The notes beneath the pieces were generated by a model that saw only the letters and a list, made by a program, of their open reading frames with translations, searched no databases and was not told where the DNA came from. Made by a program: the position numbers and the translations under genes. Positions 1-64,000 of a DNA stretch of 64,000 nt are shown here, one piece after another. The stretch spans positions 30,290,150 through 30,354,149 of the forward strand of contig NC_134026.1 of assembly GCF_964204645.1 (NCBI RefSeq). Direction: 5' to 3'. The stretch's first letter is position 1; each line of letters begins with the position of its first letter. This stretch comes from Tubulanus polymorphus. Lineage: Eukaryota; Animalia; Nemertea.

Positions 1-106
1 AACTCAGAGTTAACTCTAACTCACAACTGTGGAACTGTGTCCTGAATATTAATTCACTCTATTATAGATTTTCCTACAAAAACTGTGTCCAATCTGATAT
101 TTATAG

Positions 107-1054
107 GTGTTTACCAAACCATGGCCGGGAATAATGAGAACCGTTTATGGAAACCACGAAAGATATGAAACTACATACTTCAAAAAGTTTGAAGGCTATT
201 ACTGCACCGGAGATGGTGGGTTTAATAAGTTCGATGACTAAAAAGAAAAAGTTCACAGATATTTGAAATTTGATTAATTTCACGCAGTGTTTCATTGACT
301 CGTTGCAAATTGAATGAGTGATTAGATTACAGTTGAGTTGTTTGTTGTCTGTAGGAGCCAGGCGAGATGAAGACGGTTATTTATGGGTAACCGGTAGAAT
401 TGATGATATGTTAAATGTATCCGGTCATCTGTTGAGTACGGCAGAAATAGAGTCAGCGTTGATTGAACATCCAGCAGTAGTCGAAGCTGCCGTCGTATCT
501 CGACCTCATGATGTTAAAGGAGAAGCTACCTACTGTTTCGTCACACTAGCTGATGTAAGATTCATTTTTCTCACTGATTTGTTCAAACTCTTGTTAAGTC
601 ATCAAAGCTGAGACAGGGTGATCACTAACCTGGAAATCAGGGAAAAGTTGAATTAAGTGTTGTGGAGTTTACTTATCCGCATACAAATACAAATTGTACT
701 AAAAAATATATTTATTTCCAGGGTCACACTTTTGATGAAAATCTAGTGAAAGAGCTTAAAATTAAAGGTAAAAATGATTTGGTCGATTTTATCCTCGTAA
801 GGTATTCATTATTCATTGCGGTATATTTATAATTGTTTGATGGTATTGTAGTGAGATCTAAAATTGGACCGTTCGCGAGCCCTGAGAATATACAAGAAGC
901 GCCCGGTTTACCGAAAACTCGTTCAGGAAAAATCATGCGTAGAATATTGCGTAAGATCGCGCGTGGTGTAAACGAGGATCTCGGTGATATTTCAACGCTA
1001 GCCGATCCTGCGGTCATCGACGTTCTGTTCAACAAGAGAAAATCTGCCTTGTAA
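107..1054 (+). CDS. ACSS2: Acetyl-CoA synthetase (ACSS2-like), last four coding exons; 5' part lies outside the window
   Basis: GT-AG exons 107-215, 355-554, 722-767 and 852-1054 join in frame. They give [63 protein letters not shown], the typical ACS C-terminal motifs. Confidence 0.93.
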
Positions 1055-1466
1055 AAATAATCTCAACATCAACGAAAAGAGAATCATCGACCCGGTTCTA
1101 GGACAGTCGTCAGCGAGTTCACATTTGATTCTATGCAGTTTAACTAAGTTAAATCTGAAGTCAATATTAAGTACCTTGGAACCGGTTCATGATTTCAGAA
1201 CCTGTTCCCACATATCATCCATCATCTCGATATCGAAGAACTCCTTTTAAAATTTGTTAAATGATTATTTTAATGAATTGCGGTTCGCTAAAGGAATTTG
1301 ATTCTGCCTTTTTGTGTTATCTACCTCTGGATACGGTGAACTGATTAGCAATGGAAGTATTTTTGTAGAAATTTGATGAAGATTGTAACGTATCAGCAGC
1401 AGAATGAATTATTGTTCTGTATTTTGTAAGATACTGGGAATAAGGAAGTTTGAATTTAAAACACTG

Positions 1467-1505
1467 GCAGCAGCAGCAGCAGCATCAGCAGCAGCAGCAG
1501 CAGCT
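1467..1505 (+). repeat. (CAG)n microsatellite in the probable ACSS 3' UTR
   Basis: About 12 CAG/CAT triplets, seen directly. Confidence 0.9.
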
Positions 1506-1598
1506 CTATAGATAGATATATAAACTCGAATCCACTCATCACAGTTTTATGAATTCTCAGTGTTGTGATGTTTGTAACAACTTTCTATAGTATGTTAG

Positions 1599-1827
1599 CA
1601 GTCGCGGATCTAGGGGGTCTAATGGGCCTTGTACAACAGCCCTCATATATTTAGAGTTGCCCTTTTTCTGAATGAATCTTACTACTTGGGAATAATACAA
1701 AAATACTAGGCCATCCACAAATGTTCAAAAGTGAAGCCTTGATAATAGTACACATCCAAATATTTCTCTTCAATGATCAAAAATGTGACGCAAGGCCTTC
1801 AAAGTAGTCCCTTTAGATCCGCCCCTG
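1599..1827. mobile_element. Non-autonomous DNA element (MITE) with imperfect TIRs
   Basis: Ends read cagtcgcggatctaggggg ... ccctttagatccgcccctg. A related terminus, cagcggcggatccaggggg, occurs at ~39668. Confidence 0.55.
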
Positions 1828-4800
1828 ATTAGATACTTGGTTTCACTTAAACAACCAACTGTTAAAGATTTCTCTGTCAATTCTTCTATTGTTGATGATT
1901 TGTTCACTTTTTTGCGATCGATAATTTGAAAATGAAAGATGTTTTTGATGATTGAAACCAAGGGTTGGGTAGATTAGATAATTAGTATAGCACATTCCAG
2001 GTGTTATTTCTGTGTGCTAATATATAATATTTCATTACGTAAATATTTTGTAAAATTGTTAATATGCAAATGAGTAAAACTCAAATGAACTTAGAATAGT
2101 TTGAACTATTATGAGGAGTTATTTTCATAGTAAAACTATGGACTCTAATGTAATGTCCATAGTTAAACGTATCTTGTTGATTAGAAGCATTTGAATTTTC
2201 AAATTCAGTTTAGTTTGTCATTCTCACAAGAGGCCATTCATGATTTAAATAACATGAGCAAAATGTTTACCAATTTTGATAACGCCCTCGACTTATGGGT
2301 ATTTCATGAATTGAATTGACTCTAAACACTTTAGACATGACTTCATAGATTAATGTTTGTGGTTTTCTGATTTCAACCTGTTTTTCACAGCTCTCTGTTT
2401 GGTTATGTTAGAATTTACTGCGTGCTTAGATTTCCGATGATTAATACATAAGAGATAGATATGAGCTTTAGAACATGATTGTAAGAGTTGTATTGGTTTC
2501 AGATTGTCACGTCATGTATGTTGTTAATGACATATTTTTATCCATGAATGCTGTGTGTTTTTTATTCTGAACCGATTCGAATAATTTACAGTGAAGTTAT
2601 TTATAAGGGATTCAATTGAAAAAAAAAAAACGTTCACAACTCGATATTTCTAAAGCTTTTTTTTTTAACCTGTAAAATCAATCAATGTTTTATTTTCATG
2701 AAAAACATGAACTGTTAATATAGTTATCAGTTGGGTTTCTGACGTCAAACTAATGAATAGAATGAATGGTAACAGTAGGTCTACCCCAGCTGTTCGTATT
2801 CTTGGAATAATGAAGACTAAAAACAATTTCATTAATCACCTATCCTAAGCTTGTTATTTTTCAGAGAAGACAATATCGTACAAAGGATTATATTTTTGAG
2901 AAAAAAAACTGCCAAACATGGTCTCATTTCATTCTACTTAGTTTTTTTTTTCAAATCTATAACACAATCTTTCCCGCCTTTAAAATGAACAAAGTTTATA
3001 TAAATTCGACTATAATTTGATATTTTCTGACTTCGAATCGGTTAAACTATGTTTAATATACAATTATGTAGTGTATATTGTGGAATAAACGACTAAAACT
3101 AAAAAAAGTTATTTCATTTATCAATGTTGTCTTTTCTCTCTCAAAATACCAAAGGAGCTTGCTGGTGTGAACGCGCTTTGTCCGTTCTAAGGACTAAGTA
3201 GTTTAGAGTAATGATCATTCTTCTGATATTTCCCCCCTTTAGATACGAACAATATTGAGCAATGTAGTTTTGGGAGAATAGCCCAATTTTGACCCCTTTA
3301 GCCAATATTAGAAGAATAACGACGCATAGTATGTACATCGAGATAAGTGCTGTTAAAATGGTTTTGTAAGTGGATTCATTTGATGTTGATGCGTCTACAC
3401 GAAACATGCGATGTCAACAGTTTCCGTTCATTCTACCCGCTTTTATCCGAGACCTGTTTCCTGAATTTAGTCTCACCTGCCTCCATCGTATTCCCTCGAG
3501 CCGATCGTACGTCGCGCTATTTGGATCAGGCATTCTCTACCCGCTAATATAATATCAAATTGAACAGCAAATCTAATCTATGAAATGTATTTACCGTCAC
3601 CTAGGTAACAAATTATTCTGAGCAAAATCCGGACTATTTTTGGAATTAATTTGTTTGAATTTTGGCTGAGTGGGTTCTGTAAATCAGTTGGTCGTGTATT
3701 TACGACCCGCCCGCTAATTCTATTTACTAGATGTTTTAAATAGAGTTCGCTGCGCTATTTATAGTCACTGTCGCGTGATTTTTTCTTGATACATCCACAT
3801 TTTATTTACAATTGTTCCGTAGTGTGCGAGTTTAATAATACAGCGGAATTCCCCCTCCGGGGAAACAGCAGACCATGAAAACAGACGATGTTTGTTGGAG
3901 TTGCGGGGCTGTAAACATCGTTAATAAAATAAAACAATAGCACGACAGAGTTTTTAAATTGAATATGTATTTGTTCTAACAAAGATAATGTATGTATAAA
4001 AATAAATCTAGAGCAAAACATTTTTTTTTCATTTGAATCATTTTCAGTCAGAACACAATATATTCATCATAAGCAGCATGAGATCAGCGTAGTCAATTAC
4101 ACAACAGTGATTGTGAGGTTGAGCTTCATATGCCCGACATTGTGACTTTTGATCAGTTTATCATGATCTAATAAGATTAAAACCTAAACATTCTTGATTA
4201 ATTAAACCATCAGCTAGGAGAACATCATCATTTCGGTTTCAACTTCGGTTTCAAATTGTTTCCGGCATTTTTCACTTCTTCAGCAGAATGTTCATTGTAA
4301 AAAAAACGCTAAAACACTGCGGCAAATAGTTCAGTTGTACTATGTTTATCGCATTGTGGACGCATCGTCACAGCGTCTGAAGAGCCGAAAATCTCTGCCG
4401 TAAATCTGAAAAAAATACTAATGACGTCACAAACTATTTTCTGGTTGGTTACATTTCAGTGACTAAAAGTGCAGAGACAGCCCCGGCGTCAGAAAGTATA
4501 TGAATTCTAACCGCACGATCCGTGGTGAATTTCGTGACTAACGCTTCGTATTTCGTGAAAGGTATTTCATCAATATTCCGAAAGTGTTTTGCTTTTTCTT
4601 GCGGATCAAATTGTGGCAATCCCCGATGATGCAATATCAATCAGTCCCTTTTTCTAATGGCACCATGAAAATAAAGCGGGCAGAAATATGATGCACAATG
4701 GGCGTCACCAGGAACTTCAGGGCGGGGAGGTCGAAATCGGCGATCACGGAACACGGGTGCCAAAGGAGCAAGCTAATCCCCAGAGCAGCGGCTTTGGGCA

Positions 4801-5379
4801 TCCTCTTCAAGAAAACTATGAACATCAGGTGCTTCAGATGCGTTTTCCAAGCATTTTGATAAGGACTTTTAAGTTCGAATCCCAATGAAAATGCATAATT
4901 GTGACCTCACGAATAAGATGAGCGGAACTCGAATTTCAAGGTTGCTTTCCCCAACCCCGATCCCTGGTGACCCCCACGAACAGATTTCACTTTTCTGTTT
5001 GAACTTATTAGATGAATTTTATGATGCACCTGAGATACTTGAAGTAATCAATTCACTCGCGTGATTCAGAACTGGGTCTAATTCGGTGTGTCATAAAGAG
5101 GGCTATATTTAACTATTAATGACATTTCATTTCCTGATTGATTGTATCCCTGAGTTCATACTACGTCACACGCAGTGCGCGGTGAATGTTAAATTCATCC
5201 ACACACACACACTTGCACGTAGGCCTACATCATTATCAAGGATTTTCCCAATGCAATTGAACATCATACAACATGTTACCCCTTAATCGTAATCATTGAA
5301 TATACTTTCTATTTCCCAGGCTATCTCTTCCGAACACTGAAAGCACACGTACCTATATTCAGCAAAGGTTAAACCAATG

Positions 5380-6597
5380 TCATGATTCGAATTCAATTTT
5401 CTTCCAAGTATCTAAGATGATTTTCACTTCACTGCTGGACGGTCTCTCGTCAATGTCTGGTTCCCAACATTGGGTAAAGAGCTCGTGATAGCACGACTCA
5501 AACGGGTCCATTTCTAGATTTATTTTTACGGGAAGAGCCGGTCTCAGTCCGTAAGCTACGACGCCAAAAATTACGACATGAGGGTTTTCAGCACCGTATG
5601 GTCGTTCTCTAGTTAACATTTCCCATAAAGTGATACCGAATGAGTAAATATCAGCTAGACTGGTGGGTGAATCACCGCGTAATAGTTCCGGGGCTCGATA
5701 TGCGAATGTACCAGTCAACTGCGATCTACGACATTGATTAGTTTTACCTCCTATCAACTGACAACAACCGAAATCTCCCAATTTACAAACTTCCTCGCTC
5801 GAAATCATTATATTCGAAGGTTTTACGTCCAAATGTACGATGAACATGTCGTGGACGAATTTTAACGCGTCTGCGATATTCGAGGCAAACCGGAGTCTTT
5901 TTTCGGCAGGCAAACAATAAGATTGATCATTAATTGCCTGTTGTAAGTTGAATTCGCCGGCGTATTCCATCAGTAAAAACGGCTCTCCATCCAATGGATC
6001 AATTGCCGCTATTGTTCTAACGATATTACGATGTTTCACGGTCAGTATGTTTAATTCCGCTCGATAACTCTCCAATTGCGCTTGTTTATTTTTCATGCAC
6101 AAATGCATTCGTTTTACGGCCACTCGGCATCCACCCGCCGTCCAACCTTCATATACGGCTCCGAATCCTCCCGTTCCGACCAGTCTCTCGATAATAATAT
6201 CATCTTTTCGGATACTGCGACCCATGAATTCCAGCCCGATCTTTTCGGAGAGTCTCCGTTGTAGTTGCATATGACACGATAATGTCTGTTCTGCATTTGG
6301 CGTAAGATTTTCATCTGGTTGAAAATGATTCGATCGACGTAGATTCTCCCGAAGATTCGTAGGATTTGTCGATAGTTTCAGCGGATCTCCGATTTCACAT
6401 TCGATCCGTTTCGTTTTCAGCATGAAGAAATGCAAATACAGCATATGCTGTTTCGGTTTCTTAATCTGACGGTAACATTTTAACAAAACGCTTCTCCACT
6501 TTCGTCGAGGAGAAATTTCAGAAATTGTCCGTTCCTTGTTGCAAGCGTAGAAATCGAATTGCCGAAAGATCTGATCAACAAGATCGAAGAACGTCAT
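5380..6597 (-). CDS. MOS: Mos serine/threonine kinase (MAPKKK, oocyte maturation factor), single exon
   Basis: Uninterrupted ORF with GTGGFGAVY, VAVK, HLDVKPSNI, DFG and GTFAYRAPE. Mos-diagnostic segments: SYRAELNI..HRNIVR and VIFGVVAYGLRP. Intronless, like known mos genes. The true start Met is uncertain. Confidence 0.92.
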   Translation of the reverse strand: MTFFDLVDQIFRQFDFYACNKERTISEISPRRKWRSVLLKCYRQIKKPKQHMLYLHFFMLKTKRIECEIGDPLKLSTNPTNLRENLRRSNHFQPDENLTPNAEQTLSCHMQLQRRLSEKIGLEFMGRSIRKDDIIIERLVGTGGFGAVYEGWTAGGCRVAVKRMHLCMKNKQAQLESYRAELNILTVKHRNIVRTIAAIDPLDGEPFLLMEYAGEFNLQQAINDQSYCLPAEKRLRFASNIADALKFVHDMFIVHLDVKPSNIMISSEEVCKLGDFGCCQLIGGKTNQCRRSQLTGTFAYRAPELLRGDSPTSLADIYSFGITLWEMLTRERPYGAENPHVVIFGVVAYGLRPALPVKINLEMDPFESCYHELFTQCWEPDIDERPSSSEVKIILDTWKKIEFES

Positions 6598-7364
6598 TAT
6601 AGAAACTATTATTCGATGTTATGATTTTGATGTCGGTAGTTCTTGGTACGTGAGAAGTAACACGCCGCATCGACTGACTGTGTGGCTGTTACTGCTGCCA
6701 CTGATCAGCTGTTGTTATTAGACCGCCGTTGTCAGCCGTTACCTATCACAAACAACTCCGACTCAATCGATATTTGATATTATTTCAATTCCAAGGGTGA
6801 AATATCTCTCAATATCATAATCCGATATTAAAAACTGGTAACAGATGAATGAGTAGCCACCCCTTTCTTAAGATGAACTAATCCTCGTGTAATTAGAGTG
6901 ATTAATAACACGGTTTGATGAAGAAATGGTGTGTGGGCAATTTGCATGTAAATGCTGTTTGTCTAAAGATATCACAAAATGACGCGCGTTCTGTCGCGCT
7001 TCTATTTTGGTATGACTGGCTATTTTCTAGAAGAGATAAGAATGTTGAATCCAGGTCGTTAGTCTGAACGTCATCGCGATCCTGGCAACGAGTGGTTGTT
7101 TTGCTCGATGTTAGAGTATCTACGGGGCGCGCTACGTCGATCAAGCGGGCATTCTCAGAATCAACCGTGTTGTTCTTGCAGATATTTTGCGATCGCCCCG
7201 GCATAATAATCACAGGCAATCAATATTTGTCAGTCCAGGGGCTGCCATTTCATATAATGACTCAACATATTCCTTTAAAGATTTGTCATTGTGTTAATAC
7301 GAGGTGTAAGAGAACCTCCCTTCATACATCCTATCAAACCCGTGGCAGGTATAGAGAATGAGTA

Positions 7365-7526
7365 CAGTGGAACTTCGTTACAACGACCTCGAATTTAACC
7401 ATAAAATCGTTTATTGCAAACTAAGAATTCCATCGTAATTCAATGATTTCATACTGGATTTAACGAACTGGTTAACGACTAGATTTTTCAGTCTCCTGAA
7501 GTTGGCGTTGTAACGAGGTTCCTCTG
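7365..7526. mobile_element. Tc1/mariner(pogo)-type MITE
   Basis: TIRs cagtggaacttcgttacaacg / cgttgtaacgaggttcctctg, with TA before the left end. Confidence 0.6.
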
Positions 7527-7682
7527 AGTATCCAATAAGGGCATTAATTTGTTGTTTGTTTCAGTGAAAAAATTTTAACATCCTCAAAAAAATGATAAAC
7601 GATTTTTCGAGTCATCATGATGGAATCTAATTGATAAGATGCACATAATTTTGATGAATTTCGAAAGCTACATTTTTTCCTC

Positions 7683-9073
7683 TTAAACATTATTTTGACT
7701 TCGGTGTACGAATTGTTTAGTACAACCGGAAGGCTTTGGTCCCTGAAAGAAAGAAAATAAGATGGTGATAAATGAATAGAGTTTTGTGTCGTGATTGTAT
7801 AGGATTTTAGCAAGTACCGTGTATGTATCACAGATAAGGTTCAATAAGTCACTTTCCGCTTTGTGCTGTTGAGTTTCCGTATGAACCTGAAAATAGAATA
7901 TGTTTATTATATTACGCAGTGTGACACTAATATTGGATTAATTTGGTTTAGTTTCAGTAAAGCTTTATGTAGGCGATAGGTAGCTTACCCCATTGATGAC
8001 AATCCACGGGACATATTTATGGTCGATAGGTGTCCTCAGCGCCATTTCGTGTTCGAGCATATTACCTAATGCAGAGTTGTAGCACTTTTTCAACGCAGAT
8101 AGATCTACTTTCCATTGTTTTGTGCACTGAAATTTGAGATATCATCTTTGAGTTTACGTAGCTGATGCCCGCAATACTCTACTAGAAACAATACCTAACT
8201 TTTTGTAAAGCTGATTCCATCGGATCCAAGTTGTATTGTTCTAGACAATTCAGGAACGGAAAATAAACATGGAAGTCTTTCAGTAAATGGATAGCGCAAG
8301 TCTGAAAGATGCCGCATTAGATTGATTACTTTACTAAACATAGAATTATCGTCATCAGTAATTATTAGTCTCTAACTCATACTTCATATAAGTTGCCTTC
8401 ACATTCATGAGGTCCATGTTGACACTCAAACACCCATTTATCACCGTTTCTTTGTTCCTAGAGGAGTAAAAATGCACATCGAACATACACAATTGATACT
8501 GAGACCTAAACAACACCTAGACATTAGATATACATGATTTTTGATGGAAGCATACATTAGCGTTCCCATAAGGAGTCAGTGTAATATTCATTATATGTCC
8601 GATTTTATTCCATGTTGGCCACAATTGACTCTGCCAGAACATCATACACCCTGGACACAGATACTCGTAGTAAAGCTCTAAATTAACCGCTGGAGCCTCT
8701 GCGATAGGATTCTGTTTTTGAAGCCATTGAAGACATTGGTCTACAACCTAGAAAATCAGAAAGCATCGTGTGAAAATTGCAGATAGATTGTCAGATATAA
8801 GATGGGCAGTACAGGGACAAACGAGGCCATTCATAAACTACGTGCATTCTCCCTTAAAGGAATATAAGCCTTCAAATAGCGTACATTGGGGGTTGAAAAT
8901 CCGTTCGTCAACGGCCATTCAGACAGAATGATATTTACCTTGCATTCATTAGCGATATAGAATGATTCACACCACTGTTGAGGTGGATAACTACATGGCA
9001 CCGCGGCTGCGGACTGTGAATAAACGAAACAACCAGAAAATAAGAGAATAACATACAAAACTTTCATCGTCAT
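7683..9073 (-). CDS. IFI30: Gamma-interferon-inducible lysosomal thiol reductase (GILT) with N-terminal saposin-A-type motif; 7 exons
   Basis: Exons 9073-8939, 8747-8556, 8457-8383, 8301-8200, 8126-7989, 7886-7818 and 7742-7683 join in frame. Features: signal peptide, CSYPPQQWC..C, YYEYLCPGC active site, PYGNA, CQHGPHECEGNLYETC signature, YVPWIVING. Confidence 0.93.
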
Positions 9074-9420
9074 GATTGCTGCTTCTAATGTGACAAAAAA
9101 TGTTCAAAAAAATAGAACCACGTGAATGATTTTATAATGCGCGTGACTATTATCTGATAACGTCTGGAGAAGTCAAATGAGCTAATGTTCATATCAAAGG
9201 TCATCATTTTCTGTTAAAGACGTTTTCACTTCAAGGACATCGATTTCAGATTGCCCTGAACCGAAACTACTTTCGAGATTACAATTCTTCGGAACAACTG
9301 GTAATGTTATAGTTCATTAATACGTAAAACGCCTGAGCAAGCACCGGTGGCCAGAAATGAAATTACCGGCCGCAGGTCATATCGCAGCCGCCCGGCTTTC
9401 ATCAAGTACACCCATCTAAT

Positions 9421-9494
9421 GAGAGAAATCCTACAATAAATCAAGCCAAAAATAACTTTTTATTTTTGGCTTAATTTATTCTGGGATTTCTCTC
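9421..9494. repeat. Imperfect palindrome upstream of GILT (likely MITE remnant)
   Basis: gagagaaatcc..aataaatcaagccaaaaataa / ttatttttggcttaatttatt..ggatttctctc. Confidence 0.6.
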
Positions 9495-10011
9495 GTTATC
9501 ATCATACACGAATATTGTGTATCTTCTCGTCTCACCCGTCTAAATGCCGGGCATAGGTCTTTGTTTCATGCTAAACACCATTTAACCCGGTACGAGTTTT
9601 TCTGGAAACGCTTAAAATACTCTAATCGCTTGATGCACTGACAGTTACTTTAGTGTCTTTCTAATCTTTTAAAATAAATATCTATATTGGATCAATTTTT
9701 CGTGTATTCTTATGGGGTGTTCTCATGTGTCTGTCTTCAATATATCTTTATTGAATTGAATAGGTCCGCTACACTAGTCCAGTCCATCGGATGATAAGTC
9801 CGCTCCATTATTCCAAATCAAAACAATTGTCAAAATGGACCGTCGTGAAATGAGCACTGTGGATTCGGTAGCGGTATCACTCGATTCAAATTTATTTCAT
9901 CACTCGATTCAAATAAAATTATGAATATACAACTTATTTCATCAAATTCATTTGTAGTTGTTATTGTACGGACACGGAACCGGACTCGGCGGTAACGTAC
10001 ACGGTTGTCCA

Positions 10012-10090
10012 TCTTCACCCGTCAAGGGATTCGGCTAACCTGGTGGAAGCGAGTTCGGGAGTGATACCGGACCCCTGGCAAGCGAGGATG
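10012..10090 (+). mobile_element. Internally deleted copy of the element at 13998-14301
   Basis: Shares both termini: tcttcacccgtcaagggattcg and ctggtggaagcgagtt.gggagtgataccggacccctggcaagcgaggatg. Confidence 0.75.
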
Positions 10091-10228
10091 TAATAGACTG
10101 AGCGCCTAGACTGGTTGCCTGTTGATGCTATGATGAACTTGTATCCGGATGACATCCGGATCGCGTGATCGGAAGAGTGTAATTGGAGACATCCGGACGC
10201 GTCCGGATTGAATAGAGTCCGCGTCTCA

Positions 10229-10525
10229 GAGAGTGGTCCTGATGCTGAATAGAGGATGTACAGGGGTGTCCCGGGTTCGAATCCAGTAATTACTGATACT
10301 GGTTCAGAGTGGTCCTGAGATGCTGGAACAGGGGTGTCTCCCGGGTTTGGCCCGGCCGGGTACTGTCCGAGAGTGGTACTGATGCTAAATAGAGGATGTA
10401 CAGGGGTGTCCCGGGTACGAACCCAATAATTACTGAAAGTGGTTCACGAATGGCCCTGATGCTGAATAGAGGATGTACTCTGGGGTGTCCCGGGTTCGAA
10501 CCGTGTAAATACTGGTTCGAAACCA
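10229..10525 (+). repeat. Tandem tRNA-like (B-box-containing) repeat, about 4 diverged units
   Basis: Repeated agtggtcctgatgctgaatagaggatgtacaggggtgtcccgGGTTCGAAtcc. Confidence 0.75.
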
Positions 10526-11029
10526 TACATATTTTAACCGTCAAGTGCTGCCCCTATACATATCGTTGGCGGTGAATATATGAACTAACTTATTACTCGC
10601 GCGCCGCAGTAGGAAAATTGAACTATCAGTTAGTTCACAAATTTACCGCTTATGATACACATAGGGGCAGCACCTTACAGTAAAAAACCGACTGCATGCG
10701 CAGAATAAGAATTGAATAGATTCGTAATTAAGAGAGCGATCACAGGGTTCACTCACTCACACTATCGATCACAATTTGGGACTGCTGTTATTGACGTTTC
10801 AAATTATACCCTCTGAAATTACATCCATCATCTGCAACAGTAAGGCCAAAATTCCTGTTTTAAACATGGGTCAGTGGTGCTGTAATCTTTTTTCCTAAAT
10901 TCATGATCCATTAAATTATTTCATCTTCAAATCAATATCACCGAGTAGGCCACCCCTCATCACAATCTGAAATGTAAAAAAAAGAAAAAGAGTTGGGGCA
11001 AATTACCAAGTCCCGTGAAATAAAAAAGC

Positions 11030-11105
11030 GAAGTTCGAACCGGCAGGACTCGAAACTGCGGTCTCCGGGTTACCAGGCGGGAATTCTAACCACTAGACCA
11101 TAGAT
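11030..11105 (-). mobile_element. tRNA-derived SINE head or tRNA pseudogene
   Basis: Minus strand reads TGGTCTAGTGGTTAGAATTCCCGCCTGGTAACCCGGAGACCGCAGTTTCGAGTCCTGC. It has an A box and a T-arm, but the acceptor and anticodon stems are broken. Confidence 0.65.
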
Positions 11106-11375
11106 CTGTGGTAATCACTCGGGTGTGTAAGTTTGTCTCGTATGTGATTTCGTATGTGTTCAGTTTGCTTAAAATCGATTTTCAGAATGTATCTTAAACA
11201 GTTTGTCAAACGGATTAAGTTAAACAGATAACTGGGGTAAACTGAGGACACATCAGTGTGAATATTAATTGAATTTGCGTGGATTTGAACCAAATGGAAT
11301 TTTTGTGGCGTTGATCAGGTTCGAATCCCATCAGAAAATTATTTTCTAGACTTGGCGGTAATATTGGTACTTTTC

Positions 11376-11458
11376 ATTGGTCAGGATCAGTGACGTCACA
11401 CTGTCAGTATAAAAACTCAGGTCAGCTGATCCCTCCTTCCAGTTCGGCCATTTTTCAG
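11376..11458 (+). promoter_or_regulatory. Pol II core promoter and short non-coding first exon of the orphan gene
   Basis: Reverse CCAAT at 11376, CRE TGACGTCA at 11391-11398, TATAAAA at 11408, Inr-like CCAGTT at ~11439, YY1-like GCCATTTT, donor CAG|GTAAGC at 11458/11459. Confidence 0.7.
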
Positions 11459-12206
11459 GTAAGCAAACGTCGTCCATTTTATTCAATTCTTTCGATAAAA
11501 TTTATTTATCAATCTTACTTGTAAATTTTATACATATAGACCTTAGGTTTCGCATACGGCTTTATGTAAGACAATTTCAAGAGTTCCGAAAGTTCGGATT
11601 ATATCATATAGGTGTTTAATTATGACATTTCCATTTTGACGTTCCTTTTGCTCTAAATTGTCCAAATGGTGTTTTTAACATTTAGAAGTAAATTTCAACG
11701 TTTGACTTGCAATTTCGCTCTCGTAATAATGAAGACGTTATTGTGATTTTATTGAGGAAATTTATTAAACTTATTTATGAAATTTTCGGAAGCAGTTTTT
11801 CTGGTGTTCAAATCTAGCGCTAAAGCGGCTAGTTGACATGCCTAGGTGTAATACACAGACAGCTCAGTCTATTGAACCATGACTCGAATCCATAGAAACC
11901 TTTCATTCGAAGCGTCGTTCAACTTAATCCTGCTGGCTTCTATATCTATTATTAAGAAAATAATGATAAAATAATTTAATGTTAATTATTATTATTACTT
12001 AATAGAAACTCGATTTAGCTATTTCTTAGAGTCAATAATTTTCGATTTTCTTGATTTTTATAAGATTGTTTTTACATTGCAGTAGCAGCAGCAGCATCAA
12101 CAGCAGCAGTTAAAAAAGCAACAGTTATAAAAGCAACAGCAGCAGTACAACGACAACTACAACAATTACAACTTCAACAATTAAAACTTGAACTTCAACT
12201 TTGAAT

Positions 12207-15200
12207 ATGTCTACAAAATATGACCTTTTTTCGGGACTGTTGAAGCTGGTTCGCGCCGAGGTGCTGACGCTCGACCCTGAAACCCTCGGCGCGTTTTTTG
12301 ATTTGAGTAAGTACAAAGTCTACTTCATCAATCTCAATCTGGGGTATCTCAAATTCTCGATTATTTTTCATGAACATCTCAAATTATTTGATTTCCAACA
12401 TCCGAAATTATTTGATCTCAAATTCACAATCACAATTATTTTATCTCAAATCTCCGCATTATTTGATTTCCTAAATCTCAAATTGTCTAAATCTCAATTA
12501 TTTCGAATATCATCAATTAAAAAATCTAATATCATCTAATGTCAATTTCTTTCAATTCTCTTTTTAAGTTTGGAAAACTCTCAAACTTAATTGAATTTGC
12601 TATCGAATCTATGGTGAATTAAGTTTGAATTGAATTGAATTGAATAGTGAGTAGAGGCTCTGGTGGATGAGAATTAACTCGAGGAAGTAACTTCATTTCC
12701 TGGTTTCGGTTCCAGATATTGTCCAAATTGTGAAATATTCATCATGTTATTCATATTCCAGTCAATAGAGATAAGTTACAACATAAATAATTTAAACTGT
12801 GTAGGCTTCCAGACCAATGCATTTCATAGAAAATCCTGATTTATGTTTAATAAATCAAGTAACTGGACTGCGCGGTTCAGTCCATTTAGTCAGGAAGCAG
12901 ACTGCAGTTTAGTCCTTATTTTAATCAGTAACTGGACTGCGGTGTAGTCCATATTTTAGTCAATAACTGTACTACCGTTTAATCCATATTTTAGTCAATA
13001 ACTGGACTGCGGTGTAGTCCATGTTTTAGTGGACTACGGTTTAGTCCATATTTTAGTCAATAACTGGACTGCGGTGTAGTCCATATTTTAGTGTACTATG
13101 GTTTAGTCCATATTTTAGTCAATAACTGGACTGCGGTTTAGTTGATAGTTTAGTCAGGAACCGCACGGCTGTTTAGTTCATATCCAGATACCCGTCACAT
13201 TATGGGACCAACTTTTTAGATACCGCTGAAAAGTAGCACTAGTACTTTACGGTACTTTCGTTTTTCTCTTTGACTCCAGGATCCGAAAACATGTGATTTT
13301 CTTTTTTTATTAATCATTCATCAACCGTCAGGAAATTCAGGATCACTATTTTTGATTGATTGGTTAAACTTTATTCCTCGTATCTCAAGGTAGTTGCTCA
13401 AAACAGTTTGAGATCCTGAGATTATGGCAGGAAGGAGGTACATCTCGCCACTGCTATCATGAGCTTATCTGTGAACTAGTCTCAAGCCGCACCCACTCAA
13501 TGTTTATACTAGATCTAAACTGATGTTTGATACAAATGTCCTTCACTAACTGGGCTCATAGTCAGAATCTTCATCGTCTAATTGTTGGCGAATCCTAGAT
13601 ATTGTGGCCTTGCGGCAAATACAGTTTGCACACGATTTATTTTGTAATGGATTCATTATTACGGTCAAAGGTTGGCACCTTGTTAGGTACTGAGTCTTAT
13701 ACAGTGAGTTTACTCAGTATCCGGACCACAGTTTACTCAGTATCCGGACCACAGTTTATTCAGTATCCAGACCACAGTTTACTCAGCATCCGGATGACAG
13801 TTTACTCAGTATCCGGACCACAGTTTACTCAGTATCCGGATCACAGTTTACTCAGTATCCGGACCACAGTTTACTCAGTATCCGGACCACAGTTTACTCA
13901 GTATCCGGATTACAGTTTAGTCAGTAACGGAACTGTGTGATTCATTTCGTTCTGAGACCAGATTTTATCAAATTTCCTCTAGCTGTTCTTCAGATAATCT
14001 TCACCCGTCAAGGGATTCGAACCCACTACGCTAAAGCTGTTCGCCGAATCCCTTGACCTCACGAGTCGTTACTAGCTGACCAGAATCCGGTTGTACCAAT
14101 CACAGCGCTTGTTACAAATGATATTAGGCTTCTGTTGGAATTACCGATAAATGGACCAATCAGCGAACAAGGAAGTATTTCGCAAGTCGATATATGACGT
14201 CATGCGCAACAGCGCCAGTAATGAAATCACGCGTCGTGAAGCCAGGGGGGCTGGTGGAAGCGAGTTTGGGAGTGATACCGGACCCCTGGCAAGCGAGGAT
14301 GTCTTCAGATAGGCCTACCCTTTGACTTAATGTTTTATTTTTCAGAATTCTTTTATTTTCTTGCAGCCATAAAAAGTATTTCCTCTACCGTTATCCAGGC
14401 CTGACATTTATCTAGGTCTATCCTGTTTTACACCTTACAAGTTCGACAGGGACATTTCATATTGTTTTTTCTGTAAACAACTGCAGCTGTATTTATAGTG
14501 AATTATTCCACTGAATGATTCTATACTTGAAGGGTAAGTAGTGATTATTTGAAATACTTAATGAATTCATGTGATATAGGCCTAATTCTAAATATCGTTT
14601 ATTGTTCGCTGTTTAATGACGTTTGATTTTTATAGACAAAAATCTTATTATAATTTGTAGTGAATGGATTTAATTGTATGAAGTTGCAGCAGTGGACAGA
14701 GTCGTGTGAAATGGTTTTTACCCCTGGTGGTTATTTCTAAAGGTACAGCAACAGACAGTGTCGTGCGAAATGGTTTGCACCCCTAGTGGTAGTTTCTGAA
14801 GGTACAGCATGATTGTACAGCAGCGGGCAGTGTCGAGTGAAATGGATCTTACCCCGGCAGTTGTTTCTGAAAGTAAAAGTTTAAGTTTTTTGATTGATGA
14901 TGAAAATACAGAAAATACAGAAGAAATTTGAATGAAATTTTTTGTGTCCTTTTTCTGTTTGTCATGAAATGGAAATGAACTAGACTTACTTAGCAAAAAC
15001 CATATGGAAATGTGCAGTACTCTAAGGAAATACTGTGTATCACAATTTTTCGAAATAAAATTTGGTGAAAATTCATATTACAAAAACATATTTTCAAACG
15101 TATCGCATTTTGATGGATTTTTTGCCCTTAATGATACTGTAGACTTCACTTAAACTGGTAGACGGTCTATGCCTGGTATAATCTGTTCAATTCGATGAAA

Positions 15201-18200
15201 TAAAGATGAAATGTTGTTTTTCGATACATATGTTTTGCCTTTTATGGTATATTGCTCTGTTCGATGATAATAATAACAATAATATTATGTGTCTAATATA
15301 GCCCTAAATCCAGCTGCTGCTCAGAGCGCTTTACATTTTCGGTTTTATTGCCCCAGCCATTTAATAGTCTCCTGGGGCCGGTTCCATAGTCGAGACTTAA
15401 GTCCAAAAGTGGTCTTAAATCTTAAGACTGATCTTAAGCTGTTAGATTAGCTATATAACTAAAATTGTCTTAGACTAGTCTTAAGTCTAAGCCATGACTA
15501 TGGACCCGCCCCTGGGGAGAAACAACATCCGAACAGCCGCTAGGTGCTCAGGGGTCATCTATCGGGCCAGGTACCCATTTACTTCTGGGTGGAGAGAGGA
15601 AATGAGGATAAGTGTCTTGCCGGGGATGCAATGGTAATGTACGGGGTTCAAATCCATAATGACCTGGTTTCCCAGAACGCTTTCCATATCCCGTTAATGT
15701 TCACTTCATTTCCGTTTATTATCTGCCTGAACCGGTAAACTGTAACGGCTGTTCGCCTATATTATAGAATACGTGTATGTACTATCAACCTTCTATCTCT
15801 GTTAGCAAAAATACATAAAAACATGAGAACATCTTTATGTATTTTTACTGTTAGTGATTAGGCCTTATGTTCCATTAATGCACACGCATGACTTAAACTG
15901 GTCATAATTTCCATTATGAAAATGGGATAAAGAAACATTAAGTTTGTAGGGTATGACCCTTGGAAAATTTTGGTGGTAATTTTTCTGACCGAAAGTGACG
16001 TCCTATGCAAATCAGCTAATTTGCATAAATTATAATCGGTTACCTTTTTATTTGATAATCCCCTAAATTTCATGTATCAAAATGAACAAATCGGGTATCT
16101 AGCCTCAGCTAACAGCTGACAATGGAATATTCAATGTCTACGGTCAGAAATATAAATTATATGGGTAATTATAATTAGAAAATGAGCTAATAATTAAATC
16201 ACGTGACCTTTCAAATGCAAAAAACTCAATGATTTTGAATAGCAACACCACAAAAACGCAGCATAAAAACAAACTAACGGGCGCTGCCATTTAATCAAGC
16301 CGTCTAGCGGCAGGTTCTCTGCTGAATTCTATGCGAAAAACTAAAAATAAAACTGCTATAAGAAATGTCGACGAAAGTCGACAGGGCACAGTACGACCTG
16401 AAATAATCTGTAGACGAAAGTGGACTGGGCTCTGAAAGAGTTATAGAAGAAATTTGGGGATTCACTACATGGTCAGATTGTATAAAATACAAAGAACTTG
16501 ATAATCACGTGATTATTACACTCACTAAGTCACGTGATCACATCTCTCTGATTCTCCGTTCACTTCCAGTACGCAAACGGATCTTATTTAAAGTTGCTTT
16601 GCTGGTTTTCAAGTGCCTCCATAACTTGGCACCCTCTTACCTCTCCAACCTGTTTACAGTTTACAGACCAGTCCGAACACTTTGTTCCGAGTCGCAGAAC
16701 CTTCTGTTAGTCAAATCATGTCGTCTTAGGTCATTCGGCGGACGCGCATTTGAGACATTTGCACCTACAGTGTGGAACTCCCTTCCGCAACCTCTCCGTG
16801 ATATTGACTCTCTGCCAGCATTCAAAGCACAGCTCAAGACATTTCTGTTCAGGTCATCATCTTCGTCTGGAGAGTGCCTTTGATAATCGCCCTGCTATTT
16901 ACAAGGCGCTATAGAAATTTACAATCCTATCCTATCCTATCCTATCCTAATTTTGACCGCTATTAGGCTCAATAAATCTTTTCATCAATTGATTTTTGCA
17001 ATTCTTACAAACCCGGTGCAACTGTAGCAGTTTAGGCGGAGGCTACTGTACGGTGAATATCAGCTGAAATGGCTGTGCATGGAATTTTGTTGATCTGAAT
17101 AAATGAATGGCTGCTGTACGATGAATTATACATTCTAGGTGAGTTATGTAATGAATATGTGGAGTACCAATAGGCCTATTGCTGACAATGAATATTCGAT
17201 AGGGAAAAATGAATTACAGCCATTTATGTTGATAGTGAAATATTGTTCTTCAAAATGAATGTATTATATTTGTAGCGAGTGTTGTTTCTGAAGGTGCAGT
17301 AGTGGGCAGTGTTGTGTGAAATGGTTTTTACTGGTTTTAGATTCAGCGAAGTGAAATTATTTGTGTCGTTTTTCTGTTTTAATTCATGCTGTAAATAGTT
17401 TAAACAATAAAATAAAAAAAAAATCAGTCATATTTTTATCTTCATTTTTGAGAAAATTCAGAAGAAAATATAATATGTACACACTTGCCTCATGTTCAGA
17501 GGAAATGAAATGCAAGTTCTCCCACTTACCGTGGATGGAGTGTGGCCCTGTATGCAATAAAAAAGTGTTCTACAAAATAATTGAATACATTTCTGAAGTT
17601 TGGACTCATTTTTCACTCGTCCATTTGAAAAGTAATTACTGAATAAAAGGAATTATCAATTAATTTTTTGTTGATACAGCGCGACGTATGTTGTTTTAAA
17701 TTAGATCTTTTATCGTTGCAAAGTTTCCACTTCAATTGGTTGATAAATGAAAAGTTATCATGCGTGTTATTCCAAAGAGGTTCCCAGATTTTGAAACCAG
17801 GGTCATGGGTAACAATTCCATTCATTATAATGTATAGTTTTTGTCACCTGGAACCTGGTACATCATCACCCCAGAAAAAAATCAAGTGTATTTTTGATTC
17901 ATGATTTGCTACCAAAATTGATTGTCAAGGTAATGGTAGGATGTAATTTATTACAATCAGTAGTTCCATTAATGGATTAACAAAAGTGTACCCGTCCACA
18001 TACAGGGTTGGTTCTGAAATATGTAAGTATATAAGACATAAAATGTGTATCGAAAGATTCAATCATCAGCCTCACTGATAATATACTGTCGACTTATCGT
18101 TATTATGTAATGGATGATGCAAATCATGAAAGGGGTTAAAAGTGTAGTTACAACGGAGTTAGTTGTACAACCGTATCGTACAACCAGTGACATGATCACT

Positions 18201-19277
18201 TCTCGCAAAATAAGCTTACGATCGCTTCCAAACGTTCTAATGACCCTTCTTACCCAACTCTCTTCGTTTTTTCCATCACATCACATTCAACTATTGGATA
18301 ACTGCATTATTTTATAGGTTACTATTTACAAATATGATAATTATATGCGAACATGTCATTTATGTGTAATATGCATGATCCTTAATGTTTTTTTTTTTTT
18401 CATTCCAGATTTGGATATAATTGATAATATAATGAAAGACCAGTCTGAAGCAGCCCGCAGAGCACTTCCGGGATTGAAAAACGTTTACAAAAGGTGCGTT
18501 GCAAATATCTGCGGGCCTAAGGAGCCAACTCCTCCTAAAATAATTCCACCATTTGAGTTGGTTCCTTTGCAGGAGGTGGACCCTGCTTCTCCCGTAAATG
18601 TGGAGCAGGAGGTCGCCCCTGCAGTGGTGACCCCGACAGAGGCGCCACAGCTTCAGACGCCTTCACTGCGTCGGTCGCCCCGTCGTAATACAAAAGAAAT
18701 AGATTATACAGAAGGTACGGGGCGTCCGAAATCAAAAAAAAAAGGCAAACGTGCAGCTCGTCCTCCCCCACTTCCACAACCAAATTTTGAGGAGGAGAGC
18801 AGTGATGAGGAGGAATTCGCCACTCCTGGAGCGCCACCACCAGGGCCCGCAACACCACCACCTCGCGATGATATTAGACCACCACGACGACCACGACAAC
18901 CACCTGCAACTACTACTAATTCTACTACTACTACCACTACTACCACTACTAAGAAAAGACGACCACGACCACCTACTTCAACTGCGACTAGTACTACTAC
19001 AACTTCGACAACTAGATCAAATAATACAAGAAATAGAAAAAGAAGACTTGAAGATGAAGAAAGTGATGATGATTATGAAAATAATAATACGCCCGCCCAG
19101 GCATCGACATCGGGCGCTCCAGCGGGGCCACCACCTTCCCCCGCTGTCGAGCTCATCGCGCGCGGCCCTGGTTGGTCAAGAAACATCGAGTATAATGATC
19201 CTATTAAAATGCTCCGCGACGTTGAAGGGGCCTTTAAAGGCAAATATGAATTAGTTAAACGCAGGCGAACTCATTAA
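12207..19277 (+). CDS. Orphan gene, predicted ~322-aa basic, Pro/Thr-rich, largely disordered nuclear protein (coding exons 12207-12306 and 18409-19277)
   Basis: Phase-1 donor A|GTAAGT at 12306 matches a strong phase-1 acceptor (T13..CATTCCAG|) at 18408. The join reads MSTKYDLFSGLLKLVRAEVLTLDPETLGAFFDLNLDIIDNIMKD... The 869-nt GC-richer last exon is open, has NLS-like tracts, and is followed by AATAAA at ~19479. The exon join is inferred. Confidence 0.6.
12860..13160. repeat. Degenerate ~35-bp minisatellite
   Basis: Units of taactggactgcggtgtagtccatattttagtcaa. Confidence 0.85.
13706..13925. repeat. 23-bp minisatellite, about 9 copies
   Basis: Unit gtttactcagtatccggaccaca. Confidence 0.95.
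13998..14301 (+). mobile_element. ~300-bp non-autonomous element with imperfect TIRs
   Basis: Ends tcttcacccgtcaaggg ... ccctggcaagcgaggatg are roughly complementary; a deleted sibling lies at 10012. Confidence 0.6.
15265..15660 (-). mobile_element. SINE with LINE-like 3' tail, interrupted by a MITE
   Basis: Minus strand has ggcaagacact..cctctctccacccagaagtaaatgggtacc (conserved SINE central-domain-like), then gtaaagcgctctgag and a (TAT)n tail. Confidence 0.65.
15375..15511. mobile_element. PIF/Harbinger-type MITE
   Basis: TIRs gggccggttccatagtc / gactatggacccgccc with a 3-bp CTG target duplication on both sides. Related termini (cagttccacagtt / aactgtggaactg) occur at 1-42 and 23820-23892. 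Confidence 0.8.
16520..16948 (+). mobile_element. 5'-truncated L2/CR1-group LINE: ORF2 C-terminus, 3' UTR and (CCTAT)n tail
   Basis: RDHISLILRSLPVRKRILFK..LAPSYL..GGRAF..APTVWNSLP..FKAQLKTFLF is the typical ORF2 end. The usual HWL is deleted. A microsatellite tail follows. Confidence 0.9.
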
Positions 19278-19719
19278 TATAATATAGCCCCTTCACTCGC
19301 CATCACCCGGGCAACAACATCAGCCCATGCACGTCTGCAGATCGGCACTTCTTGAAACTCAGTTTTCCCTTCCTCCTTCGTCGATCTGCAGGTTGCGCAG
19401 TGTTAAATATCTGTCAACACTCCTTGAACCAGTGGGCGTGCAGTCCTTCCTTATTTTTATTTGAAAAAAATATGAAAAAATAAAAACCAGCCTTGTAAAT
19501 ATGGATTTTATGGAGTTTTACGGTTAATCTCCAAAAAAATTTAAAAAGATAAAAATATAAAAAAATTCATAATCATTTCATCAATTTATTTATTTTTTGG
19601 ATGAAAGGAAATTTTTATCCATCATCTCATTCATATACATTTTATATCATTTATTTATTTCTTTTTTTGACTGTACGTCCCACTGTGTTCCACACCATTT
19701 TTGTTCCGACCCATATTCA

Positions 19720-20810
19720 TTAAGATTCATTGTGCTTCTCACAATGCTGAAGCATTTACCATCTTTGCTTCTACTTTGCAGTAGTAACCATCCATACCAC
19801 CTGATTGTGGAAGTAGCCTTCTTAGGAGTCATCTATCCTAATCCTATGGTCAGCCTTTTCAAATGTCTTTCGGGATATAGACCATCCTTGCTACTACTTC
19901 TATTACAACACCTTATTACGAAGGTTCATTTTGCTTCTCATGATGCTGAAGCATTTACCATCTTTGCCACTACTTAGCAGCAGTAACCATCCATACCACC
20001 TGATTGTGGAAGTAGCCTTCTTAGGAGTCATCAATTTTAATCCTATGGTCAGCCTTTTCAAATGTCTTTCGGGATATAGACCATCCTTGCTACTACTTCT
20101 ATTACAATACCTTATTATTAAGGTTCATTTTGCTTCTCACAATGCTGAAGCATTTACCATCTTTGCTTCTACTTTGCAGTAGTAACCATCCATACCACCT
20201 GATTGTGGAAGTAGCCTTCTTAGGAGTCATCAATTTTAATCCTATGGTCAGCCTTTTCAAATGTCTTTCGGGATATAGACCATCCTTGCTACTACTTCTA
20301 TTACAATACCTTATTATTAAGATTCATTGTGCTTCTCACAATGCTGAAGCATTTACCATCTTTGCTTCTACTTTGCAGTAGTAACCATCCATACCACCTG
20401 ATTGTGGAAGTAGCCTTCTTAGGAGTCATCTATCCTAATCCTATGGTCAGCCTTTTCAAATGTCTTTCGGGATATAGACCATCCTTGCTACTACTTCTAT
20501 TACAACACCTTATCATGAAGGTTCATTTTGCTTCTCATGATGCTGAAGCATTTACCATCTTTGCCACTACTTAGCAGCAGTAACCATCCATACCACCTGA
20601 TTGTGGAAGTAGCCTTCTTAGGAGTCATCAATTTTAATCCTATGGTCAGCCTTTTCAAATGTCTTTCGGGATATAGACCATCCTTGCTACTACTTCTATT
20701 ACAATACCTTATTATTAAGGTTCATTTTGCTTCTCATGATGCTGAAGCATTTACCATCCTTGCCACTACTTACTACTATGGTCGGCCGTTGTAAATGTCT
20801 TTCGAGATAT
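19720..20810. repeat. 199-bp tandem array, about 5.5 copies, with a 597-bp higher-order period
   Basis: Spurious ORFs recur at 19931, 20130, 20329 and 20528. The variant tatcctaatcc recurs every third unit. Confidence 0.95.
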
Positions 20811-21687
20811 GCAGGGAATCAATTCCTACAATAACTCCTATGGAGTTTGAAAAAAGTGGATTTTTCAAATCAAAAGGAACAGCTATGATTCACATAATGT
20901 GATTCTTTATCAAACTTTATCGGAACATGGAGAAGGAATAGCTATGTTTCACACATAATGTATTTCCTTATGAAGCTGAAAATAACGTGGAGAAGGAACA
21001 GCTATGTTTCACATAATGCGATTCCTTAGGAAACTACATTGAAACAGATTGTTCAATGTTCCATGTTGCCCCCTCCCCCCCAAATACTATGACGTTTATA
21101 CGTCAAGTGTAAAACCATTATATCGTTATTAACATATTTGTTTTTCTAATTACAGAATTAAAGATAAATTTAATATGACATGAAAACTTGAATTATTGAA
21201 ATGTTAATATCTAATGCTCAACGACGGAGGGAAATCCTTCACATGTGATCGGAAGGATTTAAAATGTTTACTCATAAGGAAAAGGAATATATATTTATAT
21301 ACGTGAGATTGCCTGGATTAAAAATTGCACAAGAAAGGAAACCACTGCAAAGACTACGGTAATCAATTTCATTACATTTCTAAGGTGTGAAACCATCACC
21401 ATCTGGATCGGTGATCAATGCATGAATTTATGAGTTCATAATTGAACATAGGATAGAATAGAAAAATGCAAAAATCTGCAAAAATGCATCGATTAAGAAT
21501 CTCTGATAAAGAAAGTATAAAATAAAGATCTTGGATTGGAAAGTTCGTTGTTATCACATCAGTGATTGGCTTTTATAGATTGATATTGATCTCTACTGAT
21601 TCTAACGATCACCAGGATCAAGGGTTGAGTTCAAAATTCTTGTTAATAATTAGTCTTAATTAATCTCTTGTTGAAATCAATAAGGCA

Positions 21688-21845
21688 TATGAGAGAGGAG
21701 GTTCAGGGAGGTATGAGAGAGGAGGTTCAGGGAATATGAGAGAGGAGTTTATGGAGATATGAGAGAGGAGTTTAGAGAGATATGATAGAGGAGTTTAGAG
21801 AGATATGAGAGAGCGAGGAGTTTAGAGAGATATGATAGAGGAGAT
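21688..21845. repeat. Purine-rich ~23-bp minisatellite
   Basis: Units like tatgagagaggagtttagagaga. Confidence 0.85.
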
Positions 21846-22769
21846 GGTCTAAAAGGAAAATTGTTAAGTTCATAACAATCGATCAACTCAGTAATAGACA
21901 CCGCTCTGATAAAGTCCTGGTCCTTTATTGGGGTCTAAATTGCAGGAATTGCGTTTAGCCATTGAAATATGGTTGATAGAGCGTGGAATTGTTTCCATGT
22001 AGGCGAGCAATGCATAAAACACACGTCTGATTAAGGCTGTTGAGAGTGAATTATCAATAGATTTAAGAAATCGAGGATGAAGTTGTTTTCAAGAGGTCGA
22101 TCATTCATATGGTTGTTAATCAGATCAGGTTCTCAGGTGCTTCCTTCGTCCCCAAAAACTGCATAAGTTGTATCAAAGTATGTGATATAACCTACTAATT
22201 GATTATATGAAAAGAGGCTATTTGTAGTTTCTCAGCCACTTTGCAATTATTGTTGTGAAGAGGTCACAAAATCCAAACTAAAACCAGCATCATCAATAGA
22301 TTTCTACTGACTGAGACCCGGTCATACTGCACATGTTGAACAGTTTGTTGTATTTTTGTGGTACCAGTTTCTCACGTTCCAAGATAGAACAAAGTTCCTA
22401 AATTTTGAGTCCTTCAGTGCTGAAATTCCAATTAACTACAAACTTCCTAATCTTAACTTTCCAAAAGTTTGAATTTTTCCTAATATATCTCTTGTTGAAG
22501 ATTTCATTCCAGTTCTCAAAATTAATTACGGTTTTTGAATATCTGCGAAATATCATTAATTATTTTCCTGGTTTCATTTTTACTATTGCCCAAAATCATA
22601 TTTTATGTGAATTATTATCGCTATTATTGGATTCTTTCAATGATGTTTTGGTTTGATATTATGATTGATCAAGGTGATCCATCTAAATCTATTTCATTGG
22701 TATGAATTATGAAATATTCATATCTGCAAACATTTCATTGATACTTCTAAACTAGTAATTCTGAAAACA

Positions 22770-23250
22770 CTCTAAAAACTATTTTACCCGTATTTTTAGG
22801 ACAATTGTAGAAAGTATTTTAAATTATCTCAATTTTAAAGTATCTATAATATGTAAAACTATTTTATCTCAATTTTAAAAAGATTGAAGAGACTATTTTA
22901 TATCTGAATTTTAAAACACCTGTGATATCTAAAAAATATTTTATCTGAATTTTAATCTATTAAAGAAACTATTTTATATCTGAATTTTAAAACACCTGTG
23001 ATATCTTAAAACTATTTTATCTGTATTTTAATCTATTAAAGAAACTATTTTATATCTGAATTTTAAAGTACCTATGATATCTAAAAACTATTTTATCTGA
23101 ATTTTATACTATTTCATTTGTATGTATTTTATCTCAAAGTATCTTTTTAAACTATTTTATTTGTATACATTTAAAAAACTATTTTTTTTGTTTATATTTA
23201 AAAACTATTTTATTTTTTATATTTAAAAACTATTTTATTTGTATATATTC
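22770..23250. repeat. AT-rich degenerate tandem repeat
   Basis: Recurring aaaactattttatctgaattttaa. Confidence 0.8.
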
Positions 23251-23639
23251 CTTTTAGAACAATGATTTATTTGTATTTCAATACTAACTAAAAGATCAAT
23301 TTGATGAAATATTTTATATATGACTATCACTGTGTATATTCGAACCCCAGTGATTTCATGAGAATGGAATAACTGAAGGTCCAGGTTTTATCACCGAATA
23401 CTCTTTGACACAATTACGTGGTCCACAACACAGATGTAAATAGTGGTTATATAAAAGGCCCATGCTGTATATAGTGCACGCATAAAGAGCTTTTACTCGT
23501 AGTTGATATAGGCTTAGTAAATATGAAATGTGATTGAGAACTTTTTCTCATACTTTCTTTACCTTTTTTCTTGTAGTTTTTTTCAATTTTTATTAATTCA
23601 GTGAATTATCTACTCATTTTCAGTTGGTGTTTCACTATC

Positions 23640-23810
23640 ATGGAATGCGATGAATAAAAAACAGTCCGAGTGTATTTTTCATATGATATTTTCAGCGTCC
23701 CGTCGTATGAAATTTTTAATTTTGAATATGATGTCATCTCAAGAAAATGTATGACTGAAAACATCATATGAAAAATACACTCAGATTGTTTTTCATTTAT
23801 CTCGTTCCAT
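23640..23810. mobile_element. MITE with long TIRs
   Basis: atggaa..aaaaacagtccgagtgtatttttcatatgatattttcag / ctgaaaacatcatatgaaaaatacactcagattgttttt..ttccat. Confidence 0.8.
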
Positions 23811-23819
23811 ACAATACAG

Positions 23820-23892
23820 GACTCAGTTCCACAGTTTGATTTGGATACAAGAATTTAGATACATATTTGTTGCATAACTGTGGAACTGGGTC
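23820..23892. mobile_element. Short Harbinger-like MITE
   Basis: gactcagttccacagtt ... aactgtggaactgggtc. Confidence 0.7.
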
Positions 23893-24277
23893 TTGTTAAA
23901 TTGTGAGCATGATGTTTATGATTAATCACTGGTGCGTTTTGAACTAGATATTAAAACTTTGGTTTCAAGTTAACCTTAGTTTAGATTAGTTGGTTTTTGT
24001 TAAGTTATTTTAGTAATTTTCGCTGTTTATGAATTTAATTTGTTCCAGTTGATTTAAGTCTAATTTAGTTAAAGTTTTAGTTCATTTAGGTCAAGTTGAT
24101 TAAGTTTTAACTATAGCTGTTAACTTAAATAAAGTGTAAACCTCTGATAAACTGAGGGTCAATTTATCTTATGATAAGTTACACTCGGGTATATTAATCA
24201 ATAATCCCGTTTAAGATCTCCTTTTTTTATGTGGTTCGGAGATTTTCACTGAATAAAATAGTAACATCTTAGAATGT

Positions 24278-24948
24278 GATGAACTGAGGGTAAATTCATC
24301 ATTGTTGAAATTACTCTCAGGATCATCATTAAAACAATGAATGAACTGAGGGTATATTTCATCATTGTTGGAATTACTCTCAGGATCATCATTAAAACAA
24401 TGAATGAACTGAGGGTAAATTCATCATTGTTGAAATCACTCTCAGGATCATCATTAAAACAATGAATGAACTGAGGGTATATTTCATCATTGTTGAAATT
24501 ACTCTCAGGATCATCATTAAAACAATGAATGAACTGAGGGTAAATTCATCATTGTTGAAATCACTCTCAGGATCATCATTAAAACAATGAATGAACTGAG
24601 GGTGAATTCATCATTGTTGAAATCACTCTCAGGATCATCATTAAAACAATGAATGAACTGAGTGTGAATTCATCATTGTTGAAATCACTCTCAGGATCAT
24701 CATTAAAACAATGAATGAACTGAGGGTAAATTCATCATTGTTGAAATCACTCTCAGGATCATCATTAAAACAATGAATGAACTGAAGGTAAATTCATCAT
24801 TGTTGAAATCACTCTCAGGATCATCATTAAAACAATGAATGAACTGAGGGTAAATTCATCATTGTTGAAATAAGTCTCAGGATCATCATTAAAACAATGA
24901 ATGAACTGAGGGTAAATTCATCATTGTTGAAATTACTCTCAGTTCATT
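24278..24948. repeat. 62-bp satellite, about 11 copies, each containing a stem-loop
   Basis: Unit gaactgagggtaaattcatcattgttgaaatcactctcaggatcatcattaaaacaatgaat. Confidence 0.97.
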
Positions 24949-27039
24949 GAGGATATTTTAGCGTTAACACCAGTTTTAATTACCCCACTGTTTTCTTGTT
25001 ATTGAAAGTAACATCACTAGTTATAGAATAGATGATTAGGTTTTTTATTGTTCGATGAACTTGCAGTTAATTAGATTGATTAATAATACAATACTCTCAG
25101 GTCATTGAAACATAATCTTTAATGTTATCTTAATTTTAGGGATCTAGGGTTTTACGCTGAAATAGATTATAAATGAATGAAACAATGGAATTTTAAATCA
25201 GTATTTTTTCGTTACTGTTAGAGAACTTTTTTTTAGTTTTTAAGCTTTTCACTTTTTGGTGTCTCTAGATTCTAGTTTTTTTTCTAAAATATTGTTGAAA
25301 TTTTGTTGTGTTTTTTAATCGATTTTAAGCTTAAGTCCCAGCAGGCTAGTGTATTCGCTTTTTATCCGTTGTTCGACTGGCAGAATAGTATCAAGATGGC
25401 TGACTGGTAGCCATTCTTGTTCGGCACTTTTACACAGTTTAGAAGTTTTTAAGGGAGGTTTCAAAGATTTCTCCAACATTTGATGTTTGATACCGATATT
25501 TATCCCCCATCATTATTAGAAATATTGGGTTGCTTTAACTTACAGTCATGATGTTTGATAATTGTTAGCATTGTCATAGGACACCACTTACATGGAATCA
25601 TTCTTACCCCATTTTCTATTCTTCCCATCAGAGGTATTGAATTCATACAAATTAAATATCTAAATTGTCAGATTGTCAAGCATTTCACCGAGTGGGCATG
25701 GTGTCCCTGCACCTCTAGTTTATATCTTTTTTCACTGCTTTCAAGGTTCTCGTACACATTTCATATTTACATGCAGCTTTTTCATTCGATATATATCAAT
25801 GCCATCCTCACTTGCCAGGTTTTAATTGTCGTCTGCCGAAGCTCATGCCAAGACAAACCCTGGTCGAAAACTCTTCATTGGTCTATTACGTTGTTCAAGA
25901 TTGCTTGGGTAGTCAGGTTGCCACTGAGAGGCCACCAGTCTATATATCTAGCCAATCAGATGCATTGTTTTTCGCCGGCAGATTTGCTACACATCTGATT
26001 GACTAGATGTAAAGACTAGTGGCCGCTTAGCATCAACCCGTCAACCGAAGATATCTTGGAGAACGTAAGATACCAATTAAGGGTTTGCCACCAGGGTTTG
26101 TTTAAGCGTGAAATTCGGTGGGCGACAATAAAACCCTGGTGATTGAGGATGTATCGATGTACATATGAACACACAAGAAGCCAAACATAATAGGCGGCAT
26201 TATTATTGGGAGGTGCACCTGGCCTAATATATCGCGCGGTAAAAACCACTCTATCCGTGGTTGTGTAGTACCAGTAATTGATGATCATCGAGTGAGTGAT
26301 TGGGCTGGCCCAGTTATTCCATTCTGAAATCACTTGGGTTCCGATTATGATTGACAAATAATATAAAATATTTCATCAAATTGATCGACACATTTTATCC
26401 GTACTTGTACATGTTGTAAATTTATAAATAGCTTTTTATTTGTATATATTTTTTTTTTTTAATTGATTTTGATTTCTACTAGTAAATATTTTTAGATATC
26501 TTTTTAACTTAAGATTTTAATGATTATTTAAACATTTCAAATATAATCTTAAATTTTTAATTTTCTAAACTTCATAATATCTATACATCAAATCTATTTC
26601 AGTGCAAATAAATTTTGATAAAGATTTAATTGATAATTAATATTTTTAATTCTATTGAATAATTTTAATATTCAAAACAACAGAATGAATGCATTCAATC
26701 TTAGTTTGATACTGATATCACTTGTTGCATCTATTGTTTTAACGAGATTTTAACCTATAAGTTTGGAGCATTGATATTATTTCATTGCATTAGTCCCGCC
26801 TCCTCATTTATGGCTGATGGTTGATTTCAGATTTTCAGCTTCTGATAACATTAATATTAATTCAATGCTACGTTATGTTTTGTTGTTTTATTTCATATGA
26901 ACGTTTTCAAAGATGACTTTTTGTCGAATTGATATTTGGTAGTGCAGAGGTTGAGATAATCATACAATTTTATAGAATTGTCTAAAATACTGTACCTAGT
27001 AACATATAAGTAGTATTGCTAGTGTACCTCTATTTTCAA

Positions 27040-27790
27040 GTTGTCCTGTGGTACGACGTTAAACTGCCTCATTTTAACAATACGTTTTATCAGTGATTTT
27101 TATCTGTTTGTCCTGTGGTACGACGTTAAACTGCCTCATTTTAACAATACGTTTTATCCATACATTTTATCAGTGATTTTTATCTATTTGTCCTGTGGTA
27201 TGACGTTAAACTGCCTCTTTTTAACCGTTTTTATCCATATGTTTTATTGTTTTTACCCATATGTTTTATCGTTTTTATCACCCCTTCTTTTTCTACCTTT
27301 CTCTATCCTTTCCCTCTCTGTCTCTATCCTTTCCCTCTCTGTCTCTATCCTTTCCCTCTCTGTCTCTATCCTTTCCCTCTCTCTATCCTTTCCCTCTCTC
27401 TCTCCCTAACCCACTAACTCTCTTCTTCTTTTTCTAACCCACTAACTCTCTCCCTCTTTCTCTAACCCACTAACTCTCTCTTCCTCTTTCTTTAACCCAC
27501 TAACTCTCTCCTCTCTCCTTTCTTCCTCTCACCCCTCTCCTTCATCCTTCCTCCTCTCTCCCTCCTCTCTCTCTCACTCTCCTCTCTCTCTCTTTCGCTC
27601 TCTTTCTCTCTATCTTGTAAATATTGTAAATTTGTAAATAGTAGTTTTTATTTCTCTTGTAAATATTGTAAATTTGTAAATAGTAGTTTTTATATCTCTT
27701 GTAAATATTGTAAATTTGTAAATAGTCGTTTTTATTTCTCTTTTTAATTTTCTTGTAGATATTGTAAATTTGTAGATAGTAGTTTGTTTT
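27040..27790. repeat. Composite low-complexity tract: short direct repeats, CT-rich microsatellite, ~42-bp AT-rich repeat
   Basis: tgtcctgtggtacgacgttaaactgcctc x3; (ctatcctttccctctctgtct)n; (tcttgtaaatattgtaaatttgtaaatagtagtttt..)n. Confidence 0.9.
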
Positions 27791-27908
27791 TTTCTTTTTT
27801 CATAATTTTCATCGGATCTCACTTTATTCAATACAACAGAATGAATGCATTCAATCTTGGTTTCAAACTATTACTTTTCACATACATTCGTAGCATTGAT
27901 ACCATTAC

Positions 27909-28610
27909 GTTGCAGTTCACTCCATTGGTTGCAGCTATGAACAATCATCTAATTGATTGTGCATACTTTCCCTTCACTGGTTTGAAATATAGTTTCCCCT
28001 CACTGGCTGAATTTCACTTGATTGGTTGCAGCTATGAACAATCATCTCATTGATTGCGCATACTTCCCCCTCACTGGTTGCAGTTCACTCCATTTGTTGC
28101 AGCTATGAACAATCATCTAATTGATTGTGCATACTTTCCCTTCACTGGTTTGAAATATAGTTTCCCCTCACTGGCTGAATTTCACTTGATTGGTTGCAGC
28201 TATGAACAATCATCTCATTGATTGCGCATACTTCCCCCTCACTGGTTGCAGTTCACTCCATTTGTTGCAGCTATGAGCAATCATCTCATTGATTGTGCAT
28301 ACTTCCCCATCACTGGTTGCAGTTCACTCCATTTGTTGCAGCTATGAACAATCATCTCATTCATTGTGCATACTTCCCCATCACTGGTTGCAGTTCACTT
28401 GATTGGTTGCAGCTATGAGCAATCATCTCATTGATTGTGCATACTTCCCCATCACTGGTTGCAGTTCACTCCATTTGTTGCAGCTATGAACAATCATCTC
28501 ATTGATTGTGCATACTTCCCCATCACTGGTTGCAGTTCACTCCATTGGTTGCAGCTATAAACAATCATTTCAATGATTGTGCATACTTCCCCTCACTGGT
28601 TGCAGTTTTC
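27909..28610. repeat. 71-bp satellite, about 9 copies, some with longer variants
   Basis: The motif gctat(g/a)a recurs at 28270, 28341, 28412, 28483 and 28554. Confidence 0.95.
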
Positions 28611-29554
28611 AGCTTTGGTTTGATGATGATAAATGCTGGTTTTATCATTGGCTCTACGCGAACAGTTATCAAAATGTTTGAAGCCTTTGCCAGACGTCGT
28701 GTGGATTCGATGTCTCTAAGAAAAAGCTAAAAGGGTTTCGATTGGAATAAAGTTTGTTTCCTCCAGCAACAAACGTCCATAGTCTAGAATAAACTGATTT
28801 ACGTTTGTAAAAAAGCTTTGATAGGTGTATGGCTACATTTCCTACAAGACTCCTCTCTCTCCTCTCTCATCACGAAATAAGTAAGACACAAATCTGAATA
28901 CAATGAAAGTGTGTAAATTACTGCTAAATCAATTAGTGGTGATAAAAGTGCTACAAAACACTGAAAGTTGGTGTCTTGAAACAATAATACATGTAATGAA
29001 AAATTGATAGATGTAATGATCTTGTGGTTTGTTCTACCTCCTTCCTCTGCTACGAGGTGATATATCGTGCCGTTTTTGTATACAATATCAAAATCATAGA
29101 CAATTAAAATGTCGTGGTGGCATGGCTTCTCCTTTTGTTCTCTATAACTCCCGGGAATGGCCTTGCTATGACATCAAACGAGTATCAAATACAGAAGATA
29201 CTCCTTTCATCTCCTTTTAAAACGGCAAATACTGTTGTTTGCTACTACGGCAAATACTGTTGTTTGCTACTGCATGTTGCTCATTCCACTCTGTTTAAGG
29301 GGTGGTATTGAGTTTTGGAGTCTCTTCTCCTTCCCTTGCCTTCTTGAATTGTCAAATAGATGTGACTTACAATACTGATTACTTCCTTACTTGAAAACGA
29401 CATGTTACTGATGCTTGCTATCATTCAACTCTGTTTTGGTTGTGATATTGAGTTTTAAACGTTGTGTTAGGTGTACATGCCTCCTCTCCTCTCTCTCCTC
29501 TCTCATCAACAATTAAATAAGACACTCATTGTTTGTATACATTTAGTTTTTTGC

Positions 29555-29845
29555 TGTGGTGATGAAAGTTAAGTGTTACAAAACACTGTGGGTGAATTAC
29601 TGCTAAATCAATTAGTGGTGATGAAAGTTAAGTGTTACAAAACACTGTGGGTGAATTACTGCTAAATCAATTAGTGGTGATGAAAGTTAAGTGTTACAAA
29701 ACACTGTGGGTGAATTACTGCTAAATCAATTAGTGGTGATGAAAGTTAAGTGTTACAAAACACTGTGGGTGAATGACTGCTAAATCAATTAGTGGTGATG
29801 AAAGTTAAGTGTTACTAAACACTGTGGGCGAATGACTGCTAAATC
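29555..29845. repeat. 59-bp satellite, left block, about 5 copies
   Basis: Unit gttacaaaacactgtgggtgaattactgctaaatcaattagtggtgatgaaagttaagt. Confidence 0.97.
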
Positions 29846-31190
29846 ATCACTGATGACCTCCTACAATACTGCTGCTTGCTGCTGGATGTTAATTGATACA
29901 CTCTGTTTAGGGGTGATATTGAGCGCAGGAGTCTCCTCCTTCCTTCTTCAACTGTCATGTAGAAACGTGACAAACAAACTGAATTGTCAGTTTGTTACAA
30001 CACTGATGACCTCCTTTAATACTGCTGCTTGCTGCTGGTGCGTGTTAATTCTTACCTCCTTCCATGAACTTCTTGAATTATTACATTAAACATTATTACA
30101 ATAAAAATTATTACATTAAACATTATTACATCATGAATCATCCTCCTTAAATACTGCTGCTTGCTGCTGGCTCTGTTTTGGGGTGATATTGAGTGCAGGA
30201 GTCTCCTCCTTCCTTCTTCAACTGTCATGTAGAAACGTGACAAACAAACTGAATTGTCAGTGTGTTACAATACTGATGACCTCCTTTAATACTGCTGCTT
30301 GCTGCTGGGTGTTAATTCTTACCACCTTCCATGAACTTCTTGAATTATTACATTAAACATTATTACAATAAGAATTATTACATTAAACATTATAACATCA
30401 TGAATCATCTTCCTTAAATACTGCTGCTTGCTGCTGGCTCTGTTTTGGGGTGATATTGAGATCAGGAGTCTCCTCCTTCCTGCTTCAACTGTCATGTAGA
30501 AACGTGACAAACAAACTGAATTGTCAGTGTGTTACAACACTGATGACCTCCTTTAATACTGCTGCTTGCTGCTGCGTGTTAATTGATACACTCTGTTTTG
30601 GGGTGATATTGAGCGCAGGAGTCTCCTCCTTCCTTCTTCAACTGTCATGTAGAAACGTGACAAACAAACTGAATTGTCAGTGTGTTACAACACTGATGGA
30701 CTCCTTTAATACTGCTGCTTGCTGCTGCGTGTTAATTAATACACTCTGTTTTGGGGTGATATCGAGTGCAGGAGTCTCCTCCTTCCTGTTTCAACTGTCA
30801 TGTAGAAACGTGACAAACAAACTGAATTGTCAGTGTGTTACAACACTGATGACCTCCTTTAATACTGCTGCTTGCTGCTGGGTGTAAATTCTTACCACCT
30901 TCCATGAACTTCTTGAATTATTACATTAAACATTATTACAATAAGAATTATCATATTAAACATTATAACATCATGAATCATCCTCCTTAAATACTGCTGC
31001 TTGCTGCTGGCTCTGTTTTGGGGTGATATTGAGATCAGGAGTCTCCTCCTTCCTGCTTCAACTGTCATGTAGAAACGTGACAAACAAACTGAATTGTCAG
31101 TGTGTTACAACACTGATGACCTCCTTTAATACTGCTGCTTGCTGCTGGGTGTTAATTAATACACTCTGTTATGGAGTGATATTGAGTTTT
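29846..31190. repeat. 153/267-bp composite satellite, left block
   Basis: gaaacgtgac anchors are spaced 270, 267, 153, 153 and 267 bp; long units carry a ~114-bp insert. Confidence 0.95.
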
Positions 31191-31199
31191 GGCGAGTTT

Positions 31200-32443
31200 T
31201 GTTTCCTGGTCGTCCTTATTGCGACTTTACGTTTTAAATGTATAAATATTCAAAACAGCTATCCATCGATAGCTTTGTGGTGGTTGAATCATTGAAATGT
31301 CGCTGGTGTTGGTACTTTGTATACATTGTAATATATTTCGGTGAATTGGGATTGATTATGTTTCCTGATCGTCCTTATTGCGACTTTACGTTTTAAATGT
31401 ATAGATATTCAAAACAGCTATCCATCGATAGCTTTGTGGTGGTTGAATCTTTGAAATGTCGCTGGTGTTGGTACTGTGTATATATTGTAATATATGTCGG
31501 TGAATTGGGATTGATTATGTTTCCTGATCGTCCTTATTGCGACTTTGCGTTTTAAATGTATAGATATTCAAAACAGCTATCCATCGATAGCTTTGTGGTG
31601 GTTGAATCTTTGAAATGTCGCTGGTGTTGGTACTGTGTATATATTGTAATATATGTCAGTGAATTGGGACTGATTATGTTTCCTGATCGTCCTTATTGCG
31701 AATTTACGTTTAAAATGTATAAATATTCAAAACAGCTATCCATCGATAGCTTTGTGGTGGTTGAATCTTTGAAATGTCGCTGGTGTTGGTACTGTGTATA
31801 TATTGTAATATATGTCGGTGAATTGGGATTGATTATGTTTCCTGATCGTCCTTATTGCGAATTTACGTTTAAAATGTATAAATATTCAAAACAGCTATCC
31901 ATTGATAGCTTTGTGGTGGTTGAATCATTGAAATGTCGCTGGTGTTGGTACTTTGTATACATTGTAATATATTTCGGTGAATTGGGATTGATTATGTTTC
32001 CTGATCGTCCTAATTGCGACTTTACGTTTAAAATGTATAAATATTCAAAACAGCTATCCATCGATAGCTTTGTGGTGGTTGAATCTTTGAAATGTCGCTG
32101 GTGTTGGTACATTGTATATATTGTAATATGTGTCGGTGAATTGGGATTGATTATGTTTCCTGATCGTCCTTATTGCGACTTTACGTTTTAAATGTATAAA
32201 TATTCAAAACAGCTATCCATCGATAGCTTTGTGGTGGTTGAATTATTGAAATATCGCTGGTGTTGGTTTTGTGTATATAATGTAATATATGTCAGTGAAT
32301 TGGGATTGATTTTGTTTCCTGATCGTCCTCATTACGACTTAACGTTTAAAGTATATAAATATACAAAACAGCTATCCATCGATAGCTTTGTGGTGGTTGA
32401 ATCATTGAAATGTCGCTGGTGTTGGTTCATTGTATATATTGTA
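31200..32443. repeat. 159-bp satellite, about 8 copies
   Basis: Repeating ORF starts lie 636 bp (4x159) apart. Each unit has an agctatc..gatagct inverted repeat. Confidence 0.97.
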
Positions 32444-32542
32444 TCAGCAAATTATTATCACATTATTGATTTTAAAAGTGATATACTCAAATATGCTATT
32501 GTTTGATAGCTTCATTTTGGTTCCTTGCAACTGAAAGTTGTT

Positions 32543-33450
32543 AACTGTCATGTAGAAACGTGACAAACAAACTGAATTGTCAGTTTGTTACAACACTGAT
32601 GACCTCCTTAACTACTGCTGCTTGCTGCTGGGTGTTAATACACTCTGTTTTGGGGTGATATCGAGTGCAGGAGTCTCCTCCTTCCTGTTTCAACTGTCAT
32701 GTAGAAACGTGACAAACAAACTGAATTGTCAGTGTGTTACAACACTGATGGACTCCTTTAATACTGCTGCTTGCTGCTGGGTGTTAATTAATACACTCTG
32801 TTTTGGGGTGATATCGAGTGCAGGAGTCTCCTCCTTTCTTCTTCAACTGTCATGTAGAAACGTGACAAACAAACTAAATGGACAGTGTGGTACAACACTG
32901 ATGGTCTCCTTTATTACTGCTGCTTGGTGCAGCGTGCTAATTCTTACCTCCTTCCCTTAACTTCTTGAATTATTACATTAAACATTATTACAATAAAAAT
33001 TATTGATTTAAACATTATAACACCATGAATCATCCTCCTTAAATACTGCTGCCTGCTGCTGGCTCTGTTTTGGGGTGATATTGAGTGCAGGAGTCTTCTC
33101 CTTCCTTCTTCAACTGTCATGTAGAAACGTGACAAACAAATGGAATGTCAGTGTGGTACAAGACTGATGACCTCCTTTAATACTGCTGCTTGCTGCTGGG
33201 TGTTAATTAAAACACTCTGTTTTGGGATGATATTGAGTGCAGGAGTCTCCTCCTTCCTTCTTCAACTGTCATGTAGAAACGTGACAAATCAATTGAATTG
33301 TCAGTGTGTTACAACACTGATGGACTCCTTTAATACTGCTACTTGCTGCTGGGTGTTAATTCTTACCTCCTTTCCTGGACTTCTTGAATTATTACATTAA
33401 ACATTATTAAAATAAAGATTATTACATTAAACATTATTACATCATGAATT
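32543..33450. repeat. 153/267-bp composite satellite, right block
   Basis: Same unit and orientation as 29846-31190; spacings 149, 153, 267 and 152 bp. Confidence 0.95.
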
Positions 33451-33482
33451 ATTACATAATTACATTATTAAATTACACATTA

Positions 33483-34727
33483 TGTTACAAAACACTGAGG
33501 GTGAATTACTGCTAAATCAATTGGTGTTGATGAAAGTTAAGTGTTACAAAACACTCTGGATAAATTACTGCTAAATCAATTGGTGGTGATGAAAGTAAAG
33601 TGTTACAAAAGACTCTGGATGAATTAAGGCTAAATCAATTGATGGTGATGAAAGTTAAGTGTTACAAAACACTGTGGGTGAATTACTGCTAAATCAATTG
33701 GTGGTGATGAAAGTTAAGTGTTACAAAACACTGTGGGTGAATTACTGCTAAATCAATTGGTGACAATGAAAGTTAAGTGTTACAAAACACTGTGGGTGAA
33801 TTACTGCTAAATCAATTGGTGGCGATGAAAGTTAAGTGTTACAAAACACTGAGGGTGAATTACTGCTAAATCAATTGGTGGTGATGAAAGTTGAGTGTTA
33901 CAAAACACTGAGGGTGAATTACTGCTAAATCAATTGGTGGTGATGAAAGTTTAGTGTTACAAAACACTGTTGGTGAATTACTGCTAAATCAATTGGTGGT
34001 GATAAGAGTCAAGTGTTACAAAACACTGAGGGTGAATTACTGCTAAATCAATTGGTGGTGATGAAAGTTAAGTGTTACAAAACACTGAGGGTGAATTACT
34101 GCTAAATCAATTGGTGGTGATGAAAGTTAAGTGTTACAAAACACTGAGGGTGAATTACTGCTAAATCAATTGGTGGTGATGAAAGTTAAGTGTTACAAAA
34201 CACTGTGGGTAGATTACTGCTAAATCAATTGGTGGTGATGAAAGATAAGTGTTACAAAACACTGAGGGTGAATTACTGCTAAATCAATTGGTGTTGATGA
34301 AAGTTAAGTGTTACAAAACACTGAGGGTAAATTACTGCTAAATCAATTGGTGGTGATGAAAGTTAAGTGTTACAAAACACTGAGGGTGAATTACTGCTAA
34401 ATCAATTGGTGGTGATAAGAGTCAAGTGTTACAAAACACTGAGGGTGAATTACTGCTAAATCAATTGGTGGTGATGAAAGATAAGTGTTACAAAACACTG
34501 AGGGTGAATTACTGCTAAATCAATTGGTGGTGATGAAAGTTAAGTGTTAAAAAACACTGAGGGTGAATTACTGCTAAATCAATTGGTGGTGATGAAAGTT
34601 AAGTGTTACAAAACACTGAGGGTGAATTACTGCTAAATCAATTGGTGGTGATGAAAGTTTAGTGTTACAAAACACTTTTGGTGATTTACTGCTAAATCAA
34701 TGGTAGTGATGAAAGTTAAGTGTTAAA
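33483..34727. repeat. 59-bp satellite, right block, about 21 copies
   Basis: Same unit and orientation as 29555-29845, mostly the actgAggg / caattGgtgg variant. Confidence 0.97.
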
Positions 34728-35083
34728 ATTGAGATTTAGTGATCCCTCCCTTCCCCTCTTGAATTGTCAAGTTAATTGTGACATAAACTGAATTGTAAGT
34801 GACTTAAGGCTGGGGTGATATTGAGGTTTATTGCCTTCCCCTCCTTTCCCTTCTTGAATTGACAATTAAATTTTGACATAAACTGAATTGTTAGTGACTT
34901 GATTATATTACTCCACTTAAGGAGTGATAAAATTGTCGGCGTCTAAACTCTGATGATGAGGTAAACCAGCTTCTAAGTCTGTGAGCCGACAGTGTAAAAA
35001 ACTGTTAGAATTCAAATTACTTTAAAGATCTTCAGAAAGATGGTCGATCATCGTAAACACTGGTGAAAACAATTGACTTCTCA

Positions 35084-35228
35084 ATTTGCACTTGACGTCC
35101 CAATTTACACTTGACGTCTCACTATGCACTTGACATCCCACTTTGCACTTGGCGTCTCACTCTGCGCTTGACGTCTCATTTTGCACTTGACGTCTCACTC
35201 TGCACTTGACGTCTCAATTTGCACTTGC
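35084..35228. repeat. ~19-20-bp minisatellite containing TGACGT (CRE half-site)
   Basis: (tgcacttgacgtctcactc) x ~7. Confidence 0.85.
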
Positions 35229-35559
35229 ACCGACGCATCAATTGCACTAAACAGCACTGGCAGACCCGCGGGTCCATGCGCATGGTTAGCAAATTGATCA
35301 GCATGCAGCATGCCATCTTTGTGTGTGGAAAGAATTTACAAACAGCTGTGATTTTAAAAATAAGGAACGTATTATTTGTATCATTCCTTGTAAAATCTCA
35401 AATAACGATTATGTAAAGATAAACATAATATCAATTTTATGATGGTAAAAATATCAAAATGTCAAATAATTAAATATCAATTTGTAAAACGAGAGGAAAG
35501 AGAAAGATGAAAGTACCAGAAAGAAAAGTGTTGGATTGGTGTCTGTTGTCAGTAGAAAT

Positions 35560-37310
35560 CTGAGGTACTCTACTGAGGAATCTCCACTCCCCAAACAGAG
35601 AGTTCAAGATGATACTGAAAGTTCCTGAGGTTCCTAGAAATTTCACTAAGTAAAGACTTTAAATTAGGTATAGTATAAATTGCTATGAATTTCGTTATAG
35701 CTAAGAATGTTCTCAACTAGGACGGTAAGTTAGTATTACGTGTATTTCATATTTCCCTTTTGTAGCGTGTATTGATTTGGTCATCTAGTACAAAATACCA
35801 AACGACTGACAGGAAACAGGATTGTTCCAGTTGTCGTTGAGAAATATTTAAGGTGTCATGAGTCTGAATTGACTATAAATCAGGTAAAATTGTACTTGAT
35901 ATGAACTTCTTTGCAGGAACAGTCGACTTAAAGATGGTTATGTTTATTTTATGTATTTTTGTTGTAGCCTCCACGCCCCAAACAGAGAGTTCAAGATGAT
36001 ACTGAAAGTTCCTGAGGTTCCTAGAAATTTCACTAAGTAAAGACTATAAATTAGGTATAGTATAAATTGCTATGAATTTCGTTATAGCTAAGAATGTTCT
36101 CAACTAGGACGGTAAGTTAGTATTACCTGTATTTCATATTTCCCTGTTGTAGCGTGTATTGATTTGGTCATCTAGTACAAAATACCAAACGACTGACAGG
36201 AAACAGGATTGTTCCAGTTGTCGTTGAGAAATATTTAAGGTGTCATGAGTCTGAATTGACTATAAATCAGGTAAAATTGTACTTGATATGAACTTCTTTG
36301 CAGAACAGTCGACTTAAAGATGGTTATGTTTATTTTATGTATTTTTGTTGTAGCCAGTGGACTGTTGTTGTTAGAGACGCTCAAAACCGGAGGAAAGGAA
36401 ACATCAGAGTTCAGGAAGTGTTGAGGAAATTCCTCAAGGTCCGAGTCATGAATCTGAATTGACTATAAATCAGGTATAATTGAAATTTATTTTGAAGAAG
36501 AGTCTCAAAAATGATATCATAATTCATATTTTGTGTTTTATCATTGTAGTATTGAGCTTGTGGTTGGCCGTAAAATATCAGACGACAGGAAAAGATCAGA
36601 TCAGAGATGCTGACAAATTTCTCCGTCAATTCGGGACTTCTTTCAGTGTTTGTACCCAGAAATCGAAGTACTCTGGGGAATCTCCACATCAAACAGAAAG
36701 TTCAAGAAGATACGAAAAGTTACTGAAGTTCTGAGCAATTTCTCTTCTATGTCATGTGACTAGATTGACTATGAATCAGGTAAAATTGAACTTAGGAATT
36801 TCTTTGCAGGAACAGTCGACTCAATGAAACTGGTTACTTTTATGTATTTTTGTTGTAGCCAGTGGACTGTTGTTGTGTGGTAAGAGATGTGCAAAACCAG
36901 AGGAAAGGAAAATATCAGAGTTCTGGAAGAATTGAGCAAATTCCTCAAGGTCCGAGTCATGAATCTGAATTGACTATAAATCAGGTAAAATTGAATGAAT
37001 TTTGTTTTTATGAAGAGTCTTATGAATGAAAATCATAGTTTATTTAGTACATTGTTGTTGTAGTTAGTATTGAGTTAATCGTCACACAATACCAGATATC
37101 AAGATGGAAACGATACCGATGATGCAGATCAATTTCCTCATGAAAAACCTAAGTGGCATGTGTCTGAATCTACTTAAAAGCAGGTATAATTGAAATTTAT
37201 TTCAAAGAAGTCTCAAAAATGATATCATTATTCATATTTTGTGTTTTCACATTGTAGTACATGTATTGAGCTTGTGGTTGGCTGTAGAATATCAGACGAC
37301 AGGAAAAGAT
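35560..37310 (+). pseudogene. Array of tandemly duplicated, mostly decayed exon+intron units; includes a near-exact 387-bp duplication
   Basis: The end motif gactataaatcag|gt or a variant recurs 8 times, each followed ~75-100 nt later by a T-rich ..tgtag acceptor. One copy (36859-36984) is an open 42-codon phase-0 exon. Confidence 0.55.
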
Positions 37311-37313
37311 CAG

Positions 37314-37686
37314 ATCAGAGATGCCGACCAATTTCTCCGTCAAATCGGGACTTTCAGTGTTTGTTACCGCGAGTTATCGTAGTTCCAGAGATGCCGACCA
37401 ATTTCTCCGTCAATACGGGACTTTCAGTGATTGTTACCACAAGTTAGCGCAGTTCCAGAGATGCCGACCAATTTCTCCGTCAAATCGGGGCTTTCAGTGA
37501 TTGTTACCTCGAGTTATCGTAGTTCCAGAGATGCCGACTAATTTCTCCGCCAAATCGGGGCTTTCAGTGTTTGTTACCCGAGTTATCATAGTTCCAGAAA
37601 TGCCGAACAATGTCTCCGTCAAATCAGGACTTTCAGTGTTTGTTACTGCGAGTTAGCCTAGTTCCAGAGATGCCAAACAATTTCTC
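37314..37686. repeat. 70-bp minisatellite, about 5 copies
   Basis: agttccaga recurs at 37381, 37451, 37521, 37590 and 37660. Confidence 0.92.
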
Positions 37687-39256
37687 TGAGGCTGATGGCT
37701 TCAGGGATAGGTTGAATGTAAATACACATTGTACATCTATTGGAAAATAAATATGAACTGATGGTTTGATTGGCTGGTTTGTTGTTGAATCTGATTGTGG
37801 GTTATTAATTACTGATGTGCTGCGACTTAGCGTTTTATATGCATACATTTCAAAGGGCTTCTCTTGTTTTTGTTGTGCTGGTTAAATTATTTTGTAAATG
37901 ATAATTGAGGATGTCAAACTTTGGTTTAGAGTTTTGTTACAGTGATGAATGAATGCACTGTATATGTGGAGATTATGTACTTGTGACTGCGTTTGTTTTT
38001 GTAAATACAGTTATTTTTTTAAAATGATTGTTTTTGTGTTGCATCTCATTGTGACGATGTTAAACTCTTAACTCAAGATACTCAGTTTGCTCTTGACTTG
38101 TTTGATTATTATATTGATGAATACATTGATTTTATGGTGTTTGATTATCTGTTGAACTATTGTTTATGAATACCATTTGAACTACTAACCACTAGTTGTT
38201 TTAACATCAGTATCATTAATGGTCAGTTGTTCTCTACAAATTATATGTGTTATTATTTCTTTATATAATGTACGGTGGACTCTCTTAACTAGAATCATTT
38301 CAAGTCCAGTCACTTTTATCTTGGAGTAATGATTTTCCAAGCTTACATCAACTCGGACATAAAGACATTGAACTATTGCATTGAAATTCTTTTATCTGCA
38401 GGTGACAATTATCACCTTGTCTTTATTGATTCGAGTTAGTCAAGTCTATTGTACATGGATTCTTTTTTCTCTGGAAGTGAATTAAATGAAACGAGACGAC
38501 AGTTGAACCCCATTAATACGATTGTGTTTAGGACGAAAACCGTTTATTACGATCAGATTTTCGGCATGTCCCGGCTAATTTACATCGATCCATATTTTGA
38601 TAATACGACAATTTCACTTTCAACCATAAGATTTGTATTTAACTAAGGATCCACTGTAAAATGAGGACTTCAAACCATTCTCACTGATGTAGAGACTTTC
38701 TTTTATTAAAGTTTTCAGTCTGATTACTCATAAATTATGCATGTATCAATCTGCCGCAGCTTGGCACTACCCTATCTGCTGAGGATACTCCAGTACCTAC
38801 CCATACCCTTCAGACACTCGTTTAGACTTTAGACCTTCTACATAATCTGAAGTACTCGCTCTTCAAAGACAGCTTGAACCCTCCTCCCACCCCCTTTCAG
38901 ATAGAATGTCTGGGGTCCAGGCAACAGATCGACACCTTTCTATTGGCTTTGAGTAATCAGACCGATCTTGTCTGATTACTCTTTTTTTATATCTTAAGTT
39001 TCTTTGCCGTAAAAGCTGAGCGGCCGGTTGTAGCTCCATAACAAACTAAATCACACCCACTGGAGTCAGGTGGGGGACTGATCAGTTTTAGAAAATAGAA
39101 TATTTGAATAAGGTCTGAGACTTTCATTTATTTGACTATTTATGCAGCTATCAACCTGCATTTTGGACACTGATTCCCTGCCATTAATGGAATAATTAAT
39201 TTGTCTTTTCGCAATTGTTTCCTTAAATACAGTTTGTTCTACACTGAAAAATAACT

Positions 39257-39460
39257 GTGTCGGGTACGAACTCCATCGATAGTTGCTCGAGCTGTTTCTG
39301 ATAGGGCCTGATGCTGAAGTAGACGATGAGCTGGGGTGTCCCAGTAATTATTCAGAGTGGTCCTGATGCAGACAAAAAGGACATGTAAAGGTGTTCTGGG
39401 TTCGAACGTAGATACCACTTATACTGGGAATGATCCTAATGTTGAAATGAAGTTAAATAG
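39257..39460 (+). repeat. Diverged copy of the tRNA-like repeat at 10229-10525
   Basis: cctgatgctgaagtagacgatg..ggggtgtcccagtaatta.ttcagagtggtcctgatg..gggttcgaac. Confidence 0.7.
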
Positions 39461-39796
39461 GACTGTACGATACAATTATACATACAACTATTATCGCCAC
39501 CGATTGGAATTTCGATAAACTATCAAATAGCTAGAATTAACCGTTGTAAATATTTGTAATGTACTACATTTCACAAGCGCCATCTATCGGAATATGGAAT
39601 AAAATGTCTACAAACGTAGTGGAGTGGCGGGTTCGAACCCATGGCATTGATTCAGAGGGCCGACTCCAGCGGCGGATCCAGGGGGGGGGGTTCACGAGCA
39701 CCCCCGTAAAGTCCTCCTTATTTGCCGTGCAAGGGCTCCTTGGGGGTTTAATTGACCCCAAAACCCCAAAATATCAAAAATATTGTTTAAAAAATT

Positions 39797-40075
39797 AAAA
39801 AAGCCCATATTCCAGATTCAACTTTGCTGAATCTATTATCAAGGACGGGTCAGAGACACGCGACCGCAATTAAAATGTTCAAAGTCTATGTATAAAAAAA
39901 CGGGAACTGAGAGTTTTCTGAATTTTTCATATTTTTTGATATCTTCATGAACCTTCAAATGCCGCCAAAAACTAGAAACATGTTAAAAAAGCCCATCTTC
40001 CAGATTCGATTTTGCTAAATCTATTATCAAAGATGGGTCAGAGACACGCGACCGCAATTAAGATGTTCAAAGTAA
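39797..40075. repeat. ~90-bp direct duplication with ~188-bp spacing
   Basis: aaaaaagcccat.ttccagattc..gggtcagagacacgcgaccgcaattaa.atgttcaaagt occurs twice. Confidence 0.85.
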
Positions 40076-40474
40076 AAAAATTACAAATATTTGTTCTTAT
40101 TTCCATATATATGCTGAATAAAAAAGGAGCGACGGGGAACAGATAAAAATAAAATTCTTTTGTTTTACCTAGATCCGTAGTCAAGTTAATGATAAAAAAC
40201 GGCCCTCCGGATCATTCATAATTCATAAGTTCTTTTTGTGTTAAGCTATTTTGATAAAATGTCGTTTTACGCAGTCAATCGGGTTGATACTGATAGCGAT
40301 CGATAATCAAGATCAACAACAGGAAACAATCATAGTATTCGCCATTTCAGCAGGGTAATGACACGAGTTTGCATTTTAAGTATTGCCGGCAGTGAGACAC
40401 GTACGGGAGAACCGGAAATGAGTAACCTGAATCTGGTAGATCCGAATAACGTGATAGCTTCATGTAGGTTCAAA

Positions 40475-41885
40475 ATGGCGTCGAAAGGATTTAGCATCGA
40501 TGACGCTTTCGAGTCGGATGACGATGAGAAAATACGAACATATGGTTCCACAGTTGAAACAAAACCTCTTCATAGTTCGCGAAAAACTATCGCTACAGTT
40601 GACGTTCGGCTTCAAGAACATTTAAACGGGAAATCGGTAGGAAACGAGGTAAAATCAGTCTTACAATTTTACTTCCGGGTTTCTGTCAAAAATCCTAAGA
40701 AAGTTAAGCGACACTTACTTCATTACGCTACAGCCTTTGATTTAACGATGATTTGTTTATTTTAGGTGTATATTCCAGTTGAAACTAATGAAAGAGATGA
40801 TTTACTGCAATCTCCATTAAATCATGGGTAAGTGAAAAATTTAATGAGAACTTGAATGAAAAAATTATGTCGATTCTAACTGACTGAGACTGAGTGATAA
40901 TGGCTCCCTATGAACGTTCAGACATTAGAGACATCCTCAGTTGTAAAGGAAAGTGATTTTAATTCAACTGATTCAGGCATTATTGGTGAGGTATATACTG
41001 TATAACAGGTGTTTGTTTAATATTGCAGTCAGACTCCATTATTCATGAGATATATTCTGTAGTTAACCAGTGTTTGTTAAATATTGCAGTCAGACTCATG
41101 GAGCTGAAGATGGAGACGGCTCTGTTAAAGTTGTCAATGTTACATATCAAACAAAACCCAGGTATTCATCATCGCTGAACTCACCGAATGTGGTTAATCA
41201 TTGTATTTGATAATTCATCGAATTTCTATATCTGTTTTCAGTTTGTCATTCAGTTGGTTGAGACATCCAAAAATCAAGGAAAATTGGAAATTTGTCCTTA
41301 TGGCATTTCTACTGCTTCTAATGGGGATTGGTAAATTAATCACCTTGGCGTTTTGTAGATATATATTCTCTGAGGACGAGTTGAATTATTTTGACTTATT
41401 TCTCTTATTTCAGGCCTTGTAATTGTTGGAATAGTGATAGAGTTTATCAAACCTCCAGGTAAGAGGTCAATACATGATATCCAAAACTAGTTAAGATCCT
41501 GAGATACAAGTTTTTAATTTCATCCAATATTCATGTATTTTAGGTGTCGCGAGCTTCATATTTTTTATCATAGGAATAATATTGATAATTCCAGGTGGTA
41601 AGTATTTGATGATATGACTCTGAATTTGTTGTAATTCCAATTCATAGGTGAAAATTAAGTCGTCAAATGATAGCCCAACTGAAACAAGTTTTACCATATA
41701 TAAATACTTGTAAATTGTGTAGATGAAGGATGGGATGATTTATTTTGCATACATGTTTTATGAGTGGTCTCTTACCTGTCACGACTATTAATTGTTGTCT
41801 TTCAGCCTATCATGTAATTTATGTTTACTGTGCCGTCAAGGGTCGAAGAGGATTTCAATTTTACAATATTCCAAACATGGAGTGA
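40475..41885 (+). CDS. TMEM134: Transmembrane protein 134, about 7 exons
   Basis: Starts MASKGFSIDDAFE; later exons give WLRHPKIKENWKFVLMAFLLLLMG, IFFIIGIILIIPG and AYHVIYVYCAVKGRRGFQFYNIPNME*, matching TMEM134 motifs. Confidence 0.9.
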
Positions 41886-42743
41886 AGAGAGGAAGACTGG
41901 TTTCACTAAAATCATGGCTTAAAATGTGGTTTTACCTTCAAGTATTAGTTCGTTAATTTTCGAGCAGAATATTTGAATAGTGCGGTGAATCCTAAAGTTG
42001 CTCAATACTCAAATGCTTTATTGAAATTATGTTAAAAGATTTACTTGAAAATCAAATGTCTAAAAGTGTCTAAAAGCATAATAGGAAATGACAAATATAT
42101 ACTGCTTCAGTACATATCATGTATTTACTATAGATGGAATTCAAAAAACAATCAAAATCGTGCATTTATCTTACTTTGTCAGCTAAACCAGTATCAATAA
42201 TATACAGTGACTAGTGTTTTGTTTGTACATGTCATATTGTATCAGTGATCATTGTGTTGCAGTTTCAATTAGTTTAATAATAGTTGAACAGTCATAATAA
42301 GTTGACATGTTTTAGAAATTATTAGAAATTATACAATCATGTTATTGTTGCATTTGTTTTCATTACGTATTGACGTACATGTATATTCTGCACATCTAGC
42401 TGATAGTGAAGAACTAGTGAATATTTTAGCAGTCACTCGTGTGACATTTCTGTCTCATACTTCGTTTTATTTGAACGCTTTGTTATATCGTGTTGTTGAT
42501 CTATTCCATATATTTTACACGTTTGTAATGTTTAATCTGAATTATATGTCATTTTGTAATAATAATAAAATAGTCGATATATGAAAAATGAAACTTATTC
42601 TCGAAATCAAAAGCGATCGTTAGACAGGACGACGAGTGTTTTCATGGAATATCCTTCATTGTGTATCGAGTGGTCAACACTAAAGCGATGGAGCTAGACG
42701 TATTATTTGATTCAGTGAACTAGAGATGACATTTATTATTCTC

Positions 42744-44041
42744 TCAATAAGGAGAAGTGACCGATGCGACCCTTTTCCTTGTCCGATCACAATTATTATA
42801 CATCCATATTCCGGATAATGTTACAATCATTCCACAGACACTGGTTACTGATAAACCGGTACCAAATATAACTACAGATAACAGAATATTGAACACTGTC
42901 ATTACATTCCCCAATAACGCTACAGTTAAATCGTGCGTATGGTAAGTGACTAAAAACGTCAGAACGTTGTAAATCGCGCAAACTAGTCCATCTAATACGA
43001 GCAAAAATAATACGTTTATAGTTGCGAAAGAACTTAGTTCAGTACTGGTCGCATCTGGAGTTTGATTGGTCACGAAGGCGACCACAATCAGCATCGGAAC
43101 ACACGGTATTGATATATAATATAATAATGACAACGAATTCATATTTTCATCTTTCAGCAACAAACCTATAAAATAAAAAAGAGATTTCTTTTGAGCGCAA
43201 ATGCATTAAATTGTATGTCTCGAGTGAAGAAACGAACGGACGACAAATTCAGAGTGACGCGTACGACATTGTGAAATTTTGTTTACTTCTAACTGCAAGT
43301 GATTCAAATTCAAATTTTACCTTGTGAAATAGTTTTTCCACTTTTTAGCGTCGCCGACAATAAATTCGCGACGAGCGCAGACCAAACAAAATCAGTTTCA
43401 CCCAAAACACACATCAAAGTTCCCAGGCACACTGGAACCATGCTGAGATATGTTATCGAAGTTTTCTTCGTTTTTGTGATGATTCTCGATAGAATAGCCG
43501 TTATAACGGGAGTTATCGATAAAATCATTTTAGAAAATGAAACAGATCCAAAACTGATTCCCATATTACCGATAGCCACACTAGCGCAGAATATAACACT
43601 GAGAATCGATAACTTCTTCCAACATTTCCACTCGAGTTTACTATGATGTTCTCGGAAAGACGTCCGTTCAAGAATGATTTTAGTTACTAAATAGCACATG
43701 AACACTTGAGCTACAGATAGACGAATCGGATAGTTAAAATTATGCTGTTGGAAAATGTACTTGTTTAGATTTGAAAGTGTAAGTCCAGCGATAAACCAAC
43801 CGATGACAAACAGCGAGACGTAACTTTTCTCCGGCTTCAGTTCTTCGTGTTTACGTTTCGTAAATCCTGATCTACCGTCATCAGAACGATTAGAATAAAT
43901 CAATGAACTCGGTAGATATATCTCATTATTGAAACGATTATTAAGACATGGTTTCCTTTCGTGTAAGCCTCTCTGGTAGCAAACTGATGGAACCAGAAAT
44001 ACGCTGAAAGTTCGCGCACCACCGAATGTATTCCCACACAT
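42744..44041 (-). CDS. SLC35E-family (triose-phosphate transporter domain) nucleotide-sugar transporter, SLC35E4-like; 2 exons (44041-43321, 43165-42744)
   Basis: LSNLNKYIFQQHNFNYPIRLS, many TM segments, and an in-frame junction KTISQ-G-LLLKDENMNSLSLLYY. Start codon uncertain. Confidence 0.85.
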
Positions 44042-45149
44042 TTTTCACCATATATCAGAAGGAAAATCTTCAATACACTCGTAAAGATATTCAACTTAAT
44101 TCGGTGGAAATTCAACTTTTATTACTATTGAACCGTGCAGTTGTATGTTGTCTTATTGACTGATTTACAGGGTCAACTCTATTCATATATGAAGACAGTT
44201 CTAAAGACAAACTTGTCGTTCATTTATTGGTTCAATGTATTGTCTCACACATGGAATTCATGGTCTCCTTGATATTATCAGTCTCGGTCCAATTTAGATA
44301 GTTCCTATTTTTAAACTGGACTTTAAACTGATAATCAGTCTGATCAACCATGGACTCTGGTTTTAAAGAGTCCATGGATCAACAAACAAACATGAGTGCC
44401 GGAACGCGCGGTCGAAAAGAAAAGGAACTGGATAAAGTAGCCACACCAGAGGCCGCAAGCGGTGCTGACATTTTTGTGTTGAAATTAAGGTCATAGACAT
44501 TTCTGAAGAGATAAATCCGAAAAGATGTATTCAAGAGGATTACTGTCAAATAAATGTGTATGGAGTAACTTCAACAGGAAGGCAGGGGCCAGGACCCGCA
44601 TTAAACCCCCAAGATTCGCCCTTTGGACCTGACATTTTAGGAAACTGAAAAAAAGAATGCGAGAGAAACCATCGATACAATTAACAGTTCGATTAAATGA
44701 ATCTTTTATTGTCACAAAGTTTAAGGCGAATACATAATGATGTACTTTTAAAAAATATACAGATGACGACATTTTTAATTATGAGACAAATATGGCACCG
44801 GAATTTAGGTCGTAAGATATTTTCATCTAAAGAAAAATTAACCTCTTGTAAATAATTGAAATTAAGAAACAAATAAAATACACATACAACAACGAAGTTC
44901 AAAGAGACATGCGTCTGAATCCAATACAATTTGTTAAAATGAAATGAATTTGTTCCAATTTATTATTCATGAAAAACAGTACGTAAAATATTGCACCAAT
45001 CGAATATACGTGAGATATATACACGTATAAGCATGGACGTTTGTACTAAATCTAGTTTATACGTCCATTAGATATAAGATATAAGGGCTCCGTTCTCTTT
45101 GTTCTCTATCTATTACCTATTAGTATACATAAAACATGTCGAATGCTAA

Positions 45150-46906
45150 TTATATATAGGGCAATAAATGAAATCTTTCATTTCTGATAATGGGTTCACG
45201 GTATGATCTCACTCTCACCTCAGCAGCATTCGTTTCTGTTTGGGAATGTTCGTAATATAACGAAAACGTGTTCACAATTCCTGTCACAGAAATACTTAGA
45301 GCTAATATACTAGTGACCGCGCAAAGACTGCCGACACAATATCCGAAAGATGTGATCGGATACAAGTCCCCGTATCCGACGGTAGTTATAGTGACCAGAG
45401 CCCACCACATACCGACAAAAATATCGGCGAATCTGCTCTGATCCTCAGCGTAATATATCAAACATCCAAAAATGATGACACCGATCCATAGAACGACAAG
45501 CAACAACACGATCTCCGGCAACGCTCGCTTCAAAGAGAACATGATCACTCGAAACGCGCGATAGTTCCTCATTATTCTGAACAGTCTGAAAACACGGATC
45601 ACTTCGAACGCTCGGAAACATCGCTGAAACGTGCTATTAAACCGAAGATTCGGTACAGCTAGAATCATAATGCCTAAAATAATAGGGGGCACAATAGCGA
45701 AGAAATCAATTATATTCAACGGAAAAACAATGAATCTCTGCTTGTTTGGGCAGCTGCCGAAGCGCAGAATGAATTCAACCGCAAAGAAAGTCAAACAAAC
45801 GTATTCAGCTATCAGGACTTTGTTAGTGCGAAACGTTATTCCTGGTGGTAAAGGATACTTGGTACGGTTGGCTACTAATTGCGTTACGTTGATTCCGTAG
45901 AATTCAGCGAGTTCATCATCGGCGGGATTCCGTCGCATCGATGCGTATGACGAGACGACCATGATCACAACCGATGCCAGAATTACCAGATTTGACAGTA
46001 TTGAATAAACCTTCAAATATGAGAGATATAATTAATTACAACAAATTCGGCATAAATTTGTCAACGTTTAAATCTAATCGTTGCATCGATAAAAATTTTC
46101 ATTTTCTATCAGTCAAAGTGTGTATAAGGCTGCGTGGTAACGAATGTTTGTTATTATTCAGTCTTGTGTCAACCAAATCATGATTGATGCTGCATCATGA
46201 ATAATCAGTATTAAGTTACCGTTCCCACAGAGAATATTCATGTTGACATTCTGAATATTTCGTTAAAAATTGTATTCAGTGAGCTTGATTAAAAGCCAGT
46301 AAAAAGTCGGCTATCGATTAAAGATAGAAACCATTGAATGGATAGAAATTAATCTAAAAATCGTCGCATATAAGTTCACTGTTACATGTAACGTACCATG
46401 GCTGGTTTTGTAGATGCCGGATAATCGAGAATTAACCAAATCTTGTTGCACATCGTAACTTGATCGGGAAATGGTTTATTCACTCTTCGATCGAACGTTT
46501 CCAATGTTGTTTTGTTGTTGATCGTTTGGTTAAAGTGAATCCAACAACAACGTTTTACATCGGTCCAGTTGATTCCCCAGAAATCCAGTTCTAGTTTCAC
46601 AGACCAGCCGCATTGTGAAAACGGCACGTGTAACTCACCAGTTCGATAAAAATTCAATATATATTCAAAACAATCGGCGCTTCTATCGAAAAAATATTCG
46701 CCAGTTTCACGATTGTAATATTTCGATTCGTGATTCAACATCGCTAGTCTCGTATTCGGGATCCGTTGGAGAGTTGACCGCCATGTTTTGAATTTACGAC
46801 CTCCGACGTCCAGAACAACGATACTATCATCGTCACTATCATCGTCTTCTTGTGTGTGGATATCTGACAAATCAATATCCATAGCTTGATTATCGATACC
46901 ATTCAT
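45150..46906 (-). CDS. Voltage-gated K+ channel subunit, Shaw/Kv3-like and divergent; 2 exons (46906-46397, 46010-45150)
   Basis: T1 domain EYFFDR..ILNFYRTGELH..ELDFWGI..CCW; S4 IRVFRLFRIMR; pore WWALVTITTVGYGDLYP. Confidence 0.92.
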
Positions 46907-48084
46907 ACCTCTCTCGACCAAACCAGTTTTTCAGTTCTGTCCTCCTGACATCTGTTTTTATATCTATCTGTCTGTTTATCTGCATGTACGTATGCAAAAC
47001 TGAATAAACACTGCGAAGTCTATCCACGTATTTACCTGAGATTCGATGTCAAATAGTATCAGTACTCCGGAATAACGTTAGTATTTTTAATAGAACCCCG
47101 GCGGGATACGTAATTTTTTAAAATCAATTCTAATTCATCTGCTCAACATTCCATTATCATTAAGCACCTTCCAGTCACCAGCTGTGACAAACTTTAAACT
47201 CACATAAAGATAATATGCAGATTTAATGTCGATGCATTGCTGAATGTACGCAATAACATATTACGTGACGCCCATCAGAAACATCGATACATAATAATAG
47301 AGACATTGATGATATAAAATTGTATCGTCAGCAGCGACTGCAACTAAAAAAATGTCGATTTCCTTATCCATGATTTATGTGAATTTTTAAAGAGCCACTC
47401 TAGACATTGCTATTTACTGACATAGGACGAAAGCCCGGGCTCTGGGAAAACAGCTTGATTGATGGTTGTTTTTCGGCTAACTTCAGTTTATGATGTATAG
47501 CCAGTTGCAAAGCCAAATAAGGCTTACATCTAAGAGACCAAGTTTAAGTCTATTCATTAATTACATGGCGGGTCAAAGCTTTATCTTCTAATAATCAATC
47601 AGATTAAAGCCAATAGTACTGTCAAGTAGTCATACGTAAATCCTCTAAGTAAAACCTAATGACCACCGGCTATTACGAATATATAAATATAGTAACTATT
47701 CACCTTAGAATGACACCAACGTAAATACACGTGCAATTTTGAAAGAATTCATTAAACATTGAATAATAAATGACGAAAAGGGAGACGTAATGATGGATTA
47801 AGTAGATTTTTCATTGGTCGAATGTTGTTAAGTCACTTAAATTTATCCACGTTACGTCTATAATTTCCGGCGACGAAGATTTTGTGCAATAGTAAAGATC
47901 TGAGGCATTCATCTCGTTTATTTTCAGGGGAAAAACAAGAAACGGTGGGGCAGGTGATGATGTCATCATCAGCATGGGCTGCATTACCTCAGAATTTTCT
48001 CTCATCGACCAAGTGACGACAATCATTAACTTTCTGACAGCAGCTGTCTTCATTTTAATAATTCATAATCATATGTCCGATATC

Positions 48085-48201
48085 TATATATAATGGACAA
48101 ACCCTGTGGTGTTAGTGTTCATTACAGCGAGAAGATTACAGACGACGTATTCCCTCTCTCTTAAAACTCGACGAGTGGAAGAGCGAATCTCTCTCGATCA
48201 G
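48085..48201 (+). promoter_or_regulatory. Probable TATA box and non-coding first exon of the neuropeptide gene
   Basis: TATATATAA at ~48085, donor CAG|GTAACA at 48201, acceptor TTTTTTAG at 49458 just before the ATG. Confidence 0.5.
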
Positions 48202-49462
48202 GTAACACGATATTCTATTACCATTCATTCTAGTTATTTGTCTGTTCTTGTTTTGTTTTGTTTTGTTTTGATTTGTTTGATGATTATCTAAGTAAAAATA
48301 TATAAATGTAAAATTAGTTATATACTGAACACGACAATCATCAGGATCTCGGAAATCATGATATGATTGTCAAGCCGATACTCTAGTTGAATAAACATAA
48401 AATGTAGCATAAAGACATTTTTAAAGCGTTTTAGAGGGTCAATAAATGCCGTTTCTACTTTTACGAATTTTTCTTATTTTCTCCCGTTTCTAACTTAACA
48501 TTTTAGATCGTGTAATTTTGCTTTAAGCGAATATGTGTTTTTCCTTCTTAGACCGATATGAGGTTTTAATAATTTCAAATTTGAACTTGATATTTCACAT
48601 TAAAAATACCGAATTAGTTACAGGTGGCCCCTAATGCTTATTGTATATTCGATTTGTTTCCTTTTTGTTCGAGCATCCGTCTATTGACGGTTTAGTAGTC
48701 AATCGCTCGTGCAAAAAGAATTTATCAGATACTATCATACATAATACACGATAAGATTATAAGTAACTTAAGTAAAAATCCCATTGCCACGCTACCAAAC
48801 AGCTAGGAATAATCGATCTAGGCAATTTATCTCTATTGGTTTTTAGATACAAACGAATCATTATCATTAGAAATAGAATAATTTTGTTAACTATCAGAAA
48901 TATTCACATTTTGACCGTCATCTCAATCGAATTTCCCCTAATTTGATTTTACACTTTCCGCGATGAAGTCCTCGCAGAACATTATTTTGTCGGTTTTACT
49001 GCTAAATGTAAATTGACTCAAAAAAGAAATGACCAAATCCTCTTTTGAAGGTTAATTGAATTCACGGCATTATTTCGTTTTTCTTCTCCAGACATCGTAA
49101 ATATGACTTTCATTTTCGAGTTCAGTGTAAACTTTCCAATTCTTTTTTGGCGGAACCATGGACTCATATAAAGTCGTTGGTGGAACAGAGTGTTAGAGTA
49201 GAGAGTAGTGTTAAACGGACTGCAGTATGTGTGCAGTTGGAATTAATAAGAATTAGCATGTATAACATATTATTCTTTATCCGTTTTTGCAGTTTTTATG
49301 GCTTTAATGTGCAAAAACTACATAAAGAATGCTTTTCCCCATTCTATTCGAGTGGCTTTCCATTGCGCGAGAGGAACTATATCGAGAGAATATTCTCAGG
49401 CATATATATTCAAAAATAAAGCGGGATAAACTGTGTGATATTTTCACTCATTTTTTAGAGGA

Positions 49463-50487
49463 ATGATGTCATCGTGGTTATGGAGATATTCGGCAGTCTG
49501 TTTACTGATTGCTGCTCTGACTATCCCCGCTGTATTTAGTCAGTGGTCTCAAACTTTAGGCTGGGGCGGCGCCGGAGCTGGTGGGAAACGAGGAGCACCG
49601 ACGAATTCGAATTCGGAATCCGATTGTTTTGGCGTCGATGTTAGCGTCATAAAACAAATCTGGAAACTGATCCAGGTTAGACTCTTTTCTTATATAGTTC
49701 AAATTGCACTGTTGTACAGTAGACTTCGCTTAACTCGGATGGACCGTTAAAATTTATCCGACTAGAGTGTAATATCCAAATTGGATGTTACGATAGTGCC
49801 ACAAAAAATACTTCAAAAATACCCGAGTTGATCGGATCCGACTTAGGCGGAGTCTACTTTATATATAGTTAGAAATGCAAGATTAAGGTTACATATCTTT
49901 CAGTAAAAGTTCACATCAATACGAGTATACCGGTCACTCTAATTAATTTTTTTGCTTATGAAAAAACGTCCAAGACTGCTGTCTCTATATAACGTGAATT
50001 AGTCAGATTGAGAAGCCTTAGAAGCGACTGTCTAAAGATATATATATAGTCTTAAAAATGAAACTGGAATTTCTTGATTAACTAATTGATTACGTGAATA
50101 TCTTTGGTAAAGGTATAATGTATCAGTTTTGAGACGTAAAGCGATCGCTTTCTGTCGTAAAAAGCAAATAGGCAACTGACAGAAATCACAGAAAATGAAA
50201 TAGTGTGTATGAATAAATGATGCGCTTGTAGTAATCATTTCCTGTATTTAGTATATTGATTAGTAAGCGACATAAACATCTAACGGACAACTTCGCATTC
50301 AGGATGTGTATTTCCTGTTAACGGAAATAGTGTACTCAAGTAGTGTCGATAACGGTATATCGTTCCTGTCATTGTTATACAGACACCCACGTGCCTAGTT
50401 ATAAGACATTATTTCATATTCCAGATCGAAGCTCAGCGAATGAACAAATGTCCACAAAACGAAGTTTTCTCAAAATTCAAACACTGA
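49463..50487 (+). CDS. AKH/ACP/GnRH-superfamily neuropeptide precursor (exons 49463-49675, 50425-50487)
   Basis: Signal peptide directly followed by QWSQTLGWGGAGAG-GKR. The C-terminal C..IWKLIQIEAQRMNKC matches the two-Cys AKH-precursor-related peptide pattern (LIQxEAQK/R..C). Confidence 0.85.
49715..49860. mobile_element. Tc1/mariner-type MITE in the neuropeptide gene intron
   Basis: cagtagacttcgcttaactcggat ... atccgacttaggcggagtctact, flanked by TA. Confidence 0.65.
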
Positions 50488-51204
50488 CATTAAACTACAC
50501 TGGTAGGTTATTACAGTCTGAAATGTATTTATGAGATAGTATTTACTATAAGTTGATGTGACTATATATGTATATCTATCTACTTTCAGTGAATTGTTTG
50601 CAGTGAAGGTAACGGAGACCGAACTGACGAATCGACGATGACGTTTATCTGTTCAGATTTTATCTTTTTGTACATACATTACTGAAACGGTTCGAAAACT
50701 AAGAAAAAAAAAGATCTTAAATAAATCGTGTAATTTCATTGATGAATTCTAGAGATTATTGTTTGTCACTTCTCTTTCTATCTTTCATTCTCTGTAATCA
50801 AGCATCAGAGTAGAGTCCGGTAGCGACGCTGATCCCAAACCATTCAAACAGCAATAAAAAGAAAATCTATCAAAAACATTTTTACTTTATTTTAATATTG
50901 ATAACACAATTTTACATAATAAACTTTGAATACAATTTACTTATCATTTTTCCAAGAAATGTGATAAAAACAGTATAACATGCATGTTTTTTATCTGATT
51001 CCAGGGCTTTTTTGAATACTTCATAGAATTTCCAATTTACATTTGGGGTCCATCCAAAGAAAAGTGATCTAATTATGACATTCAAGAACCATGAAAATGA
51101 TTTCTGGATTTTAAAGCCCATTCCATGATATTCAACGCCCTGAATTGACCCCTTACCATTTTAGGAATTTCTAGGGCCTATGAACCCTGAATTATCATGT
51201 CGCT

Positions 51205-53392
51205 TCATTGAGTAGAATTCTCTAAATTCGATATAAGCATCTCTAAATCAGTGAAAGTAGTTTGCGTGTGCGAATCGGTTAAAGATTCGGTCAGATCTAA
51301 ATGATGAGGATGAAACATTGTTTGAGTTTGAATCGTTGTTGATTGAACAGGAGTTTGTATTCGAGGAGGAACAGGAGTTTGTATTCGAGGAGGAACAGCA
51401 GTTTGCATTCGAGGAGGAACAGGAGTTTGAGTTTGTCTCGACGACGAAAAAGTTGAGAAATCGACGTTATTAGCTAAACACGTTTGAGTATAAGTATTAA
51501 TACACGGGAATCCGGGAAACGGATCCGAGTCGTTTGTTTGCGTTTCCATGTGACTCAGAATCTGATCGAACATACTATCTATAGTTTGAGTCTGCGTGTG
51601 AATAGACGAATTATCGGTGGAAGTTTGTTGATGATTCGTGTTCCACGTGGAAACCCAGTCGTTATTCCACCCGTCGGTGGATTGTTCTAACGCCGCGAAC
51701 ATACAAGTACCGATACCGATATCTGAATAAGAGCACGACGCCGGCGGGGTAGGCGATGTAAGGGTATGTATCCCGGGTAACGGAGTCTGCGTTTCGATCG
51801 TTTCGAAATTCGTCGCTGTTTCGTCGTTCATCGCAAAGAAACTTCTCGGAGTTTGCGTCGCGATCGTTTGAGCGAGTTCTTCTAAAAGCGCCATCGTCGT
51901 TTGAGTTTCTGAATTCATGAAGTCATCGTCGACGCAGTAAGTTTGAGTCGCCGGTCGAGTCTCTATAATCGCGGCTGGTAATGTATCTACGTAACGAGTC
52001 GTAGATTTATGTTTCGATTTCTTCGTACGACGAGTTTTGACCTCCTCAGTTTTCTGAACCGCTTTATCCGATCTACGACAGCGACTGACCGGAGTTTGTG
52101 TATGAATACTGCGGTATTCTATATCAGTTTGAACTGAGATATTACTGAATCCTGTAACAGGTTTTTTAAGTAAACGTCTATATTTTCTTCCACTGCAATC
52201 AATTCCTATTTGATTAAACGATTCTGCTCGATGTCGTTCAGTTGAACTGTAGCTCTTAGTCTTATCATCTTTTAACGAACTGGAATTAAAATCAGAAATC
52301 ATCCATGTTTATAATCAAACTCGTTTAAGAAGATAAATTGTCTCAACATTTCCGAAATTATCTCTATTTCTAGTCCCAATTTTGATTTCCAATTCAATTT
52401 ACTACTAGTAAGTCATCATTTGTATGAGTGATCAAGATAATGATCATAACACCTCGAGTGAGTTTCAGTTTACAACTTACCACACATCACTTGGTAAACT
52501 ATGATTCTTAGAAACGCAATGATTCCTCAGTGCGTTTATAGTTGTATAAGGAGTGTTACAATCAGTGCAGTAGTAAATCTTGCCACAAGTCGCCTGATGA
52601 CTCTTCAATGAAACCAACAGCCCGTAGCTTTTACCGCATTCACAAATAAATTTCTTTTCAGCGTGCACCTTCATATAATGCTGAAACGTATGAAAAGCAT
52701 GAATCTATCCATTAAAATTTAGATATCTACTTGGCTAATGATGGTTGCTTATTTGCATCTGAAAGACATTGATTAGGAGGACAGCGTATTTCACACTCCC
52801 TGGTTGTTATAGAGAAGTGGATGAATTCCCCTTCCAACATGTTATAACATAGTTAGTTACCTAATCGCTGGTGGTAAGCTTTTTATTATCGGATGGGCTT
52901 GTGAAAGTATCCGATCGTGAAACTAAACCACAGACAGGTTACTGACTAGTTATAACACAAACAAATTTCTATTCGACCTGGTTTTGTAATATCTAATATC
53001 TACCTGTTTCACATATTTGAATTTCTTGAAGTGATGAGTCGAGTGAAACTTGCAATTTGTTTCCGGACAAAAGAATTTCTCATCACACGTCGATGATTTG
53101 TGATGTTTCTGGCGATGGTAGAGAGCGGCGTCATCCTCATTCTTTTTATCACGAAAACATAAATGATCCAATTATCGAAATGAAGACAAGAATTCAAAAA
53201 ATGTTTAAGTCAATATCGATCATTGTTTACCTCGAGTAATTTATGGACTTTGATTCGATGTAATCTCATTGCTGATGCTTGCGTGAATATCTTACCACAA
53301 CCCGCTGCTGGACATTTCACGTCTTGTACTTTGAGAAGTTCGTCAATTTTGGGACGAACTTCACTAGTGAATGGCGGCAGAGCAGAATTCAT
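51205..53392 (-). CDS. ATMIN: ATM interactor (ASCIZ): C2H2 zinc fingers plus a TQT-rich LC8-binding tail; 4 exons
   Basis: Exons 53392-53231, 53141-53004, 52680-52481 and 52279-51205. Motifs CPAAGCGK..H..KVH and VKQHYMKVHAEKKFIC; about 10 TQT plus several xQT motifs in the last exon. Confidence 0.92.
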
Positions 53393-54335
53393 TTTTTCTG
53401 TATAGCCTGTAGCTGTATACTTATAGGCCAGAGAAGCAGAGATCCCACACACACACAACACACACAACACAACACAGCACAGGTTGCTTGTGTGACCAAC
53501 ACGTTACACACGATGGCATCGAGCCTGGCACTTGTATCTTATTTTCTATTTCATTTTTTGCAAATATAAGTAAAACTCAAGCCCGTTTAGTAGCCGTTTA
53601 AGTGGAAACAAGATGTAATGAGTGAATAAATTGGATTTGAATTTGTGTGGAGCTAGCCGGTGGAGTCTAAAATCCGGATCCAACGTTTATCCTCTGATAT
53701 TGAACCTCGGATTCGGCAACGGAAGCATGGATCGGACTTCCTTCGCTGCTAAATAATGCACGGTCACCTAGCGAGGTTTCTGTGAACTAATTGCGGTCCA
53801 GCACCGAGCAAAATTCGTAAACTTCATACTGTACATTTTTCTAACGTTAGATAGGAGATAATCGGAATTGTCAAGGAATTCGAAAAAAGATATTAGTCCC
53901 CACATTCAGTGAATCAGCAGGAGAATCAGACACAACGAGTTTTGGCACTCTGGCTCCGAATCTCAACGCTTCACCGCTTTGGAGGGGGCGATGTAAATTT
54001 CAACTCAGTTTGAAACGCATGCCGATATAGCTACGATCCTAATACATCCACTTTTCGGGGATCTAATAAGATCTTTATCGCTTTTTATTGCTACTAAAAC
54101 AACAGAATTGCTTTATGATGACAGCTATCGGCCGGGAGATCCTAGAGTCAGCAGCCATTATATATCGAGTCATTTTAAATTGCGCGGGGTGTGACAAGTT
54201 GACCAAGTCAGCCAATCCTGATTCTATTCAAGCCACAAATTACGCGGACACGAAAAGGATTAAGGCCTAAATCGATAAGATAAACTGAATCAATGAAGAA
54301 ATTACCCGTCGGGTGTCAGGTAGTACAATGTGTTT

Positions 54336-54769
54336 GGGAGCGTTCACAAATTACGTACCTCAAAATCTCCCATTTTTCTGACCCCCTCCCCCCTTTGTAC
54401 CAAATTCACTGACCCCTCTTAGGTACGTACCATCGCGCCCATGACCACCCCCCCCCCCAATTAAATTGATGCAAAGAACACAAATAAAAAAAAATATACT
54501 ATACCTGATTTCATTTATGATGTAACAAAAGAATTAAAGCAAGTACTGTTGTTTATTGATTTTATATACCCGGTACTAAAAGCCGATAAAACATCAACGG
54601 CTATTTTCATTTGAGTTTGGTACATAAAGTACGTACCAAGATTGATTAATACCCCCCTCCCTCAAAGTACGTACCTTTTTTGCTGACCCCCCTCCCCCCA
54701 TGTACCACTTTGTACCAAAATTCAGTAACCCCCCTCCCCAATGGAGGTACGTAATTTATGAACGCTCCC
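54336..54769. mobile_element. PIF/Harbinger-type MITE
   Basis: TIRs gggagcgttcacaaattacgtacctc / gaggtacgtaatttatgaacgctccc with a 3-bp TTT target duplication. Confidence 0.85.
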
Positions 54770-55265
54770 TTTCCAGGGTTGGATGTGGGCATCTCTTTAT
54801 ATGGATGGGGTTCTAACTTCACGAAAATAGATATTTTCGCACGTATGAGCCCATCCGGTGATGACTGATACGGAGGAAATAAGCCCGTGCCCGGTACAGG
54901 ACGGGGGCTCATTTCTTAGTATCAGTCAGTGAGCTACTTAAAAAAATTGACAATGTCTTCAAAAACGTCTTCAGCATAAATTAGCAACATTTTTCGCGCC
55001 TGTAAAAACGCGCGCATCGCATCGGTTTGCGGGTAACGGGGATTTATCATTCGGTGCGTCGCGAGACACCTGAATCCGCGCCCGACTCCGACTCGTGATC
55101 AAGTATGGGCTTCTCACCAACCAATAACAACAGTAAATCCATTTATAACGATATTAAATAAGGTTTTACATCAATTTTCATTTATTATCAGAGATAAAAG
55201 TTTTACTTTTTTATTCGTTATAAATTTAGGCACTGATTGATGTTAATTCAATATTTTTGGCAGCT

Positions 55266-56908
<1,643 letters not shown>

Positions 56909-56984
56909 TTTGACTGTTAGTTTAGATTTTACAAACGACTGCTCGTGCAATTTCAAAATTTCTGCAATCCTAACCGTCGATTAC

Positions 56985-57240
56985 AGCGGTATTTATAGCA
57001 ACCAGCGAACAATGATCACCGCGTCTCTATAGCTACAATATACGTTCATCCCATATTTGGCTGCGCGGCAAATAAAACGGGGCATTCGGGGAGTGGCCGG
57101 GCGAGACTCACTTGCCGCGTATTGTCAATCACGCGCGACGAACACGTGGCGATCGGGGTCCGGCACCACTCAGGCGTGACCAGTGCGCGCGTCCGTTTTG
57201 GGCTCCGAATGTAAACAAACGCACGTGCGAATCACCTTGC
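56985..57240. promoter_or_regulatory. CpG-rich promoter between head-to-head beta-tubulin and TMEM120
   Basis: Minus-strand TATAAATA at ~56996, CArG box CCATATTTGG at 57051-57060, two CACGTG E-boxes, forkhead-like TGTAAACA at ~57210. Confidence 0.55.
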
Positions 57241-57560
57241 TCAACGACCTTGGGATGTCCCGACCTTTTATCCTGTATATCTTCCCACATGTTTAATATG
57301 TTTTATAATTTGTCATCATTTATCCATTTCCTTGTCTTGTTTAGCTTTGTTGACGTATCACTAAAATGTTTTATTTTAAAATTTATTAGTGTCAATAAAG
57401 TATTTTGAATTGAACAACTTGAATTGTCCAATCTCGGTGACGAAGTATTAGGTACAAAGCTCGAGGTCGTTGCGTCAAATAAATTTCAATCTCAATTCAT
57501 TTATTTTATCAATCGGGAGGAACTGACAAGTAGACGTCAAATAACTGCAGCTCTGTTAAA

Positions 57561-59796
57561 ATGGATTCAAATGGACCATTGACATATTTAGAAGAATGGA
57601 GAGAATTAGACAAAGAATTCATTCAGTTGGAGGTAATTTGTAGACAATTTTTGATCGGTTTCTAAATCTTGGACTTTTTTTTAGTATTTTTCATCGGTGA
57701 AAAACTCAGTAACTCGACCTTAACTGTGGTCAGTCATAAATATTCTATGATGATAGGTTTTTCTTGATTAAAATGTTTTTTAGGAAGAGCATAAATCTTA
57801 TACGAAACAGATAGTAGAAGTGAGAAAACTACAGAAGAAAGTGATGTCTGGAATTGCTCATCAGCGATATCGCCTGAAACAAATAACTGACTCATTTAAA
57901 GGGTATTTGTTGCAGTATTGTTAGTAAGAGTTCCAAATAGGCCTAATAAAGATGCCGAAGTATTAACGAATTGTTTGTATTTGAATTTTTAGCAAAGATG
58001 AAGGAATGTCGGCTGAAATGAAGGTTAAAATAGAAGAAGCCGAAGCTTGCATCACTAATAGAAAACTACAGTTTCATGAAATGGAAGAAAATCTGCCGCA
58101 TAAAAATGGGTCAGTTATTAAATGTAAAACTTAGCCCTATAAATACAAACTTGATTTAAAATTGTTTGAGATGTTTTCTGATATTTAAAGTAGTTACTGT
58201 TGTATATTTTCAGATTATATCTGCGTATAATTTTGGGATCAGTAAACGTATCGTTATTGAGTAAAGAAGAAAGATATGCTTACAAACAGAACTATGAACA
58301 GTTTAAACTCGTAGTGACAGTCATCACGATGATCTTCTCATTTTGTTTGCTGTTTTTTATTCATAATTCCAGGTGAGTTTATTTGTTTTTGATGGTTGTT
58401 TCAATACAGTGAATAGATGGTCTAAGCGAACACAACACATCCTTCAAATGTCTGTTTACATGAAATCACTAATACTAATTTATATTATTAAGATGATATT
58501 GAATTGTGTGATGTTTATACTATTGTAGATGGCTCGATGCTGGTCTTCACTTTCTACTAGTTTGGTATTATTGCACTATGACAATTAGAGAACACATTCT
58601 TATTGTAAATGGATCCAGGTATCTTGATATATTCAGTCACCGCTTTTTTTAGTCCTAATTTGCTTATTTGCAATTCATTTGATCATGTGTAAGTCATATT
58701 TTCCCAACTTTGACGACTTATTCCAGTTTCATTTCTTTACGGATTATCAATTGAGTAAATGTTTATTTCAGAATAAAAGGTTGGTGGGTGACGCATCACT
58801 TTATTTCGACAGTTTGCGCCGGTTTGATGTTGATTTGGCCCTACGGCGAAACCTATCAACTATTTCGTAAACAGTTCATGTTGTTCACATTTTGTTTGAG
58901 TATTGTACAAATAATACAAGTTTATTATCAGAAGGGTTTGTTGTATAAACTGCGATCACTCGGTGAAAGACACACCATGGATATCACAGTCGGTAAGTAA
59001 CTCATTTACAGCAACAAGCTCCGTTACTGAATTCACTACTTCTATAGCCTATGATTGTCTCTTTTTTTAGAAGGCTTCCAGTCTTGGATGTGGAAAGGGC
59101 TTTCATTTGTTTTGCCATTTCTGATTTTCGCATACGTAAGTACAATAGGATATTCGTACATTAGACTCTGCCTATTCTGTCAGTGTCCAAGTCAGTGAAT
59201 TTCACTTAGAAACCTATTTTCCTGATTCTGAACTCGGTGACATATTTAGCAGTCCCAACACTACAGAATAAGGCAAAGTTAACTGCAGTAAATATTTCTC
59301 AGTTGTGGGTTCATCATTTTATTCACTATTATTATTGTAGATGTTCCAGATTTACAATGCTTACACATTGTTCCAGTTGTGGTTCCATCCTCGATGCAAA
59401 GAATGGCAGGTAAAAATTTTCAAATGTACTCAACAGTCATTTGAAAATCTAAGTCTCCTTTTAGAGAAATAAGTAGGCTATCATATTTACATATCTGATA
59501 TCTCATTGAAATGTCTGGGACGTTGGGGTCAGGTGGTTTGGTTACTCGCTGATAGTTTGATATTTCCAGTGTTCTGAACTCAATTCACTCGAGATAAAGT
59601 CAAGTTGTTCTCACGTTTTTGTTTTCAGGTTCCGTTTATTGCTGCGATATTTTTCATTCTATTCCTCGGTAATTCGTTGACAACATCTGCAGTAATTCGT
59701 GATAAACTTAGGAAAGATGGCTTCCTAAATTTCAAACTCCTTCATAAATACCGATTTAATAATTGGAATAAACTGTCTGGCACTAAAGTCCTGTAG
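57561..59796 (+). CDS. TMEM120: TMEM120 (TACAN family), about 9 exons
   Basis: N-terminal coiled coil, then [93 protein letters not shown]. Confidence 0.95.
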
Positions 59797-61421
59797 TTTC
59801 CCTGTTTGAATTGCACTGAATCTTGAACACATTTTTTTGCGAGTGTTTGTTTTAAACAGTATTGTTTCTTATGAAAAAAGCTCCTTGTTTATATAACTGA
59901 GCATTTATCAACCCATATGTACTTAAGTTGTGTATATAATCAATTTTCAAAGATGTAAAAATTCTTAATTGCATTGTTTCAAATTCATTGTAAATGTTTT
60001 ATTTGTTGAGACCAAAATAAATGGTTTTCTTAAAAATAATGAATTGTCATTCTTTTTCGGTCCAGTCAAATTCAGCGGAAGAACAACTATTGCAGAAATG
60101 GATTGTTTATCATCATATTCAGATTTATCTCTTGGGGTTGAAAAGTTGAACAGACAAAAGATATGGAATCAAACAGGTGGCTCCACATGTTGATCCTTCT
60201 GGATTCTCGAATCTCTCTGATCTTTCTCATTATTTGATATGCCTCATAATAAACCAAATAGCCATGAATTTTTGGCATCAGTGATATTTTTATTGTAATC
60301 TAGGACTGTCACTGTGTTTACATGGACGGATATCTAACACAGTAACACAAACAGAAAAAATACTTCACTATTCCTTTATGAATTCGAATCGCTATCTAAA
60401 CACATTCAGTAGTCGAAATTAAATCATGATTGAATTAAATACGGGTCAATCATTGAAGTGAGACACAGAAAATTAATATTTATAAACTACAGTAGATCAT
60501 ACAATCATACAAGGCTATTTACATCTAGTTTGAGTATGAATCCACATTACACTAATACGAGTTAAGATGTGCGGAAACTATACGAAATAATAAATGCAAA
60601 TACTGAATGTAAAAAGAAAGTATCGAAAAATAAAGTCTACAAAATGAGTTCCTACTTCCACCAGCCAACATTAGTGCTATATTTCTGATTATAATATGTT
60701 AGAAAATATCTATCAAAGTCAGAAGAAGATTAATAACATATCGACGACAGGCTGATCAGACTACGGATGAATCATTGGAATCAGTCCTGAAAATATCACA
60801 AATGGAATAAGTGAATACTATGAAATAACTGAATAGTATGAACCCCATTGAAACTTCTGTAAAACAAACCTTTCATTTTGAGGTTGTTGAACGGGGAAAT
60901 CAATACTAGGACTGACGCTGTACGTTGTTCTATTAATCCTATGAGCAGCAGACGCAGTAGATGCCGACTCTTCACTAGTTGTCTCTTGGGAAGATGCACG
61001 AAATTTCGACGGACTTTGCAGAAATTCCAGTGACTTTTCAACTACAGGAATAAAGAGAAAAAATTATCAAATTTCGTCTTAACAAATAATTTTAGTTTAA
61101 TTGTATGATAGCGTTGTATTATACTAACTGGCGTCCATAGTTTCTGACGATGTCAAAGATCCAAACAACGAATCTAAATGTGAGTTATGTGAACTTTTCC
61201 TAGAAAATAAATTTAACAACATCTTTTTATGATAACATTTTGAAATAGCGATAGGCTTACTACAGTAGACTAGAGTTTGCCTCGGATCTTGCGACACAGA
61301 TATATTTTGTGAGACAGCAAGTAAATTCCAGGCGAGATGAGAATTGAAGTAAGAATGTTTTGTCTGAGGCAATATTGGCTCCGTCGTAAGCGCGGTCTAC
61401 TGAAAAACGGATTATTGAAAA

Positions 61422-62615
61422 TTACCGTAAAATATTCTCTTCGGTTTGAGAATCATCAAGATCAGGGAGAGGAAACTGTTCTAACGACAAATCAGCTGAT
61501 AATTCATCACCTGTAAGAGAGATATTACAACCTACTGGATCTATACACAGTAAAACTCGTGTAACCTGACTCGAGTGCCCACAGAAGTCTCAATTGGTGT
61601 TTCTAATTCAATCTACTTAATGTAAGTCGTGATCTGAATAAGTCGCCAACAAAATGATCAACTATGACACATTCAATGAGTTGGCCTGTAACACACTTGA
61701 TTCAATTCAACATTTCTATCGACTAATTTTGTTAAGTTTAAATCAGTTCTTTTCTAATGTTTTAACACTATGAGTCAAATTAGATGTGAACTGATGAACT
61801 AGGTTTCAAATTATACTAACATGCTGCTGCTGATGCTGAAGAAGAAGTTCCCAGTGCGTCGGATAGTAATGTAGAAGAGATTCGATCTGTGAATAGATTC
61901 ACCGGTATTTGATCCTGATTTGCCGTTAATTGATGAATTCTGCGTTCCGATGTCTCGCCGGTGTCTCTCTCGACCTCGGATGTCGTCGTTGACATCACGT
62001 TCAAGCGATCGGTGAAACGATCGAGGTTTTCGTCCGTCGATAACGAGCCGAATACATCAACTTTTCGCTGCTGAGCGACTACAGAAAATAGATTCAACTT
62101 CAAACTAGGCAAATATGTAGAAACACATATCAGGGTGGTTACTACGTCTACCCCACCCCCGCCCCCTCTACAAATTCTGATTTGTCCATGTTATCACAGA
62201 AAATCAGAAAGGTTTAAAATGTTACAATTTATTCATTTTCTTATGAATCAGTAGACCCCAATTAGCAAATATTGTGGCCATAGATGAATTCCAGGTTTTC
62301 CCTGATTTGTCTAGATTTTCCAGGTCAGTGGCCACCCTGAGTATATAGAACACCAACAATAATGAATATTAATTATTCAATATTAAACAGAAACATTCTA
62401 ATAGATTTTCATTGTTAAATCTGAGTTTTGGTGAAGCGTTTTCTTACTTGCACTAAGTGATTTATCAGCTGGTAATGAATGACGTGATGGACTTGTCAGT
62501 GGTAATCCACCATTAACTACCATATCAACAGCATCATCCATTGCTGCAACTACTAACTTAGCACTTTTAGTATCTAACTGTAATAACTCAGCTATAGCTA
62601 AGACATTGACATCTT

Positions 62616-62648
<33 letters not shown>

Positions 62649-64000
62649 TAGCACCACTAGACCCAACTCTATCATCATTACTATAATGAAATAATAAATA
62701 CACTCTCAATAACTACTACTAATGTACCACAATAACTACTAATGTACCAAGATATTTGCATGGTTTTTTCACTGATCCTTGACCAAAAGTTCTCTGATTA
62801 AATTATAAGATATCCACATTGAGGCTATTTGTGATCCAGTGGTTCCTTGTGCCACTCAACACCAGCAAGTACAACAAGACACTTAAAATTCAAATTCCCG
62901 TGACTTCTCCCAGATTTTCAAGAAAAGTGTCAGAATTCTTTGATTTTCCCATATCTGTAAGAACCCTGAAATACCTTAGATACCTTACTAATATTAGCCT
63001 ACATTATTCTACTATACGAACCTTGACGCAACTGTAGCCATAGCGCCTTCTAAACTATCAACTTCATGATCATGGCTAGCGCAATTCTTTTCAACATCAT
63101 TATCACCAGACCTGTTGAAATAAAATTCCCTCCGATTACATCCAGTAGATTACATTGGTCAATCAGACCCAGTAAAACTCTGTTCAACACTTACATCGTT
63201 TCCTCATCGATATCATTCTCATCGTTGCTGTTATGAGCTTCAAATGTTTCAACTTCTTCGTGAGATTCATCAAGATGCTCCATACTCATATCCTGTATAC
63301 AGTATGGATTTATATTTACTGAATGCAGGTGATTTAAAACCGTCGGTTTTTTGGTAAAACTTACGGCCAATGATTCTGAACTTGTGCTGCCATCTTCATG
63401 ACTCGTATCATCAAGAAGCATTTCCTGTAATTCGAGCCCCTCTGAACATTGAGTGACTTGCGGTCGAATTGGTTTCGGTTGAAGAACTGAATGTTGTTGT
63501 GGCCCGTCTGTGCTATGTGCAGGATCTATTAACGGTATATGACTGTTGTTATCTGTGAATGAGAATAAATACATTTTTACTGCGTATATTCAACTCTACA
63601 AATGATTTAGAGTAAACTTCACTTTCTGACAAACTGGCACCAGACCGAATCAAGGATCAAAAGGATAAAACAGCAAAGTGCGAATCAAGGATCGAAAAAA
63701 TAAAACAGGAAATCAGAAAATGGTATATTATTTTTTCTAGGTAAATGTGATTTAGATAGTGAGATTTACTGTATGATATTTACCGGGTGAAGCCGCCTTC
63801 TTCGGCTGATGACGAGATAGTTCATAAGCTAACCTCTGAAATAACAATCCATGAATCGAGAGAGCCGTGATGGTTCAATATTCATGAAGATTATCAAAGA
63901 ATATTTCGCTATCAAATGTACTCACTGACCTCTTTAAGATCATTGACTTGAACGATATAATGAGACTGGGTCGACTCCAACTGATTGATATACCTGTTTG
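61422..64000 (-). CDS. 3' part of an unidentified multi-exon gene with an acidic/Ser-rich disordered C-terminus and a poly-Ala tract
   Basis: Seven exons (~63993-63930, 63835-63784, 63553-63195, 63110-63022, 62680-62448, 62079-61821, 61509-61422) have mutually compatible GT-AG phases and no internal stops. No family recognised. Confidence 0.7.

Follow-up and report, generated by a model that had tools for sequence, protein, structure and literature searches.

An imperfect inverted repeat of roughly 400 bases was found in the window, i.e. the whole 64,000-nucleotide stretch of Tubulanus polymorphus contig NC_134026.1 that was analyzed. The locus is one member of a multicopy inverted-repeat family, with at least about 6-9 loci, and is a real feature, probably a family of hairpins that are transcribed and edited. 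The reading that we prefer, tentatively and at somewhat less than an even chance, is a multicopy non-coding hpRNA-like hairpin family under constraint, for which splicing would be optional and whose edited transcripts would be small-RNA precursors directed against repeat-bearing transcripts.

The geometry of the repeat was analyzed first in its core, then in its distal part. The core arms (25803-25962 and 25992-26151) are 160 nt each and 77% complementary around a 29-nt loop, with 123 Watson-Crick pairs, 37 mismatches (11 G-T and 7 A-C) and no indels; the hand count of an earlier note on this DNA (37 mismatches, 11 of them G-U, no indels, the same loop) is thus reproduced. The core fold has a z of -19, which 0 of 100 shuffles equalled. 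Its longest perfect run is 12 bp, and all of the 21-nt windows (140/140) contain at least two unpaired positions. The rest of the right arm had been described as an inverse match to a segment 2.3 kb away, and indeed the distal left arm, or "exon 1", aligns to it with a local score of 116, compared to a maximum of 41 in 200 shuffles. This distal alignment comprises 225 positions, of which 159 are Watson-Crick and 14 G-U pairs, and 15 indel events. The perfect 26-bp complement claimed at its base (23294-23319 with 26361-26386) was confirmed at 100%. Coordinates are collected in Table 1.

Table 1. Features of the inverted-repeat locus (positions in the window; X4 is one of the sequencing runs described in the text)
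Feature	Position	Strand	Remarks
Distal left arm ("exon 1")	23294..23516	+	First 26 bp perfectly complement the right-arm end
Insert, 2260 bp	23517..25776	+	Candidate intron or old TIR-bounded insertion; foldbacks, satellite, short high-copy repeats
Insert 5' end	23517..23544	+	Donor-like GT and left arm of 28-nt inverted repeat; kept among copies to ~23580
Insert terminal inverted repeat, right arm	25743..25770	+	Over presumed branch region; 6 nt before AG
Proximal left arm	25777..25962	+	Gap-free core 25803-25962; candidate edited A 25825
Apical loop	25963..25991	+	29 nt
Right arm, uninterrupted	25992..26386	+	Candidate edited A 26128; X4 coverage stops near 26420

The gap-free core, the perfect 26-bp base and one double change suggest a constraint on the duplex. 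Indels relative to substitutions are 0 to 37 in the core and 15 events to 66 in the distal part (Fisher p=0.003), a gap-free core being significant only for a true indel count near 15 (p=0.01, compared to 0.08 for 10 and 0.17 for 8). The double change lies across the insert, at 23436/26256, where the window copy has G-C and the DNA reads have A-U (95/100 and 280/299 reads); it is a single unphased pair, which arm-to-arm conversion would also yield. Among the 12 other distal variants examined, pairing is improved by 3, worsened by 4 and unaffected by 4, and one has no partner. In the core, 5 of the 6 listed variants change a mismatch of the window copy into a Watson-Crick pair in 72-98% of DNA reads; by these variants the window copy is simply decayed relative to its family. 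No G-U bias toward the plus strand was observed (11 vs 7, p=0.48; both arms, p=0.21).

A coding origin of the arms was also considered and rejected: core mismatches are distributed 9/14/14 by codon position, the three ORFs have no Pfam hit and no homologues were found. A search of Rfam, miRNA families included, gave no hit at the gathering threshold (best 31.2 bits, 195 being required).

Copy number was estimated from X5, a run of raw genomic reads (1934 million letters read). X5 covers exon 1 (23376-23515) at a depth of 77-103 and the insert, outside repeat bins, at 56-76; the values rise to 214-318 over most of the right arm and to 343-956 over the left core, and the 3' flank has 65-130. As the smallest reported nemertean genome has a 2C value of 0.43 pg (PMC8468679), single-copy depth is at most ~9, and exon 1 and the insert are therefore present in at least about 6-9 copies. 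Right-arm-like sequence has more than 20 genomic copies by the same depth, and ~25860-25967, in the left arm, is also similar to a dispersed repeat that is far more abundant and has internal deletions. X5 depth stays level across the donor at 23516/7, and the 15 of 26 loose ends listed there include none of junction type. Loose ends indicate that copies part from one another at 23580-23590: the ends of the insert are alike among copies while its interior diverges. Search words from the locus were absent from runs X6-X10, and two arm motifs had 0 matches in metagenome contigs.

Evidence of transcription came from runs X1-X4, whose kind is unrecorded; X4 shares its sample with X1 and X3. X1, X2 and X3 are DNA-like, with symmetric changes and stepped depths. 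In X4, which covers the locus at low depth and in contigs, not reads, plus-strand A>G changes outnumber T>C changes 35 to 12 (binomial p=0.001), positions being listed for 40 of 462 difference rows, and so for a minority of the 35 A>G changes, and some changes being paralogue variants (e.g. 25243 and 25911). The same two counts are 47/54 in X5, 21/25 in X1 and 33/34 in X2, and the X4 excess is significant against X5 (Fisher p=0.0015) and X1 (p=0.006). The plus strand holds more T than A, yet A>G exceeds T>C in X4. At 25825 the change accounts for the entire X4 depth (18.8 of 18.8, 3 contigs), compared to 0/490 in X1 and 2/334 reads in X5; at 26128 it again accounts for all of it (10.7 of 10.7, 2 contigs), compared to 0/443 in X1 and 0/291 reads in X5. 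These two positions are on opposite arms, each at an A-U pair. Over the right arm X4 has a depth of 4-16, which falls to 0-3.75 past 26420, where X5 holds 65-130. Because of the A>G asymmetry, of the depth near zero past 26420 and of two arm sites near-absent from DNA, X4 is likely to be RNA and its A>G excess is likely to reflect ADAR editing of the plus-strand hairpin. The long hairpin RNA proposed from this strand is thus supported by a strand-asymmetric signal, in a run of unrecorded kind. A probable signal of A-to-I editing, which was named as a check of that proposal, is present in the overall excess and at the two arm sites, not in the exon-1 contigs of X4 (n=2), which have 0 A>G among 3 changes.

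The same signal would be expected from a passive foldback, a close rival to the preferred reading and a somewhat less probable one: an old inverted duplication of repeat-derived DNA that later took up a TIR-bounded insertion and was duplicated along with the surrounding repeat block; it would be weakly transcribed, ADAR-edited and cleared, with no regulatory output. The arms are 23-30% diverged and show no G-U bias, X4 depth is low, and 5 of the 6 listed core variants fit simple decay from a better palindrome. The locus sits in a tandem-repeat-rich block and its flanks are multicopy too (65-130 in X5), which could account for the copy number without selection on the hairpin. Long inverted repeats are described as very common in the available part of PMC8728187, and editing as a proposed fate of long dsRNA in molluscs in that of PMC12479628. 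The passive foldback accounts less well for a gap-free 160-bp core, a perfect terminal 26 bp and one compensatory pair, or for insert ends that are conserved among copies with differing interiors.

To refine the nature of the insert we examined the break in the left arm, which the earlier note described as an exact split by a GT-AG intron. The dinucleotides are present at the claimed places, 23516/7 and 25776/7 (GT at 23517, AG at 25775-6, giving a candidate intron 23517-25776), but the exactness did not hold. Around the break the arms are about 50% identical. In an alignment scoring of 12,350 breakpoint pairs the proposed junction came 123rd, and 113 pairs score within 6 points of the best, over 23470-23525 x 25723-25782; the alignment fixes the break only to within about 50 bp. 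Of all GT-AG breakpoint pairs, the proposed junction scores highest (79). Two rival breaks score 77 each, namely removal of the inverted-repeat-bounded element alone and a GT-AG reading of the minus strand, and alignment scores of 79, 77 and 77 do not separate the three. The insert ends form a 28-nt inverted repeat (23517-23544 / 25743-25770, 86%) which had been overlooked; its score is 41, compared to a shuffle maximum of 29, and 0 of 1000 shuffles were as good. A target-site duplication around the insert was looked for and only one shifted 4-mer was found (chance 0.53).

Two MITEs and a 62-bp satellite had been reported within the insert; we located the satellite there, with 10.7 copies over 24279-24942, and also a pair of small foldbacks (23640-23810 and 23816-23896). 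Every unit of the satellite (24279-24948) is a small palindrome, so that the array is an inverted repeat of itself, and a degenerate unit is present at 24145. Short fragments of very high-copy repeats occupy 25390-25423 and 25662-25722, with DNA depth 10-20x that of their neighbours. The insert begins with 60 nt (23517-23576), the part conserved among copies, that look like a small intron with GT-AG ends and a pyrimidine tract.

Folding of the unspliced 3.1-kb RNA, a single minimum-energy prediction over ~3 kb, gave a distal duplex of 128 pairs and a core of 154 pairs; the insert ends pair as a 26-bp stem and loop out the insert. The long duplex is thus predicted with or without splicing of the 2.26-kb insert: as the insert closes itself by this stem, splicing would not be needed. 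The earlier note had made the hairpin dependent on splicing and called for folds of both forms. From its hpRNA-type locus the long non-coding intramolecular duplex is retained, as a prediction; the dependence is not, since in the predicted fold the distal duplex, the core and the insert-end stem all form in the unspliced precursor, and the X4 contigs listed across donor and acceptor (one each) are unspliced. The predicted stem covers the donor and the branch region. The candidate donor has neither a G at -1 nor a G at +5, and donors lacking both are of a weak type.

On the splicing itself, both of the X4 exon-1 contigs (2/2) fit wholly, one of them (depth 4.9) running across the donor unspliced, and one listed contig (depth 12.2) crosses the acceptor unspliced. 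The spliced junction 23516-25777 was found in 0/2 X4 exon-1 contigs, donor and acceptor sides being read separately and the acceptor side listed in part. This evidence is thin, and splicing may have gone unseen because duplex regions drop out of RNA-seq, a depletion described in the accessible text of PMC10317233.

It nevertheless seems unlikely that 23517-25776 is a regularly spliced intron whose removal builds a working, continuous 400-bp hpRNA duplex, as first proposed. The junction register is gap-free at the best GT-AG pair, copies retain the insert's first 60 nt and its 3' end, and most new D. simulans hpRNAs are spliced, again according to the part of PMC10317233 consulted; RNA-seq depletion of duplexes could have lost junction contigs (same source), and the acceptor side is seen in part, with 80/136 X4 contigs fitting partly and 24 of 786 loose ends listed. 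Set against this are the unspliced contigs at donor and acceptor and an X4 depth of 4-21 in the non-repeat bins of the insert, similar to that of the right arm. The predicted stem would also hide the branch region and a donor that is already weak, the GT...AG can be read on the minus strand as well through the inverted repeat, and a different GT-AG intron, 60 nt long, would end at 23576.

Under the preferred reading, the inverted-repeat locus would be transcribed from the plus strand into a non-coding RNA, and the hairpin would fold with its insert spliced out or looped out, the latter in a putative three-way junction. ADAR would edit the dsRNA, Dicer (which would have to be Dicer-1) would cut it into small RNAs, and these would act on transcripts bearing the related dispersed repeat. 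Summed X4 depth on 25860-25999, a sequence related to the left core, is 467-2645, against 4-16 for the right arm; one relative with a deletion reaches an X4 depth of 247 with only 3 X5 reads. These X4-abundant transcripts, recognized by their sequence, are possible targets and the only candidates found; none was found in the 64-kb window, as in the earlier note. The available part of PMC11114477 reports nemerteans with siAGO but without DICER2, and no siRNA signature in N. geniculatus; that of PMC12479628 reports that no endo-siRNAs were found in molluscs. The endo-siRNA step is weakened by these reported absences in nemerteans. We consider more doubtful still than the regularly spliced intron a version in which the family would be hpRNA-type endo-siRNA genes of a Dicer-2-less trochozoan, cut by Dicer-1 and loaded on the orphan siAGO against repeat transcripts. 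The insert stem would then be a splice switch: when closed, splice signals would be blocked and a three-way junction formed; when open, the insert would be spliced out, leaving a continuous 400-bp duplex.

That the arms are the TIRs of a mobile element (a DNA transposon or a foldback element) whose interior varies is very improbable: the perfect terminal 26 bp, the copy number and the variable interior would suit it, but the X5 reads that leave the terminal repeat carry the window's own flank (36) or one variant (8), not varied sites, depth continues into the 3' flank, no target-site duplication was found outside 23294/26386, and flanks shared among copies speak against transposon ends.

The surroundings of the hairpin in the window were also examined. 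At 18318-19277 (+) a 319-codon low-complexity frame, rich in Pro, Thr and Arg and with an acceptor-like site near 18409, has no relative in Pfam, PDB, a protein database, Atlas or viral contigs; it may be part of the same multicopy block as the hairpin. Tandem 42/54-bp units at 27613-27800 (+) are dense with TGTAAATA, which we take to match the Pumilio-binding consensus, and 26404-26490, just past the hairpin, is similar. Short exon-like segments recur over 35500-37700 (+), together with repeated donor-like and acceptor-like sites, a 70-bp array and a duplication of 387 bp, an arrangement suggestive of a multi-exon gene that evolves fast. On either side of the repeat block lie ordinary host genes (5380-6618, 43310-46930, 51205-52308, 55266-56336 (-)): Mos kinase, a TPT/SLC35-type transporter, a voltage-gated potassium channel, a TQT-rich exon, presumably ATMIN-like, and beta-tubulin. 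The best named full-length relative of the Mos kinase is that of Lineus longissimus, the two being grouped together (SH-aLRT 93) in a quick tree of 26 rows.

Transcripts of the inverted-Alu type are ADAR-edited inverted repeats, and the locus resembles them in its repeat-related arms, its plus-strand A>G excess and its low RNA level. Unlike them it is a foldback specific to its lineage, which has a loop of 29 nt and was copied as a unit, and not two independent insertions of one mobile element. Lophotrochozoan ADARs are treated in the accessible part of PMC6651903. In anatomy the hairpin resembles Drosophila hpRNA loci (hp-ODox2, the hp-tHMG cluster, Nmy/Tmy) as presented in the available portions of PMC10317233 and bioRxiv 2021.08.05.454923: a long imperfect non-coding foldback, in several copies, in a satellite-rich setting. 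As in hp-ODox2, whose arms match a TE, an arm is homologous to a repeat. Membership among hpRNAs requires small RNAs and Dicer dependence (PMC10317233, same portions), and hpRNAs are defined by ~21-nt Dcr-2-dependent small RNAs, whereas this locus is known by its sequence, predicted fold and A>G signal, in a phylum reportedly without DICER2. It also differs in that no parent gene was found, and in an arm broken by a 2.26-kb self-closing insert, which has no counterpart in those portions of the two sources.

The insert recalls Introners, which have terminal inverted repeats, a GT at the repeat start and an AG just outside; some of their families have TIRs without TSDs (PMC9860276, in the part available). 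Introners form multi-site families of 5 to over 2000 copies with median lengths of 30-654 nt (same part), whereas the insert is 2.26 kb and its splicing was not seen in X4. X5 depth gives no indication of the element at unrelated sites: on the 5' repeat it is 87-88, equal to that of exon 1 (77-103), with no spike.

The listings of a literature search of incomplete coverage showed no nemertean hairpin-RNA locus. Should the locus be no more than an edited foldback, it would be ordinary. If the self-looping arm insert is true, a hairpin RNA can bear kilobase insertions without splicing. What the nemertean siAGO carries without Dicer-2 is an open question in the accessible part of PMC11114477, and a multicopy, apparently edited hairpin is a concrete candidate substrate. 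The reported absence of Dicer-2, together with that of an siRNA signature in N. geniculatus and of endo-siRNAs in molluscs, lowers the odds of endo-siRNAs from this family and raises the value of a positive result.
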